Assembly (NCBI GenBank): GCA_963664225.1
Contig: OY760937.1
Coordinates: 5,632,001-5,696,000 of the forward strand
DNA from: Verrucomicrobiia bacterium
Lineage (GTDB): Bacteria > Verrucomicrobiota > Verrucomicrobiia > Limisphaerales > UBA1319
Direction of reading: 5' to 3'
Length of the DNA stretch: 64,000 nt
The position numbers and the translations under genes are program-made. The stretch's first letter is position 1, and each line of letters starts with the position of its first letter. Positions 1-64,000 of this stretch are shown piece by piece. The notes under the pieces were generated by a model. That model worked only from the letters and a program-made list of their open reading frames with translations, was not told where the DNA came from and made no database searches.

Positions 1-92
1 GAGGAAATGAGGCGTCCATCCCGATCAATCGTAAAGCAGCCAACAGGGAATGCCTTGATGGCCTTGTCCAAAGGTTTGGATTTAACGGTCAA
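1..92 (-). CDS. Partial CDS (N-terminus only), hypothetical, possibly Roadblock-like
   Basis: TTG start overlaps the stop of the 89..1186 gene (TTGA); open frame MTVKSKPLDKAIKAFPVGCFTIDRDGRLISS runs off the window edge. Confidence 0.5.
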   Translation of the reverse strand, partial: MTVKSKPLDKAIKAFPVGCFTIDRDGRLIS

Positions 93-1186
93 GAGGCCCA
101 TTTTGAAGTCAGCTCATTCATGGTTTTCCGGATTTGGGCGGGGGACAGCGACCTCTCGAATCCTATGCACAGGCATGCCGAAGGGGATCCGCTTATGGCG
201 ACGTGGCGCTGGATTCCCAAGGCCAGAATCTGGGATGGCTGCCCAAGACGCAATTGCGCTCCCAATCTGGAAAAACCATCGAGGGTTTGCCGGGTCCAAA
301 TGGCCAGAGATTGGGGATTTTCAACAGCCCAGCACTGGGGCGCCTGGCCTGAGGGATCCATGGCCAGCACGAATTCCACACCGGGGTGGCCGCCGATTTC
401 CTGGACTCTGGAGGATGCAGGCGCGGGCGTGGGTGCGATGGCCGCGGCTTCCAGGGCTTGTTGCGGGGATGGACCAACTTGGTAAGCTGCCAGGTTTTCA
501 TCCTGGGCCTGGGCTGTTTCCAGCAAAAGGCCCTGATAGGAAACAAAAATGGCGCGCGGATGATTTGGTTCCGCCGGAAGAAGTTCGAAATTACCTGTTC
601 TCCATGATAAAATCAGATGGAAGGCCGGTTCCCCCGAGAGGTCTTCGGTCATCGCGTCCATGACCTCGCCATTTTGAAACCAAATGCGGCCTTCGCGGAA
701 GCCATTGTTGATGCGCAGGACGGCTGAACTTTGGGAGAGACATTCCAGTTGAACAATGTCCACAAGGCTTTTGCTTTGCATGCCTCGAAAGCCCGCATGG
801 GTTTCCTGGCCGAGGAGAGCTTCGATGCAATCCAGAAACAACTGAGTGGCTTGCGTTGTACTGGGTTTCTCCAGATACAGATCCAGTCCCATTGCGTATG
901 CGCGTGTGCGGAACTGAGGGTCGTTCAGGGAGGTCATCACGGCCGTGCGCATTTGCGGAAACTTCCGGCGAACGATGGATAGGACCTCCAATCCGTGCAT
1001 CTTGGGCATGTTCAAGTCGGACAGGAGGAGGGCGAAGGGTTCAGATTCAAGGAGGGCAATGGCCCGAGCCCCACTATTGGTTGTGCGCACCTCCGGCTGG
1101 CTGGGCAGGCGCGACAGCATTTCCTGGTAGAGTTCGAGCAAGTCCGGATCGTCGTCCACCAAGAGGACTTTAGGGTGCTGGACCAT
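89..1186 (-). CDS. Response regulator: receiver + DUF4388 (PatA_N-like) + C-terminal Roadblock-like domain
   Basis: LLVDDD, SDLNMP (phosphoacceptor Asp), EKP; then SLVDIVQLECL..GRIWFQNGEVMDA..GEPAF..W..GNF typical of DUF4388; start placed at MVQHPK. Confidence 0.85.
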   Translation of the reverse strand: MVQHPKVLLVDDDPDLLELYQEMLSRLPSQPEVRTTNSGARAIALLESEPFALLLSDLNMPKMHGLEVLSIVRRKFPQMRTAVMTSLNDPQFRTRAYAMGLDLYLEKPSTTQATQLFLDCIEALLGQETHAGFRGMQSKSLVDIVQLECLSQSSAVLRINNGFREGRIWFQNGEVMDAMTEDLSGEPAFHLILSWRTGNFELLPAEPNHPRAIFVSYQGLLLETAQAQDENLAAYQVGPSPQQALEAAAIAPTPAPASSRVQEIGGHPGVEFVLAMDPSGQAPQCWAVENPQSLAIWTRQTLDGFSRLGAQLRLGQPSQILALGIQRHVAISGSPSACLCIGFERSLSPAQIRKTMNELTSKWAS

Positions 1187-1298
1187 GGCAATCACATTAA
1201 AGACTGCCATCCTTTATATGCACCCGCTTAAAACAATGCAAGCCAGCATAAAATTATCGACGTCCCCGGGCGTTCGTGCCAGAATAAATTCAAAATCG

Positions 1299-3164
1299 AT
1301 GTTTGCCGCTCTTAAAAAGTTTTTTTCAAGAGGTGCGACCACGAGCGAATCGGCGTCGGTGCCGCCTCCTCAGCCGCAGGTTCCATCTCAGCGCTCCACC
1401 ACCATCTCAAGTCGGACCGCGAGTTCGCCAGTCGCACCGCACATGGGTTCGGCTGTATCGGCATCTCCACCGGCCACGCATGAAGCGCCTCCCAGGGTGG
1501 CTTCTCCATCAGCGGGGAACGCCGGTTACAAGTTTGCCCCGGTCCCGTCAGCCTCGCCTGGAACCGGTGTTCCGCGTGCTCCGATTGCACCGATTGCTCC
1601 CGTGTCCACCGGCGCAGGTATGGCGTCCCCTAATCCTCCCGCATCGGGGGGGGAGACGGTCAGCCTGCCATTGTCTGAATTATTGAAGAGTTTTCCTGAA
1701 CTGATCCAGGCCGGGGTCTTGCGCAAGCCTTCCGCTGATACCTTGATATCCCTGCCCCTGTCTCTTGTTTTGCCGCAAGTGTCCACTGGAGCTATAAAGT
1801 TACCGTTTGGACAGTTTCGCGTTGTTTGTCCGGAGGGGACATTCCCTAATTCCAATGCGCTGGACCAAACCATGGTCACACTGCCATTGGCTCTGATATT
1901 GCCGCGGATCAATCCGGCTTTTCTGGCGCGGCGCTCCAGTCAGCGACGCATTGTCGATCCTGAATCGTTTGAATCCGTATTTGCCCGGGGAGGGCAGCCG
2001 GGGAGTTCCCTCGCGCCATCAGCCGCCATCGGGATGCAGGAAAAACCGGTTGAAGCGCCCTTACCGAATGCGCCAGCAACTCAGCCCCATGTCGCCAATC
2101 CGTTCACACCGGTCGCAGCCTCGGATCCGGCCCCCATACCGATGTCCACCCATCTGCCGTTTGCCAAGGCAGCGCCGCTTCCCAATGCTCCGATAACACC
2201 GTTGCGCGCGTCAGCACCATCTGTTCAGGCTGTGCGTTTGCCTGGCACGCTGCCGACGCCTTCAGAGCAGGCGAAGCTGGCGGAAAGCCTCTGGATCCCA
2301 TTGCACCTTCTGTCTGCGCACTTACCATCAAATGTGCAAATATTATTGGCGGATAATGCGTTTGCCACCAGCAATGTCGGTATTCCGGTGTCCGAATTGG
2401 AAGCGGGACTCAAGCAAGGGAGACTGGTTTTTACATGGAATCAATTGCGAAATTGGATTGAACCCACCCCTCCGGCAGGGGGAGTGGCGGAGGATTCGCT
2501 GGTGCCATTACCGTTACAGTTCATTGTCCCTCTGTTTTTGGCGAAACGCAGCGCAGGCAAGGAAGGTTCCCATAAGAAGGTTGTCCTGGATCAGAATATT
2601 CCCGATGTTTTTGGCTCGGTGGCCACGGATAAAAGAGCCGCCACGGATGTCCCTGCGTCGCCTGCAGCCAGCGAATTGCCGATTGTTGAGACGCCATCCC
2701 AAATTCCACAAGCTCCGGCACGGGCCGCTGTTGCCTTGAAAGAAGAAGTCCCAGCCAAAGCTGCGGGGATGGAGAATTTGGGGGCGATTTTTGGACAACC
2801 GGACAAGGCAACCTGGACACCGTTGGAAATTGTTCGCAATACAGCAAGGCTGCCAGGGATGGTGGGATCCCTTATTTCGCTTCAGGATGGCTTATTGGTA
2901 TCAGGACAGGTGCCGGGTGGCATCAATGCGGAGACGGTTGCCGCTTTTATCCCGCAGGTATTCGGGCGCATGGCTCATTATACCAGGGAACTGAAATTTG
3001 GCGAACCTTCGTATGTCGGGCTTGTGGTTTCGGAATATTCGCTTCACATCTTTAAAACGGGGAGCGTTTATTTTATGGCGATGGGGCGTGCAGGGGAACA
3101 GCCGCCATTGAAGCAACTGAATGAAATTGCGTTGCAAATAGAACGACAATCCAAAACCAATTAA
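1299..3164 (+). CDS. Pro/Ala-rich protein with C-terminal Roadblock/LC7 (MglB-like) domain
   Basis: C-terminal LPGMVGSLISLQDGLLVSG..ETVAAF.. pattern; 5 bp before mglA; start placed at MFAALKKFF. Confidence 0.75.
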   Translation: MFAALKKFFSRGATTSESASVPPPQPQVPSQRSTTISSRTASSPVAPHMGSAVSASPPATHEAPPRVASPSAGNAGYKFAPVPSASPGTGVPRAPIAPIAPVSTGAGMASPNPPASGGETVSLPLSELLKSFPELIQAGVLRKPSADTLISLPLSLVLPQVSTGAIKLPFGQFRVVCPEGTFPNSNALDQTMVTLPLALILPRINPAFLARRSSQRRIVDPESFESVFARGGQPGSSLAPSAAIGMQEKPVEAPLPNAPATQPHVANPFTPVAASDPAPIPMSTHLPFAKAAPLPNAPITPLRASAPSVQAVRLPGTLPTPSEQAKLAESLWIPLHLLSAHLPSNVQILLADNAFATSNVGIPVSELEAGLKQGRLVFTWNQLRNWIEPTPPAGGVAEDSLVPLPLQFIVPLFLAKRSAGKEGSHKKVVLDQNIPDVFGSVATDKRAATDVPASPAASELPIVETPSQIPQAPARAAVALKEEVPAKAAGMENLGAIFGQPDKATWTPLEIVRNTARLPGMVGSLISLQDGLLVSGQVPGGINAETVAAFIPQVFGRMAHYTRELKFGEPSYVGLVVSEYSLHIFKTGSVYFMAMGRAGEQPPLKQLNEIALQIERQSKTN

Positions 3165-3169
3165 GGCAT

Positions 3170-3784
3170 ATGGCGATCATTAATCAGGCCACAAAAGAGC
3201 TGCAGGTCAAAATTGTTTATTACGGTCCGGCGTTATGCGGCAAGACGACCAATTTGCAGCAGGTGCACGGGCAGGTGCAGACCGCGCCGGAGAACAAAGG
3301 CAAACTGGTCTCGCTGGCCACCAGTTCGGACCGGACCTTGTTTTTCGATTTTCTCCCGATTGAATCGTTGTCCATCAAAGGTTTCAAAACGAAGTTCCAG
3401 CTTTATACCGTGCCGGGCCAGGTGATTTACAATACCACCCGGCAACTCGTGCTGCGCGGAGTGGATGGGATTGTGTTCGTGGCGGATTCACAATACGAGA
3501 AGATGGCGGAAAACGTGGAGAGTTTTTCCAATATGGAGGAAAATCTCAGATCCTTGAAAATGAATCTGGCCGAAATTCCATACGTGCTGCAATTCAACAA
3601 ACGGGATTTGCCCAATGCGGCTCCAATCGATTACATGGAGTTTCTATTGAACAACCGCGACATTCAAGTGCCCTCGTTTAGCGCTTGCGCCCACAAGTGC
3701 GAAGGTGTGTTTGAAACGTTGAATATGATCAGCCGTCTCTTGTTGCAGAAATATTTGACGGAAACTTCCCGTAAAATCGCCTGA
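3170..3784 (+). CDS. mglA: MglA-family small Ras-like GTPase
   Basis: KIVYYGPALCGKTTNL, DRTLFFD, LYTVPGQ, GVDGIVFVADS, NKRD motifs. Confidence 0.95.
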   Translation: MAIINQATKELQVKIVYYGPALCGKTTNLQQVHGQVQTAPENKGKLVSLATSSDRTLFFDFLPIESLSIKGFKTKFQLYTVPGQVIYNTTRQLVLRGVDGIVFVADSQYEKMAENVESFSNMEENLRSLKMNLAEIPYVLQFNKRDLPNAAPIDYMEFLLNNRDIQVPSFSACAHKCEGVFETLNMISRLLLQKYLTETSRKIA

Positions 3785-3785
3785 T

Positions 3786-4265
3786 ATGTTTACACTGCCC
3801 CGTTTGATTCAGGAGGACATGGACCGGATGGAGGCCGCGTTGGACGAATTAATCGCCCGCAGCGAAGCTTCCAACGCCGCCATTCTTGACAAGGGCGGTT
3901 TTATTGTGGCGTCCCGAGGGGCGTTGGAATCCTACGACCTGACGACGCTGGCCGCGCTGGCCGCCGCTTCGTTTACGGCCAATCAAGCGATTGCCAATCT
4001 GATTCACGAGACCAATTTTTCCAGCGTTTATCAGCAGGGGGAGAGCTTCAGCATGCTCGTCAACAACGTGGATGAGCAGTGTCTGTTGGTGGTTATTTTT
4101 AAGGCGCAATTAAGCGTGGGCGCCGTCAAATATTACGCCCGGGACACCATCCTAAGGGTGATTGACCAAATGGAAAAAGCCCGCAAACGGACGCCGGAAG
4201 AGGGCGTTGACCTGGCCATGCTGAATGTGAGCGATACGTCCCAGGTGTTTCGCAAGAAAGACTGA
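3786..4265 (+). CDS. mglB: MglB-family Roadblock/LC7 protein (putative GAP)
   Basis: LDKGGFIVA..LAALAAASFTANQAIA..FSSVYQQGE..LLVVIF..SVGAVK; 1 bp after mglA. Confidence 0.88.
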   Translation: MFTLPRLIQEDMDRMEAALDELIARSEASNAAILDKGGFIVASRGALESYDLTTLAALAAASFTANQAIANLIHETNFSSVYQQGESFSMLVNNVDEQCLLVVIFKAQLSVGAVKYYARDTILRVIDQMEKARKRTPEEGVDLAMLNVSDTSQVFRKKD

Positions 4266-4345
4266 GTTTTCCCGATAATATGCACGGGATTAGCCCGTGT
4301 ATAGCAGACTTGCCAAAGGTTGATCCGATTTGGTTAAATCCCCGC

Positions 4346-5701
4346 GTGTTGAATCAACAAACGCTTCGTGAGCCAGTGAGCTTTGCCGGCATTGGCCTGC
4401 ATAGCGGGAATGGGGTCGAAATGACCTTGCTGCCCGCCGCGCCGAACACCGGCATCCGTTTTCGCCGCGTGGATCTGGACGGCAAGCCGGAAATTGAGGC
4501 GCGGATTGAAAACGTGAGTGACACCACGCGCTCGACCACTTTATCCAAAGGCAATGTCAAAATCCATACCGTGGAGCATGTTCTTGCGGCCTTGGCGGGA
4601 TTCGAAATCGACAATGCCATTGTGGAACTCAACGCAAACGAGCCTCCCATCGCGGATGGCAGCGCGAGGGAGTATTGCAAGTTGATCCAGTCCTCGGGCA
4701 TTCAGGCGCAGTTGGATGCGCGGGATGTGTTCAAAATTGAGGCCCCCATTGAAATTACACTGGGGGACACCGTCATGTCGGCGTTCCCTTATGACCGCTT
4801 GAAGGTTTCCTGCGTGAGCGTCGATAAACGGGGCCAGCACACCCAGCATTTCAGCGTGGAGGTCAATCCAGAGACCTGGCTAAAGGAAATATCCGCGGCG
4901 CGGACTTTTTGTTTTTATGAAGAGATCGAGCTGCTGATCAAGAACGGTTTGATCAAGGGAGGCAGCCTTGAAAATGCGGTCGTGATCCGGGATGATGCGA
5001 TCCTGACAACCGAGCCGCTCCGATATCCAGAGGAATTTGTTCGGCACAAAATATTGGATATCTTGGGCGACCTTTCGCTCCTTGGCCGACCGATTCGCGG
5101 ACACATCATGGCCGTCAAGCCAAGTCATGCGGCCAATTGCGAACTCGTGCGTCAGATTGCCGCGCAGATGCGAAAGCCGTTGGTGGCCGCGCAGTCTTTT
5201 GCCCCACCGCCCGCAGCGCCATCCGTTTCGGACAAGCCCAAGACCGAGGATGAATTGGTTGTTCGTGACGGCTCGCGCTTCGATATTCTGCAGTTGCTTA
5301 AAATTTTGCCACATCGTTACCCGTTCGTCATGGTGGACCGGGTCATCAAGGTGGAAGGAAACAAGATTACGGCCATCAAGAACGTGAGCATGAACGAGCC
5401 GTATTTTCAGGGACACTTTCCAAATCATCCCATCATGCCCGGGGTCCTGCAACTGGAGGCCATGGCCCAAGTGGCGGGCATTCTGATGCTTCGACAGGCG
5501 GAGAATCTGGGCAAGCTCGCCTATTTCATGGCGGCCGAAAACGTCAAATGGCGCAAGCCTGTGCGTCCGGGCGATCAATTGGTCATTGAGATCGAACTGA
5601 CGAAGATTCGCGGCAAAATTGGCAAGGCCAGCGGGGCTTGCAAGGTCGATGGCGAAGTGGTCAGCGAGGCTGAAGTGACTTTTATGCTGGGCGATGCCTG
5701 A
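4346..5701 (+). CDS. lpxC: Bifunctional UDP-3-O-acyl-GlcNAc deacetylase / 3-hydroxyacyl-ACP dehydratase (LpxC-FabZ fusion)
   Basis: QQTL..GIGLHSG, TVEHVLAAL, HKILDILGDL (LpxC); LPHRYPF, FQGHFP, PGVLQLEAMAQ (FabZ); GTG start inferred. Confidence 0.95.
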   Translation: MLNQQTLREPVSFAGIGLHSGNGVEMTLLPAAPNTGIRFRRVDLDGKPEIEARIENVSDTTRSTTLSKGNVKIHTVEHVLAALAGFEIDNAIVELNANEPPIADGSAREYCKLIQSSGIQAQLDARDVFKIEAPIEITLGDTVMSAFPYDRLKVSCVSVDKRGQHTQHFSVEVNPETWLKEISAARTFCFYEEIELLIKNGLIKGGSLENAVVIRDDAILTTEPLRYPEEFVRHKILDILGDLSLLGRPIRGHIMAVKPSHAANCELVRQIAAQMRKPLVAAQSFAPPPAAPSVSDKPKTEDELVVRDGSRFDILQLLKILPHRYPFVMVDRVIKVEGNKITAIKNVSMNEPYFQGHFPNHPIMPGVLQLEAMAQVAGILMLRQAENLGKLAYFMAAENVKWRKPVRPGDQLVIEIELTKIRGKIGKASGACKVDGEVVSEAEVTFMLGDA

Positions 5702-5705
5702 TGCC

Positions 5706-6479
5706 ATGAGCGAGATTCATCCATCGGCGGTCATCGATTCCCGGGCGCAGATTGGCCAGGATTGCATCATTGGGCCCTACTGCATCATCGGAGCGGATGT
5801 GGTGCTGGGGGATCGTTGCCGTCTACATTCGCATGTGGTGATTGAGGGTCACACGGTCCTGGGGGCGGATAACGAGATTTACCCGTTTGCCTGCATCGGT
5901 TTGAAGACCCAGGATTTGAAATGGAAGGGTGGGCTGACAAGAACTGAGATCGGAGCGCGCAACACGTTTCGCGAATACGTGACCATTCACAGCGCCACGG
6001 GCGATGGTGAAGTGACACGGGTGGGATCAGAGAACAACCTGCTGGCCTATTGCCATGTGGCCCACAATGTGACCATGGGCAACCGCATCATCATGTCCAA
6101 CGTGGCCACATTGGCGGGGCATGTGACCGTTGAAGATTTCGCCATTGTCGGGGGATTGGCGGCGGTGCATCAGTTTTGTCGCATTGGAAAAATGTCGATC
6201 ATTGGCGGATGCTCGAAGGTGGTGCAGGACGTGCCTCCATTCATGCTTATTGATGGCAATCCGGCTCAGACCCGAACAATCAACAAGGTGGGGATGGAGC
6301 GCAATGGAATCTCCGAGGATGCGCAGTCGGCGATGAAACACGCCTACAAGATTCTGTTTCGCGAAGGGCTGACCATATCCAATGCCCTGACCCGGATTGA
6401 GGCTGAATTGCCGCCTTTGCCCGAAATCAAGCATCTCGTCGAGTTTGCCCGGTCAAGCGAGCGCGGATTGAGCAAGTGA
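5706..6479 (+). CDS. lpxA: Acyl-ACP--UDP-N-acetylglucosamine O-acyltransferase
   Basis: Hexapeptide repeats, QDLK, HVAHN, LAGHV, VHQFCRIG, QDVPPF; follows lpxC-fabZ. Confidence 0.95.
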   Translation: MSEIHPSAVIDSRAQIGQDCIIGPYCIIGADVVLGDRCRLHSHVVIEGHTVLGADNEIYPFACIGLKTQDLKWKGGLTRTEIGARNTFREYVTIHSATGDGEVTRVGSENNLLAYCHVAHNVTMGNRIIMSNVATLAGHVTVEDFAIVGGLAAVHQFCRIGKMSIIGGCSKVVQDVPPFMLIDGNPAQTRTINKVGMERNGISEDAQSAMKHAYKILFREGLTISNALTRIEAELPPLPEIKHLVEFARSSERGLSK

Positions 6480-6502
6480 GCAGGGATGGTGTAGCGCGGT
6501 TT

Positions 6503-7240
6503 TTACCGGCGACCGTCATACCAGATATAGCAGTCTTTGCGGTCTTTCAGACTGCGACCACGACGTATGATGGTTTTCCAGAAAAGGGAGAAATAGTCGC
6601 CCAATGTATAAAGGTGGAGCTTCCTGGATGAGGTGACGAGGGGGTGTTTATGGAGGATGACGATTTTGCGTTTCATCCGGCGTGCCTCAGCCTTCAACCG
6701 CCTGCTCAGGTCGAGTTCTTCCGACGCAAATAATTCGAGACTGAATCCGCCGATCTGGCGAAAAACAGACGTTTCACAAAAGATAAATGAGCCGGCCATC
6801 CATCGAATGCAGCGGCTGAGCCAATTCCACAAGGGAACGAATTGGGCCGCCAGCTTGTTGCTGGCATCGAATTTCAGAAGGCAACCCCCCGCCAGGGTTT
6901 GCCCACCGGCAATTTCATCGGCCACTTCCTGGAATAATTCGACGCTTGGAAACGAATCCGCATCGACAAACACCAACCAGTCACCTGTGGTGGCGGCGGC
7001 ACCCGTGTTACGCGCGCGTGAAATCTGGTTAATTGGCTCAAAAACGACGGTGACCCCGGCGGCGCGAGCCACTGCGGCGGTGCCATCGGTGGAATTATTG
7101 TCGCAAACGATGATCTCCCGTTCCCAGCCACGGGCATCCAATGCGGCACAGGCCGCCTGAACGCTCCGCAGCGTATCTGGCAGCAGTTTTTCCTCGTTGT
7201 ATGCGGGTATGACAATGGATATTTTCAAGTGCAGGGCCAA
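6503..7240 (-). CDS. Glycosyltransferase family 2
   Basis: SIVIPAYNEE, CDNNSTDGT, ARNTGA, FVDAD, TSSRK. Confidence 0.9.
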   Translation of the reverse strand: MALHLKISIVIPAYNEEKLLPDTLRSVQAACAALDARGWEREIIVCDNNSTDGTAAVARAAGVTVVFEPINQISRARNTGAAATTGDWLVFVDADSFPSVELFQEVADEIAGGQTLAGGCLLKFDASNKLAAQFVPLWNWLSRCIRWMAGSFIFCETSVFRQIGGFSLELFASEELDLSRRLKAEARRMKRKIVILHKHPLVTSSRKLHLYTLGDYFSLFWKTIIRRGRSLKDRKDCYIWYDGRR

Positions 7241-7392
7241 AGTCGTTTGTCGGAGGGCCGTCGTAAAGAAGAAAAGGGAGACTTTGGTTCCTCAAGAACT
7301 AGTTGCAGGCTTGTAGTGCTTGCATTGTGGGCACAATCCTGTGATGGCGGCGCGGATGGAGCAAAAAATATTTCTTAACGTCTAATCATCTG

Positions 7393-10300
7393 ATGAAACC
7401 GAAAACTCAACGGTATGCGGGGAAGATTGAAGCAACTTCGGCCATTTTATTTCATGCTCCTTACGCCGGTCATGCATGCAGATTGATTTGTTGCATATTA
7501 TTCGTTCTGGGGCTGCTTTTGCCGGGGCGTTCCCTGGCTCAAACTCTCATCAACGTCGATTTTGGTGTCGGCAAGTCGAGTCCCAAGACTGGCTGGGCTG
7601 CCACCGGACAAAGCAGCAATGATTTTTGGAATCTTTATCGCCACTATGACCCGAAGTTTTCCCCGGGCATGCCCCTGGTGACCAACGGACTTCTTGCCGA
7701 GGTCAAATTTTCAGACGGCTCCGCTTCACCCGTGTCCATTGCCGTTTCCAACGCGCCGGGAGTCTGGGGAAACACCACCGGGGACGCCATGCTTGATTCG
7801 TATCTGTTTTCGATGAACGGGAGCAATATCACGGCGACGATCAGCAACCTACCCGCAGGCCGATACCATTTTTATCTGTATGGGCACGCGGATGCGGACG
7901 TTACAGGAGAACAGAACAGTCTGTTTACGATCGAAAGCGGAACAAACCGGTTTGGACCCTTGACTTCCGAATTGGGAACCAGGAAGGCGTCGATCAACGA
8001 GCCTGGAGTCTCCATCCATGCCGGAGAATCGCGGGAAAGTTATCCATTCGCTCTGTTTCGAGATGTGCAAGTTTTCGAAGGAATTCCAGTGAACCTGGTG
8101 GTATCCGCAGGTCCCAATGGCGTGCCAGTGCTCAATGGAATGCAGATCGCCTCCCGCGGAACCAGTCCTCCTGGATTACTCGCGGCCGGACCCTTGCTTC
8201 CCGTTGACACCGCAACGAATCTGTTGTTTCGCGAGGTGCGTTACGAGGGAACGGTCACTGACGATGAGGCGCGGTTTCATGTGAACCTGACCGTGGAGTC
8301 CCGGAGCACCAATGAGATTACCGGGATGCTGTTTGAAGGAGATGTCGCAATTCTCGATGCAAAGATGCCTGAGAAATTACGGCTGATGGCTCAACCCAAG
8401 GGCGCCTTGATAGTGGCCAGCGCGCCGGGAGTTTATGAAGTGTCGTTCGATGCCGTGGTCAAAATCCAGCGTGCCGAGCCTTGGAACCAAATCACCTTGA
8501 TCGGTCCGCCCGCTGCCATTGCCTCGGTGAATGCGCGGGCCGCCGGAGCGGATGTGGAGATGCAGCTTCTAAGCGGAACTCTCGTTGATTTGCAGAAGGC
8601 GGACAAAGCATCGGAAGTTCATGGTTTGATCGGGCCGGATCGCATCCTTTTTTTACGGTGGCAAAGCAAGGCCGCGGAGGTTCAACGCAGGTCGTTTGTC
8701 ACGGTCGATACGTTGGCGGGTATTCAAATCACACCCACGGTAGTCCGGTTCAACACCCTCTTTAAATATGACATTCTTCAGGCGACCATCGCCCGTCTTG
8801 TCATTTCGCTTCCCACAAACCAATCCTTGATTCGGCTTCAGGGCGAGCAAATTCGCGACTGGCGCGTGACACCGGACAACGACGCTTCCTTGTTGACGGT
8901 TGAATTCCTCAAGCCGATTGAAAAAACCTATCAACTGACACTGTTAAGCGAGCAAACGGTCGAGTCCACATCCGCTGCCCAGGCTCTGGGAGTGCCGCGT
9001 CCGCAGAAAGTCGAGCGGGAGTCAGGATCGATCAATCTCGCGGTCGATGACACTGTTGCGGAGGTTCAAAGGGCGGAAGGCTTGCGGCAGGTCAACACTC
9101 CGGCAGGCGCAGTGGCTTCGTATCGTTTCAATGCGCGCCCCTTCGCTTTAAGCGCACGCATCCGGCGCATCGAACCGATGATCGAAATTTCCGACCGGGT
9201 GACGGCGCGTTTGGAGGAAAGTCGTTTTCTTGTCGATCATTCCATGAATCTGCAAGTCACAAAGGCTGGCGTGTATTCCATCGAGTTGTCTCCACAAACC
9301 GGTTTTGCAGTCGCAAATGTTACCGGGGAGGGTGTCGATGATTGGAAACTGATCGACGGAAAATTACGCGTCAATTTCACAAGTCGAGTTCTTGGAACGC
9401 GTCCGCTGCGAATTCAATTGGAACAGGCGCTGAAGGAATTTCCCGCGCGGGTGGTGGTCGATCCGCTTCGGCTGACCGGTGCAGCGACTGAAACGGCGGA
9501 AATAGGGGCGGGTGCATTATTCGGATTGCGTGTGAAAACGGCGGAATTGGCGGGCCTGCGCGAAATACCGATCGACCGCCTCAGCCAGCGAACGGATGAA
9601 CTGCTGGCTTATCAATCGGATCAGGCGGCCTGGAGGTTGACGCTTGCAACTGAAAAACTCGCCCCAAGGGTGGTTGCCGACATCTTCAACCTGGTGACGG
9701 TGGGCGACGGTCTGGTGGGCGGCAGCGCCACGATGCGCTTTGGCATCATCAATCAAGGCGTGCGGGAGTTTCATATCAAAGTGCCGTCGCATTGGAAGAA
9801 TGTCGATTTCACCGGGCCAGGGATCCGGCGCAAGGAGCAAACCACCAACGATTGGATCATTGGCCTGCAGGATAAGGCGTGGGGCGGTTATACACTGGTC
9901 ATTACCTATGATTTTCCATTCGATCCCAAAGGTGCGGCATTGGCCGTGGGCGGTGTTCACGCTGCGGATGTGGAGCGGGAAACCGGGAGCATCGCACTGA
10001 CCAGTTCCTCGGGGTTGCGGCTGGACGCGAGGCCCGTTTCGGAGCCGTTACGGCGCATCGACGAGATGGAACTGGCCGCCGAGGATCGCGCATTGATCAT
10101 GCGCCCCGTGATGCTGGCCTACCAATACACCGGCGTGGCCTACGATCTGACCCTGGATGTGGCGCGCTATGAACCTGCGCGCATGCTGGAGGCGGTCGCG
10201 GATCGCACTCAATTGACCACGGTAGTCACCGAGGCGGGCCAGATGCTTACGCAGGCCTCCTTCATGGTTAAAAATAATGAGAAACAATTTCAGCGGTTCC

Positions 10301-13300
10301 GGCTTCCCGAGGGCGCGCAATTCTGGTCCAGTTTTGTCAATGACAACGCGGTGAAGGCCGAACGCGATGGGGACTGGGTGCTGGTGCCCTTGCCTCGCCA
10401 GGATAACCGCGATGCAACCTTCGCCGTGGATCTGGTGTACGCGCAAAAAATGGGTGCGTCGGGAGCCATGCGAGGGAAGACGGTTTCGCTGGAAGCTCCG
10501 CGCACCGATATTCCGAACACCTACGCTGAATGGCAGGTTTACGCGCCCAAGTCACGCCGATTGAGCGGATTTGGAGGCACGATGACCATTGCGCAAGGAA
10601 CAGTTTACGGATGGCATGAGGCTTGGAACCAGTTTTTTGCATTCTATGCAAGGATGGAGAAAGAAATGGCTTTTGAAGCGCTCTTTTTTGGCGGCCTGTT
10701 TTTGCTGTTGTTTGTGATGATCGTTGCATTCAAGCGACGCGGTTTCAGGGGCCTTGCAAGCGGATTGGCGGTCTTCGCCTTGATGCTCTTATTAGGCGCC
10801 ATGTTACTTCCGGCACTTTCCAAGTCCAAATCCAGAGCATCAAGCGCGTCCCTCACTGCCATTGGAGGCAGGAATGCAGGCAGGACGGATGTCAACGGTC
10901 CGGCGCCTGCGGTCGATACACTGAGTTTGGAAGATAGCAAAAGTGCCGGGGACAGAAGTGACTTGAGTGTGGAGCTAAAAAAGAAGGCGGATGGTCAAAC
11001 CGGTTCTCAAAGGATTCCAGAACGACCGGCAATCGTGCCTGCGACCCCAGTGCCGAGTCAGGTTCCTGCTGCGGCACCAGTGGCGTCCGAAACGCTACAG
11101 CACGGTATTGGATTGGTGAACACGGACAAGGAAACTGCGGGGTTATTTGGGGGAGGCGGAGGTATCGGTGGATTCGCCGGTCGCGCGATGGTTCCGATGG
11201 GGAAAGTGGTGGAGAGCGGAATCAACCCGATACGCATCGATATTCCACGCGAAGGCCGGTCCTATTTGTTTACCAAGGTTCTCAATGTGGGTGGCGAGCC
11301 CCTTACAGTGCGGGCGCGTGACATGGATGCCACCGGATACCTGGTTGCGCGTGGAATACTTGAGACCATTGCTTTTCTAGCGGGACTCACTTTGGTGTGG
11401 ATGCAATGGCGGAAGCCGTTTCGCAATGCGTTTTGGCTCACAGTGGGAGTGGTGCTTTCATTTGGAGCAGTGGCGCATTTGTTGATTGCATGGAGAGTTT
11501 TGCATCTGGGTTTGATCGTTTTTGCGCCGTTGATTGTGCTGTTCATTCTGGTTTGGATCGTGTGCAGAATTCCAGGACGCAAAACTGTTTCAGCCGGGAA
11601 TGCGGTTCCTCCCATGCTCGCACTGTTGGCGATGCTGGTTTGGCCACTGGGCGCTTCGGCGCAAACAACCGGGGCTGCAGGGACCAATGCGGTTTCGATC
11701 ACCTCGGCCATTTACAAAGGAGAGGTGAGGGGACAGGTGGCCGCTTTCGATGTGGCTCTCCGTGTGCAAACCTTCCGCACCAACGCACTCGTGCGTTTGT
11801 TTGGCCCGGAGGTCGCGGTGCAACAGTTCTCCTCGGACACCCCATCGGTGCAATTGGTGCGGGACGGGACATCGGTCTGCGCGGATTTGGGCACGGCGAG
11901 CTCGGCCGGATTAACCCTGAAAATCATGGTTAAAATTGGTGGCGAGGTGACACAACGGCAGCTTGCGTTTGGAATTCCCCAGTCCCTTTACAGCCAGTTC
12001 GTGTTGGATATCGACGAACCTGATGTCGAGGTCGATGTTCCCACAGCCGTTTCCGTCAGGCACGCCACCATTGAAGCAAAGACTCATATCGAGGCGATTA
12101 TCGGCCCCGGAGCCGGAGTGGATTTGCGGTGGACGCCACGGGTCAAACGGGCTGCCGAAATTGCCGCCACGATTTTTTGCGAGAACACGTCCCTGGTTAC
12201 ACTTGGGAACAGCGTGGTGGGCGTGCGCTCTGTGCTGGATTACCAAATCACACAGGGGGAATTGCGTCGGGCCTCGGTTCGATTGCCAGCCGGCCAGCGA
12301 CTGGTGCGCGTCGAAGGCGAGATGGTTCGCACCTGGGAACAGCGTGATGAAGGGGACGCTTCGATCGCCGTTGTGGAATTGCTGAAGGGCGTTTCCGCGA
12401 ATTGGCGCCTTACCCTGGAGACTGAAAAGCCTTTGGATCCATTGCCAACGGTTGTGAAAGTGCTCGTGCCGCACGCAATGGAGGTTCAGCGCGAGACGGG
12501 TGTGGTGGGGCTGGCGGGCGCCGAAGAACTGGGGCTTAACATCGAAGCCCCATCGCTTCAACGCGTGGATGGCGCTGAATTTGGGAAAATTGTCGGGCGC
12601 AAGGTGGAGGGTTTGTCGGGCGCATTCCGATTCCTAAAACCCGATTTCAACTTGTCCGTGGGCGTCGAGGTGATCCGGCCTGAGATTGAGGCGGTCGTGC
12701 ATAATCGTGTCACGGTGGGATCCGACCAGACCGTGCTGGCGGCCCAGGTGGATTACCAGATTAAAAAGGCAGGGGTGTTTTCCCTGAGGCTTTTGTTGCC
12801 GAAAGATTATCGTGTGGAAAAAATTGCTGGCAGCAAAGGGGCAATCAATGGGCGCGTGCTGCCGGGAACGGATATTTACGAGGCCAATCTCGGTGAGCGT
12901 GTTCTGGGCGCCTGCACGATACGCATGACGCTGACCAAGTCCGGGAATGAGCCGCCCAAGCATGTCAATATTGTGGGGGTGCATCCATTGGATACGGCGA
13001 AACTGGCTGGATTTGTATCTGTTTCCTCGGAATTGGGTCTTGTCTTGAAAACCGAGGAGTTCGAGGGACTGTCGGAGATTCCCGCGACAGGTCTGCCGGG
13101 GTTGCTACAGGAACCTCAAGAACCGGGCGGCAGGAGCATTGAACCGGCACCAGAGGCATTAAGTGGGAGCACGCTGGCTTTCAAGCGCATCGCCACCCAG
13201 CCTGGAGATGTGCCGGATTGGAAATTGGTCGTCACGGCGGAACAAGTGGAGCCTTGGATTCGGGCCGAGATCGTCAACACCTACAACATCACCGACACAC

Positions 13301-14859
13301 TGGTGAATGGTCGCGCCATTGCCCGTTTTGAAATAGCCAATGCTCCCATCCGGGAGCTGAAGTTGAATATTCCAAAAGCCTTTAAGAACGTGGAGATCAC
13401 GGGGGCAAACATTCGCCGCCGGGATCAGGATGGCGAACAGTGGCGGGTGGAGTTGCAGGGCAAAACGCGTGGAATCTATTTGCTGACCGTCACATGGGAA
13501 CAGCCGCGTTCAAGCCAGACCAACGCGTTGGAACTTGAAGGAGTCTCTGCCACGGGAGTGGAGCGTGAAACGGGGATGTTTGCGATTGTGGCGCGTCCGC
13601 CATTGCAGGTTTTGCCCCAAACCATGGGGGACATGCTCAAAGCTGACCCGCGCGAATTGCCTGAATGGGCGGGTCGTCCAGATACAGCCACTGTTTTGGC
13701 ATTTCGATATTTGCGATCCGGAGCGAAACTTTTGGTGGATGTAAAACGATTCGAAGAAGTGTCGGTATTGCAGGCCCTCGTTGATAATGGACGCTTTACG
13801 ACCGTCGTCGCCGAGGACGGCCAGACCATGACGGAAATGGTCCTGGCATTGCGAAATAATGGACGCCAGCATTTGGAACTGGAGTTGCCGAATGGGGCGC
13901 AAGTCTGGTCGGCATTTGTCGGTGGCCAGCCAGCCCAGCCCAGCCGACGGGATGGCCGGATACTCCTGCCGGTGGAGCGGAGCGCCGCTGGAAGCCGGGC
14001 CACGATTTCAGTGGAATTAATTTATGTGAACACAAACAAATTCCCTGGATTGCGGGGATCGCTGGAACTCGTTTCTCCAAAGTTCGATGTTCCCTTGAAG
14101 AACATTCGCTGGGAATTGTATTTACCTCCCAATTACACCTATTCGGAATTTGGCGGGAGCATGAATATCATTGTACCGGAGGTGGTGTTCGCAAGATCCC
14201 TTTCCTCTGTTGATTCCCGGTATTCCATTGATGAATACAAACGGCAGGAAACGCAGAAACAGGAAGTCATCCAATCTGAAGTGCAGTTCAACTTGCATAG
14301 TGCCCAGGAGAAACTTGCGGAAGGTAACATCAAGGAGGCCGTGGAAAATTATCGCCAGATAAGATCCGGGAAACAAGGATCGGTTGCTGCCGAACCTGGA
14401 ATCAAGCAGTTGGAGAAGGATTTGCGCCGGGTTCAAAGCAGCAATTTGCTGGCGCGTCAGAACACCTTCAGCGCGGCCAATGGTGTGGTGATGGATGCCC
14501 AGGTGGATCAAAGAGGGCAGAATGCCAGTGCCACAAGAAACTCGATGCTCTTTTATAATGATTCCACGGTGGCTGAGCAGCAATGGAGCAAACTGCAGCA
14601 GGCGCAGGAGGTCACGGTGGCGCAAATCCAACCGTTGCGGGTCAATCTGCCGATTCGCGGGGCGCACTACGAGTTTTCGCAGGTTCTTCAGACGGAAACC
14701 GGAAAGCCCATGACGATTCACCTCCTGGCGGCAAAGTCAGGGGCCGGAGGCGTCGTTGGAAAAGTCATCCTTATAACGGGTGGATTTCTCTTCCTGTGGC
14801 TGTTGCTGAAGCTGCTCTTCGGAACGTCCAAACGGCGTGTCCCGGCCGCGCAGGCATAA
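7393..14859 (+). CDS. Giant (2488 aa) exported/multi-pass membrane protein of unknown function, internally duplicated
   Basis: Uninterrupted 7.4 kb ORF; signal-like [20 protein letters not shown]; central and C-terminal TM segments; two paralogous halves; start uncertain. Confidence 0.85.
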   Translation: [2488 protein letters not shown]

Positions 14860-14860
14860 A

Positions 14861-14910
14861 AAAGAGGCGCCTCTAATGAAAGGGGCGCCTCTAATGAAAG
14901 GGGCGCCTCC
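14861..14910. repeat. 18-bp tandem repeat (~2.7 copies) that also forms a probable intrinsic terminator
   Basis: AAAGAGGCGCCTCTAATG / AAAGGGGCGCCTCTAATG / AAAGGGGCGCCTCC; palindromic core GAGGCGCCTC; A-run at 14858-14863; between convergent genes. Confidence 0.8.
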
Positions 14911-14934
14911 TGATAATTCAGTGTTCGGACTGTC

Positions 14935-16233
14935 TTAGACAGCCTTGTCCCAAGGCGTCCGGTTCTTCCGGCCCAGCCATGTGTTTGCTTCGGCATCGCC
15001 AATGAATTGTTCCTTTTCAGGATCCCACTTCAATTTGCGGTGATTCCAATAGGCAAGATTGCCCAAGTGACAGACTGAGGCCGAGCGGCAGCCGATTTCC
15101 ACATCGCAAATCGGTTTTTCGCGGGAACGGATGGCTTTGACGAAATCGTCGTAATGGTTGGTGCTCTTGTAGAGCTTGATTTTGTTGTCACCCAAGGGTT
15201 CCTTTTCGATTTCCACCGGAGTGGCCTTGAACATGCCGCGATTAACGAGAATCGTGCCGTTTTCGCCGATGAATGTGACGCCGCCACCACCGGTGTGGAT
15301 CATTTCCACTCCGTTGGCGTAAATGTAGCGCAGGCCTTTGGTGGCCTTGGGATCTTCGGGGGGGATGATTTCCACAGGGCCACTGTTGTCCATGCCCAAG
15401 GCCCATTGCGCGATATCGAAGTGATGAGCGCCCCAGTCAGTCATCATGCCGCCCGAATACTCGCGATAATTGCGCCAGTCAGGAAAGTTCTGATGCACGC
15501 CACGGGGACTGAGAATGGAATTATAAGCGCGCATGGGGGATGGCCCGAGCCACATGTCCCAATTCAAGCCGGGTTCCATCTTTTCCTCGGGCAGGTCACA
15601 CCACTTGGAGGAGGGACCGACGTCCACAAGCACTTGCTTGATTTTGCCGATGCGGCCATTTCGGACGAGTTCGCAGGCTTTGTGAAACTCGCTGCTGCTG
15701 CGCTGCATCGAACCGGTCTGAAAAACACGGTTGTTCTTCCGAGTGGCGTTGACCATGGCGCGCGCCTCGGGAATGTTCAGAGAGAGCGGTTTTTCGCAAT
15801 AAATGTCCTTGCCGGCGTTGGCTGCGGCTATGGCAAGGATGGCATGCCAATGGTCGGGAGCGGCGATGACCACGGCGTCGATATCCTTGCGGGCGATGAC
15901 CTCGCGAAAATCCGCATAGGCTTCGCAACTATTATATTCCTTGCCGGTCTTGGCGGTGTAGAAATCGTTCGCTTTTTTCTGGTGAAATTTGCGGCGGTTT
16001 TCGTCCACATCGCATACGGCAACGACCTGCACGCTGGGGTGAGGCAGAAAGCTGTTGAGCAGGTGGCGTCCCTGCGTGCCGGTGCCAATGTAGCCAAATA
16101 CGATTTTATCGTTCGGCTTGGCCTGGCCTTCCGCCGCCCATATATGGGATGGCAACAGGAACGGTGCGGCAGCCGCCGCCGTCGTGGCCGCCTTTAAGAA
16201 ATGGCGGCGTGAAACATCAGTTCTTTTACTCAT
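14935..16233 (-). CDS. Tat-exported Gfo/Idh/MocA family oxidoreductase
   Basis: SRRHFLK Tat motif; IGTGTQG; APDHWH; YCEKP; DWGAHHFD. Confidence 0.92.
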   Translation of the reverse strand: MSKRTDVSRRHFLKAATTAAAAAPFLLPSHIWAAEGQAKPNDKIVFGYIGTGTQGRHLLNSFLPHPSVQVVAVCDVDENRRKFHQKKANDFYTAKTGKEYNSCEAYADFREVIARKDIDAVVIAAPDHWHAILAIAAANAGKDIYCEKPLSLNIPEARAMVNATRKNNRVFQTGSMQRSSSEFHKACELVRNGRIGKIKQVLVDVGPSSKWCDLPEEKMEPGLNWDMWLGPSPMRAYNSILSPRGVHQNFPDWRNYREYSGGMMTDWGAHHFDIAQWALGMDNSGPVEIIPPEDPKATKGLRYIYANGVEMIHTGGGGVTFIGENGTILVNRGMFKATPVEIEKEPLGDNKIKLYKSTNHYDDFVKAIRSREKPICDVEIGCRSASVCHLGNLAYWNHRKLKWDPEKEQFIGDAEANTWLGRKNRTPWDKAV

Positions 16234-16527
16234 AGTACTCTGATTAATCAGTTTTTGGTGATAGGTAACATGCGATAAATGGCATTTATCAGCGCCGACG
16301 TCAATAAGGACGCTAAATTACGACAATTCAAAGGTTTGCAGAAAACCTCCACGATTCTGTGCGTGGACCTTTATCCTGTCGGATTCCATCTTTCACGGTT
16401 TACTTTGTTTAGACCGAAAATACGTCAGGTTATTCATAAAACTCCACTGAACCGGCGTTTGGCGACCGAGGGTCTGATTGTTTTTGTTTTATTCGGGAAA
16501 CCGTCCTGGTTAGTATGTGGCCGTCTT

Positions 16528-17196
16528 ATGACATTTAATTTGGAACCCGAGATATTGGCTCAACATATCGAGTCCACCTTGCTGCGACCCGACGCGACCC
16601 ATGAGGATGTCGAGCGCTTGTGCTTGCAGGCGCGAGAATTTGGATTTGCAGGCGTGTGCATACAGGGTTCGCGTGTGGTCGAAGCCGTTCATTTTCTGCA
16701 AGATAGCGATGTGAAGGTGGTCACCGTGGTCGGTTTTCCATTGGGAGGCATGGAGAGGGACGTTAAAAGGTATGAAACCGAGACGGCCATCGACAATGGC
16801 GCGAGTGAAATCGATGCCGTGATGAATATCGGCTGGTTTAAAGAGGGTAAAGACAAGGCTGTTTTCTGTGAATTACGCGACATCGTTGAGTCTGCCGATG
16901 AAAGAATGGTTAAAATCGTTATTGAGACCGCTCTATTGACCCCGGAAGAGATCGGCCGCGCGTGCAAATTGGCGATCGATTCGGGAGCCCATTTTGTGAA
17001 GACATCGACAGGATTCGCGAGTCGCGGTGCGACTGTGGAGGATATTGAAGTGATCCGGGCTGCAGTAGGCCCCGATTTCGGCATCAAGGCAGCGGGCGGC
17101 ATTCGTGACACCACAACAGCGCTGGCCCTGATCGAAGCGGGCGCCAACCGCCTGGGGACCTCGAGCGCGGCAATGGTTTTGCGGGGCGCGGCTTAA
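16528..17196 (+). CDS. deoC: Deoxyribose-phosphate aldolase
   Basis: TLLRP, VVGFPLG, EIDAV, KIVIET, FVKTSTGF, KAAGGIR, RLGTSS; start placed at MTFNLE. Confidence 0.93.
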   Translation: MTFNLEPEILAQHIESTLLRPDATHEDVERLCLQAREFGFAGVCIQGSRVVEAVHFLQDSDVKVVTVVGFPLGGMERDVKRYETETAIDNGASEIDAVMNIGWFKEGKDKAVFCELRDIVESADERMVKIVIETALLTPEEIGRACKLAIDSGAHFVKTSTGFASRGATVEDIEVIRAAVGPDFGIKAAGGIRDTTTALALIEAGANRLGTSSAAMVLRGAA

Positions 17197-17753
17197 TTCC
17201 AGGAGAGGTCTTCGGGGCTTTCTGCGATCAGGCGTTGTTTCCAACTCTTTTGGCGCATGATCATTTGCCAGATATGCGCTGGATCCTCGTGAAAGATCCA
17301 ATCCAGTGAACCGGGATGGCAGAGCCAGGCGTCACGTTTCATTTCCGCCTCCAATTGCCCTGCGCTCCAGCCTGAATAGCCTGCAAAGATCCGGATTTGT
17401 CTTGAAATGGCGTGATCATCCGCTAATTCAATCAAGGTATCCAGCGAATGGCCCAATTCCAGATCGGGCAGAACGTTTGCATCTTTAAGAGACTTTCCTG
17501 CAACCAGATAACTTAGAGCGGAGGGTTGAACCGGCCCACCAAGAAATAAAGGCTGGCCCTGGAGTGAATCTGGAAGATTGGAGGGCAGCACGTCGCCGAC
17601 TATTGTTCCGCTCGCACGGCCAAGCACCAAACCGAATGCCCCGTCTGCGTCGTGCTGACAGATGAGAACGACGCTCCTGTGAAAAAAGGAACCCTGCAAC
17701 ATGCCGCTGTCCAGCAGCATCTGTCCCTTAAGGGATTGGAAGGTTTTCGCCAT
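17193..17753 (-). CDS. YqgE/AlgH (DUF179) family protein
   Basis: FHRSVVLICQH..GAFGLVL, GGPV, FAGYSGWSAGQLEAE..AW. Confidence 0.92.
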   Translation of the reverse strand: MAKTFQSLKGQMLLDSGMLQGSFFHRSVVLICQHDADGAFGLVLGRASGTIVGDVLPSNLPDSLQGQPLFLGGPVQPSALSYLVAGKSLKDANVLPDLELGHSLDTLIELADDHAISRQIRIFAGYSGWSAGQLEAEMKRDAWLCHPGSLDWIFHEDPAHIWQMIMRQKSWKQRLIAESPEDLSWN

Positions 17754-17801
17754 GCGTCTGCTCGCTTGCCAACACTATAAATTTGGTTTAGTCCATTTGC
17801 C

Positions 17802-17918
17802 ATGACAAAAATCATCATGTTGTGTTTGCTCGCGGTAACCCTGCTGGCCGTTGGATGTTCAAGTCCCTCAGGCAGTCAGGAGTTTAAACCGGGCAAAGGC
17901 TGGACGCCGGTCAAGTAG
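17802..17918 (+). CDS. Small lipoprotein, 38 aa (MTKIIMLCLLAVTLLAVGCSSPSGSQEFKPGKGWTPVK)
   Basis: Translated by hand; basic N-terminus, hydrophobic core, lipobox-like LAVG-C; fills an intergenic gap and is followed by a terminator hairpin. Confidence 0.7.
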   Translation: MTKIIMLCLLAVTLLAVGCSSPSGSQEFKPGKGWTPVK

Positions 17919-17931
17919 GCTCGCGTTCAGT

Positions 17932-17966
17932 AAAAAAGCCGATGGAAGTCATATTCCACCGGCTTT
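17932..17966. terminator. Probable bidirectional intrinsic terminator
   Basis: AAAAGCCGATGGAA-gtcata-TTCCACCGGCTTTT stem between convergent genes. Confidence 0.7.
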
Positions 17967-17995
17967 TGAATCGCTCGTCAGGATTCTAGATCAAA

Positions 17996-19831
17996 TCAAA
18001 TGGATTTGACCTTCAGTACGATCGCGGCCGCGTCGATTCCGTATTTGGCCATCAATTCTTCAGGTTTGCCGGATCTGGGCAGTTCGAAAATCGCCAGTTT
18101 GTGCACTTTGATGCCGTCCTTGCTCAACGAACCCGCCACAGCGTCACCCAAACCGCCTTCGGGATAGTGATCCTCCACGGTTAGCACCAGGTTATTGGTC
18201 TTTTGAGCGGCGGCCCGAATGACATCCGCGCCAATCGGCTTGACGGAGTAGGCGTCAATGACGGTGATGCCAATTCCCTCCTTGGCAAGGGTATCCGCAG
18301 CCTGCAAGGCTTCGAAGAGCGTCACACCCGCGCCTACCACGGTGATTTTGTCCCCCGCCTTTTGCCTGAGCACCTTGGCGCCGCCGATGGGGAATGATTC
18401 GTCGTTTTTATAAATAACCGGTGTCTTGGGGCGGCTGGTGCGCAGGAAGGCCACACCCCGGTGCTGGGCCATCTGTTCGACCAGTTTTTCAGCGCACACG
18501 GCATCGCTGGGGTAAAGAACCGTGCTTCCTGCCACCGCGCGCATGATGGCAATATCCTCCAGGCCCATCTGGGAGCCGCCATCTTCACCGATGCTGACGC
18601 CCACATGCGATCCAACCAGCTTGAGGTTCGCCAACGAAATGCCCGCCATGCGGATTTGATCAAAAGCGCGTGCGAAGAAGGCGGCAAAGGTCGATACGAA
18701 GGGCGTCTTGCCTCGTGTGGAAAATCCGGTCGCCACACCGACCATGTTTTGTTCGGCGATAAAGCATTCCGTGAACCGCGCCGGAAACTTCTTCATGAAT
18801 TTATCGGCGTAGGTTGAATTCTTGGTGTCGCCGTCCAGAGCGACGATGCGCGTATCCACCTCGCCAATGCGGGCGAGGGCAACGCCATAGGCTTCACGGG
18901 TGGCCACTTTGTCCCCCAATTTATAATTGAGCGGCGGGTAATTTGTTGAAAACTCGTTTTTTGGGGCCTCCAATTGGCTGGGCTTGGGTATGGGAACGCC
19001 CAAACCAGTCTTCGCCTTGGGCTGCAATTCAGCAATGGCCATGGCGGCTTCGTCTTTGGATAGGGCTTTCCCATGCCATCCATCCTTGTCCTGGATGAAA
19101 GAAATCCCGGCGCCTTTGAGGGTTTTTGCGATGATGGCCAACGGCTGGTCGCCTTTTTTGGCGGCCGCCAGGGCCTTTACAATTTCCTCCATGTTCTGGC
19201 CGTCCACGATCTTGACGCGCCAGCCAAAGGCCTTGAAACGGTCCGCATAGACTTTGAGGTCGTGGCCAAAGGCGGTCGCCTGGCTTTGCCCGAGGCGGTT
19301 GACATCGACGATGGCCACCAAATTGCCCAATTTATACACGCCAGCCAGGGAAGCGGCTTCCCAAACGCTGCCTTCGGCGCACTCGCCGTCACCCATCAGG
19401 ACGTAGGTGCGGAAATCCAATTGATCGAGACGCGCACACAGGGCCATGCCGACTCCGACGCCCAAGCCCTGGCCCAATGAGCCGGTGGCGACATCCGCAA
19501 ACGGAAGGCGCGGGGTGGGGTGGCCTTCGAGGTCGTTGCCCAAAACGCGAAGCTTGAGAAGCTCGGACGTCGGGAACAGCCCCGTTTCGGCCCAGGCGGC
19601 GTAGAGCAGGGGTGCTGCGTGACCCTTGGAAAGGATAAAGCGGTCGTTGTTGTAAAAGTGGGGATTCTTTGGGTCATAACGCATGTGCCCAAAAAAGAGC
19701 GCCGCAACAATATCCGCCGCTGAGCAGCAGGATGTGGGATGGCCGCTGCCTGCAGCCGTGGTGGCTGCAATCGAATGGATGCGCAACTGATTCGCAATAG
19801 CCGACAAATTTTCAATTAAAGCTGTTTTCAT
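17996..19831 (-). CDS. tkt: Transketolase (611-aa single chain)
   Basis: SGHPTSCCS, DRFILSKGHA, LEGHP, TGSLGQG, GDGE..EG..WEA..N, FIAEQ, GEDG.SQM, VEDHY. Confidence 0.93.
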   Translation of the reverse strand: MKTALIENLSAIANQLRIHSIAATTAAGSGHPTSCCSAADIVAALFFGHMRYDPKNPHFYNNDRFILSKGHAAPLLYAAWAETGLFPTSELLKLRVLGNDLEGHPTPRLPFADVATGSLGQGLGVGVGMALCARLDQLDFRTYVLMGDGECAEGSVWEAASLAGVYKLGNLVAIVDVNRLGQSQATAFGHDLKVYADRFKAFGWRVKIVDGQNMEEIVKALAAAKKGDQPLAIIAKTLKGAGISFIQDKDGWHGKALSKDEAAMAIAELQPKAKTGLGVPIPKPSQLEAPKNEFSTNYPPLNYKLGDKVATREAYGVALARIGEVDTRIVALDGDTKNSTYADKFMKKFPARFTECFIAEQNMVGVATGFSTRGKTPFVSTFAAFFARAFDQIRMAGISLANLKLVGSHVGVSIGEDGGSQMGLEDIAIMRAVAGSTVLYPSDAVCAEKLVEQMAQHRGVAFLRTSRPKTPVIYKNDESFPIGGAKVLRQKAGDKITVVGAGVTLFEALQAADTLAKEGIGITVIDAYSVKPIGADVIRAAAQKTNNLVLTVEDHYPEGGLGDAVAGSLSKDGIKVHKLAIFELPRSGKPEELMAKYGIDAAAIVLKVKSI

Positions 19832-19972
19832 TCGTACTTATTTTAAATTTCTCCGCCTTAATTTAAATATTATCATCAAAAAATGAAAGCTCGATTTCGG
19901 CATTGGACCTTCCCCGGATTAGGGGGGGTGTCCATAATTGTGCTGCGACCCGTTTCCTCGCAGTGGGTTAAT

Positions 19973-21829
19973 TTATTGGCCCTGGGTGGCGATTCGATAA
20001 AAGCATGCTGTGTCGGTGGACTGAAAATCGGTGAAAGCGGCTGTGTTTGTGACACCAACCACCTCGCCTATTTTTGTCCATACGCCTGAATCAAGCGCCA
20101 CTTTTTTGAAGATGGAATAAGTGTCTCCAACTCGCGCGTCCCACCGGAGCGTGAATTGCATTGGACCGGAAAAATAAACGCGATTAATGCCCAGTGGGGG
20201 TGCCGCGGGCAGCACAAAGACCTGAAGGGTTTTTACAATGTAGGTTGAAGCGTTCTGGGCAAACATCCAGTCCATGTAATTGCCCGCCCGATTGCCGATT
20301 CCTATGTCGGCCACACCGCCGATCCCGCCCCAACGATTAAAAGCGAGGAGCACTTGACGGGCATCGTGATTGTGGATCTGCATGGAACCGTAATTACCTG
20401 CGGATTGACTGTCGCCCCAATCGTAAGCCGCGTTGCTGGCGTTGGTCACTCCGGCGGAATTGGCGGGACTGGTGCTAGAAGGCCAGAACTCGAGGTTGCC
20501 ACCGGAAAGGTTCGTGCCTGCGATAATCTGTGCCACACTCGACAGGACATTCATGTTGGTGACTGGCTGTTGGAAAACGGCACCGCTGGCCAGTGTCGGG
20601 ACGCCAATTTGGTTCACATCCCTGGTGAACGCATCCATCGAAACCCATACATAGCTCAAAGGACCGCCGGCTTGCTGAAGTTCCAGGTAATAGGCGATCC
20701 GGTTGAAGTCGTGCACCTCGGCGCGACGATCCTGGTTGTAGGTCAAATTGTCGGCATAATTGGGCTTATCAGGAATCTCCAGCGAGTAAACCAATTGGTA
20801 GTTGGCAGATTCCGGGACGTTGATGATGGCACCACGACCGGCGAGCGAGGTGAAGGCTATGGTGGAGTTGGTGGCGATTTCCGTTTGCGCGGTGGTCCGG
20901 TCATGGATTCCGTTTACAGTCACTGTGTAAGTGGTGGATGGCTTTTGGGGTGAGGTCGAAAGGGTTATCTGTTGCCTGGTTGCCGTGTCGAGAACGGCGT
21001 CGATAACCTCAAGGCCACCGCTGAGGGTGAAGTTGGTGGGGTTCGCTGAATCGTCAGCAAGTGGTTTGCTAAAAACGACGGTCATATTTGTGAGTCCCAC
21101 CCAACCGTAGGCGCGCGCGATGGCCGGTGGAGATTTGCTGCCTTCCGGGGTAAACAGGTTGGTGATGGCTCCAAACCAGTTCGTGGCCATTTTGGCATAA
21201 CCGAGAGCGCCGGGATGGAGCTGATCGGGAAAGTCTGTGAGCGGCACCGCACTTCTGATGTCATCAAAATAGACCTCCCGGCCCAAGGCCCGCTGGCGCT
21301 GAACCATGGCCGGTATGAGAGGATTGAAGGTGGCTTGGATCTGGGTGTTGTAGGGTTCTCCGCGGACGAGCAAGTTTCCAACGATGATCTTGGCGTAGGG
21401 GCGGTTGGTGGCCATCCTGGCAATGAGGTTTTCAAGGCGGTTGATGGCGTGCGGGGTATCGTAACCCGTGCCATAATCATTCGTGCCGATCAGGAGGAGA
21501 ATCACGTCAGGATCACTCACCTTGGCAAACACGCCTTCCATGATGGAGTCGATCTGACCAATGAGCCAGCCGGAGTGTCCCTCGTGATCTGGATCAGGGA
21601 GTCCGGGCGCGCTGTTGTCGGTGAGGGTCCCGACAAAATCAACATTAAAGCCGGCATTGGTCAACAGGCTGTAGAGCCGGGCGCGATAGCCGCCGGGCGC
21701 GCCCGCACCATCCGTAATCGAGTCGCCCAGCGGCATGATGCGAATCGGAGGTTGTGCCGCCGCCAAGTCCATTCGAAAAGCTACAAGAAAAAGGAATGCA
21801 GCCAGGCAGAGTTTGAACAAGTATTGCAT
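19973..21829 (-). CDS. Secreted SGNH/GDSL hydrolase with Ig-like domain, one ~200-aa repeat domain and C-terminal domain
   Basis: Signal peptide; IMPLGDSIT, EGHSG, IGTND, DQLHP blocks; C-terminal half homologous to repeats of the 21989..25750 protein. Confidence 0.88.
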   Translation of the reverse strand: MQYLFKLCLAAFLFLVAFRMDLAAAQPPIRIMPLGDSITDGAGAPGGYRARLYSLLTNAGFNVDFVGTLTDNSAPGLPDPDHEGHSGWLIGQIDSIMEGVFAKVSDPDVILLLIGTNDYGTGYDTPHAINRLENLIARMATNRPYAKIIVGNLLVRGEPYNTQIQATFNPLIPAMVQRQRALGREVYFDDIRSAVPLTDFPDQLHPGALGYAKMATNWFGAITNLFTPEGSKSPPAIARAYGWVGLTNMTVVFSKPLADDSANPTNFTLSGGLEVIDAVLDTATRQQITLSTSPQKPSTTYTVTVNGIHDRTTAQTEIATNSTIAFTSLAGRGAIINVPESANYQLVYSLEIPDKPNYADNLTYNQDRRAEVHDFNRIAYYLELQQAGGPLSYVWVSMDAFTRDVNQIGVPTLASGAVFQQPVTNMNVLSSVAQIIAGTNLSGGNLEFWPSSTSPANSAGVTNASNAAYDWGDSQSAGNYGSMQIHNHDARQVLLAFNRWGGIGGVADIGIGNRAGNYMDWMFAQNASTYIVKTLQVFVLPAAPPLGINRVYFSGPMQFTLRWDARVGDTYSIFKKVALDSGVWTKIGEVVGVTNTAAFTDFQSTDTACFYRIATQGQ

Positions 21830-21859
21830 AGAAGGAGAACGGAGAGGAATAATGAAAAT

Positions 21860-21897
21860 GGTTTTCCGGCCCGCCCGAATCGGACAGGCCGGAAACC
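21860..21897. terminator. GC-rich hairpin, possible terminator/attenuator upstream of the SGNH gene
   Basis: GGTTTTCCGGCC...GGCCGGAAACC inverted repeat; T-rich tail on - strand. Confidence 0.4.
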
Positions 21898-21941
21898 GTG
21901 GGTCATGAATCAGTAATTTTCGTTTGTAACCGCGTTATGAC

Positions 21942-21975
21942 AAAAGGCGATGAGAAATCAGCATTTCTCATGGCC
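21942..21975 (-). terminator. Probable terminator after the repeat-protein gene
   Basis: ATGAGAAAT-cagc-ATTTCTCAT perfect inverted repeat, then TTTT on - strand. Confidence 0.55.
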
Positions 21976-21988
21976 ATTGAGTCAACGA

Positions 21989-24900
21989 TCAGGGCGTACG
22001 AACTTCGTAGAAGCTCGCCGCGTTGGTGGCCTGTGTATCAATCAACGATACCGTATTCGCCGTGGCGGTGGCTTCAGCAACCTTGGTCCATGTGCCAGTC
22101 CTCAGGTCGAGCTTTCGCCAGAGGGAGTAAACTGAGCCTGATTTGGCCTCGCAAGTCACCTTGAAATTCCCAGCGGACTGAAATCCCCGGCTGAGAATGT
22201 TGAACGGCTTTTGATCCAGAAGCACATAAACCTGGAGTGTTTTGACTGCGTAGCTTGAGGCGTTTCCTGCAAAGGTCCAGTCCGGCTGGCCCGTGGGGTT
22301 GTTGCCGATGCCCAGGCAGGCTGTGCCGCCGGAGCCACCCCAGTTGTTGAAGGCGAACAGGACCTGGCTGGCGTCGGCATTGTGCACCTGCATCGAGCCA
22401 TAGTTGCCCGGTGTGATCGTATCGCCCCAATCGAATGTGGTGTCGCTGGCATTAGGCACTCCTGCCGCATTGGGTTCGCTGTAATTGGAGGGCCAGAACT
22501 CGAGATTCCCGCCCGCTAGGTTTTGGCCGGTGGTGATGCTTTCGACGCTGGATGCCACGTTCATTTTGGCCACAGGCAGCTGAAACACTTCTCCGCTCGG
22601 CACTGTGGGAACTCCAATGCGGCTTGCATCATTTGTAAAGGCATCCATGGAGACCCAGATGTAATTCAGAAGACCCCCAACTGGCTGCAGTTCCAAATAA
22701 TAGGCCACCCGGCTGAAGCTCGTCATTGCCGCGTGGTGATCCACGTTATATGTAACGCCATTCAAGTAATTGGCCTCGTTTGGAATATCCAGTGAATAGA
22801 CCAGCGTATAGTCCGCGGCTTCCGGCACGTTTAAAACGGCGCCGCGTCCTGCAACGGAAGTCTTAAAGGTGGCCGTCGAATTCGGAGCCACCTCGAGATG
22901 CGCCGATGTCTGGTCGCGAACGCCGTTCACAGTCACCGTGTAGGACGTCAGCGGTTGCTGCGCAGTGGTGGTCAGAGTGACCATAAGTCTGTTGACCGGA
23001 TCCAAGGTCGCCTTGAGAACGTTGATTCCCCCATTCAGCGCGTAATGTGCCGTATTGGTGGCGTCATCTTCCAATGGCTTGCTGAAGGTGAGGACGACAT
23101 TCGTCAGCCCTGAAAGTCCCTTCGCCCCAGCCAATGCGGGGGGAGTGGCGCTGCTCGAAGACAAGACATAAACCTGAAGCGTTTTAACAGTGTAACCTGA
23201 GGCGTTGGCGGCAAAAGTCCAGTCAGGTTCGCCGTTGGGATTATTGCCAATGCCAAGATCCACAATTCCACTGGCACCGCCCCAGCGGTTAAAACCAAAG
23301 AGCACCTGGCTTGCCTCGGCGTTGCACACCTGCATTGAACCGTGGTTGCCGCCGGTCGCCATGTTGTCACCCCAATCGAACGCAGTTTCGCTGGCATTGG
23401 GAACGCCCGCAGTGTTGGCCGCGTCGTAATTGAAGGGCCAGAACTCGAGATTGCCTCCGGTCAGATTGGTGCCTGTGACAATCGACGCGACGCTGGATGC
23501 CACGTTCATGTTCGCCACGGGCTGTTGGAAGGTGACGCCGCTGGCCACAGTAGGCACACCGATCTGGTTGATGTCCGTCGTGAAGGCATCCATGGAAACC
23601 CAGACATAATTAAGCGCGCCGCCGGCTTGCTGCAATTCCAGGTAATAAGCCACCCGACTATAGCTCGTGACGTAATTTCTAAGGTCAATGTCGTAAACGA
23701 TTCCGCCGCTATAATTGGCTGAGTCGGGGATGTTGAGAGAATAGACCAGATCGTATGTTCCTGCCTCAGGGGCGTTATGCAGAGCGCCCGGGACGCGGGA
23801 CGCGGTAAATGAAATGGTCGAATTAGGCTCGATGGGAGTTTTGAAACCGGACCGCTCGAACACTCCGTTGACGGTTGCAATGTAAGCGGTCTTCGGCTGT
23901 TGTGCCGTGGTGGTCAGGGTAACGGTTGCCTTGCCCAAAGGATCCAGCGCGGCGCTTAGCACGGTGATGCCGCCGTCGATGGCGTAATGGCTGGTGTTAG
24001 TGGCGCTGTCATCGAGAGGCTTGCTGAAAGCGATCACCACATTGGTCAGGCCGCCAACCCCGATGGCGTTTAGTATCGTTGGCCGGTTGGTATCGTAAAC
24101 TGGAACGACATAAACCTGGAGCGTTTTGACGGAATAGAGCGAGGCGTTGCCCGAAAAAGTCCAGTCCGGCTCGCCGTTGGGTTTGCTACCGATGCCAACA
24201 TCGCCGATGTTGCCATTGCCGCCCCAGTTGTTGAAAGCCATTAGGACCTGGCTGGCATCGGCGTTGTGGATCTGCATGCAGCCATATTGTCCGGGTGTGG
24301 GCATATCTCCCCAGTCGTATGCAGTGTCACTGGCATTGGGCACGCCCGCTGAGTTGGTGGCCTGGTAATCGGTGGGCCAGAACTCAATATTTCCTCCGGC
24401 CAGGTTTTCGCCGACGGTGACGCCCGCGACGCTGGAAGCCACGTTCATTTTGACGACTGGCTGCTGGAACACGACGCCGCTGGGCACTGTAGGCACCCCG
24501 ATGCGGTTCACATCGTTGGTAAAGGCATCCATGGAAACCCAGATATAATTCAACAATCCACCGGGTTTTTGCAGTTCCAAATAATAGGCTATCCGGCTGA
24601 ATCCGGAAATCTCAGAGCGTTGGTCCACGTTATAGACCAGACCGGTTTTGTAATTGGCCGTATCGGGGATATCGAGTGAATAGACCAGCTTATAACCAGC
24701 GGCTTCCGGCACGTTCACAGCGGCGCCGCGTCCTGCGACGGAAGACTTGAAGTTGACCGTCGAGTTGGGAGCCACCTGGAGGTGCGCCGTCGTCTGGTCG
24801 CGAACGCCATTCACGGTTACCGTGTAATCCGTCAGCGGAAGTTGCGCGGTTGTGGTCAGCGTCACTTCAAGCTTGTTGATCGGTTCCAAGCTCGCATTGA

Positions 24901-25750
24901 GGACATTAATTCCGCCACTAATAGCGTAGTGGGCTATGTTTGTGGCATCAGGTTCCAACGCCTTGCTGAAGGTCAGGACCACATTCGTAAGTCCAGTAAG
25001 TCCAGTCGCCCCCGCGATCGCGGGCGGGATATCGCTGCTCGACGGCATGACGAACACCTGGAGCGTTTTGACAGCATAGCTCGAGGCGTTTTGGGCAAAG
25101 GTGTAGTCGGGATTACCGTTCGTATTGTTGCCAATGCCGACATCGACGACGCCACCAAAGCCGCCCCAACGGTTGAACGCAATGAGCATCTGGCTTGCTT
25201 CGCTGTTGCACACCTGCATGCAGCCGTAATTGCCGCCGCTGGACATGTTGTCGCCCCAGTCAAAATTGGCATCGCTGGCATTGGGCACACCTGCCGCATT
25301 AAGCCCGTCGTAATTGAAGGGCCAGAATTCGAGGTTGCCTCCGGTCAGATTGGTGCCGGTGACAATCCCCGCCACGCTGGAGATGACGTTCATGTTGGCC
25401 ACCGGTTGTTGGAAGGTGACACCGCTGGCCACGGTTGGAACGCCGATTTGGTTGGCGTCCACGGTAAATGCATCCATGGAGACCCAGATGTAATTGAGCG
25501 GGCCGTTGGTTGCCTGCAATTCCAGATAATAGGCCACCCGGCTGAAGCTGGTGGCGTAATTTCTAAGATCGATGTCGTAAGTGACCCCGCCGCCATAATT
25601 GGGCGCATCGGGGATGTTCAATGAATAGACCAGATCGTATTTTCCCGCCTCAGGGACGTTATTCAGAGCGCCCCGTTCGACAGCCATCGCAGCCGATGCC
25701 AGAAGCAAAAACGACACAGCAGGGAACAACCGCAGAAGAAACTTTAGCAT
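21989..25750 (-). CDS. Secreted repeat protein: four ~200-aa domains separated by three Ig-like domains; no recognisable catalytic domain
   Basis: Signal peptide ..ASAAMA; recurring VPEA..Y.LVYSL.IP / AYYLEL / WVSMDAFT / N.EFWP / DWGD / MQ..N / KTLQV; Ig-like V..FSK.L...Y...V.LTT..Y.VTVNG. Confidence 0.88.
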   Translation of the reverse strand: MLKFLLRLFPAVSFLLLASAAMAVERGALNNVPEAGKYDLVYSLNIPDAPNYGGGVTYDIDLRNYATSFSRVAYYLELQATNGPLNYIWVSMDAFTVDANQIGVPTVASGVTFQQPVANMNVISSVAGIVTGTNLTGGNLEFWPFNYDGLNAAGVPNASDANFDWGDNMSSGGNYGCMQVCNSEASQMLIAFNRWGGFGGVVDVGIGNNTNGNPDYTFAQNASSYAVKTLQVFVMPSSSDIPPAIAGATGLTGLTNVVLTFSKALEPDATNIAHYAISGGINVLNASLEPINKLEVTLTTTAQLPLTDYTVTVNGVRDQTTAHLQVAPNSTVNFKSSVAGRGAAVNVPEAAGYKLVYSLDIPDTANYKTGLVYNVDQRSEISGFSRIAYYLELQKPGGLLNYIWVSMDAFTNDVNRIGVPTVPSGVVFQQPVVKMNVASSVAGVTVGENLAGGNIEFWPTDYQATNSAGVPNASDTAYDWGDMPTPGQYGCMQIHNADASQVLMAFNNWGGNGNIGDVGIGSKPNGEPDWTFSGNASLYSVKTLQVYVVPVYDTNRPTILNAIGVGGLTNVVIAFSKPLDDSATNTSHYAIDGGITVLSAALDPLGKATVTLTTTAQQPKTAYIATVNGVFERSGFKTPIEPNSTISFTASRVPGALHNAPEAGTYDLVYSLNIPDSANYSGGIVYDIDLRNYVTSYSRVAYYLELQQAGGALNYVWVSMDAFTTDINQIGVPTVASGVTFQQPVANMNVASSVASIVTGTNLTGGNLEFWPFNYDAANTAGVPNASETAFDWGDNMATGGNHGSMQVCNAEASQVLFGFNRWGGASGIVDLGIGNNPNGEPDWTFAANASGYTVKTLQVYVLSSSSATPPALAGAKGLSGLTNVVLTFSKPLEDDATNTAHYALNGGINVLKATLDPVNRLMVTLTTTAQQPLTSYTVTVNGVRDQTSAHLEVAPNSTATFKTSVAGRGAVLNVPEAADYTLVYSLDIPNEANYLNGVTYNVDHHAAMTSFSRVAYYLELQPVGGLLNYIWVSMDAFTNDASRIGVPTVPSGEVFQLPVAKMNVASSVESITTGQNLAGGNLEFWPSNYSEPNAAGVPNASDTTFDWGDTITPGNYGSMQVHNADASQVLFAFNNWGGSGGTACLGIGNNPTGQPDWTFAGNASSYAVKTLQVYVLLDQKPFNILSRGFQSAGNFKVTCEAKSGSVYSLWRKLDLRTGTWTKVAEATATANTVSLIDTQATNAASFYEVRTP

Positions 25751-25932
25751 AATTCCACTCCGTTAGATTACATTTTTTATGAGAACGAACTAATCCTACA
25801 TCTTGTTGTCCCCCAGCGTCAAACGCAAATGTGGCGAAGTACATGAAGAGCCAAACACGATGGAGACATCATGGATATCAGCGATCCAGACACGCCTGAT
25901 CTGGCAGAGTGGGGACAGGGATGACGCACCCG

Positions 25933-27210
25933 TCAGCTCAACTTCCAAGGGCTGCGCATCGGTCTCGACAATAAGGAATTGGCTTCAGAATCGTTTTCGA
26001 ACAGTTCGGTTTGCGGATTCCATTTCAGCTTCCGACCAAGCTTTATGGAAAGGTTGGCCAGGTGACAGACTGAAGCAACACGGTGGCCAATATCGACGGG
26101 AAAATAGGGATCTTTGCGGGTTTTGACGCACTTCAGGAAATCAGCATGTTCGCCCTCTGGATTGGTATATAGGTGGATTTCGTTGGCCCCAATGGGCGAC
26201 TTTAGGATTTTTTCAGTACTGGCTTCAACCGCACCCAGCCATCCGCGATTGCCAACCCAGCCATCCGTGCCGATGAACTTAATACTTGGATCCCCGGGAA
26301 CGCAAGTCATGACCACACCATTGGCGTATTTGAAGGTGACGTCGTAATCTTTGACTGTGTTGTAGAGCCCGCCTTCCCAATAGCTGCCTTTGCCGACGAC
26401 CTCGATCGGGCCGCCGCGTTCAGAGTCATTGGCCCATTGAGCGGTATCGAATAAGTGCGCTCCCCAGTCGCAGATAATGCCGCCCGAATAGTCCTGAATC
26501 CATCGAAAGTTGAAATGAACACGGTCCTTGGTGTAAGGGGCAAAGGGTGCCGGTCCAAGCCACATGTCCCAGTCCAATTCAGGCGGAACGGGTTGAGGAG
26601 TGGGGTCACCGGCTGTCCCTGGCTGTTTGGGCAGGATCACTTCGATCTTCTGAAGCCTGCCAATCCGGCCATTACGAACCAGTTCAGCCATGCGGTGATA
26701 AACCGGAACCGAGCGATCCTCAGTGCTGGTTTGAAACACCCGGCCGTATTTCCTCATGGTTTCGATCAGGATTTTTCCTTCATTGATGGTGAGCGTGGGC
26801 TTCTCGCATTGCACATCCTTGCCGGCGCGCGCCGCCATTACGCTGATCAAGGTATGCCAGTGATCCGGTGTGGAGATCATCACCGCGTCGATATCCTTGC
26901 GGGCAAGAACCTCCCGGAAATCCCTGGTCACAGAGCAGTCCTTGTTCATGTACTGCTCATCCACGATTTCTTTGGCCCGCTTCATCCGATTGCCATCGAC
27001 ATCGCAGACGACCGCAACACGGGCTTCCTTGAGCTGGAGATAACGGCGGAGATTCCAACTCGTGCCATGATCTCCGACGCCGATGAAACCGACGTTGATC
27101 TTGTTGCTGGGGGCATCGGCGCCCAGCAATCGAGACGGAACGAGCAATGGCATGGCAATGGCAGTGGACCCCATGCGCATGAAAAGACGTCTGGATATTG
27201 TTTTTACCAT
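25933..27210 (-). CDS. Tat-exported Gfo/Idh/MocA family oxidoreductase
   Basis: SRRLFM; IGVGDHG; TPDHWH; QCEKP; DWGAHLFD. Confidence 0.9.
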   Translation of the reverse strand: MVKTISRRLFMRMGSTAIAMPLLVPSRLLGADAPSNKINVGFIGVGDHGTSWNLRRYLQLKEARVAVVCDVDGNRMKRAKEIVDEQYMNKDCSVTRDFREVLARKDIDAVMISTPDHWHTLISVMAARAGKDVQCEKPTLTINEGKILIETMRKYGRVFQTSTEDRSVPVYHRMAELVRNGRIGRLQKIEVILPKQPGTAGDPTPQPVPPELDWDMWLGPAPFAPYTKDRVHFNFRWIQDYSGGIICDWGAHLFDTAQWANDSERGGPIEVVGKGSYWEGGLYNTVKDYDVTFKYANGVVMTCVPGDPSIKFIGTDGWVGNRGWLGAVEASTEKILKSPIGANEIHLYTNPEGEHADFLKCVKTRKDPYFPVDIGHRVASVCHLANLSIKLGRKLKWNPQTELFENDSEANSLLSRPMRSPWKLS

Positions 27211-27317
27211 AAAGCCTGGATGAAAGAGTTGACGTGCGATCCGTGCGGTCTATTCAACGACGCGGGACAAAATCCCGTCTGACAGAGGCGCGCCGCTTAT
27301 CTTCAAATGCTCAGAAT

Positions 27318-28739
27318 TCAGGTCGGTTGGATCGTGTTTGCCGAGGTTCCCGTTCCATTTGCCGATAGTTGTTTGGCCAGGCTCAACAGGGAAGTGCCTC
27401 CCGCGACTTGCTGTTCCGCATCACTAATGCGGGTCACTTCCTGGAGGACAGGAGCGCGGCTGGCATCATCCCGGGTTTGCACATCCACTCCGCTTCCAGA
27501 TCGCATCGCGTGAAGGATGTCATGACAGGTGATGGCATCCAGAGGCCGTGACGGGGTATAGGAAACATCAATGCCCGCAACCTCGATCAGCAAACCCGCT
27601 TTGAGAAGCGTCTGCATGACAGATGAAACCAGACGGGACGGCACCGCCAGTTGCGCGCACAATGCCTGCATGGGCAACGGCTTCTGTCCCCGGTAAAAAG
27701 AGTTTCCAATAAGGACCATTAATCGCATGGCGACAAACTCGCGGCTGCGCACATTGACATTATCTGCAAGCTTGCCCTGCAAATAGGCGCGCTGGTTTTG
27801 ATAAGCGTAAGCCACTTGCGCTCCAAAAAGCACGATCACCCAGGAAAAGTACATGCCGACCAGGAAGACCGGGACCATGGCGAAGCTGCCGTAAATCTTA
27901 CTGTAGGTCACCACTTTGGAAACGTATATGACGTTGAAGAGGTTGTTCGACTGCCAAAGTATGCCACCCACAGCGCCACCGACCAATGCCGCCTTCCAAT
28001 GAACCCGGGTGTTGGGCATGATGGCGTAAAATAATGAGAAACCGCAAATCAACAGGATAAAAGGCAGCAGCCCGAACAGCAGACTGCCGATGATGGGTAC
28101 ATAGGAGAGCAGTTTATGCGTGGCCAAAAAATAGGGGCCCGAAGTGAGTGCGATGGCAATGATGATAAAGATCGGTCCCAAGGTAATCGCGGCCCAATAT
28201 TGGACCACACGGGCGAACCAACTTCGTCCGCGCGTGACTCCCCAAATGTCGTTAAAGGTGGTTTCAATGGTGCTGAGCATCATGATTGCAACGAGGATCA
28301 AGGAAATAAAGCCGGTAGCCCCCAGGGTTCCGCTTCGGATATTGGCGACATATTCGGTGATTTTTTTGACAATCTCCCGCTGTCCCGAGGTGTCACCGGT
28401 TTTTGGGATAAGCCCCACTTGCGGCGCCGCGGTATCCACGAGGGTATTGATGAGTTGCTCAATGGGTTTTTCCCCCTGGCTTTGCAGCAGGCTAGTGGAT
28501 ACGCCGATAATGAGTGCCAGCAACGGGATCAAGGCAAGCAAAGTGGTATAGGCGAGGGCTGAGGCACGGACCGGACAGCGATTGCGTATGAAACTTTTGA
28601 TGACCATGAGCCAGAAGTGCGCAAATCGCAGGCCGCGCGACATCTGCGCCTCGTCTTTGGATTCCAAACCCTGCTCGCTCAGAAAAGCCTCGGCTTTAGC
28701 TTGGAGTTGCCCCCATTTTCCCATTGGTTCATTGGCCAT
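27318..28739 (-). CDS. YihY/BrkB family inner-membrane protein with C-terminal wHTH-like extension
   Basis: ASALAYTTLLALIP, FNDIW, MPNTRV, YSKIYGS; ~6 TM helices; start placed at MANEP. Confidence 0.88.
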   Translation of the reverse strand: MANEPMGKWGQLQAKAEAFLSEQGLESKDEAQMSRGLRFAHFWLMVIKSFIRNRCPVRASALAYTTLLALIPLLALIIGVSTSLLQSQGEKPIEQLINTLVDTAAPQVGLIPKTGDTSGQREIVKKITEYVANIRSGTLGATGFISLILVAIMMLSTIETTFNDIWGVTRGRSWFARVVQYWAAITLGPIFIIIAIALTSGPYFLATHKLLSYVPIIGSLLFGLLPFILLICGFSLFYAIMPNTRVHWKAALVGGAVGGILWQSNNLFNVIYVSKVVTYSKIYGSFAMVPVFLVGMYFSWVIVLFGAQVAYAYQNQRAYLQGKLADNVNVRSREFVAMRLMVLIGNSFYRGQKPLPMQALCAQLAVPSRLVSSVMQTLLKAGLLIEVAGIDVSYTPSRPLDAITCHDILHAMRSGSGVDVQTRDDASRAPVLQEVTRISDAEQQVAGGTSLLSLAKQLSANGTGTSANTIQPT

Positions 28740-28931
28740 ACTTTTTACAATCGAATGATCGATCCTGGAAAACATCGTTTCCGGCTCTTTCCATGCCTCC
28801 AGACTGGTCACAGATGGTTGATAAAGTCAACGCAGCCGGTTTTAAGATGAACATGGCGCGCTTTTGTCGAATTCCTCACAAAACTTATAAATGCTTGTCC
28901 CAAGACGATTTTTTAATAAGTTTTCAAGCCA

Positions 28932-30242
28932 ATGAAGTCGAAATTAGAAAATCTGTATTTTGCGGTTCTGGCGGTAATGGGTGCGTTGCTGGTATGGACT
29001 GTTTGCGCCAGCGCTCAGACTAATGCGACCAATGCGACCGCGGGAATGACGAATCAAACCGGGTTGGAAACCACCAACAGGCCGTCGATGAATCTGCAGC
29101 ACATGCTCGAAAATACCGAGCCGCTGACTTTCGGATTGGACCGAGTGCCGTTCCTGCAAACTCATTTGTTCGGAAATCCTTTATGGAAGTATGCGGCGTC
29201 GCTCATTTACATTTTTCTGGCGTTTTATGTTTCCAAAATAATCGATTGGATCGTGCAGGTTTGGCTGAAGCGTTGGACGGCAAAAACGAAGACTAATTTC
29301 GACGATCTCTTGCTGGGATTGTTGCACGGTCCTATCAAAGTCGTCAGTTTCGTCATCCTGCTGCATATTGGCCTGAACCTGTTCATCTGGCCGGCCTGGG
29401 TTAATAATTACATCTCCAAAGCACTTCAATTAATCGTGGCGGGATCATTGACTTATGTGGGGTTGAAATTCATCGATCTGCTGATCAGTTATTGGAAGAT
29501 TCGCACCGGCAGGGAGGAGGATAAAGTCTTTAATGAAATGATTTTTCCCATGCTCGGCAAGGCGCTTAAAGCCTTTCTCGTCATCGTTGCCATTCTCGTC
29601 ACCGCTCAGAATCTGAATTTTAACATCACAAGCGTCCTGGCTTCACTTTCCATCGGTGGTCTGGCCCTTGGTCTCGCCGCTCAGGACACCGTGGCCAACC
29701 TGTTTGGCGCAGCGGCAGTTTTCATGGATAAGCCGTTTCGAATCGGGGACCGTATCAAACTTGAAGGTGGTGTGGATGGTGTGGTGGAAACCATCGGCCT
29801 GCGCAGCACGCGCGTGCGTAATTTGGATGGGCATTTGATTACGGTGCCTAATAAAACCATGGGTAACGCCACCATCACCAATGTCGCGATGCGACCCACA
29901 ATCAAGACGGAGATGGTCTTTGGCCTGACTTATGACACAAGCGCCGAACGGATGCGCAAGGCACTTGCCATTCTTAATGAGATATACCGTGGTCATCCGA
30001 TGACCCATGATGTGACCATCGCCTTTACGCAGTTTGCCGATTCTTCGCTCAATATTCAGGTGACCCACTGGTGGAAGAATACGGATTACAGGGTTTATTT
30101 ATTGGAGATGCAGGAAATCAATCTTGCCATCAAACAACGGTTCGATGCCGAGGGTCTGAGTTTTGCATTCCCGTCCCGCACTCTCTATGTCAAACAGGAT
30201 TCGGAGTGGCGCGTGGCGACTCCACCCGTTGCCAAAGCATAA
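28932..30242 (+). CDS. Small-conductance mechanosensitive channel (MscS family)
   Basis: GGLALGLAAQDTVANLF, KPFRIGDRI, IGLRST, VPN, FADSSLN, FAFPSRT. Confidence 0.93.
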   Translation: MKSKLENLYFAVLAVMGALLVWTVCASAQTNATNATAGMTNQTGLETTNRPSMNLQHMLENTEPLTFGLDRVPFLQTHLFGNPLWKYAASLIYIFLAFYVSKIIDWIVQVWLKRWTAKTKTNFDDLLLGLLHGPIKVVSFVILLHIGLNLFIWPAWVNNYISKALQLIVAGSLTYVGLKFIDLLISYWKIRTGREEDKVFNEMIFPMLGKALKAFLVIVAILVTAQNLNFNITSVLASLSIGGLALGLAAQDTVANLFGAAAVFMDKPFRIGDRIKLEGGVDGVVETIGLRSTRVRNLDGHLITVPNKTMGNATITNVAMRPTIKTEMVFGLTYDTSAERMRKALAILNEIYRGHPMTHDVTIAFTQFADSSLNIQVTHWWKNTDYRVYLLEMQEINLAIKQRFDAEGLSFAFPSRTLYVKQDSEWRVATPPVAKA

Positions 30243-30290
30243 AACAAGAGACGACTGGCGCGATTCAAAGGCTGGATTACTTTAACGACA

Positions 30291-31361
30291 ATGAAAACCA
30301 AAGCGTTGGAATTTTTAAAAACCCTGGTCAATACACCCAGCCCTTCCGGACACGAATTTCGCGGGCAACGGGTCTGGCTGGACCATGTCAAAACCTTCGC
30401 CGACGAGACCTTCACCGATGCTTACGGAAATGCGGTTGCCGTCCTGAACAAGGGCGGATCCCCCCGGCTGATGCTCGCGGCACATGCCGACGAAATCGGG
30501 ATGGCCGTCAATTATATCAGCGAGGAGGGGTATATTTATGTGCGAAAATTGGGGGGGATAGACGCCGCCATAACCAAGGCGCAGCGTGTGGTCATCCATA
30601 CCCGAAAAGGTCCAGTGAAAGGAGTTGTCGGGAATGTGGCTCCCCATTTGACCAAGGATGAGGGCGAGAAAAAAGCGCCTAAAATTCACGATCTGTTTAT
30701 TGATATCGGCGTCAAAGACAAGCGTGAAGCCCAGGAATTGGTGCGGGTCGGAGATCCCATGACGTTGGACGATCAATTCGAGTTGCTCCGCAACAATCTG
30801 GCCATCGCGCGGGCGTTCGACAACCGGATCGGCACTTTCGCCGTGGCCGAAGCGCTTCGGATTCTTAAGGAAGACAAGATCAAACTCAAAGCCGAGATTT
30901 GCGCTGTTTCGAACATCATGGAGGAAGTTGGCCTGCTCGGGGCCCGCCAGATTGCCTATTCCTTGAAACCTGACGCTGCGTTGGTTGTGGATGTGACCCA
31001 CGCGACCGATTATCCCACCGTGAGCAAGGCTCAACATGGAGATATAAAAATCGGAGCCGGCCCGGCCATCACGCACGGTGGCTGCAATCATCCCGCCATT
31101 GTTGATCGCATCGAAGAAGTGGCGAAAAAGATGAAAATACCGCTTCAACACGAAACGATGTCCGCCAGCAGTGGGACGGATACGGATGTGATATTCTGGA
31201 CTCGTGGAGGCATTCCCAGCGGCTTGATCAGCCTCCCGGATCGCTACATGCATTCCTCGGTCGAGTTGATCAGTCTTGATGATCTTGATCAGGTGACGGA
31301 ATTGCTGGTCGGTTTTTCGGCCTCCCTGAAATCCGGGGAAATGTTCAAGGTCAAGATTTGA
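30291..31361 (+). CDS. M42 family metallo-aminopeptidase
   Basis: SPSGHE, AHADEIG, AFDNRIG, MEEVG, VDVT, GTD, RYMHS. Confidence 0.92.
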   Translation: MKTKALEFLKTLVNTPSPSGHEFRGQRVWLDHVKTFADETFTDAYGNAVAVLNKGGSPRLMLAAHADEIGMAVNYISEEGYIYVRKLGGIDAAITKAQRVVIHTRKGPVKGVVGNVAPHLTKDEGEKKAPKIHDLFIDIGVKDKREAQELVRVGDPMTLDDQFELLRNNLAIARAFDNRIGTFAVAEALRILKEDKIKLKAEICAVSNIMEEVGLLGARQIAYSLKPDAALVVDVTHATDYPTVSKAQHGDIKIGAGPAITHGGCNHPAIVDRIEEVAKKMKIPLQHETMSASSGTDTDVIFWTRGGIPSGLISLPDRYMHSSVELISLDDLDQVTELLVGFSASLKSGEMFKVKI

Positions 31362-31466
31362 AGGGTATGCCTGGCGCACCCCGGCTTGATTGTTCTCGAT
31401 ACGGAGTGTGAGAATGTGTAAAGCCCGGGTGCCTCGTTATGGTGAAATGAAAAACGGAGAGAAGTG

Positions 31467-34241
31467 ATGCGCAAACAAGCGTCGATGAGGATTTTGGCCA
31501 AGATTCTATCGTTGGCGGTGTTCACAATGGCGACGGTGTTGGCTGCGGCCTTCACAGTGCCGCCTTATGGAGCTCCGACTCCGGTGGAATTGCGATGCGA
31601 GTATTTGAAGAATCCGCTTGGGATCGATGATCTCCATCCGCGCCTGTGTTGGAAAACCGACACAACAAAGGATGGGTGGCAATCCGTGCGCGGAATCATG
31701 GAGTCGGCGTATCGCATTCTGGTGGCCTCGTCGCCGGAAAAGCTCTCCAAGGAGGAAGGCGATCTGTGGGATAGCGGGAAAGTGGTGTCTGAGCAAAGCC
31801 AGAACGTCGAGTATGCCGGGAAGCCCATGGCGACACGCCAACGCTGCCATTGGAAGGTGAAGATATGGGATCCCAACGGCAGGGTGTCGGCATGGAGCGC
31901 GCCGGCGCAGTGGACGATGGGATTGTTGAACGCGGAAGATTGGCAGGCACACTGGATCACCGCGGATAAAAGAAACAATGCGCCACTCCAGGGACTGCCA
32001 TTATTGCGCGCGTCCTTCCGCGTCGAAAAGCCGGTGCGACGCGCAGAACTCTTCATCTGTGGACTCGGCTTTTACGAAGCGCGCCTCAATGGAACGCCAC
32101 TGGACGATGCGGTGCTCGAGCCAGGCTGGACCAACTATCGCAAAACATGCCTTTACCGCGTTCATGACCTGACCGGACGCATTGTTGCGGGTGAAAATAT
32201 TCTCGGCGTGATGCTTGGTAACGGCATGTATAATGTCGTTGGCGGCCGATACACGAAATTCACCGGCTCATTTGGTTCCCCAAAGCTCGTGGCCCAACTG
32301 GACATTGAATACACGGATGGAACCACCTCCCGCGTGGTTACAGACGAATCATGGAAGACCGCGCTGGGGCCCATCGTTTTTTCCTGCATCTACGGTGGCG
32401 AGGACTACGATGCCCGCAAGGAATGCGCAGGCTGGGATCGTTCGGGTTTTGATGCTTCAGCCTGGCAGGCTGCTGAAAAATGCGAGGGCCCCGGTGGCCG
32501 TCTATCAACTCGCTCGGCATCGCCGATCAAGGTCATGGAGACGCTAAAAACCGCCAAAGTGTCGCAGCCACGTCCAGGTTTGTGGGTTTACGACCTTGGT
32601 CAGAACTTCTCAGGCTGGCCCAAGCTGAGTGTGCAGGGCCAGGCTGGCGCCACAGTGAAGATGATCACTGGTGAATTGCTGGATCAATCCGGGCTTGTGA
32701 GCCAGGGAAGTTCCGGCAGTCCGGTGTGGTTTGCCTACACGCTCAAGGGTGACGGCACTGAGATTTGGGAACCCCGGTTTTCATACACAGGCTTTCGTTA
32801 TGTGCAGGTTGAGGGAGCCGTTCCAGCCAGCGAAACCACGGTCGGATCCGGATTGCCACGCATCCAGAACATCGAGGGCCGGTTCCTCTATTCCGATGTT
32901 GCTGTGAACGGCGCATTTTCCTGTTCCAACCCGGATGTCAACCGCGTGCATGCCCTGATCCTTGCCGCCATCAAGAGCAACTTCAAAAGTGTGCTGACCG
33001 ATTGTCCACACCGCGAGAAACTAGGCTGGCTCGAATGCACGCATCTGCTCGCTGGTTGCTTCATGTATAATTACGACTGCGCGCGATTTTACGAAAAAAT
33101 CGCCACTGACATGCGGGACGCTCAACTCGACGATGGCATGGTTCCCGACATTGCTCCTGAGTTTGTCGTTTTTAGCGGTGGGTTCCGCGATTCACCCGAG
33201 TGGGGAAGCGCCTGTGTTATCGCTCCGTGGCGCGCCTATCAAATGAACGGCGATGTCCGGATTCTTGAGGCGCAGTATGAGACCATGAAGCGTTATGTCG
33301 GCTATCTTGGCGGCAAAGCGAAGAAAGATATCCTCTCGCATGGACTGGGGGATTGGTATGACATCGGCCCGCGCGGTCCCGGAGAGTCCCAGCTCACATC
33401 CCTTGGATTGACTGCGACTGGCGTTTACTACCAGGACATTGATATTCTGAGGCAGGTTGCCGGTTTGCTTGGCAAAAATGATGACGCGCGCACTTATGAA
33501 AAGTTAGCGGACGAGGTCATGAATGCCTTTAACGGCGCCTTTTTTCACGCCGAGAAGAATCAATATGATCGCAACAGCCAGACAGGGAATGCGCTGCCGC
33601 TGGTTCTCGGGCTTGTATCCCCCGCTCGACAGGCGGCTGTCCTTGACAACCTTGTCAGCGACGTTGCACAGAATGGAAACCGCGTAACCGCAGGCGATGT
33701 TGGATTTTACTATGTGATTCAAGCACTCCTGAAGGGCGGCCGAAGCGACGTGCTTTACGCCATGCTTTGCCAGACCAACGGCCCCGGCTATATGTATCAG
33801 CTCCGAATGAATGCCACCAGTCTCACGGAGGCCTGGGATACCAACCCCATATCATCCCAGAATCATTGCATGCTGGGGCATATCGAAGAATGGTTTTACA
33901 GCGGTCTTCTTGGCATACGGGCTGACGCGCCGGGTTTTCGAAAGATCGTTGTTGCTCCGCAAATGGCAGGCGACCTGACATGGGCCAAAGGGCATTATGA
34001 TTCTCAATATGGCCGAATCGCCAGCAACTGGAAACGGGATGCCAACACGCTGACGATGGAAGTCACTATTCCCGAAAATACGACCGCGACGGTTTATGTT
34101 CCCACAAGTAATGCGACCGGCATTACTGAATCCGGGACACCCGCGTCGCAAGCGCAGGGCGTAAAGTTTCTGCGGACGGAGAAAGAAACTGCCGTATATG
34201 AGGTTGGCTCGGGAGTTTACCATTTCAAATCCATGCTTTGA
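31467..34241 (+). CDS. Secreted GH78-family alpha-L-rhamnosidase-like glycosidase
   Basis: Signal peptide; LRCEY..NPLGID, DLWDSGKV, YDLGQNF, YTGFRY, TDCPHREKLGW, GDW, TSLTEAW, SQNH. Confidence 0.9.
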   Translation: MRKQASMRILAKILSLAVFTMATVLAAAFTVPPYGAPTPVELRCEYLKNPLGIDDLHPRLCWKTDTTKDGWQSVRGIMESAYRILVASSPEKLSKEEGDLWDSGKVVSEQSQNVEYAGKPMATRQRCHWKVKIWDPNGRVSAWSAPAQWTMGLLNAEDWQAHWITADKRNNAPLQGLPLLRASFRVEKPVRRAELFICGLGFYEARLNGTPLDDAVLEPGWTNYRKTCLYRVHDLTGRIVAGENILGVMLGNGMYNVVGGRYTKFTGSFGSPKLVAQLDIEYTDGTTSRVVTDESWKTALGPIVFSCIYGGEDYDARKECAGWDRSGFDASAWQAAEKCEGPGGRLSTRSASPIKVMETLKTAKVSQPRPGLWVYDLGQNFSGWPKLSVQGQAGATVKMITGELLDQSGLVSQGSSGSPVWFAYTLKGDGTEIWEPRFSYTGFRYVQVEGAVPASETTVGSGLPRIQNIEGRFLYSDVAVNGAFSCSNPDVNRVHALILAAIKSNFKSVLTDCPHREKLGWLECTHLLAGCFMYNYDCARFYEKIATDMRDAQLDDGMVPDIAPEFVVFSGGFRDSPEWGSACVIAPWRAYQMNGDVRILEAQYETMKRYVGYLGGKAKKDILSHGLGDWYDIGPRGPGESQLTSLGLTATGVYYQDIDILRQVAGLLGKNDDARTYEKLADEVMNAFNGAFFHAEKNQYDRNSQTGNALPLVLGLVSPARQAAVLDNLVSDVAQNGNRVTAGDVGFYYVIQALLKGGRSDVLYAMLCQTNGPGYMYQLRMNATSLTEAWDTNPISSQNHCMLGHIEEWFYSGLLGIRADAPGFRKIVVAPQMAGDLTWAKGHYDSQYGRIASNWKRDANTLTMEVTIPENTTATVYVPTSNATGITESGTPASQAQGVKFLRTEKETAVYEVGSGVYHFKSML

Positions 34242-34417
34242 TTGGAGCAGCAGGAGCGTTTGGCAATTTGCGATGAGCATGGAGAGCGTCGGCTTGCTGT
34301 CAGGCATGGGCGTATTTGTCGCCCAATGTATGAAATGCCCGCAATCAACCCATCCAAAGACCAAGGTTGGTTTTCATCATAACACCAACCGATAATGCGA
34401 TGCCGCCACTGAGGCTC

Positions 34418-35968
34418 TCAATCCAACCTGTAGAGAACAGCTTGTTGAATCGATACTTTTTTGCTAGTGGATCGCTCGTCCGCGTCGTTTCGCAGAACAA
34501 TTCGCAGAGTGTGTTTGCCGGGTTTCAGGCCATAGGTGTGCCACAGAGTGCTATCGTAAGTATTAGGAACAATGTAGGCATCCAGCATGCTCATTCTCTT
34601 GCCGTCCAGATAAACGTCCGCCCTTCCTCCTTCTTGAGAGAGTTGTCCCATGAGCGCGATGGCCGAGCCTTCAAAACGGAGCGTGGTCTCGGCGTTCACT
34701 GAAGCGGCGGATTTTGCATTTTTGCCGCTTTGCCAGTTGCCTTGCCACGTCCAGGCGTTGTCCTGGACAGGAACGATTTTATACGGACGACCGGGATTCC
34801 ATTGTTCAAGCTTGGGGGATCGCGGAGTCTGAGTCGGAAATGTGATGTCCGTTTCGGTGATTTTTCCACCGGCTTTGGCAATCAGGGTTATGGCGCGATA
34901 TTCGGTCGATTTAACAATGTCCTTGAAGGAGTAATCGGTGAATTCAAATTTTGTATCCGCTATTTTATCGATTCCGCTTTTGAAAAAGTCCGGAATTTTG
35001 GAATAACCGAGCATGACTCCCAGCACTCCGGCAGCGCTGGAGGGATTGCAGTCCGAATCCTGGCCGCATCGCGTGGCGATTTCCATGGTTTTGCCGAAGT
35101 CGCCTTTGCCGAAAAGGAGACCGAACGCGATATAGGCGCCATTTAACTTGGCGTCGATGTTAAAAGGTTGCATGGCGCCGTCGGGACAGACATCGTCTTT
35201 GTCCCATTTGTCCTCAATCATTTGCCATACTTTGCGCCAGTCATCGGGATTTTGAGCTGAATATTCGAGCAAATCACGAACGACTGCGGCGTAAGTGCTC
35301 TGGCTGGGAATACAGGCGAGTCCGGCCTCAACGACTTTGCGAGGGTTGTTTTCGAAATAGGCCGCGCTGTACATGCCGCAGACGAACATGCCACCATAAA
35401 CGCCATCGCCGTAATTCATCACGCGCCCCACGCGGTCGCAATACAAATTCGAAAAGCGCGGCAGACCAGGGGACATCAGGCCAATGAAGTCCGCTTCAAT
35501 TTGGAAATCGATGTCGTTTGCATGGGCATTGTAAAGCGGGTGACCGGACCTGGGGGCTTTAATTCCTCGGTTTAAATTGCGGCGGGCGGCGGCATTGGCA
35601 TGCCAGAGGCCATACTTGGAATTCTTGAACGCTTCACCGTATTGTTCCGAGGTGGCGTTTAAGCCCACGGTATCCATCACACGGGCGAAGGTCATCTCCA
35701 CATAGAGGTCGTCCTGGTGAATCGAATTTTCGACGCGATCCGGCGCCCATTTGATTTCCGCATCGTAAATCTTGCTCAGGGCGCGGAATTCAGTGGGTGC
35801 GCCGTAGGAGACCCCGATCATCTGCCCGGCCCAGCCACCCTTGATTTTATCGAGCAGTTCGGCCCTGCCAATATGGCGCGGCTCCGACTTGGCAGCTTGA
35901 ATCATCATGGCGGACTGCCCCAGGACGAGGGCCGCAATCAGGCTGGTCATCAATTTGCTTTGTTTCAT
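34418..35968 (-). CDS. Exported ADP-ribosylglycohydrolase-family protein with C-terminal beta-sandwich
   Basis: Signal peptide; DKIKGGW.GQ..G, QDDLY, NDIDFQIEAD, GDG..GG, GQDSDCN. Confidence 0.82.
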   Translation of the reverse strand: MKQSKLMTSLIAALVLGQSAMMIQAAKSEPRHIGRAELLDKIKGGWAGQMIGVSYGAPTEFRALSKIYDAEIKWAPDRVENSIHQDDLYVEMTFARVMDTVGLNATSEQYGEAFKNSKYGLWHANAAARRNLNRGIKAPRSGHPLYNAHANDIDFQIEADFIGLMSPGLPRFSNLYCDRVGRVMNYGDGVYGGMFVCGMYSAAYFENNPRKVVEAGLACIPSQSTYAAVVRDLLEYSAQNPDDWRKVWQMIEDKWDKDDVCPDGAMQPFNIDAKLNGAYIAFGLLFGKGDFGKTMEIATRCGQDSDCNPSSAAGVLGVMLGYSKIPDFFKSGIDKIADTKFEFTDYSFKDIVKSTEYRAITLIAKAGGKITETDITFPTQTPRSPKLEQWNPGRPYKIVPVQDNAWTWQGNWQSGKNAKSAASVNAETTLRFEGSAIALMGQLSQEGGRADVYLDGKRMSMLDAYIVPNTYDSTLWHTYGLKPGKHTLRIVLRNDADERSTSKKVSIQQAVLYRLD

Positions 35969-36142
35969 GCATTCTCCTTAAGACTGGTTACAATGTCTGA
36001 CGATTAATTGATTCCAAAGGTCTCGACGCGGCGACAACACGGCACCGCCATAATTTGATTGAACGGCGTTTTTATAGGGATTCCAGTCTCATGCTGTCAA
36101 TGGCGTTGGTGTAAAAGAAATCCAGGCGAACAGGAGGGAAAT

Positions 36143-36178
36143 GAAAAACGCGCCGAGGCTTTTAGCTTCGACGCGTTT
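36143..36178 (-). terminator. Intrinsic terminator of ilvD
   Basis: AAACGCGCCGAGGCT-ttt-AGCTTCGACGCGTTT hairpin with T-run on - strand. Confidence 0.65.
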
Positions 36179-36209
36179 GCGTAGAGGACCAGGCGTTCAA
36201 CCGCGCAGG

Positions 36210-38480
36210 TTATTCGCCCTGATAAAGAACCCCACCCGTGCTGGCGTTGCTCACCATCTTCTGGTAACGGGCCAGCCAGCCGGAGAGCTTGCGTTGGACC
36301 GGTTTGAACGTGGTTTTGCGCTCGGCAAGTTCTGCGTCGCTTACGAGGATGTCGATGCGCCGATTTGGAAAATCGATGCGCAAACGGTCACCGGCCTTGA
36401 GCAGTCCAATGGGGCCGCCTTCAACTGCTTCGGGAGAGACATGACCAATGCACGCCCCGGCAGTGCCTCCGCTGAAACGTCCGTCGGTGATGAGGGCCAC
36501 CTTGTCCCCGAGACCCATTCCCACGATGTAGCTGGTGGGGGAGAGCATTTCCTGCATTCCAGGTCCGCCGCGGGGGCCTTCGTTGCGAATGATGGCGACA
36601 TCACCCGCTTTGACTTTGCCGCCGAGAATTCCCTCGCAAGCTTCTTCCTGGCTTTCGAAAATGACGCAAGGCCCTTCAAAGACAAAGGAAGGACCGCAGT
36701 AAGCCTTGAATCCGTCACTGATTCCCGCTGTTTTAACGACGGAACCTTCCGGGGCGAGTTGACCGTAAAGAATGGCCAGTCCGCCATCCTTGGTGTAAGC
36801 GGTTTCCGGGGTGCGAATGCATTGGCGCGCATCGAATCGGAACGCGGGATCGTAGGGCATCAGACCTGCCGATTTCGCTTTGGCCGTTGCTGCGGGACGC
36901 ACCAGGATGCGTGCCTTGGCGATCTGCCAATGGTTCAGACGCATGATTTGGAATACAGATGCGGGCTGACGCTCGCCGGTTTTCTGATATTGCCATGAAA
37001 TGATCACAGGAGATTTGCGCAACTCACCCAGTTCCTGACGGATCAAGCCCTGGCTCTCTTTCATGGTTTTTTCGAGGTAAGCGGTTATTGCCGCCCGCCC
37101 CACCAGAGTTTCCTGACCATCGATTTCCAGACGGGCCTTTTCAGTAAACAAACCGGATTGGGCCTCGAGATCGTCAGCATTAAAGGCTGCGGCCATGCGC
37201 CAGAGGGTGATCGCGCCCTGGTCGGCAGGGAAAAAGAGCAGCGGCTTGGGGGCCAGTCGGCCGCCAGGGGTGATCGCCGAGGCGCCCAGTTTATCGGTCG
37301 GATCCAACACAATGGCGGAAGCACCGGAGACACGCACGGCTTTGGCCCATGCGGAGCATTTCTCTGAACGCGCATCCCACTCATCGATATTCTCGCCGAG
37401 AGACTTGCCGGTCACGGTCTTGCATTCGAGTGTCAGGGCATTCATGCGCTTAAGTTCGCCTAAAATTGTGTGAATGCCTCCCGCGCGCTGCACATCCTGC
37501 ACGTGGTAATCCGAAGATGGTGAAACCTTGCACAGGCATGGGACACGACGGGAAATGGCGTCGATTCGGGCAATATCGTAATCAATGCCCGCTTCACGCG
37601 CGATGGCCAGTGTGTGGAGAATGGTATTCGTCGAACCACCCATTGCAACATCGAGCGCAATGGCGTTGTCAAAAGCCTCAATGGTGGCAATGTCGCGCGG
37701 CTTCAGGTCCTTCTCAATGAGCTTGAGAATCTGACGCGCAGCGCGGTCATAGAGGGCTTCGCGTTCCTTGGAAACGGCCAGCACGGTGCCATTGCCCGGC
37801 AAGGCCATCCCCAAAGCTTCACAAAGGCAGTTCATCGAATTGGCGGTGAACATGCCGGAGCAGGAACCGCAAGTGGGGCAGGCGGCCTTTTCAAGACGGT
37901 CCAACTCAGCGGTGGTGATTTTGCCACTCTGCAATTCAGCGACGCCTTTAAACACAGAAATCAAGTCAGCCTTCTGAAAAGAAGCGGCGGAATTGACCTG
38001 ATCAGCGTGGTTGGCCTGAGTTTCAACCAAACCGGCCGCCATGGGGCCGCCGCTGACGAAAATCGTGGGGATGTTTAGACGCATTGAAGCCATCAACATG
38101 CCCGGCACGATCTTATCGCAATTTGGAATGCAGATCATGCCATCAAAGCAATGTGCCTTGCACATCGTCTCGACGCAGTCCGCAATCAGCTCGCGTGAGG
38201 GCAGGGAGTATTTCATCCCGCCATGTCCCATCGCAATACCGTCATCGACCCCGATGGTATCAAAGACAAATGGCACTCCGCCGGCTTCGCGAACGAGCCG
38301 TTTTACCAGTTGGCCGATTTCGTTGAGATGGGCGTGGCCGGGGATGATATCGGTGTAGCTATTACAGATGGCGATGAAGGGCTTGCTGAAGTCCTCATCC
38401 GATACAATGTTTCCGGTGGCGCGCAACAAACTGCGATGTGGCGCGCGTTCAAAACCTTTCTTAATGATGTCTGAGCGCAT
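36210..38480 (-). CDS. ilvD: Dihydroxy-acid dehydratase with a large internal insertion
   Basis: [73 protein letters not shown]. Confidence 0.95.
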
Positions 38481-38689
38481 AGTTTAGGCCAACCAAGCTA
38501 AAACACATGATGGCAGTCGTCGAGCACGAGTTTTTTCGGTTTTGCTTCCCTTGTGCGAAGTTTTCTGATTGGATGTCCCTCTGCGGTGATGGGATTCCCG
38601 TATTTGGCAGGGCGCAGGACTAAAATCCGTCCGGCAAGTCGGATGCCCTGTTTTTTAGAGTCCATTATATTGATCAACAACTGTTTACA

Positions 38690-39898
38690 ATGAATGCATT
38701 AAGTACTGTTATTTTAAAGCCTGGTGAAGCGGATCGTGTTTTGGCAGGGCACCCATGGATCTATCAAGGCGCCATTCTTCGGGTAACTCAGGCGGTTGAG
38801 GATGGAGGTGTGGTTCAGGTTAAAGACCACCGTCAGCGCCTTTTGGGCACTGGCTTCTTTAATTCCAAATCCAAAATCAATGTTCGTCTGCTGTCGGAGG
38901 AGCGCGTCGAAATCAACGAGGCCTTTTTTGAGACCCGTATCCGCGCCGCGCTGGCCTTGCGCCAACGGCATCTACCTGGCGCCACCTCTTTCCGACTCGT
39001 CAATGCCGAGAGCGATTTTCTAAGTGGTTTGATCGTGGACAAATACGAAGACGTTCTGGTGCTGCAAACCTCCTCATTGGGGATGGATCAGCGCAAGACG
39101 ATGATAGTTGCGGTGCTGCAAAAAATCCTTTCTCCGCGTGCGATTCTCGAGCGCAACGACATCGGATCGCGAAAATTCGAAGGCCTTCCCGAGGTGCGCG
39201 GCATCCTTGCCGGATCGTTGGGCGAAGGTGATGCCACGCTTTATCCGAAGATTAACGGATTGAAGTTCGCAATGGATGCGCTGGGTGGCCATAAAACCGG
39301 CCTTTATCTGGACCAACAGGTAAATTACCAGAAGGTTTCCGAATATGCCCGAGGCGGCCAGGTCCTCGATTGCTTTTGCTTCATGGGCGGATTCGGCCTT
39401 CACGCCATCAGGGCCGGTGCGCAAAGCGTCCATTTCCTGGATCAGAGTGAGGATGCCATCAAATCGGCAACTGATAACTGCAAAGCAAATGGCTTGGAGA
39501 AGGGCGCTTCTTTTGAGACCACGAATGTGTTCGATTGGCTTAAGACTCGCACCACAGTGGCTCCGCACGAGAAACTGGTTCCCCATTTCGATCTCATAGT
39601 GCTGGATCCTCCTTCGTTCACTCGCAATCGCGCATCGATTCCAGATGCTCTACGGGGCTACAAGGAAATTCATTTGCGGGCCATGAAGCTGCTCAAATCC
39701 GGTGGCACACTGGCTACGTTTTGCTGCTCGCACCATGTCAACGCCCAGGTCTTTCAAGAGGTGATTTTGGACGCCGCCTTTGATGCCCGACGGGTCTTGC
39801 GGCGCGTGGCCACATTCAGTCAGTCTCCGGATCATCCCATCATTCCTTCCATTCCAGAGACGGAATACCTGAAGGGATATGCCTTCGAATTGGTTTAG
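38690..39898 (+). CDS. RlmI-family PUA + class I SAM-dependent rRNA methyltransferase
   Basis: GHPWIY, RLVNAESD..GLIVD, GHKTGLYLDQ, LDCFCFMGGF, LDPP, ETEYLK. Confidence 0.9.
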   Translation: MNALSTVILKPGEADRVLAGHPWIYQGAILRVTQAVEDGGVVQVKDHRQRLLGTGFFNSKSKINVRLLSEERVEINEAFFETRIRAALALRQRHLPGATSFRLVNAESDFLSGLIVDKYEDVLVLQTSSLGMDQRKTMIVAVLQKILSPRAILERNDIGSRKFEGLPEVRGILAGSLGEGDATLYPKINGLKFAMDALGGHKTGLYLDQQVNYQKVSEYARGGQVLDCFCFMGGFGLHAIRAGAQSVHFLDQSEDAIKSATDNCKANGLEKGASFETTNVFDWLKTRTTVAPHEKLVPHFDLIVLDPPSFTRNRASIPDALRGYKEIHLRAMKLLKSGGTLATFCCSHHVNAQVFQEVILDAAFDARRVLRRVATFSQSPDHPIIPSIPETEYLKGYAFELV

Positions 39899-39933
39899 TT
39901 TTGGTGATTTTCCGAACGCTGGAAACCAACAGT

Positions 39934-39967
39934 AAAAAGGGCGCCGTCAATCGACGGCGCCATTTTT
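39934..39967. terminator. Bidirectional intrinsic terminator
   Basis: AAAAA-G-GGCGCCGTC-aatc-GACGGCGCC-A-TTTTT between convergent genes. Confidence 0.8.
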
Positions 39968-39986
39968 CATATAGCAAGAAGGCCGC

Positions 39987-41336
39987 TTAAAAGGCCTGGG
40001 TTTTTCCAGGCATGGCGATGGGGTAATGCCCATTGGCGTCGGGCATGACAGGGGCGGTGGAATCCATATTCAGGCCCTCCAGACCGGGGGCGAGGGTGAT
40101 ATTCGAATTGATGGCTTCATCCCAGGTAATCAGTCTTCCTGATTCGGTGGCCATGCGTCCCATGATTGCGGTCATGCAGGATTTGGCGCACCTTTCGGCT
40201 TCATTATAGGGTTTGTCATTGCGGATGGCATCAAAAAACAAGTCATGCTCCACCTGGTAGGGATTGGCTTCCTGCCCGTCATAATTCCAGAGCAGATTGG
40301 CAGGCGTTTGCTGGTGTCCCTTGTAAATGCGTGGTTTTGTCACGCCTTCGCCCAATACCGCCGAGCCTTTGGCCCCGTGAATGATATCGCCGAAAAACTC
40401 CCAGCAATTGGTCTGATGCCGACCTTGCGCAAACATCCGGGTGCCATCGGCGAAGTGGTATTCGGCCGCGTAGTGATCGAATAATTGGTCCGCTTCATCG
40501 CGCACCTGACGTCCGCCCTGGCCTTGAACCTCCACAGGCCAGGCGTTCTTAACCCAGCAGCAGACATCAATGTTGTGGATGAGCCAATCCACGATAAAGC
40601 TCCCGTTTAACCATGTAAAATTGCTGTAATTGCGTATTTGGTAGGCCAGTTCGTTCATGCCATTCTGGCGGGGACTGACTCCCACGGGCCCGTGCTCGCG
40701 ATAGGCCCAGCAGGTGATGATTTCGCCGATCAAGCCCTCATGGATTTTGTCGATGGCCTCAGCCAGGGGCAAATTATGGCGGCACATCAAACCGCCAGCC
40801 ACTTTAATGTTTTTCTCTTTGGCCAGCTCCCCCGTGTGTATCACACGGCGAATACCGGGAGCGTCCACGGCGAAGGATTTTTCCATGAAGACGTTGATTC
40901 CTTTCTGCACCGCGTATTCAAAATGGATGGGGCGAAAGGCCGGGGGAGTGGTCAACAGAACCACGTCGCCCTTATCGAGGCTGTCGATCGCTTTCTTGAA
41001 AGCGTCCATTCCAATGAATTGTCGATCTTTTGGAACATCGATTTGTTTGGAGAATTGGCCGGCAAGCTGTTTCAGGCTGCCCTCCATTCTGTCGGGAAAA
41101 ACATCCGCCACCGCGTGCAGTTTAGTGGGGCCTTTGGTGGAGAGCGCATTGACCGCAGCGCCAGTGCCACGCCCGCCACAGCCCACCAGGGCGATTTTGA
41201 TCGCATTGTCTTCGGCGGCATAGCCGGGCCGGGCCATGGCGCCCACCAAAGTCACACCAGCGGCGACTTTGGAAGTGGTCTTGAGAAACTCACGACGGGT
41301 TTGCTGGCCAGTCGCCAATGTGGGATCGGTTTTCAT
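39987..41336 (-). CDS. Tat-exported Gfo/Idh/MocA family oxidoreductase
   Basis: TRREFLK; VGCGGRGTGA; TPPAFR; FMEKS; IHNID; start placed at MKTDP. Confidence 0.9.
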   Translation of the reverse strand: MKTDPTLATGQQTRREFLKTTSKVAAGVTLVGAMARPGYAAEDNAIKIALVGCGGRGTGAAVNALSTKGPTKLHAVADVFPDRMEGSLKQLAGQFSKQIDVPKDRQFIGMDAFKKAIDSLDKGDVVLLTTPPAFRPIHFEYAVQKGINVFMEKSFAVDAPGIRRVIHTGELAKEKNIKVAGGLMCRHNLPLAEAIDKIHEGLIGEIITCWAYREHGPVGVSPRQNGMNELAYQIRNYSNFTWLNGSFIVDWLIHNIDVCCWVKNAWPVEVQGQGGRQVRDEADQLFDHYAAEYHFADGTRMFAQGRHQTNCWEFFGDIIHGAKGSAVLGEGVTKPRIYKGHQQTPANLLWNYDGQEANPYQVEHDLFFDAIRNDKPYNEAERCAKSCMTAIMGRMATESGRLITWDEAINSNITLAPGLEGLNMDSTAPVMPDANGHYPIAMPGKTQAF

Positions 41337-41696
41337 GATATGGAATGGTTTGGAATGTTTTTCAATGGCTTCGGTAAATTTATGGGCTGAACCGCACACG
41401 TATTCAAGTCAGTATTTTCGCACCCGACCTTGGCGATGACGTGCATTTGTTCGATTAATAATGTGCGGGTTAATGATCTTTGAAAACCGGGTCGTGAGGG
41501 AGTTTTGTTTTTGCGCCTAAAGTAAAAATGAACATCTCACATACACCGCCGCAGGATCCGACAAGATGTCCCCGCGCCACATTTGAGGGCAAAAATCGGC
41601 ATCAATATTGAAGGGGAGAAAAGCTGGCCTTTCCAAAGTGTTGTGGCATGGTAACGATCAAGATCGAACGATTTAATTCAACAAATATAAAATCGG

Positions 41697-43259
41697 ATGA
41701 GAACTGACATTGGAGGGGCGCAAAAACGGGCGGGGAACCCCTGTTTTGCCTGGGGGCGAATCGGGTTGCGGGATGTATTATGGCTCTGGCTTTTGGGGAT
41801 GGCATTTGGTGTCCACGCGCAATTCGATGAGATTCAATCACGCATCTCCGAGTTCGTGCTGGATAATGGCATGAAATTCATCGTTCTGGAGCGGCATCAG
41901 GCTCCGGTGGTTTCCTTTTACACTTACGCGGATGTTGGCTCGGCTCAAGAGGTGGAAGGCACCACCGGATTGGCGCATCTTTTCGAGCACATGGCATTCA
42001 AGGGAAGCCAGAAAATTGGGACCAGGGATTATGAAAAGGAGCAATCAGCCCTTGCGAAGGAAGATGCGGCCTATGCGGCTTTTTCGGCAGCGCGCCGACA
42101 GGGGGCGTCAACGGAGGTTTTGAAGCCGCTTGAGGAGGCGTTTCAAGCGGCACAGGCCGAGGCGGGAAAATGGGTGGTCAAGGGTGAATTTGACGAGGCG
42201 GTGGAACGCGCGGGGGGCAGGGGACTTAACGCCAACACGGCTTCAGACCGAACCGTCTTTTTTTTCAGTCTGCCTTCCAATGAGTCGGAACTCTGGTTTT
42301 ATTTGGATTCGGAACGGTTTTATGAGCCGGTGCTGCGCGAATTTTACAAGGAACGCGATGTCGTGATGGAGGAACGGCGCCTGAGTGTGGAAGGCAATCC
42401 CATTGGAAAACTGATCGAGGAGTTTTTGTCTGTTGCCTACAAGGCGCACTCCTATAAATCACCGACCATCGGATACATGAGCGATTTGCAGAATCTCACG
42501 CGCGGTGATGCCCGGGATTTCTTCAGCAAATACTATGTTCCCAGCAATTTGACGGCGGTGGTTGTGGGAGATGTGGATGCCCCCCGGATACGGGCGCTTG
42601 CGGAAACCTATTTTGGGAGAATTCCCCGAAAACCAGCTCCAGAGCCTTTGCGGACCGTTGAGCCGCCACAAGCGGGTGAACGCTCTTTCAAACTGCGTCT
42701 GCAATCCCAGCGGGTCAGCCTGGTTGGCTATCACAAGCCGGGCATTCAGCATCCGGATAACGCGGTTTATGATGCCTTGGGCAGCTTGTTGAGCGAGGGC
42801 CGCTCCTCCCGTTTATATCGAAGCCTGGTGCGCGATCAGAAAATCGCGGTCGAAGCCGGAGGATTCTCGGGATTCCCGGGCCAAAAATATCCAGGAGTGT
42901 TTTTGTTTTATGCCTTTACTGCTCCCGGGCACGAAAATGCGGAGGTGGAAAAGGCTTTGGATGGTGAGATCGAGAGGCTATGCAAGGAATTGGTGTCTGC
43001 GGAGGAGTTGGACGGGGTTAAGAGACGCGCACGCGCCAATCTGTTGCGTCAATTGGATGACAACGCCGGACTGGCCATGCAACTGGCGGATTGGCAGGGG
43101 TTGACGGGGGATTGGCATAATCTGTTTCGGCAACTGGACAAGATCAATGCGGTGACGCCTGCCGACATACAACGTGTGGCCAAGGCAACGTTCAAGGAAA
43201 TCAATCGCACGGTCGGCACGATAGAACCAGCGCAGCCCAATGCGGAATCGGCACAATAA
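41697..43259 (+). CDS. M16 zinc peptidase, catalytic subunit (exported)
   Basis: GLAHLFEHMAFKG (HXXEH), NANT, ERDVVMEERR; signal-like N-terminus. Confidence 0.92.
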   Translation: MRTDIGGAQKRAGNPCFAWGRIGLRDVLWLWLLGMAFGVHAQFDEIQSRISEFVLDNGMKFIVLERHQAPVVSFYTYADVGSAQEVEGTTGLAHLFEHMAFKGSQKIGTRDYEKEQSALAKEDAAYAAFSAARRQGASTEVLKPLEEAFQAAQAEAGKWVVKGEFDEAVERAGGRGLNANTASDRTVFFFSLPSNESELWFYLDSERFYEPVLREFYKERDVVMEERRLSVEGNPIGKLIEEFLSVAYKAHSYKSPTIGYMSDLQNLTRGDARDFFSKYYVPSNLTAVVVGDVDAPRIRALAETYFGRIPRKPAPEPLRTVEPPQAGERSFKLRLQSQRVSLVGYHKPGIQHPDNAVYDALGSLLSEGRSSRLYRSLVRDQKIAVEAGGFSGFPGQKYPGVFLFYAFTAPGHENAEVEKALDGEIERLCKELVSAEELDGVKRRARANLLRQLDDNAGLAMQLADWQGLTGDWHNLFRQLDKINAVTPADIQRVAKATFKEINRTVGTIEPAQPNAESAQ

Positions 43260-43276
43260 TGGGAAGGAGAGATTTG

Positions 43277-44770
43277 ATGAAAACATTACATTCTTTTATG
43301 GGGCAGACCATCGGGCGCTACGCTTTGGCGTTTCTTTGTGTTGGGATTGTCGTTGCAGCGATACCTGTCAGAGCCGAAAAACCCGTCGATTCGTACAAGG
43401 ATCTGCAATATCCGCCTCTGAATAATCTGCAGATACCCCAACCCAACCGCATCGAATTGGGCAATGGAATCGTACTGTTTTTGATCGAGGATCACGAGTT
43501 GCCGATGGTCAATGTTTCGGTGTTGATCCGGGGTGGGACACGGAGCGAACCGGTGGCCAAAGCAGGCGTGGCTGATTTGTGCGGAACGGTGATGCGCACC
43601 GGGGGGACGGCGAGCCGCCCGGGTGACAAGCTGGACGAGGAATTGGACCGATTGGGAGCGGCGGTCGAGACGGGCATGAGCGACGACCTGGGCTCGGCAA
43701 GTGTATCCGTTCTGAAGGAAGACACAGACAAGGGACTGGCGATCCTGTCCGATCTATTGCAGAATCCCGCCTTTCCTGAGGAGAAAATTGAACTCGCGAA
43801 GATTGGTATCCGGGATTCAATTGCGCGCCGCAATGACAATCCTGGCGGGATCGTTTTTCGCGAGTTTGAACGTATTCTTTTTGGAACAAACTCGGCTTAC
43901 GGTCACCAGCCGGAATACGCCACCGTGGATTCCATCAAGCGCGACGATTTGATCGCATTTTACAAACAGTTTTACCAACCGGAGAATTTGATCGTGGGAG
44001 TCTGGGGTGATTTCAAAGCCTCTGAAATGCAGGCAAAAATCGAAGGAACACTAGGAGCGTGGAAAAAAGGAGGGAATCCAAAGCCTGCAATTCCAGCCGT
44101 GGACACCGCCGTGGAACGGTCCGGGACTTATTACATCGGCAAAGAGGACATCAATCAGACCTGGATAGTGGTGGGGCATTTGGGCGGCCAAAGGAACGAC
44201 CCCGATTATTATGCGCTAAACTTAATGAATCGCATCCTGGGCGGCAGCATGGCCTCGCGCATGTTCAGCAACATCCGTTCGGACATGGGACTGGCCTATA
44301 ATATCCGTTCCATTTGGAACGCCGAATGGGATCATCCGGGCGAGTTTATCGCCAGCGGCAGCACAAAAGCAGGAACGACCGTCAAGATGTTGAACGCCAT
44401 GAAGCATGAGATTCAGCGATTGACTGAGGAAGAGGTGACCGATGAGGAATTGTCACGCGCCAAGGACGGTGTCCTTAAGGGATTCGCTTTTGAGTTTGAT
44501 TCCACAGGCAAGGTGGTGCAGCGAATGATGAATTACGAGTTCTACGGGTATCCACACGATTACCTTCAACGCTTCCGTGAGAATATCGAAAAAGTCAGCC
44601 GGGCCGATATTCTGAACGCGGCTAAAAAACATCTTCATCCCGATCAATCGATCCAATTGCTTTTGGGCCGGGAAAAGGATTTTGACCAGCCGCTGTCAAC
44701 TCTGGGGAAAGTCACTCCGGTGGATATCACAATTCCCGGAGCGCCAGAGGCTGATTCTACGAATAAATAG
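43277..44770 (+). CDS. M16 peptidase-like partner subunit lacking HXXEH
   Basis: L.NG...EDHELP, ILGG..SR.F..IR...GLAY; AGGAG RBS before MKTLH; adjacent to catalytic subunit. Confidence 0.88.
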   Translation: MKTLHSFMGQTIGRYALAFLCVGIVVAAIPVRAEKPVDSYKDLQYPPLNNLQIPQPNRIELGNGIVLFLIEDHELPMVNVSVLIRGGTRSEPVAKAGVADLCGTVMRTGGTASRPGDKLDEELDRLGAAVETGMSDDLGSASVSVLKEDTDKGLAILSDLLQNPAFPEEKIELAKIGIRDSIARRNDNPGGIVFREFERILFGTNSAYGHQPEYATVDSIKRDDLIAFYKQFYQPENLIVGVWGDFKASEMQAKIEGTLGAWKKGGNPKPAIPAVDTAVERSGTYYIGKEDINQTWIVVGHLGGQRNDPDYYALNLMNRILGGSMASRMFSNIRSDMGLAYNIRSIWNAEWDHPGEFIASGSTKAGTTVKMLNAMKHEIQRLTEEEVTDEELSRAKDGVLKGFAFEFDSTGKVVQRMMNYEFYGYPHDYLQRFRENIEKVSRADILNAAKKHLHPDQSIQLLLGREKDFDQPLSTLGKVTPVDITIPGAPEADSTNK

Positions 44771-44932
44771 GTGGAGTTGGCATCGCGAACGGAATGCTTG
44801 ACCTCTTGAATTCAATCCTATTCCAAAGGTTTCCAATTTGACGGCGTTGGAACTCTGAGGTTTATTCGTGAATGGTCTAAATCTCAGGTATGCCGGATTG
44901 GTTGCACGGCCTGACAGTGGACTGTGCTGCCG

Positions 44933-45715
44933 ATGAACGAAAACAAGCCGATGATATTGTTGTGCCGCTGCTCCCGCGGCGATGTCTCCCATGCGCAAGC
45001 TCAGGAACGCATGGCTCGCGCCCTTGAAGCGGCGCAACTGACTTTCCTGACTGTCGATGATTTGTGCGGACTGGCCGCACTCAAGGATCCTGTTTTGCGC
45101 GAGGTATTGGACAATCATTCCACGACCGTTCTGGCGTGCCATCCCCGCGCCGTTAATTGGTTGATTCGTTCGAGTGGTTCCCAAGCCAATCGAGCCACTC
45201 TTTTAAATTCGCGCGATGAGGCGGCCGAGCCAATTGTCGCACGCCTTCTTGAAACGGGTCTTCCTTCCGGCGATTTCACCTCAATTGTATTCAAGAAAGC
45301 CGGCGAATGGGTTCCATGGTTTCCGGTGATCGACTATGATCGCTGCAAGAATTGCAAACAATGTTTGAGCTTTTGCCTCTTCGGAGTATATGGGTTGGAT
45401 GCGGAGGGTCGTGTATCGGTGGCTAATCCCCAAGGGTGCAAGACCAATTGTCCGGCCTGCGCACGGATTTGCCCTGACGTTGCCATTATTTTTCCGAAAT
45501 ACAACCAGGCGCCAATCAACGGTGCTCCCATCGTGGACGAAAGCTCCGAGCGAGCGAAGGTCAAAGTCAATGTTCAGGAAATTCTGGGCTCTGACATTTA
45601 TGGGGCGTTATCGGAACGCAAGAAGAAAGCCCGGTCTCTGCTGGTCAAGAAATCAGCCAGTCCTGGCGGCCTTGATTTGAACGCACATCAGCCTGCATCG
45701 CCACTCAAACCCTGA
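44933..45715 (+). CDS. 2x[4Fe-4S] ferredoxin-domain protein with Cys-containing N-terminal domain
   Basis: CKNCKQCLSFC and CKTNCPACARICP; N-terminal CRC, DLC, ACHPR. Confidence 0.85.
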   Translation: MNENKPMILLCRCSRGDVSHAQAQERMARALEAAQLTFLTVDDLCGLAALKDPVLREVLDNHSTTVLACHPRAVNWLIRSSGSQANRATLLNSRDEAAEPIVARLLETGLPSGDFTSIVFKKAGEWVPWFPVIDYDRCKNCKQCLSFCLFGVYGLDAEGRVSVANPQGCKTNCPACARICPDVAIIFPKYNQAPINGAPIVDESSERAKVKVNVQEILGSDIYGALSERKKKARSLLVKKSASPGGLDLNAHQPASPLKP

Positions 45716-45723
45716 TATTGTCC

Positions 45724-46917
45724 ATGATGCTCCAATTGGCCCGCCGGTTTCTTACCGAACCTGACAAACGTTTGCTTGCGAAACTGGCATGGAATTGCGG
45801 ATGGAAAGGCATGCTGGCCATCAACGCTTTCAATCGGCGTCGCAAACGGGGCGTTTATTTTCCGGCCTTTGTTTTTTTATCGGTGACCAACAAGTGCAAT
45901 CTACACTGTCAAGGTTGCTGGGTTTCAGTGAATAGTCCGCCCCGGGTGTTGGATGGTGGGACTCTTGATCGCGTGGTTACAGAATGCAAGGCGCAGGGGG
46001 CTTCGTTTTTCGGAATTCTTGGGGGTGAGCCATTACTGCACCCGGAAATCTTCGACGTGATCTCCAGACATGGAGACTGCTATTTTCAACTCTTCACCAA
46101 TGGAACTTTATTGACGGATGAGGTGGCTGCGAAATTGAGGCGGTTGGGCAATGTCACGCCTTTGATCAGTGTCGAGGGCAGCGAGCAGGTCAGCGACGAA
46201 CGACGGGGTGGCAATGAAGTCTATCGCAGGTCAATGAGCGGGATTGATGCCTGTCGGCGCAACCGGCTCTTTTTCGGCGTGGCCACGAGCGTTTGCCGGT
46301 CGAACTTTTCAGATTTGGTTTCGCGCAAATTTGTCGATGAATTGATTGCGCGTGGAGCGCATTATTTGTGGTATTACATCTACAGGCCCGTGGGGGCGGA
46401 TCCTTCCCCGGAATTGGCGCTTTCAGAAAATGAAATTGTGGAATTGCGTCAGTTCATGGTTAACATCCGGGCAGAGGCGCCCATTGTGGTGGTGGATGCC
46501 TATTGGGATCACGAAGGGCGCGCCTTGTGTCCGGCAGCCACGGGCATCAGTCATCACATCGGTCCGGGCGGGGATGTCGAGCCGTGCCCGGTGGTCCAGT
46601 TCGCGCGGGAAAATATTGGTGACGGCTCGCAAATGGTGAAACAAATCACCGAGTCCAAGTTCCTTGAGCGGTTCAGGGAATTTTCCAGCAGTGCAACGCG
46701 TGGCTGCGTTCTCATGGATCATCCAGAGGCGTTGCGGCAGTTCTTGATCGAGCAAAACGCAAAGGACACGACAGGTCGAGGTACCGGACTCAAGGAGTTG
46801 GCAGGAATGGCAACGCTACCCTGCCATCACGTTCCGGGTCGTGAAATTCCTGAAAAGCAGTGGATGTATCGGTTTGCCAAGAAACACTGGTTCTTTGGTT
46901 TCGGGGCCTATGGATGA
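45724..46917 (+). CDS. Radical SAM protein with SPASM/twitch-like C-terminus
   Basis: CNLHCQGC, GGEP, FTNG, ISVEG; CPA..HIGPGGDVEPCP. Confidence 0.92.
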   Translation: MMLQLARRFLTEPDKRLLAKLAWNCGWKGMLAINAFNRRRKRGVYFPAFVFLSVTNKCNLHCQGCWVSVNSPPRVLDGGTLDRVVTECKAQGASFFGILGGEPLLHPEIFDVISRHGDCYFQLFTNGTLLTDEVAAKLRRLGNVTPLISVEGSEQVSDERRGGNEVYRRSMSGIDACRRNRLFFGVATSVCRSNFSDLVSRKFVDELIARGAHYLWYYIYRPVGADPSPELALSENEIVELRQFMVNIRAEAPIVVVDAYWDHEGRALCPAATGISHHIGPGGDVEPCPVVQFARENIGDGSQMVKQITESKFLERFREFSSSATRGCVLMDHPEALRQFLIEQNAKDTTGRGTGLKELAGMATLPCHHVPGREIPEKQWMYRFAKKHWFFGFGAYG

Positions 46918-46963
46918 GGCATTGAATACAGCACATGATTTCCTATAGATTTCAAAGATCGTG

Positions 46964-48625
46964 ATGACGCCAAAAACATCTCCGCGCAAGCGTCTGGCAC
47001 AGGATGCTTCGGCATCGCATCACCCGCGAGAGGAGGGAAACTACGGCGTGCCCGCGCAAAAATCGGTGCGGGAGGCGGTGCGCGCATCCGTCCGTCAATA
47101 CGTGCGTCAATTGGAATTGGTGCCACCCTTATCAATGGAGGAATTGCGGGAGCATACAGACGCCCTATTGCAGAACAACGGCCTCGACCATGTCTATCGG
47201 GATTTTATCACTGTATTGGTGGGAAATGAAGTGTGGTGGAATACGATGGCGGGCATTCCATTTGAACGGCGCGTTTTAATGCTGCCGCAATGCCTGAGGA
47301 TCAAATCGGATTGTCCGGCGGTCATGGACGAATTGGGATTGTTATGCGAGCAATGCGGGCAATGCCCCACCGGGGACATTCAAGAGGAGGCCGAAGACTT
47401 GGGCTATGTGGTTCTGGTGGCGGAGGGAACCACCGTGGTGACCAAATTGCTTGAGCAAGGCAAAGTGGACGCGGTCATCGGCATCAGTTGCCTGTCGGTT
47501 CTCGAGCGCGCCTTTCCTCATATGGCCACACATGCGATCCCCGGAATTGCCATTCCCCTGGTTCGCGATGGTTGTGAAAACACCCAGGCGGATTTGGACT
47601 GGGTGCGGGAGGCGATCCATTTGAAGTCCGATGCCCGGTGGCTTGGACGCATCGACATCGAGCGACTGCGGATCGAGGTCGAGACCTGGTTCATGCCGCA
47701 CGCATTGCGGCCGTTGATTTGCCGCGAGGGAACAGAGACCGAAGATATTGCGCTTGATTGGCTCGCGGTTTCGGGCAAGAGGTGGCGCCCGGTTCTGGCT
47801 GCTTGTGTTTATAAGGCGCTGTCGGTCGAGGAGGAAGGTCAACCGGCGGAAAATATTCACAAGCTGGCAGTTGCCATGGAATGTTTTCATAAGGCCTCGC
47901 TGGTGCATGACGACATCGAAGATGAAGACGAGTTGCGGTATGGGAAGGAAACACTTCACAAGCGCCACGGAATACCCATAGCCCTGAATGTCGGCGACTT
48001 GTTGCTGGGCGAGGGTTACCGGTTGGTTGCGGAGTGTGGGGCCTCGCCTGCCCAGACGGCAACCATGCTGGGCGTTGTAGCGGAGGCTCATCGCAATTTG
48101 TGCCTCGGACAGGGTGAAGAGCTGTGTTGGATGCGCAATCCAACGGCCCTGTCATCGCGCAAGGTTCTCGATTTATTTCGACGGAAAACAGCGCCTGCGT
48201 TTGAAGTGGCGCTTCGGCTTGGGGCCATTCGCGCCGATGCCGGAAACGAGGTTGGGAGCGTGTTAAAAGCCTACAGTGAATCTCTGGGCATCGCTTTCCA
48301 AATACGCGATGACCTGGAGGACTTTTCCGGCAAGGACAATGACACCGAAGCGATGCGCCCTTCGATTCTTCACGCACTTGCTTACGAGAGCGCCACAGTT
48401 GCCATGCGGGATGTGTTGGAAGCCGCATGGAAGGATGGCAGGAACGCTGGAACTCAAAACGCCACGGTGCGGGAGTTGATGATGAACGAGCGGGCTGAGG
48501 AAAAGGCGCGTCAGTTGCTTGAGCATTACAAGAATGAGGCAATTCGCTCGCTGGGGCCATTGCGAAACGCTCAACTAAAAAGCCTTTTGCGTCGCGTGGT
48601 TGGAAAAATCGTTGGGTCGATTTAA
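46964..48625 (+). CDS. DUF116-like Cys-rich domain fused to trans-polyprenyl diphosphate synthase
   Basis: RRVLMLPQCLR..CPA..CEQCGQC..AEGT..GISC..GC; then GKRWRP, HDDIED..LRYG (FARM), GQ, KT, FQIRDDLED (SARM). Confidence 0.88.
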   Translation: MTPKTSPRKRLAQDASASHHPREEGNYGVPAQKSVREAVRASVRQYVRQLELVPPLSMEELREHTDALLQNNGLDHVYRDFITVLVGNEVWWNTMAGIPFERRVLMLPQCLRIKSDCPAVMDELGLLCEQCGQCPTGDIQEEAEDLGYVVLVAEGTTVVTKLLEQGKVDAVIGISCLSVLERAFPHMATHAIPGIAIPLVRDGCENTQADLDWVREAIHLKSDARWLGRIDIERLRIEVETWFMPHALRPLICREGTETEDIALDWLAVSGKRWRPVLAACVYKALSVEEEGQPAENIHKLAVAMECFHKASLVHDDIEDEDELRYGKETLHKRHGIPIALNVGDLLLGEGYRLVAECGASPAQTATMLGVVAEAHRNLCLGQGEELCWMRNPTALSSRKVLDLFRRKTAPAFEVALRLGAIRADAGNEVGSVLKAYSESLGIAFQIRDDLEDFSGKDNDTEAMRPSILHALAYESATVAMRDVLEAAWKDGRNAGTQNATVRELMMNERAEEKARQLLEHYKNEAIRSLGPLRNAQLKSLLRRVVGKIVGSI

Positions 48626-48630
48626 GAGTC

Positions 48631-49566
48631 ATGGCTGACGCGGCATCCATAGTTCCAACAAGCAGCGAAGGAATGTTGGCGGTCATCCGCCAGGCTGCAA
48701 GCCAGTTGGAGCCGGATATTCACGACAGTCTCGAGGCCTTTTTGATGAGCCAGTGGACTGCGGCGGGCGGTGCTCGAAATCGCGCCGGCACTGCGGATCT
48801 CTATTACACGGTCTTTCTATTGGAATGTTGCCTCGGGATGGACCTGGCTATTCCGCAGCGACAAGTTCTCGAGTTTTTGAATGGATTTGGAACTGGTCAA
48901 TCCCTTGATTTTGTTCATCGGGCCTGTCTGGCGCGTTGCCGCGGAGTTCTTCCTGAAACCCAATCAGCATCGAACATAAACACTGTAATACTGCGAGGCC
49001 TTGAAGAATTCCGGCTTCCGGATGGCGGCTATAACCAGAATGCGTTGGATCCCGAACGCTGTGAGGATGGGCCGCTTTCGGGCGCGCTGTATGACGGTTT
49101 TCTCGCATTAATGGCTTGGGACGCATTAGGGGGTGTGTTGCCGCGTTCAGAGGAGTTTCTTCAATGGTTGAAAACGATCCAACCCTCTGGAGGTGGTTAC
49201 GGCAACGATGCGGGATTTCAAGCGCCTACCACGCCCGTCACGGCAGGCGCCGTGATGCTTATGGCGCGTCATGGTTTTCCAATACCCAATACAGTGGGCG
49301 ATTGGTTGATGGATCAGCATCAGAGCTTGGGAGGCTTTTTGGCAGCACCCATGGCACCCATGCCGGACTTGCTTTCCACAGCCACAGCATTGCACGCCCT
49401 GCATGTGTTAAAGCGTCCAATGGGAGAAGCAGGTTCAAAGTGTCTGGAGTTTGTCGAGTCCCTATGGGCGGAGGCCGGTGGTTTTCGAGGGTATCTGGAA
49501 GATGACCAGGCGGACGTGGAATATACCTATTACGGTTTGCTCGCTTTGGGTCATTTGGCACGGTAA
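48631..49566 (+). CDS. Prenyltransferase/squalene-oxidase-repeat protein (single alpha-barrel)
   Basis: Repeats ADLYYT, DGGY, GGGYG, GGF..PDLLSTATAL, GGF..ADVEYTYYGLLALG. Confidence 0.8.
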   Translation: MADAASIVPTSSEGMLAVIRQAASQLEPDIHDSLEAFLMSQWTAAGGARNRAGTADLYYTVFLLECCLGMDLAIPQRQVLEFLNGFGTGQSLDFVHRACLARCRGVLPETQSASNINTVILRGLEEFRLPDGGYNQNALDPERCEDGPLSGALYDGFLALMAWDALGGVLPRSEEFLQWLKTIQPSGGGYGNDAGFQAPTTPVTAGAVMLMARHGFPIPNTVGDWLMDQHQSLGGFLAAPMAPMPDLLSTATALHALHVLKRPMGEAGSKCLEFVESLWAEAGGFRGYLEDDQADVEYTYYGLLALGHLAR

Positions 49567-49571
49567 TCGAC

Positions 49572-51494
49572 ATGAATTCAGGTTTAAGGATTCGTATTGA
49601 CAAGAGTTTGAAGCTGGTTCAGGGACAATTGCTTGAACAATTGCAGCCTGGGCGGGGCTGGGAGGGATATCTCTCCAGCAGTGCTTTATCGACGGCGGTA
49701 GCAGTTTTGGCACTCGCACATACCAACGCCGACGCTCATCAACGCTGGATTGCCGATGGTTTGGGTTGGCTGGCCGCCAATGCAAATGAAGATGGAGCTT
49801 GGGGTGATGCGCCGGGAAGTCCAAGCAACATGAGCACCACCTTGCTCTGCTGGTCCGCCATGGTTTGGTCACGTGATGGAAAGCATTTGTCGGCGGTGGA
49901 ACGGGCAGAGGAGTGGCTGCGTGTGAACTTGGGCGCGTTGGATGGAGACCACATTGCGGATGCAATTCTCCATTTTTACGGAAATGACCGCACTTTTTCG
50001 GCGCCGATTCTTACGGTGTGCGCTTTATCCGGAAGGCTTGGAAAGGGTTTGGAAGCATGGAGGCTGGTTCCGCAACTTCCCTTTGAGCTGGCCATTTTCC
50101 CATATCAGCTTTTCAGATGGCTCCATCTGTCCGTGGTCAGCTATGCCATTCCGGCATTGATTGCAATTGGCCTGGTCCGTCACCATCATGGCGGTTCCGG
50201 GTTCTCACCGCGTCGGATGTTTCGGGAACGCATCAAGAACAGAACGCTTGAGATTCTGGCGTCCATGCAGCCCCAATCGGGCGGTTATCTGGAGGCCACG
50301 CCACTGACGGGCTTTGTTGCACTGGGCTTGGCCAACTCAGGCTATTCCGGGCATCGAGTCACCAAGAAATGCGTGGAATTTTTGATCGCCTCAGCAAGGG
50401 AGGACGGCAGTTGGCCCATCGATACGAACCTGGCAACATGGGTGACGACTCAAGCTGTTAATCAAATTTCTGAGAAGGAAAATCCTTTATCTCGCGCGCA
50501 ATGTGATGGATTGCGCCAATGGCTTCTTGACCAGCAATACACCGTAGAGCATCCGTTCACGCATGCTCCTCCCGGTGGCTGGGCATGGACTGATTTGTCC
50601 GGCGGAGTGCCCGACGCGGACGACACCGCAGGGGCACTTCTGGCGTTGTTCCGTCTTGGCCCGGTGGATCAGCGCACACAAAAGGCTGCCAAGGCAGGTT
50701 TGCAGTGGCTTCTCGATTTACAAAATGGCGATGGGGGCATTCCCACCTTTTGCCGTGGATGGGGGAAGCTGCCGTTTGACCGTAGTTGCCCGGATATCAC
50801 GGCGCATGCGATGCGGGCATTCTGGGATTGGCGCAATTCGGTGGACGGTCCCCTGAAGAAACGCCTGGAAACAGCATTGGAGAAGGGACTTTCCTATCTC
50901 AAGAAATCCCAAACCGCGTCTGGTTCCTGGCTGCCGTTGTGGTTTGGAAACCAGGAGTCCAAGGGACATTCCAATCCGACTTATGGCACCTCTGCTGTGG
51001 TGATGTCGTTATGCGCCGTTGCGGCAGATCACCATGAGAAAGTAATGAATGCGCTGGAAAAGGGGTGTCAATGGCTGGTCTCCGCGCAAAATGCCGACGG
51101 GGGGTGGGGTGGGGATATTGGAGTCCGCTCAACAATCGAGGAGACTGCGCTGGCGGTTAGCGCGCTGGCCGAAGCAGGCATGGATTATGAAAGGTCCTAT
51201 CTCGCAGGAATTGAATGGCTCCTCAATCGCAGCCGGGAATGCACACAATGGCACCCGGCGCCAATCGGGCTTTATTTCGCATCGCTATGGTATTCCGAGC
51301 GGTTGTATCCGCAGGTATTCACAATGGGAGCGCTGACGCGAGCGGCCAAATGGATGAGCGAGGAAACGGGTCGTCTGCAGAAGGAAAGAATTAGCGGGTT
51401 TGATGGAGTGGCGCCAGTTCCGTGCAACGAAGGGCCCGAAGGAAATTCGGGTGGAAGCGCGGACAGACAAAAAGGCTCTCACCGCCGAGCCTGA
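49572..51494 (+). CDS. Squalene-hopene cyclase-like class II terpene cyclase
   Basis: PDADDTAGAL (DXDD) and QW-type motifs EDGAWG, EDGSWP, QNGDGG, QTASGSW, QNADGGWG. Confidence 0.88.
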   Translation: MNSGLRIRIDKSLKLVQGQLLEQLQPGRGWEGYLSSSALSTAVAVLALAHTNADAHQRWIADGLGWLAANANEDGAWGDAPGSPSNMSTTLLCWSAMVWSRDGKHLSAVERAEEWLRVNLGALDGDHIADAILHFYGNDRTFSAPILTVCALSGRLGKGLEAWRLVPQLPFELAIFPYQLFRWLHLSVVSYAIPALIAIGLVRHHHGGSGFSPRRMFRERIKNRTLEILASMQPQSGGYLEATPLTGFVALGLANSGYSGHRVTKKCVEFLIASAREDGSWPIDTNLATWVTTQAVNQISEKENPLSRAQCDGLRQWLLDQQYTVEHPFTHAPPGGWAWTDLSGGVPDADDTAGALLALFRLGPVDQRTQKAAKAGLQWLLDLQNGDGGIPTFCRGWGKLPFDRSCPDITAHAMRAFWDWRNSVDGPLKKRLETALEKGLSYLKKSQTASGSWLPLWFGNQESKGHSNPTYGTSAVVMSLCAVAADHHEKVMNALEKGCQWLVSAQNADGGWGGDIGVRSTIEETALAVSALAEAGMDYERSYLAGIEWLLNRSRECTQWHPAPIGLYFASLWYSERLYPQVFTMGALTRAAKWMSEETGRLQKERISGFDGVAPVPCNEGPEGNSGGSADRQKGSHRRA

Positions 51495-51699
51495 GCGTGA
51501 AGAACGACATGGCTAAGACAAATAACCTAATCTGCCTGTTAAGTTAACTATAATAACCTGTCAAACGCCTTCGACACAGTTTGAGAGCCAACGGCTATAG
51601 TCTGGCAAATATTGCAAATATTGGCAATGCGAAAACATGAATTTGTTCATTTTGATTTTTCCATCGTCACCGAGGCCCCGGTTTAGTTAGATAAAGGGG

Positions 51700-52449
51700 A
51701 TGTTATCAGAAAAGCCATGGCAACCCGAGGCCGTGTGGAGGATGGTGATGGCTAATTTTGCCACGCTGTTTCTGGGAATGCTGGCCGCCAGCATTCTTAC
51801 GCGCCTGCTTGGTGGCTGGAACCGGAGTGATTTGGAGATGGTCCATTTTTCTTTAGTGGCCGCAAGTTTTCAAGGGGCGACGTTTGTTTTGGCAGCATTG
51901 TTGTGCCGTTCGCAGAAGGTGACATGGAATGAAGCTTTTGGAATTTCAAACCGGCCACTGCGCGCGCTGAGCATTGCCAGTGTTGTGGCGGTTGGCACTT
52001 TGATTGGGGCGATGATTTTAGGCGCCGTCGCCTCGGCGGTCATGCTGCAACTGGGGATGAAACCAGAAGCCCAACAAGCTGTGCAGATGTTGCAGTCGAC
52101 GGAATCGATCTGGCGGCGGGCATTTTATGGCCTGGTGGCCATTCTGATCGCGCCGGCTGCGGAGGAAATTCTCTTTCGGGGTCTGGTGTATCCCTCGATC
52201 AAACAGATGGGATTCCCAAGGCTGGCGTTATGGGGCACTTCTCTGATTTTTGCGGCAACACATGTCAATGCCATGGCACTTCTTCCTCTGACATTTGTGG
52301 CGCTCATGTTTACACTGTTGTATGAAAAAACGAACAATCTGCTCGCGCCGATTCTGGCCCATTCGATGTTCAACGCGGTCAATTTTGCAATTCTGATTTT
52401 TCAGAAGGATCTTACCAGTATCTGGGATTCGCTCTATGAACGAATTTGA
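51700..52449 (+). CDS. CPBP/Abi family intramembrane glutamic protease
   Basis: EEILFRG, FAATH, HSMFN; multiple TM helices. Confidence 0.9.
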   Translation: MLSEKPWQPEAVWRMVMANFATLFLGMLAASILTRLLGGWNRSDLEMVHFSLVAASFQGATFVLAALLCRSQKVTWNEAFGISNRPLRALSIASVVAVGTLIGAMILGAVASAVMLQLGMKPEAQQAVQMLQSTESIWRRAFYGLVAILIAPAAEEILFRGLVYPSIKQMGFPRLALWGTSLIFAATHVNAMALLPLTFVALMFTLLYEKTNNLLAPILAHSMFNAVNFAILIFQKDLTSIWDSLYERI

Positions 52450-53350
52450 TCTGATCAGGCTTCTGACGGCTGGCTTGCCCTCCAACGATACCACCATTTT
52501 GGGGGCTGGGGATGATTGTGCGGTTCTTGATCTGGGATTATCGGACCGCTGGCTGCTTTTTAAAACGGACGCCGTGGTTGAAGGAATTCATTATACTTCG
52601 GATGCCAAGCCGGAAGAAGTGGGCCACAAGGCATTGGCCAGGTGCCTGAGCGATGTCGCCGCCATGGCGGGCAAACCGGTGGCTGCGCTGGTTACGCTGG
52701 GCCTTCCGCAGGAGTATGATCCAAAATGGGCGCTGGCGGTTTACGCCGGCATGAGCGAATTGGCGCGACGCTATCGCGTGGCCATTGTGGGCGGCGAAAC
52801 CACAACGGTCCCTGAGCGCACATTGCTGTCTGTGGCGCTTTTGGGAACGGTGGACAAGAATAAATGCCTAAAGAGGTCGGGCGCCCTGGCGGGAGACGCC
52901 ATCTTTGTAACCGGCGAACTGGGCGGTTCCATTCAAGGAAAGCACCTTGACTTTGAGCCGCGCATGGAACAGGCACAGTGGCTGGCAACTCACTTTTCGA
53001 TCCACGCGATGATCGATGTCAGCGATGGTTTGGCGGGGGATTTGCGCCATATCACAAATTCCAGCGGTGTGGGCGCCGAACTCCTTGCGAGTGCGATTCC
53101 CGTGAGCGATGCGGCTCGCAAGGGGGGCAAGCCCCCAATGCAGGCGGCTCTTGAGGATGGCGAGGATTTTGAATTGTTGTTTACCGTTCCAGCGCGTGAG
53201 GCGGTTGCTTTGCTGGACGCCTGGAAATTGGAGTTCCCCGGATTGAAGCTTTCATGCATCGGGAAAATCACAAAGAATCCCGGCTTCATTCTGCATGAAG
53301 GGAACCGGACAAGGGACATTCTGGAGCATGGTTACACTCATTTCGCATAG
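52436..53350 (+). CDS. thiL: Thiamine-monophosphate kinase
   Basis: NEFDLI, GDDCA, LSDVAAM, VGGET, IDVSDGL, GEDFELLFT. Confidence 0.93.
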   Translation: MNEFDLIRLLTAGLPSNDTTILGAGDDCAVLDLGLSDRWLLFKTDAVVEGIHYTSDAKPEEVGHKALARCLSDVAAMAGKPVAALVTLGLPQEYDPKWALAVYAGMSELARRYRVAIVGGETTTVPERTLLSVALLGTVDKNKCLKRSGALAGDAIFVTGELGGSIQGKHLDFEPRMEQAQWLATHFSIHAMIDVSDGLAGDLRHITNSSGVGAELLASAIPVSDAARKGGKPPMQAALEDGEDFELLFTVPAREAVALLDAWKLEFPGLKLSCIGKITKNPGFILHEGNRTRDILEHGYTHFA

Positions 53351-53771
53351 TCCGGAGGAGACCGGGCAATTGGGGGAAAGTTGGGGACGAGTCGCCGCCG
53401 CAGGCTGGCTCATTGGTTTGACCGGAGACCTTGGCGCCGGAAAGACCCAATTTGTAAAAGGGTTCGCGCGGGGACTTGACGTGACCGAACGGGTGCATTC
53501 GCCAACATTCGCACTCGCCATTGAGTATCACGGCGGTCGGCTGCCATTGTTTCATCTGGACCTGTATCGTTTGGAAAACGCACAGGAAGTCTTTAGCGCG
53601 GGATTGGAGGAATATTTTCATCAACGCAATGGGGTGACCATCGTGGAATGGGCGGAACGCGCTCCAGTCCACGGCGAAAGTGTCCACACCGGCATGCGTT
53701 ACCGGCGGGTCTTGATCGAGAGCATTGGAGAAAATGACAGGAAAATCAGCTATGAAGATTTTGGCGATTGA
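53328..53771 (+). CDS. tsaE: tRNA t6A biosynthesis ATPase
   Basis: GDLGAGKT, SPTF, HLDLYRL, VEWAE. Confidence 0.93.
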   Translation: MVTLISHSPEETGQLGESWGRVAAAGWLIGLTGDLGAGKTQFVKGFARGLDVTERVHSPTFALAIEYHGGRLPLFHLDLYRLENAQEVFSAGLEEYFHQRNGVTIVEWAERAPVHGESVHTGMRYRRVLIESIGENDRKISYEDFGD

Positions 53772-54435
53772 ATTTTCAAGCGTTCAACGAAGCGTCGCCC
53801 TTTTGGAAGTGTTGCCGACGAGTCAAGTCAGGGCAGGTGATCTGAATGTGGCGGCTTGCATCACGGAAACTGGTTTGGGCAAAACCAGGGCGATGCCGAT
53901 GATTGAAAACGCCTTAAATCAGGCGGCCTGGGAAAGGCAGGAGATCGATACATTGGTTGTGGGCCTTGGTCCTGGATCCTATACGGGCATTCGCGCCGGT
54001 ATCTCCATTGCCCAAGGCTGGCAATTGGGGCGCTGCGTCAACATCCAGGGTGTTAGCAGCATGGAATGCCTGGCGGCGCGTGCCCATGCCGCCGGATGGC
54101 GTGAGCAGACGCATTTCGTTCTGGACGCCCAGAGAGGTGAATTTTACATGGCCGCCTATGATTTTGACGCACAGACGGCAAAATGTTGCGAGCACCTGGA
54201 ATTAGTTTCACGAGAAAAGGTGCAGGCGGTTCTCGATAAAGGCGGACGTGCGGCTGGGCCTGAAATCTCGAGATGGTTTCCTGGCGGATTTGAATTGTAT
54301 CCCGATGCGGTCACTCTCGGATTGATGGCAGCCCGGGAGCAAAAGTATATTCCCGGGGAACAACTGGAACCGATCTATCTACGCGCAACCACGTTCGTCA
54401 AGGCACCCACTCCCCGGCATATTTCCACCGATTAG
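53752..54435 (+). CDS. tsaB: tRNA t6A biosynthesis protein
   Basis: MKILAIE, GPGSYTGIR, DAQRGE.Y, EPIYLR. Confidence 0.92.
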   Translation: MKILAIEFSSVQRSVALLEVLPTSQVRAGDLNVAACITETGLGKTRAMPMIENALNQAAWERQEIDTLVVGLGPGSYTGIRAGISIAQGWQLGRCVNIQGVSSMECLAARAHAAGWREQTHFVLDAQRGEFYMAAYDFDAQTAKCCEHLELVSREKVQAVLDKGGRAAGPEISRWFPGGFELYPDAVTLGLMAAREQKYIPGEQLEPIYLRATTFVKAPTPRHISTD

Positions 54436-54459
54436 CAGGGGCTAAATCCTCTTCGACAG

Positions 54460-54502
54460 AAAAAGAAAACCCGCCCAATCGTCAGGCGACAGGCGGGTTC
54501 TG
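54460..54502. terminator. Probable terminator between convergent tsaB and clpC
   Basis: AACCCGCC...GGCGGGTT stem with flanking A-run. Confidence 0.6.
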
Positions 54503-54525
54503 TTTCAAAGTATTTGGAGCCGGGC

Positions 54526-57030
54526 TTAAGAAGCCGAGGCTCCCGTCAACGCTCCTGCGGAAGGGGCGTTTTGCGAAAAACTCAACTTGTCTTTCTCGAG
54601 TGAAACAATAACGGGTTCGGTGCCGTGCAGTTTGCCTTTGAGAATCTCCTCCGCGAGCGGATCTTCGAGGTAGCGTTCCACCGCACGGCGCATTGGACGC
54701 GCGCCATAAGCGGGATCGTAGCCTTTTTCGATGATGAAGTCCCTGGCCATTTCCTCCAGCTTTAGTTTGATGTTTTTTGTCTTTAGACGCACTTCGAGCT
54801 TTGCGACTTCCAAATCCAGAATCTCAATCAGATCCGGCTTGGTCAGCGAGCGGAATACAATGACATCATCCAGACGATTCAAGAACTCGGGCTTGAACGT
54901 TTTCCTGGCTTCTTCCATCAGCCGTTCCTTCATCTTATCGTAGGACGAAGTTTCTGTAGTCGTGGTGAAGCCGATCGCACCCTGCTTCTTAATGGTCTCG
55001 GCGCCGACATTTGAAGTCAGCAAAATGACGGTGTTCCGGAAATCCACCGCGCGTCCCATGCTGTCGGTCAACTTGCCTTCTTCCAATATCTGCAATAACA
55101 CGTTCCAGACATCGGGATGGGCTTTTTCGACTTCGTCGAACAGGACTACGGCGTACGGTTTACGCCTGACCTGTTCAGTGAGTTGTCCGCCATCTTCAAA
55201 ACCGACATAGCCCGGAGGAGAACCAATCAGCCGTGATACGGTGAATTTTTCCATGTATTCGCTCATATCGAGCTGAATGAGGCACTTGGCGTCACCAAAC
55301 ATTGTCTCGGCCAGAGTCTTGGCCAGCAGGGTTTTCCCCACACCGGTCGGACCAAGCAGCATGAATGTGCCGATTGGCCGCTTCGGGTCTTTCAAATCAG
55401 CGCGAGAACGGCGCAAGGCTTTACTCATGGCGGTGACCGCATCGGCCTGTCCAACCACGGTGCGGGTCATGTCCTTCTCCATGTTCAACAGCTTTTGGGA
55501 CTCGTCCTGTTCCATGCGCCGCAAAGGAATGCCGGTCCATTTGGCGACCACTTGCAAAATGTCGTCTTCGTCAATGACCACGCGCTTCTCATCGCGGCTC
55601 GTGCGCCATGCGGACAGGATGGATTCCAAGTTCTCCTTGGCGTGCTTTTCCTCGTCGCGCATGGAAGCGGCCCCCTCAAAATCCTGTTCCTTGATGGCGC
55701 GTTCCTTGCGGGCCTTGATGGCCTCGATCTCGGATTCTATGTGTTTGACATCCGGGGGGCGGGTCATGGACTTAATACGACCACGGGACCCCGCTTCGTC
55801 CATCACGTCGATGGCTTTATCGGGCAGGAAGCGCCCGCTTATGTAGCGATCGGACAATTTGACGGCGGCATCGATCGCGCCATCCGTGATCTCGGCCTTG
55901 TGGTGCTCTTCATATTTTGGGCGCAAACCTTTGAGGATTTGCACCGCCTCATCAATCGAGGGAGCTTCGACCTTGACCGTTTGAAAACGCCGTTCCAATG
56001 CCGCATCCTTTTCGATGTATTTGCGGTACTCGTTGAGGGTGGTGGCTCCAATGCATTGCATCTCGCCACGGCTCAGGGCGGGCTTGATGATGTTCGAGGC
56101 ATCCATCGTGCCTTCGGCCGAACCAGCTCCAACGATGGTGTGCAGTTCGTCGATGAAAAGCAGGACGTTCTTGGCTCGCCGGATTTCATCCATGACCGCC
56201 TTGATGCGTTCCTCAAATTGGCCGCGATATTTGGTGCCGGCCACCATCAGCGCCAGGTCCAGAGTGATCACCCGCTTGTCGCGAAGGAGTTCGGGGACAT
56301 TTCCATGGGCAATCTCCTGCGCCAATCCTTCGACTATGGCCGTCTTGCCCACACCGGCCTCACCGAGGAGAACAGGGTTGTTCTTGGTGCGGCGGCAAAG
56401 AATCTGAATCACCCGTTCGATCTCATTCTGACGGCCGATGACCGGGTCCATCTCGCCTTTACGGGCGATTTCGGTCAGGTCGCGTCCGAAGGCCTTCAAT
56501 GCCGGTGTTTTTACATCGCCTTTCTTGTCTGGAACTTTTTCCGATCCTTCAGGTTGAGGCTGTTCCTCGCCGGCGGAATAATTCGGATCAAGCTCCTTGA
56601 GCACTTCCTGACGGGCCTGCTCAATATCAATATCCAAGTCTTTCAGGACTCGGGCAGCAACGCCGTCCCCTTCCCGGAGAAGACCCAGAAGAATGTGCTC
56701 GGTGCCCACGTAAGTATGATTCAACGCTTTGGCCTCTTTGGCCGCAAGCGAGAGAACCTTTTTGACCCTGGGAGTGTAGGGGATATTGCCAATGACTTTT
56801 TGATCAGGCCCGGTGCCCACCTTCTTCTCCACTTCCAACCGCACGGTCTCCATGTCGAGACCGAGGCGCTGGAGGACATTGACTGCGACTCCCTGGCCCA
56901 ATTTTATCAGCCCAAGCAACAAATGTTCAGTGCCCAGAAAATTATGGTTCAACCGGTCAGCTTCCTTGCGGGCCAAAGCCAGCACCTGCTGTGCGCGCGG
57001 TGTGAAATTATTTAAAGACTCATCACTCAT
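54526..57030 (-). CDS. clpC: ATP-dependent Clp protease ATP-binding subunit ClpC
   Basis: Two Clp-N repeats, GEAGVGKT and GPTGVGKT Walker A, UVR-type middle domain, IGF ClpP-binding loop; downstream of mcsAB. Confidence 0.95.
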
Positions 57031-57046
57031 ACTCAACTTTACAGTG

Positions 57047-58162
57047 CTACGTCCTTGACGGTTTGTCCAGTGATGTTCCATCCTGGCCGGACGATTTAAA
57101 TTGCGGACGCTTTACCAGGTTCAACCTGTCCCGCATCATGTCGGCCCGGATCACATCCCGCTCTTCAGCGGTCATTTTTTCCGAAACGCTCTTTTGGAGG
57201 TGAGCGGGTTGAGTGACAATGAACAACTCGTCCATCAAGAAGCTTTCAACACCTGGAAAAAGGCCCAAATCCAGGCCCAACCTCATGAGAGAAAGCAAAT
57301 TCATTGTTTCTTTTGAGGAAATGCTGTGAGCGTTGGCCAGGATTCCATAGGCGCGGCCGATATGGTTAAGGACCATCTTGTCCTTCTTTTCCATCAAGGA
57401 GGCGCGGGCGTTTTCCTCGTGCTCGATCAATTGGGCCAGGACCTTGTTAAGGCGCTCCACGATCTCGTTTTCGCTTTCGCCCAAGGTCATCTGGTTGGAG
57501 ACCTGAAAGACATTGCCCAAGGCTTCGGTGCCTTCTCCGTAAAGGCCTCGAACCGCAAATCCGAGCTTGTTGACCGCCTGAATGATCTGATTGATCTGCT
57601 CGGACAGCACCAAGCCGGGCAGGTGCAGCATCGCGCTAACGCGAATGCCCGTGCCTACGTTGGTGGGGCAGGCCGTAAGATAACCCAGAGGGGGCACAAA
57701 TGCGTAATCAAGAGATTTCTCAAGCGAGGAATCGACTTGATCGATGGTCGCCCAGACCTGGCGGATTTGCAGACCGGGGCTGATGGCCTGCATTCGCAAG
57801 TGATCCTCCTCGTTGATCATCACGCAGATGGACTCGTCTTTGCTGATGACCACGCCACTGCCGACGCTTTTGGCGGCATGTTCGCGGCTGATCAGATGGC
57901 GTTCCACCAGAATCTGTTTGTCCAGTGCCTTGAGATCGTCCATGGAGGTCGAGAATGCGTTTTGCATCTGCGGCAGACTTTCCACAGCCGTTTTAATGAG
58001 TTCGAGGGATTGGATTCGATCGTTTTTCTTGGCCCATCCTGGAAAGGGAAGATCCCTGAGATTTCGCGCCAGGCGCACCCGGCTCGAGAGCACGATACGG
58101 TGATTCGGGCCATTGCGTTTGCTGGCCTCAGCGGGCGAACTTAGAAATTCCTGCAATGTCAT
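57047..58162 (-). CDS. mcsB: Protein-arginine kinase
   Basis: SSRVRLARN, ERHLIS, NEEDHLR, TACPTNVGTG, RGLYGEG, QVSNQ. Confidence 0.95.
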   Translation of the reverse strand: MTLQEFLSSPAEASKRNGPNHRIVLSSRVRLARNLRDLPFPGWAKKNDRIQSLELIKTAVESLPQMQNAFSTSMDDLKALDKQILVERHLISREHAAKSVGSGVVISKDESICVMINEEDHLRMQAISPGLQIRQVWATIDQVDSSLEKSLDYAFVPPLGYLTACPTNVGTGIRVSAMLHLPGLVLSEQINQIIQAVNKLGFAVRGLYGEGTEALGNVFQVSNQMTLGESENEIVERLNKVLAQLIEHEENARASLMEKKDKMVLNHIGRAYGILANAHSISSKETMNLLSLMRLGLDLGLFPGVESFLMDELFIVTQPAHLQKSVSEKMTAEERDVIRADMMRDRLNLVKRPQFKSSGQDGTSLDKPSRT

Positions 58163-58166
58163 ACTA

Positions 58167-58682
58167 TTAACCGGCCACGTTCTGCGTCATTTGATCGCGC
58201 GTCTTTTTTATTTCGTCCCGCAAAAAGGCGGCTTCCTCGAAATTCTCGACTTTGATGGATTCCTGGAGTTGCTGCTGAAGCTTTCGCAGGCGCTCATTCA
58301 AATCCTGAACCTCGCGCAATCCGTGAGGCACTTTTCCAGTGTGTTTCAAGCCCTTGTGCATTGATTTGAGCAGTGGTTCGAGCGGTTCGGCAAAAACGGA
58401 GTAGCAGAAAGCGCAACCCAGCCGTCCGGTCTTCTTGAAATCCGCGATCGAAAACCCGCATTTGGGACATTTGGCCAGATCCGCTTCGTCTGAACGAGTC
58501 TCGGATTCCTGCGGGGTCGCTGCCAGCCCTTTGAGCAGCCCAACCAGGGAGAATCCGGTTGGATCGTCAACGCCTTTGGCCTTTGAACATTGTTCGCACA
58601 AATCGACAGTCTGCATCTTGCTATCGATAATTTGTGTCAAATGCACCGAGGCTTCGTTCTTTTTGCACACATCGCACAACAT
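58167..58682 (-). CDS. mcsA: McsB activator, zinc-finger/UVR protein
   Basis: Four CXXC motifs, GRLGC, C-terminal ENFEEAA.LRDEI. Confidence 0.93.
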   Translation of the reverse strand: MLCDVCKKNEASVHLTQIIDSKMQTVDLCEQCSKAKGVDDPTGFSLVGLLKGLAATPQESETRSDEADLAKCPKCGFSIADFKKTGRLGCAFCYSVFAEPLEPLLKSMHKGLKHTGKVPHGLREVQDLNERLRKLQQQLQESIKVENFEEAAFLRDEIKKTRDQMTQNVAG

Positions 58683-58687
58683 AACTA

Positions 58688-59560
58688 CTAAACGTATATC
58701 GACTCGCCACTGGTTTTAGTCAAGGAATGGTAGGCCTGAATCAGAGTTGCTGTGGCAGGTCCTGGTTTTCCGGTGCCAATCACACGGCCATCGATTTTGA
58801 CCACAGGCACAATTTCAGCCGCAGTCCCGGTCACAAAGCATTCCTCGGCGTTGTAGAGGTCATAGCGTGTCAGGTTGGGTTCCGAGACGGTCATGCCTGC
58901 TTTCCTGGCTAATTCCTGAACCACTCCACGGGTAATGCCGTAAAGCGCTCCGGCCGAGAGGGGAGGGGTCAGCAAGTGCCCTTCTTTGACGATGAAAATA
59001 TTGTCTCCGGTGCATTCAGCCACATACCCATCGGAATTGAGCAGAATCGCCTCTTCGCAGCCGGCATTGTTGGCCTCGATCTTGGCTAAAATGTTATTCA
59101 AATAATTCAGGGACTTGATCGCCGGATTCAGTGCGTTGTGAAGATTCCGGGTGGTGGGCACGGTTACGATGACCATTCCGTTGCGATACATTTCCTCCGG
59201 GTAGAGGGCGATTTTGTCCGCAATAATGATCACCGAGGGATTCTTGCAGCGGTTGGGATTCAGACCCAGCGTGCCAACACCGCGGGTGACCACCAACCGG
59301 ATGTAGCCATCCTTGATGTTGTTTTGACGGCAGGATTCCACGACGGCTTTGACAAACTCGGCATGGGACAAGGGCAAATCCAGGAGAATGGCCTTGGCGG
59401 AATAGAATAGCCGGTCAATATGCTCCTTGAGCCGGAATACTCTTCCGTTGTAAGCGCGGATGCCCTCGAAAATGCCATCTCCGTAAAGGAGACCGTGATC
59501 AAACACGGATATTTTCGCGTCCTTTTCTTCTACAAATTGGCCATCAATATAGATTTTCAT
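58688..59560 (-). CDS. ilvE: Branched-chain amino acid aminotransferase (class IV PLP)
   Basis: DHGLLYGDGIFEG, KSLNY, E..GDNIF, GITR, TGTAAE. Confidence 0.92.
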   Translation of the reverse strand: MKIYIDGQFVEEKDAKISVFDHGLLYGDGIFEGIRAYNGRVFRLKEHIDRLFYSAKAILLDLPLSHAEFVKAVVESCRQNNIKDGYIRLVVTRGVGTLGLNPNRCKNPSVIIIADKIALYPEEMYRNGMVIVTVPTTRNLHNALNPAIKSLNYLNNILAKIEANNAGCEEAILLNSDGYVAECTGDNIFIVKEGHLLTPPLSAGALYGITRGVVQELARKAGMTVSEPNLTRYDLYNAEECFVTGTAAEIVPVVKIDGRVIGTGKPGPATATLIQAYHSLTKTSGESIYV

Positions 59561-59706
59561 GTTACTTGACTCGGCCAGCTTACTGGAAATGCCCCAATGG
59601 AATCAACTGACATTCTCATTATTGAGCAGCATTTTTCGGGCCGATTCGAGAAGTATTCGAGTTGCCGGGATGTCGGCCGTGGCCCTGACGCAAATTCAAG
59701 ATTCTC

Positions 59707-60453
59707 TCAGAGTGAAAGGGGCGTTTGATTGTTGGTGGCCTTTCCATCAACAATTTCAATCCCGTGTGGGGCGCGAGAGGCCAACTTGGCATCATGGGTG
59801 GCAATGATCAGTGTGGCATTTCTCTCCTCACGAAGCGAGCAGAGCAGAGAAATAATTTCCTCACCGGTATGTGAATCGAGATTGCCAGTCGGTTCATCGG
59901 CCAGAATAACGGCTGGATCGTTGATTAACGCCCGGGCAATGGCAACCCGCTGCTGTTCGCCGCCGGAAAGTTCGGAGGGCCGATGTTCCCATCGGTTCGC
60001 CAGTCCGACGCGATCCAGCAAATCGCGCCCCCGGGATTCGACCTCCCTGGCATTTCGCCGGGCCATTCGGGCCGGCAAACAGACATTCTCCAGAGCATCC
60101 AGTTCGGGCAGGAGATGATAAGCTTGAAAAATAAAGCCCACCTTTGCGTTTCTGAAGCGGCTTAACTCCAATTCGGACATGGAGGCGAGATTCTGACCAT
60201 CGAAGATAATGTCACCCGAATTCGGAGTGTCCAAACCGCCAAGCAAGTGGAGTAAGGTGCTTTTTCCTGCGCCTGAAGCACCTCGAATGGCTAGAAATTC
60301 CCCTTTGTATATGCACAAGTCAATGCCTTGCAAAACAATAACATCGCGATGGCCAATTTGGTAATTCTTGACGACCGATCTGGCGATCACCAGCGGTTCG
60401 AGTGACATGTCAACCGAAGCGGCAGGGTTTTCAGATGCGGTCAAGTTATTCAT
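59707..60453 (-). CDS. lolD: LolD-like ABC transporter ATPase
   Basis: GASGAGKST, GFIFQ.YHLL, LSGGEQQR, ADEPTGNLD; start overlaps permease stop. Confidence 0.85.
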   Translation of the reverse strand: MNNLTASENPAASVDMSLEPLVIARSVVKNYQIGHRDVIVLQGIDLCIYKGEFLAIRGASGAGKSTLLHLLGGLDTPNSGDIIFDGQNLASMSELELSRFRNAKVGFIFQAYHLLPELDALENVCLPARMARRNAREVESRGRDLLDRVGLANRWEHRPSELSGGEQQRVAIARALINDPAVILADEPTGNLDSHTGEEIISLLCSLREERNATLIIATHDAKLASRAPHGIEIVDGKATNNQTPLSL

Positions 60454-61732
60454 GGCGAAGGGCTTCGACAGGATGCATGCGGCTGGCATTCCATGCGGGC
60501 AGCAAGCCCGCCACGATACAAAACAATAGCGATACTCCACAGATGACCGCGATATCCCGGGGCATGATCAGGGCGGGCAGTTCTTGAAAGTTATAGACCG
60601 ACGCAGGAAACAATTCGAAGCCGGTCACCCGGTTCATAACATGGAGGAATTGGTTGCGATAAGTCAAAGCGAGCATTCCAAGACCAAACCCTGCCAATAC
60701 GCCCAACACGCCGACCAGAATGCTCTGGCTCAGGAATAGCCACAAGATTTGTAGCCGCGTGGCTCCCAGAGCTTTTAGCAGGCCAATTTCCCGGGTTTTC
60801 TGGACCACAAAAGTGATTAAAGCGCTGGTGATGCCGAACGCCGCGACAATCATGATGAAAAACAGGATGTAAAACATGACGTTCTTCTCGACGATTAAAG
60901 CGTTTAGGATGCTGGAGTTTTCCTCGTTCCAGGTCTTAATTGTAAAATTCCGCCCCAACAATGGTTCCAACTCGTCGCGGACGGCGTTTGCGCTGTAGGG
61001 GTCTTTGAGCATCACCAAAAGGCCATGCACGGAATCATTGAGATCATATAAATCCTGGGCATTGGCAAGGGAGCACAGGATTACCGAGGAGTTGTATTCG
61101 AAATAGCCGACATCGAAGATGCCGCGCACGACATAATCGTCCGGCAGGAACAAATCCTCGCGATTGTCCTGGTTTTTATTCTTACGATTGCTGTCCCTCA
61201 TTTTTTGGAGATTGCGTGGAGAGTGGATGGCCACAACATCATTAACCTCCAATTTCAGCATTTGCGCCAGTTCGGAACCCACGAGAATACCTTTGCCGGA
61301 AACATCGTAATGGCCCGCAATGATGCTGGTGGGAAGGATGCTCACCGTGGCTTCCGCTATTGGATCGATGCCCCGAATGTAGGGTGCCGCCACCTGAGAA
61401 CTGCCCGAGTCGGGCTGGGTTTCCATCAGAACAGGGCCAACGATAAAGGGAGCAACGCCTTTGACCTGGTTGTTGGTAGCAACCATGGAAGCAATGGGGG
61501 GATAGTTCCGCAGCGTAGAGTGAGCGGAGGTGATACGCAGATGCGCATTAAAGCCGAGAATTTTCTCGCGCAATTGCTTGTCGAATCCGCTCATGACGCT
61601 GATCACGATGATCAAAACGGCAACACCCAGCATGACCCCGATGATCGAAATCAAGGTTATGATGGACACGTAAGTCCGCTTGGGCCGCAGATACCGCAGC
61701 GCCAGCAGCAACTCGAACGGAAGCCGCGACAT
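60446..61732 (-). CDS. LolC/E-family lipoprotein-releasing ABC permease
   Basis: ALRYLR, VLIIVISVMSGF, K.REIGLLKALGA, PA..A....PVEALRHE. Confidence 0.9.
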   Translation of the reverse strand: MSRLPFELLLALRYLRPKRTYVSIITLISIIGVMLGVAVLIIVISVMSGFDKQLREKILGFNAHLRITSAHSTLRNYPPIASMVATNNQVKGVAPFIVGPVLMETQPDSGSSQVAAPYIRGIDPIAEATVSILPTSIIAGHYDVSGKGILVGSELAQMLKLEVNDVVAIHSPRNLQKMRDSNRKNKNQDNREDLFLPDDYVVRGIFDVGYFEYNSSVILCSLANAQDLYDLNDSVHGLLVMLKDPYSANAVRDELEPLLGRNFTIKTWNEENSSILNALIVEKNVMFYILFFIMIVAAFGITSALITFVVQKTREIGLLKALGATRLQILWLFLSQSILVGVLGVLAGFGLGMLALTYRNQFLHVMNRVTGFELFPASVYNFQELPALIMPRDIAVICGVSLLFCIVAGLLPAWNASRMHPVEALRHE

Positions 61733-61869
61733 GCATCAGAGGCTAATCAGTGCCGGGTGGAGAGTCAATGACCCGCACGCCAAAATCCGGGTTCTTAAAA
61801 ATTGCAAATAGAGCATCGATGAGGAACACTTCCAAGGCAGACAGCAAAGTTGCCACTAAATAGATCACC

Positions 61870-63282
61870 ATGAATGATTCACATGAATTATCCCAATTCG
61901 ATCTCGCCGTGATTGGCGCAGGAAGTGGTGGATTTGCCGCGGCAAGAACAGCGTCTGCGTCCGGTTTGAAGGTGGCTGTGGTTGATGGGGGGGCTGAGAT
62001 TGGAGGACTGTGCATTTTAAGGGGCTGCATGCCCTCCAAAGCACTGCTTTACGCGGCTGAAGTGCGGCATTTAAGTCTCAAGGGAGATGTCTGGGGCCTG
62101 AAGCCGGGGAATTTGGGCTTTGATTTCGAGAAAGTCCAGGCGCGAAAAGACGCGATGGTGGAGAATTTTGCCTCGTTCCGCCGGGAACAATTGGCCAAAG
62201 GGTCGTTTACTTTCATTCGCAGCAAGGCCAGGTTTTCCGATCCCCATACGCTGGAGTTAGAGGATGGGGCCACCTTGACCGCCAGGCATATCGTCATCAG
62301 CACAGGATCGAAGATCGGTCTGCCTTTGGTGCCGGGACTTTGTGATATAGGTTATTTGACCAGCGACACCGCGCTTGGACTTCACAAACTGCCCAAATCG
62401 ATGATTGTTTTGGGCGGGGGACCGGTGGCGGTTGAATTGGCGCAGTTTTTCCAGCGTTTCGATGTTCAAGTCACAATGGTTCAGCGCAGTCCGCACATCT
62501 TAAAAGGTTTGGATATCGATGCCGCTGAAGCTGTGGAATCAGCCTTAACAAAAGAGGGCATGGTACTTTATACCGATACGAAAGTGCTGCAGGCCCGATT
62601 GCAGAACGGACGCAAATCGGTCGTTTTCGAACGGGCGGGGGAGCGAATGGAGATGGAGGCGGAGGAAATTCTATACGCAATGGGCCGCATTCCAAACACG
62701 GAGGATTTGGCGCTGGAGCGCGCTGGTGTGGTCACTGAGGATGGACGGATCGTGACCGCCCTTTCCATGCAAACCTCTGTTCCGCACATTTACGCAGCCG
62801 GGGATTGCACCGGTCCTTATGAGATTGTGCACATCGCAATCCAACAGGGCGAAACAGCGGCGCGGAATATTATCGATCATTCGAATGCGCACACCATGGA
62901 TTACCGGTTGCTGTGCGAAGTGGTTTTTAGCGATCCCCAGGCTGCGCAGGTGGGTCTGACTGAGAAAGAAGCCACGCTACGCAGGATTCCTTACCTGGCG
63001 GCCAGTTATCCTTTTAACGATCACGGCAAGTCCCTCATCATGGAAGCACTTGAGGGTTTCGTAAAACTGCTGGCCAATCCGGAAACCGGCGAAATCATCG
63101 GCGGCACTGTTGTGGGACCGTCTGGGGGGGAATTGATTCATGAAATTGTGGCGGCCATGCATAAGCGGATGACCGTGCGAGAGTTGGCCGCAATGCCCCA
63201 TTACCATCCGACGCTTGCGGAGATATGGACTTATCCTGCAGAAGAGCTTGCGGACAAAATTCCCATCAAACACGGTGCCTGA
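61870..63282 (+). CDS. Class I pyridine nucleotide-disulfide oxidoreductase (Lpd/MerA-like)
   Basis: IGAGSGG, GGLCILRGCMPSK, GGG..AVE, AAGD, YHPTLAE. Confidence 0.9.
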   Translation: MNDSHELSQFDLAVIGAGSGGFAAARTASASGLKVAVVDGGAEIGGLCILRGCMPSKALLYAAEVRHLSLKGDVWGLKPGNLGFDFEKVQARKDAMVENFASFRREQLAKGSFTFIRSKARFSDPHTLELEDGATLTARHIVISTGSKIGLPLVPGLCDIGYLTSDTALGLHKLPKSMIVLGGGPVAVELAQFFQRFDVQVTMVQRSPHILKGLDIDAAEAVESALTKEGMVLYTDTKVLQARLQNGRKSVVFERAGERMEMEAEEILYAMGRIPNTEDLALERAGVVTEDGRIVTALSMQTSVPHIYAAGDCTGPYEIVHIAIQQGETAARNIIDHSNAHTMDYRLLCEVVFSDPQAAQVGLTEKEATLRRIPYLAASYPFNDHGKSLIMEALEGFVKLLANPETGEIIGGTVVGPSGGELIHEIVAAMHKRMTVRELAAMPHYHPTLAEIWTYPAEELADKIPIKHGA

Positions 63283-63371
63283 TTCACGAAAAAGCCGGGC
63301 GAAATGTCGGCAAAGATATCGCAGCGTTCTTCTTGCCTTGGAGCATTCCGGCGTTAGACTGCGCCGCCGCT

Positions 63372-64000
63372 ATGGTTGATTTACAAACGCTCAATCCGCA
63401 GCAAAGACTCGCTGTGGAGACGATCAAGGGACCGGTGTTGATCCTCGCGGGAGCTGGAACTGGCAAGACCCGCGTGATTACTTACCGGATTGCCCATATG
63501 ATCGACCGTGGCATTTCGCCTGGAAGCATCCTGGCGGTCACCTTCACCAACAAAGCCGCCCGTGAGATGAAAGAGCGGGTTTCGCAATTGGTGCCGCGGG
63601 GTCCAAGGCGCAAGGAGGACGAGGCCCCAAAGGATTGGCTGACTATTTCCACGTTCCATTCACTGGGCGCCCGCATTCTCCGCCAGTATATCGATCGGCT
63701 GGGGTATAAACGCAATTTTGTCATTTATGACGATTCCGACCAGTTGGGCGTGGTCAAAAAAATTGTGAGCCATATTTCCGCCAAAGGCGAAAAAATGGAT
63801 CCCAGGGAGATTCTGGGCGCAGTCAGCAAATTAAAAACAAAAGGGGCGCCAGGCGCGATGGACGATGCCGGAGTCACCGGCATGGGTTACCATGTGCGGC
63901 CCAGATATGAAACGGCTCTGCATGCCTGCAACGCGGTCGATTACGACGATTTGATTTTGCTTCCCCTGAAACTTTTCAAAGAGCATCCCGATGTTCTGGA
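63372..64000 (+). CDS. UvrD/PcrA/Rep-family helicase (3' truncated by window)
   Basis: Hand translation: LNPQQ..AV..GPVLILAGAGTGKTRVIT.RIA, ILAVTFTNKAAREMKER, STFHS; absent from ORF track. Confidence 0.93.
   Translation, partial: MVDLQTLNPQQRLAVETIKGPVLILAGAGTGKTRVITYRIAHMIDRGISPGSILAVTFTNKAAREMKERVSQLVPRGPRRKEDEAPKDWLTISTFHSLGARILRQYIDRLGYKRNFVIYDDSDQLGVVKKIVSHISAKGEKMDPREILGAVSKLKTKGAPGAMDDAGVTGMGYHVRPRYETALHACNAVDYDDLILLPLKLFKEHPDVL

What the first reader, a model, noticed from the sequence alone, without database searches (positions are those of the whole stretch)
44933..51494. Five-gene Fe-S-rich terpenoid cluster: ferredoxin, radical SAM, DUF116-polyprenyl synthase, prenyltransferase-repeat barrel, SHC-like cyclase
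Seen: five co-oriented genes with gaps under 50 bp; intact FARM/SARM, CxxxCxxC and DADD motifs; no hpnCDE, squalene synthase or other hpn gene in the window. Known: canonical hopanoid synthesis needs squalene from HpnCDE or Sqs, and DXDD marks protonation-initiated class II cyclases. Inference: a self-contained, oxygen-independent route that makes its own polyprenyl precursor, couples or modifies it by radical chemistry and cyclises it to a non-hopanoid polycyclic lipid. Best candidate here for an undescribed pathway.
Basis: partly seen in the sequence, partly recalled or inferred. Interest (0 to 1): 0.85.

Follow-up and report, generated by a model that had tools for sequence, protein, structure and literature searches.

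The report
Orphan SHC-like cyclic-terpenoid gene cassette
Five adjacent genes pair a prenyl-chain synthase and a hopene-cyclase-like enzyme with iron-sulfur and radical-SAM proteins; the set is kept together across many bacterial phyla and probably makes a still unidentified ring-bearing isoprenoid lipid.

Summary
Window 44924-51494 (+) carries five co-oriented genes with gaps of 2-43 nt: a ferredoxin-like protein, a radical SAM enzyme, a DUF116::polyprenyl synthase fusion, a single-toroid prenyltransferase-fold protein and a divergent SHC-like cyclase with DADDTA.

It is not the hopanoid pathway. The cyclase scores 94 bits against the SHC cut-off of 431. The same genome has two full SHC types, HpnH and two SQS_PSY genes elsewhere.

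The five genes form a functional unit:
- They keep the same order in 29 of 80 loci from at least six phyla.
- All five are present in 23 of 41 Limisphaerales genomes and none in 11, often unlinked.
- In a phylum sample, all 12 of 151 genomes with the cyclase also have the fusion.

The cyclase clade, with a polyprenyl synthase nearby, is already flagged in print as "SHC-like, function unknown" (PMC7306690, PMC12414744). This scan has met the cassette at least 20 times on other DNA. I found no printed description of the radical-SAM, Fe-S or toroid partners, or of any product.

Best reading: a squalene-independent route from a dedicated, probably long, polyprenyl chain to a polycyclic lipid. The chemistry of each step is inferred.

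The parts
44924..45715 (+). Two-domain Fe-S protein ('Fdx'). The N-terminal domain has four conserved Cys (C14, C16, C48, C72) and no known family. The C-terminal domain is a 2x[4Fe-4S] ferredoxin (CKNCKQCLSFC nt 45344-45376; CKTNCPACARIC nt 45437-45472). First ATG at 44933.
   Evidence: Pfam Fer4_10 at residues 134-184. Eight Cys kept in >=90% of 37 homologues. N-domain Cys kept in >=85% of 34. No Pfam match for the N-domain. The two domains are separate genes in many loci.
45718..46917 (+). Radical SAM enzyme of the SPASM/twitch structural class. CNLHCQGC at nt 45895-45918. Five further conserved Cys (C121, C193, C271, C290, C330). Conserved aromatic C-terminal tail.
   Evidence: PF04055 64.6 bits. 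No NCBIfam cut-off reached; HpnH 41 bits vs 225. Conservation in 26 homologues. Model pLDDT 91.1. Nearest structures are SkfB, SuiB, BlsE, anSME, PqqE, MoaA.
46961..48625 (+). Fusion of a DUF116 Cys-rich domain (residues ~77-219; seven conserved Cys including CEQCGQC nt 47345-47365) with a trans-polyprenyl diphosphate synthase (residues ~268-492; DDIED nt 47909-47923, DDLED nt 48308-48322).
   Evidence: PF01976 112.1 bits and PF00348 148.4 bits. Conserved residues in 42 homologues, including ECFHKASLxHDDIED with Ala at -5 and Ser at -4. It is the only DUF116 in the genome. There are two other polyprenyl synthases elsewhere.
48631..49566 (+). Single (alpha/alpha)6 toroid protein of the prenyltransferase/terpene-cyclase fold ('PTrep'). 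It has no DxDD and no conserved Cys.
   Evidence: PF00432 35.1 bits; no NCBIfam match. Model pLDDT 95.1, pTM 0.92. Foldseek neighbours are monodomain cyclases 8pak/8paj and RabGGTase beta, TMq 0.64-0.66. Conservation in 32-39 homologues.
49572..51494 (+). 'SHC-like' two-toroid class II terpenoid cyclase. DADD at nt 50613-50624, DITAH at 50793-50807, one hydrophobic segment at residues 183-204 (nt 50118-50183).
   Evidence: PF13243 118.5 bits and PF13249 51.2 bits. TIGR01507 94.1 bits vs cut-off 431.1. Profile alignment to A. acidocaldarius SHC, 134 bits. 20-sequence alignment with invariant P347, D348, D350, D351, T352, H412. Hydrophobicity scan. Tree.

Best explanation
The five genes are one copy of a widespread cassette that makes a cyclic isoprenoid lipid without going through squalene.

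Proposed order of events:
1. The synthase half of the DUF116::polyprenyl synthase fusion elongates an allylic primer with IPP. The product is a dedicated all-trans polyprenyl diphosphate, probably longer than C20.
2. The Fe-S module acts on that chain before cyclisation. The module is the fused DUF116 domain, the two-domain ferredoxin-like protein and the radical SAM enzyme. It carries out a reductive and/or radical transformation, for example removal or change of the diphosphate head, or a C-H/C=C radical modification.
3. The single-toroid protein binds the hydrophobic intermediate and works with the cyclase.
4. The membrane-dipping SHC-like cyclase protonates a terminal double bond with its DADD acid and folds the chain into a polycyclic product.

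Shown here: the gene set, its conservation, the intact catalytic motifs, and that it is distinct from the genome's hopanoid pathway.

Inferred: substrate length, the nature and order of the radical/redox step, the role of the toroid protein, and the product.
For: Unit by gene order:
- All five genes, in the same order, occur in 29 of 80 loci from Verrucomicrobiota, Lentisphaerota, Kiritimatiellia, Planctomycetota, Acidobacteriota, Bacteroidota (Marinifilum) and Hydrogenedentes.
- The same holds in 5 of 19 loci from the window's own order.

Unit by presence and absence:
- Of 41 Limisphaerales genomes, 23 have all five genes, 11 have none and 7 have part.
- In many of the 23 the genes lie on different contigs, so they are kept together without linkage.
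- In 151 Verrucomicrobiota genomes at least 90% complete, the cyclase is in 12 and the fusion in 13. All 12 cyclase genomes have the fusion.
- The flanking genes of the window (M16 peptidases, CPBP protease, thiL, tsaE, tsaB) gave no hit in any of the 99 loci.

Not hopanoid:
- TIGR01507 gives 94.1 bits vs cut-off 431.1 for this cyclase, against 688.8 and 635.7 for the genome's own SHCs.
- The genome has its own HpnH elsewhere (363.8 bits). The cassette's rSAM scores 41.7.
- The tree splits the family from the genome's own SHCs with 100/100 support.

Active cyclase. The profile alignment to solved SHC keeps DxDD and these equivalents (SHC residue numbers recalled, alignment):
- H451 -> H412
- Y495 -> Y471
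- W312 -> W290
- F365 -> W339
- W489 -> W457
- F601 -> F569
- F605 -> W573
- Y612 -> Y579

Dedicated, probably long chain:
- It is a third polyprenyl synthase in the genome.
- Ala(-5)/Ser(-4) before DDIED is invariant in 42 homologues. This resembles the genome's long-chain-type enzyme (HLATLVHDD) and not its short-chain type (HTYSLIHDD with DDxxxxD). The chain-length rule itself is recalled textbook knowledge.

Radical step is obligatory:
- In 11 of the 13 loci that lack this rSAM, a different rSAM of about 520 aa sits in the same slot.
- 0 of 5 such genomes hold an orthologue-level match to this rSAM.

The rSAM probably acts before or independently of the cyclase: G015 (91% complete) and G032 (75%) keep Fdx, rSAM and fusion but show no cyclase or toroid protein.

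Heavy Fe-S demand:
- Conserved Cys sets occur in four domains.
- IscS-like, GcvH-like and CobW-like genes recur beside the cassette in 15, 12 and 16 of 80 loci.

Literature:
- The clade is placed sister to epoxy-polyprenyl cyclases that act on all head-to-tail chains (PMC12414744 section 6).
Against: - No product, substrate or expression evidence exists for any member.
- Chain length rests on two residues and a recalled rule. The best PDB and NCBIfam matches of the synthase are short-chain or GGPP enzymes and no curated cut-off is reached.
- The genome makes squalene precursors and has SHCs, so squalene is available and this cyclase could still accept it.
- G011 (90% complete) shows cyclase plus toroid protein without the fusion, rSAM or Fdx. 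The cyclase may therefore work without the dedicated synthase.
- 26 of 80 loci show the cyclase alone, although many are short contigs.
- The rSAM's nearest structures are mostly peptide-modifying SPASM enzymes (SkfB, SuiB, CteB, anSME, PqqE) and none is a lipid enzyme.
- The cassette has no transporter or head-group enzyme that would hint at the final lipid.
- Related genomes are not independent samples, so the co-occurrence counts overstate the statistical weight.
Confidence: 0.6

Rival explanations
1. Hopanoid-like logic with the steps reversed. The cyclase first cyclises the polyprenyl (or squalene) chain. The radical SAM enzyme then tailors the ring product, for instance by adding the 5'-deoxyadenosyl radical to a double bond as HpnH does. 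The ferredoxin and DUF116 only supply electrons.
For: - The cyclase-then-rSAM order is the known pattern in hopanoid synthesis (recalled).
- The rSAM has a weak N-terminal match to HpnH (41 bits, E 1e-10).
- A Bipolaricaulota cluster in a preprint figure legend lists DUF116, an SHC, an 'adenosyl-hopene transferase' and a polyprenyl synthetase together (10.1101/2025.11.21.689855, one passage).
Against: - The HpnH score is far under the cut-off of 225 and lower than the matches to NirJ/AhbD-type enzymes (64 bits).
- The genome has its own full HpnH.
- Two genomes keep Fdx, rSAM and fusion without a detectable cyclase (G015 at 91% complete, G032 at 75%).
- In split genomes the rSAM stays beside the synthase rather than the cyclase (coordinates).
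Confidence: 0.15
2. A reductive coupling route to a squalene-like substrate. The synthase makes a C15-C20 diphosphate. The Fe-S/rSAM module joins two units, replacing squalene synthase or HpnCDE. The cyclase then cyclises the symmetric product.
For: - Net two-electron chemistry would explain the unusually rich electron-transfer set.
- The synthase's best solved and curated relatives are short-chain or GGPP enzymes.
- The cyclase's best solved relative is SHC, and SHC's aromatic residues are kept.
Against: - Ala(-5)/Ser(-4) before the first Asp-rich motif is the long-chain pattern (rule recalled).
- The published tree puts the clade next to cyclases of all head-to-tail chains (PMC12414744 section 6).
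- This genome already has SQS_PSY genes.
- No precedent is known to me for such a coupling.
Confidence: 0.12
3. The cassette decorates something other than a free lipid. In this reading a peptide, protein or aromatic head group is prenylated, cross-linked by the SPASM-type rSAM, and its prenyl chain cyclised.
For: - The nearest structures of the rSAM are mostly RiPP or protein maturases (SkfB, SuiB, CteB, anSME, PqqE).
- The toroid protein resembles protein prenyltransferase beta subunits.
Against: - The 2-43 nt gaps leave no room for a precursor-peptide gene in this window.
- The recurrent neighbours are Fe-S maturation genes rather than a peptide, protease or transporter.
- No UbiA or ABBA prenyltransferase was seen among the recurrent neighbour families.
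- The toroid protein has no conserved Cys, so the Asp/Cys/His zinc site of protein prenyltransferases cannot be intact.
- The CPBP protease downstream is not conserved beside the cassette.
Confidence: 0.07
4. The cyclase is an ordinary squalene-hopene cyclase paralogue, and the neighbours are unrelated housekeeping genes that happen to be adjacent.
For: Pfam and JGI annotation call it an SHC. Squalene is made in this genome.
Against: - It scores below the SHC and squalene-cyclase cut-offs.
- It is 23-30% identical to the genome's own SHCs.
- A long, fully supported branch separates it from them.
- Five-gene synteny is kept across phyla and co-retention holds without linkage.
Confidence: 0.03

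Closest known systems
'SHC-like' clade of class II terpenoid cyclases (Santana-Molina et al. 2020, PMC7306690; McShea et al. 2025, PMC12414744)
   Same: - It is divergent from SHC and OSC but keeps the catalytic residues.
- The taxon range matches: PVC, Bacteroidota, Acidobacteriota.
- A polyprenyl synthase is usually nearby.
- Rows of McShea's supplementary alignment from Kiritimatiellae, Lentisphaerales, Verrucomicrobia, Planctomycetes and Labilibaculum carry the family's LPVVSYALPALIAIG motif.
   Different: Nothing differs; this is the clade. The passages I read mention only the polyprenyl synthase as a neighbour. 'DUF116' and 'radical SAM' have 0 occurrences in Santana-Molina's supplementary text. 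The function is stated there to be unknown.
Hopanoid pathway: squalene-hopene cyclase Shc plus radical SAM HpnH
   Same: Both have a two-toroid DxDD cyclase with the His/Tyr helpers and aromatic lining of SHC, and both pair a radical SAM enzyme with a cyclase.
   Different: - The cyclase and the rSAM are both far under the curated cut-offs (94 vs 431; 41 vs 225).
- The precursor enzyme is a polyprenyl synthase rather than HpnCDE or Sqs.
- The genome has the real pathway elsewhere.
Sporulenol route of Bacilli (HepS/HepT, YtpB, SqhC)
   Same: An SHC relative cyclises a product of a dedicated long-chain polyprenyl synthase instead of squalene (as described in PMC7306690).
   Different: No YtpB-type class I step is present. 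Fe-S, rSAM and toroid partners are present instead. The clade and taxa differ, since SqhC sits beside SHC in the published trees.
Epoxy-polyprenyl cyclases (Lon15, AtoE, Bra4, PlaT2)
   Same: They are the sister clade in McShea et al. 2025 and use all head-to-tail polyprenyl substrates up to C40.
   Different: Those enzymes use epoxidised substrates made with O2 and are mostly actinomycete. This family keeps DxDD, which is used to protonate a plain alkene, and has no epoxidase next to it.
Protein prenyltransferase beta subunits and monodomain class II cyclases (for the toroid protein)
   Same: The fold is the same single (alpha/alpha)6 toroid (TMq 0.64-0.66 to RabGGTase beta and to 8pak/8paj).
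   Different: There is no conserved Cys for a zinc site and no DxDD or DxD acid motif among the conserved residues. It is more likely a binding or accessory subunit than an enzyme.

Membership tests
Squalene-hopene cyclase (TIGR01507 equivalog) | Score at or above the curated cut-off of 431.1 bits | tested here: not met
   94.1 bits. The genome's own SHCs score 688.8 and 635.7.
Class II (protonation-initiated) terpenoid cyclases | DxDD general acid at the toroid interface, with the His and Tyr that polarise it in SHC | tested here: met
   DADD at residues 348-351. D348, D350, D351, T352 and H412 are invariant in 20 sequences, and Y471 is kept in at least 90%. They align to DVDD, H451 and Y495 of solved SHC (SHC numbering recalled).
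'SHC-like' clade of the literature | Outside SHC and OSC; found in PVC, FCB and Acidobacteriota; catalytic residues kept; polyprenyl synthase in the vicinity | tested here: met
   - Under the SHC, squalene-cyclase and OSC cut-offs.
- Taxa of 80 loci.
- Synthase adjacent in 47 of 80 loci.
- Motif shared with rows of McShea's supplementary alignment.
- Not tested by placing this sequence in their tree.
trans-Polyprenyl diphosphate synthases (PF00348) | First and second Asp-rich motifs (DDxxD) and a score above the Pfam cut-off | tested here: met
   148.4 bits vs 27. DDIED and DDLED are present and conserved in 42 homologues.
Any chain-length-specific synthase equivalog (FPP, GGPP, hexa-, hepta-, octaprenyl and others) | Score above the curated NCBIfam cut-off | tested here: not met
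   The best match is 126.7 bits against a cut-off of 450. All 16 matches are under their cut-offs.
Radical SAM superfamily (PF04055) | CxxxCxxC cluster motif and a score above the cut-off | tested here: met
   CNLHCQGC; 64.6 bits vs 29.5. C60, C64 and C67 are kept in at least 90% of 26 homologues.
SPASM/twitch radical SAM enzymes | C-terminal auxiliary Fe-S cluster domain | tested here: inconclusive
   The nearest structures are SPASM/twitch enzymes at TMq 0.5-0.6, and five extra conserved Cys are present. No Pfam SPASM match was obtained. Metal content cannot be tested here.
Adenosylhopane synthase HpnH (TIGR03470) | Score at or above 225.05 bits | tested here: not met
   41.1-41.7 bits.
DUF116 (PF01976) | Score above the cut-off and the conserved Cys pattern including CxxCxxC | tested here: met
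   112.1 bits vs 25. C111, C118, C129, C132, C135, C177 and C205 are kept in at least 90% of 42 homologues. The family's function is unknown; a flavodoxin-like fold and an electron-transfer role were predicted in PMC5898192.
Protein prenyltransferase beta subunit (for the toroid protein) | Zinc site with a Cys ligand (Asp/Cys/His; recalled) | tested here: not met
   No Cys is conserved in 39 or 32 homologues. Only the fold matches.

The most novel reading that the evidence does not exclude
The cassette cyclises a regular, head-to-tail C30-C40 polyprenyl chain into tri- to polycyclic polyprenoids of the tricyclohexaprenol type, after the chain has been processed by a new Fe-S/radical-SAM reaction. 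That would make these PVC, Acidobacteriota and Bacteroidota bacteria the long-sought biological source of the extended tricyclic terpanes of sediments and oils. A passage of PMC9247107 calls these 'orphan biomarkers' of unknown source. It would also reveal a new reaction for the DUF116 domain on allylic diphosphates.
Probability: 0.12. Interest if true: 0.9.

Novelty: new variant of a known kind. Interest (0 to 1): 0.62.

Why it matters
Cyclic terpenoids stiffen membranes and survive as molecular fossils. A whole clade of hopene-cyclase relatives, present in at least 597 species-level genomes, still has no known product.

This locus and its relatives define a minimal, testable gene set: synthase fusion, rSAM, ferredoxin-like protein, toroid protein and cyclase. 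The comparisons also show that:
- the partners are co-retained even when unlinked;
- the radical-SAM step is obligatory but can be carried out by two unrelated rSAM families;
- the toroid protein's presence follows that of the cyclase.

Cultured carriers exist, including Chthoniobacter flavus Ellin428, Marinifilum species and Planctomycetaceae SH248. Per McShea et al. [quoted passage not shown]

If the product is a regular polycyclic polyprenoid, it would bear on the origin of orphan biomarkers.

Tried and rejected
- The search for related loci with the single cyclase protein found no relative in genome contigs. The alignment query then worked.
- Complex prediction of cyclase plus toroid protein returned no verdict (score 0.00, mark 0.32). 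It says nothing either way.
- The look-up of sequencing runs for RNA listed no RNA holder.
- The N-terminal domain of the ferredoxin-like protein has no Pfam family at E up to 10. The ESM Atlas gave only 'hypothetical protein' clusters under 0.9.
- The sigma-70 and terminator scan gave nothing usable for operon boundaries. It found 2 promoter-like sites against 3.7 expected, both on the minus strand.
- PDB sequence search with the toroid protein gave only E 0.024 or weaker.
- I considered the CPBP/Rce1-like protease downstream (51700-52449) as a prenyl-related partner. I rejected it because it has no hit beside the cassette in any of the 99 loci.
- I considered that the CobW-like, IscS-like and GcvH-like accessory genes might sit beside the cassette here. 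They do not. A 50%-identical CobW-like gene lies at C1:3079632-3080753 among unrelated genes.
- Print searches that found no characterisation of the cassette.
- The tree has only the family and the genome's own SHCs. It has no OSC, SqhC or diterpene cyclases, so it cannot place the clade more widely. For that I rely on PMC12414744.

Full report
OBSERVATION

On the + strand of the window, the ORF listing gives five consecutive ORFs:
- 44924-45715 (263 aa)
- 45718-46917 (399 aa)
- 46961-48625 (554 aa)
- 48631-49566 (311 aa)
- 49572-51494 (640 aa)

They are separated by 2, 43, 5 and 5 nt.

Pfam assigns the following:
- a 4Fe-4S dicluster domain to the first ORF;
- Radical_SAM to the second;
- DUF116 plus polyprenyl_synt to the third;
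- the prenyltransferase alpha-alpha toroid to the fourth;
- both squalene-hopene-cyclase domains to the fifth.

The flanking genes are two M16 peptidases upstream and, downstream, a CPBP/Rce1-like protease, thiL, tsaE and tsaB.

NOT THE HOPANOID PATHWAY

The window is G000:C1:5632001-5696000 of a 5.78 Mb single-contig genome. Elsewhere that genome has:
- two SQS_PSY genes;
- three strong SQHop_cyclase_C matches, two of them with identical scores;
- a full HpnH (363.8 bits).

The two SHC types score 688.8 and 635.7 bits on the SHC equivalog model (cut-off 431.1). The window's cyclase scores 94.1. It is 23-30% identical to the genome's own SHCs.

In a tree of 20 family members, the two own SHCs and one divergent relative, the family is split from the SHCs with 100/100 support by very long branches. 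This tree has no OSC, SqhC or diterpene cyclases.

The cassette's rSAM scores 41 bits on HpnH against a cut-off of 225. The organism has the canonical route elsewhere, and this is a separate system.

A CO-CONSERVED UNIT

The cyclase has thousands of relatives at about 50% identity. All 8000 scored candidates passed E 0.001. They are named only generically, in Verrucomicrobiota, Lentisphaerae, Kiritimatiellia, Planctomycetota, Armatimonadetes, Sumerlaeia and Bryobacteraceae.

tblastn with the window's proteins gave these gene sets among the 80 loci:
- all five genes, in the same order: 29
- everything but this rSAM: 13
- cyclase + fusion + toroid protein: 4
- cyclase + toroid protein: 4
- four other partial combinations: 1 each
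- cyclase alone: 26, many on short contigs

None of the window's flanking genes was found in any locus.

In 11 of the 13 loci lacking this rSAM, a different rSAM occupies the same slot between the ferredoxin gene and the fusion. It is about 520 aa, with a B12-binding-domain-like N-terminus (TIGR04013, 57.7 bits, under its cut-off). Of 5 such genomes searched whole, none holds an orthologue-level match to the window's rSAM. The best is 34% identity at E 3e-39, in one genome. A radical-SAM step therefore looks obligatory, but it is served by two unrelated rSAM families.

Within the window's own order, 41 genomes were searched with each of the five proteins. The order is Limisphaerales, because locus L110 has the contig length of a G040 contig.
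- All five genes are found in 23 genomes.
- None is found in 11.
- A partial set is found in 7:
  - G004 and G017 lack only the rSAM.
  - G011 has only cyclase and toroid protein.
  - G015 and G032 have only Fdx, rSAM and fusion.
  - G037 lacks the cyclase, but its contig ends right after the toroid gene.
  - G022 has only a 35%-identical cyclase.

Only 5 of 19 fetched loci in this order keep the five genes together. Elsewhere they sit on different contigs, so they are co-retained without linkage.

In 151 Verrucomicrobiota genomes at least 90% complete, the cyclase is found in 12 and the fusion in 13 (E at most 1e-80). All 12 cyclase genomes have the fusion, 1 has the fusion only, and 138 have neither. 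Related genomes are not independent, so these are descriptive counts and not a test.

Two sub-modules show through the partial sets: Fdx-rSAM-fusion and toroid-cyclase. The toroid gene's presence follows the cyclase's. In split genomes, however, it lies beside the fusion in 8 cases, beside the cyclase in 2 and beside the rSAM in 1 (coordinates).

THE PARTS

Cyclase
- In a 20-sequence alignment, P347, D348, D350, D351, T352 and H412 are invariant.
- A profile of this alignment finds A. acidocaldarius SHC as the best solved relative (134 bits), then lanosterol synthase (70.6 bits).
- In the printed alignment the DVDD acid, the His and Tyr that support it, and most aromatic residues of the C-terminal half of the SHC cavity have identical or aromatic counterparts (SHC numbering recalled).
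- One hydrophobic stretch, residues 183-204, is the only such segment in the five proteins. It carries the family motif LxVVSYAxPALIAIG, which fits a membrane-dipping entrance like that of SHC (inference).

Synthase fusion
- Both Asp-rich motifs and the surrounding ECFHKASLxHDDIED are kept in 42 homologues.
- Ala at -5 and Ser at -4 resemble the genome's long-chain-type synthase (HLATLVHDD). They do not resemble its short-chain type (HTYSLIHDD with the DDxxxxD insertion).
- By the textbook rule (recalled), small residues at these positions allow products beyond C20.
- No curated chain-length model is reached, and the best solved relatives are archaeal GGPP synthases. Length remains an inference.
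- The DUF116 half has seven conserved Cys, including CxxCxxC, and is the only DUF116 in the genome.
- Makarova et al. 2015 predicted a flavodoxin-like, metal-binding, electron-transfer domain and noted its fusion to polyprenyl synthetase in Pirellula staleyi (PMC5898192, passages).

Radical SAM enzyme
- The canonical cluster motif and five more conserved Cys are present.
- The protein ends in a conserved aromatic tail.
- The model is confident (pLDDT 91.1).
- Its nearest structures are SPASM/twitch enzymes: SkfB, SuiB, BlsE, CteB, anSME, PqqE and MoaA, at TMq about 0.5-0.6.
- By sequence, the tetraether synthase GDGT-MAS is only a marginal hit (E 0.0016).

Ferredoxin-like protein
- The C-terminal half is a conserved 2x[4Fe-4S] domain.
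- The N-terminal domain has four conserved Cys and no known family.
- The two halves are separate genes in many loci.

Toroid protein
- The model is confident (pLDDT 95.1).
- It is a single (alpha/alpha)6 toroid, closest to monodomain class II cyclases (8pak, 8paj) and to RabGGTase beta.
- No Cys and no DxDD is conserved, so a binding or accessory role is more likely than catalysis.

Recurrent neighbours in other loci are an IscS-like cysteine desulfurase (15 of 80 loci), a GcvH-like protein (12) and a CobW-like GTPase (16). These are absent from this window. A 50%-identical CobW-like gene lies unlinked at 3.08 Mb.

HOW IT MOST LIKELY WORKS

Shown: a dedicated polyprenyl synthase and an apparently active, protonation-type, non-SHC cyclase are genetically coupled across phyla to an rSAM and to at least four Cys-rich, probably Fe-S, domains.

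Inferred sequence of events:
1. The synthase builds a dedicated, probably long, all-trans polyprenyl diphosphate.
2. The fused DUF116 domain, the ferredoxin-like protein and the rSAM transform that chain by reductive or radical chemistry.
3. The toroid protein handles the hydrophobic intermediate.
4. The cyclase folds it into rings.

I put 0.6 on this general scheme and much less on any single chemical step.

The order 'rSAM before cyclase' rests on two points. Two genomes keep Fdx, rSAM and fusion without the cyclase, and the rSAM stays beside the synthase when the cassette is split. The opposite, HpnH-like order is the main rival (0.15). A reductive coupling to a squalene-like substrate (0.12) and a non-lipid target (0.07) follow. 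Ordinary SHC plus chance neighbours is nearly excluded (0.03).

COMPARISON WITH WHAT IS KNOWN

Earlier notes of this scan pointed me to two papers, which I then read myself.

Santana-Molina et al. 2020 define an 'SHC-like' group. They state that the planctomycetal members keep the critical residues. [quoted passage not shown] 'DUF116' and 'radical SAM' do not occur in that supplement.

McShea et al. 2025 (PMC12414744; abstract, and sections 6 and 7 read whole) place this clade as sister to the epoxy-polyprenyl cyclases. They list PVC, FCB, Spirochaetota and Acidobacteriota as its hosts. They state that its function has not been demonstrated, even for cultured, tractable organisms. Their 14 expressed metagenomic cyclases were all from the SHC or OSC groups. 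Rows of their supplementary alignment from the same taxa carry the family's LPVVSYALPALIAIG motif, so this window's cyclase belongs to that clade.

A preprint figure legend lists DUF116, an SHC, an 'adenosyl-hopene transferase' and a polyprenyl synthetase in one Bipolaricaulota cluster (10.1101/2025.11.21.689855, one passage).

Six full-text searches found no characterisation of the cassette or its product. Subscription journals are largely outside that library.

NOVELTY AND VERDICT

The locus is a genuine, intact copy of a widespread cassette. Its core (cyclase clade plus nearby synthase) is already flagged in print as function-unknown. This scan has met it at least 20 times on other DNA.

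What is not in the papers I read:
- the obligatory rSAM/Fe-S partnership;
- the toroid partner;
- the two-module structure;
- the displacement of one rSAM family by another.

I rate it a new variant of a known kind, with interest 0.62. It is not surprising as a sighting, but it gives a well-defined, testable route to an open question: what do the SHC-like cyclases make?

The boldest reading not excluded is that the product is a regular polycyclic polyprenoid of the tricyclohexaprenol type. That would be a source for the tricyclic terpanes, which one passage calls orphan biomarkers (PMC9247107). I give this reading 0.12.

Noticed in passing
window 51700-52449 (+): A CPBP/Rce1-like 'CAAX prenyl endopeptidase' family membrane protease lies 205 nt downstream of the cyclase (PF02517, 69.2 bits). 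The family name suggests a prenyl link, but it has no hit beside the cassette in any of the 99 other loci.
   Followed up: yes
window 41697-44770 (+): A pair of M16 (insulinase-type) peptidase genes sits directly upstream, overlapping each other by one base. They are not conserved beside the cassette.
   Followed up: partly
G000:C1:1591811-1592710 (-) and G000:C1:5779612-5780511 (+), outside the window: Two SHC genes give identical scores (377.9 bits) and identical tblastn alignments on opposite strands. This suggests a large inverted duplicate region in the chromosome or an assembly repeat.
   Followed up: no
L043, L058, L061, L075, L077, L080, L088, L092, L097, L104, L108 (between the ferredoxin gene and the fusion): In Phycisphaerae, Pirellulales and Sedimentisphaerales loci, a different rSAM replaces the window-type rSAM in the same slot. 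It is about 520 aa with a B12-binding-domain-like N-terminus. 0 of 5 such genomes have an orthologue-level match to the window-type rSAM.
   Followed up: partly
e.g. L046:30-2405, L064:2815-4550, L096, L099, L115: An IscS-like cysteine desulfurase, a GcvH-like protein that retains the lipoyl-type Lys, and a CobW-like GTPase recur just upstream of the cassette in 15, 12 and 16 of 80 loci. This suggests dedicated metal or sulfur delivery.
   Followed up: partly
L038, L042, L053, L060, L084, L092 and others: BamB-like PQQ_2 beta-propeller proteins recur near the cassette in 15 of 80 loci. They may be merely a common family in these phyla.
   Followed up: no
G006:C223, G007:C2, G009:C34, G017:C30, G024:C15 (cyclase matches): The cyclase matches in five relatives contain one or two in-frame stops (TGA or TAA) according to the genome search. 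These could be pseudogenes, sequencing errors or read-through of a gene boundary; I did not examine them.
   Followed up: no
window 52436-54435 (+): A thiL-tsaE-tsaB run with overlapping ends follows the protease gene. These are ordinary housekeeping genes.
   Followed up: no
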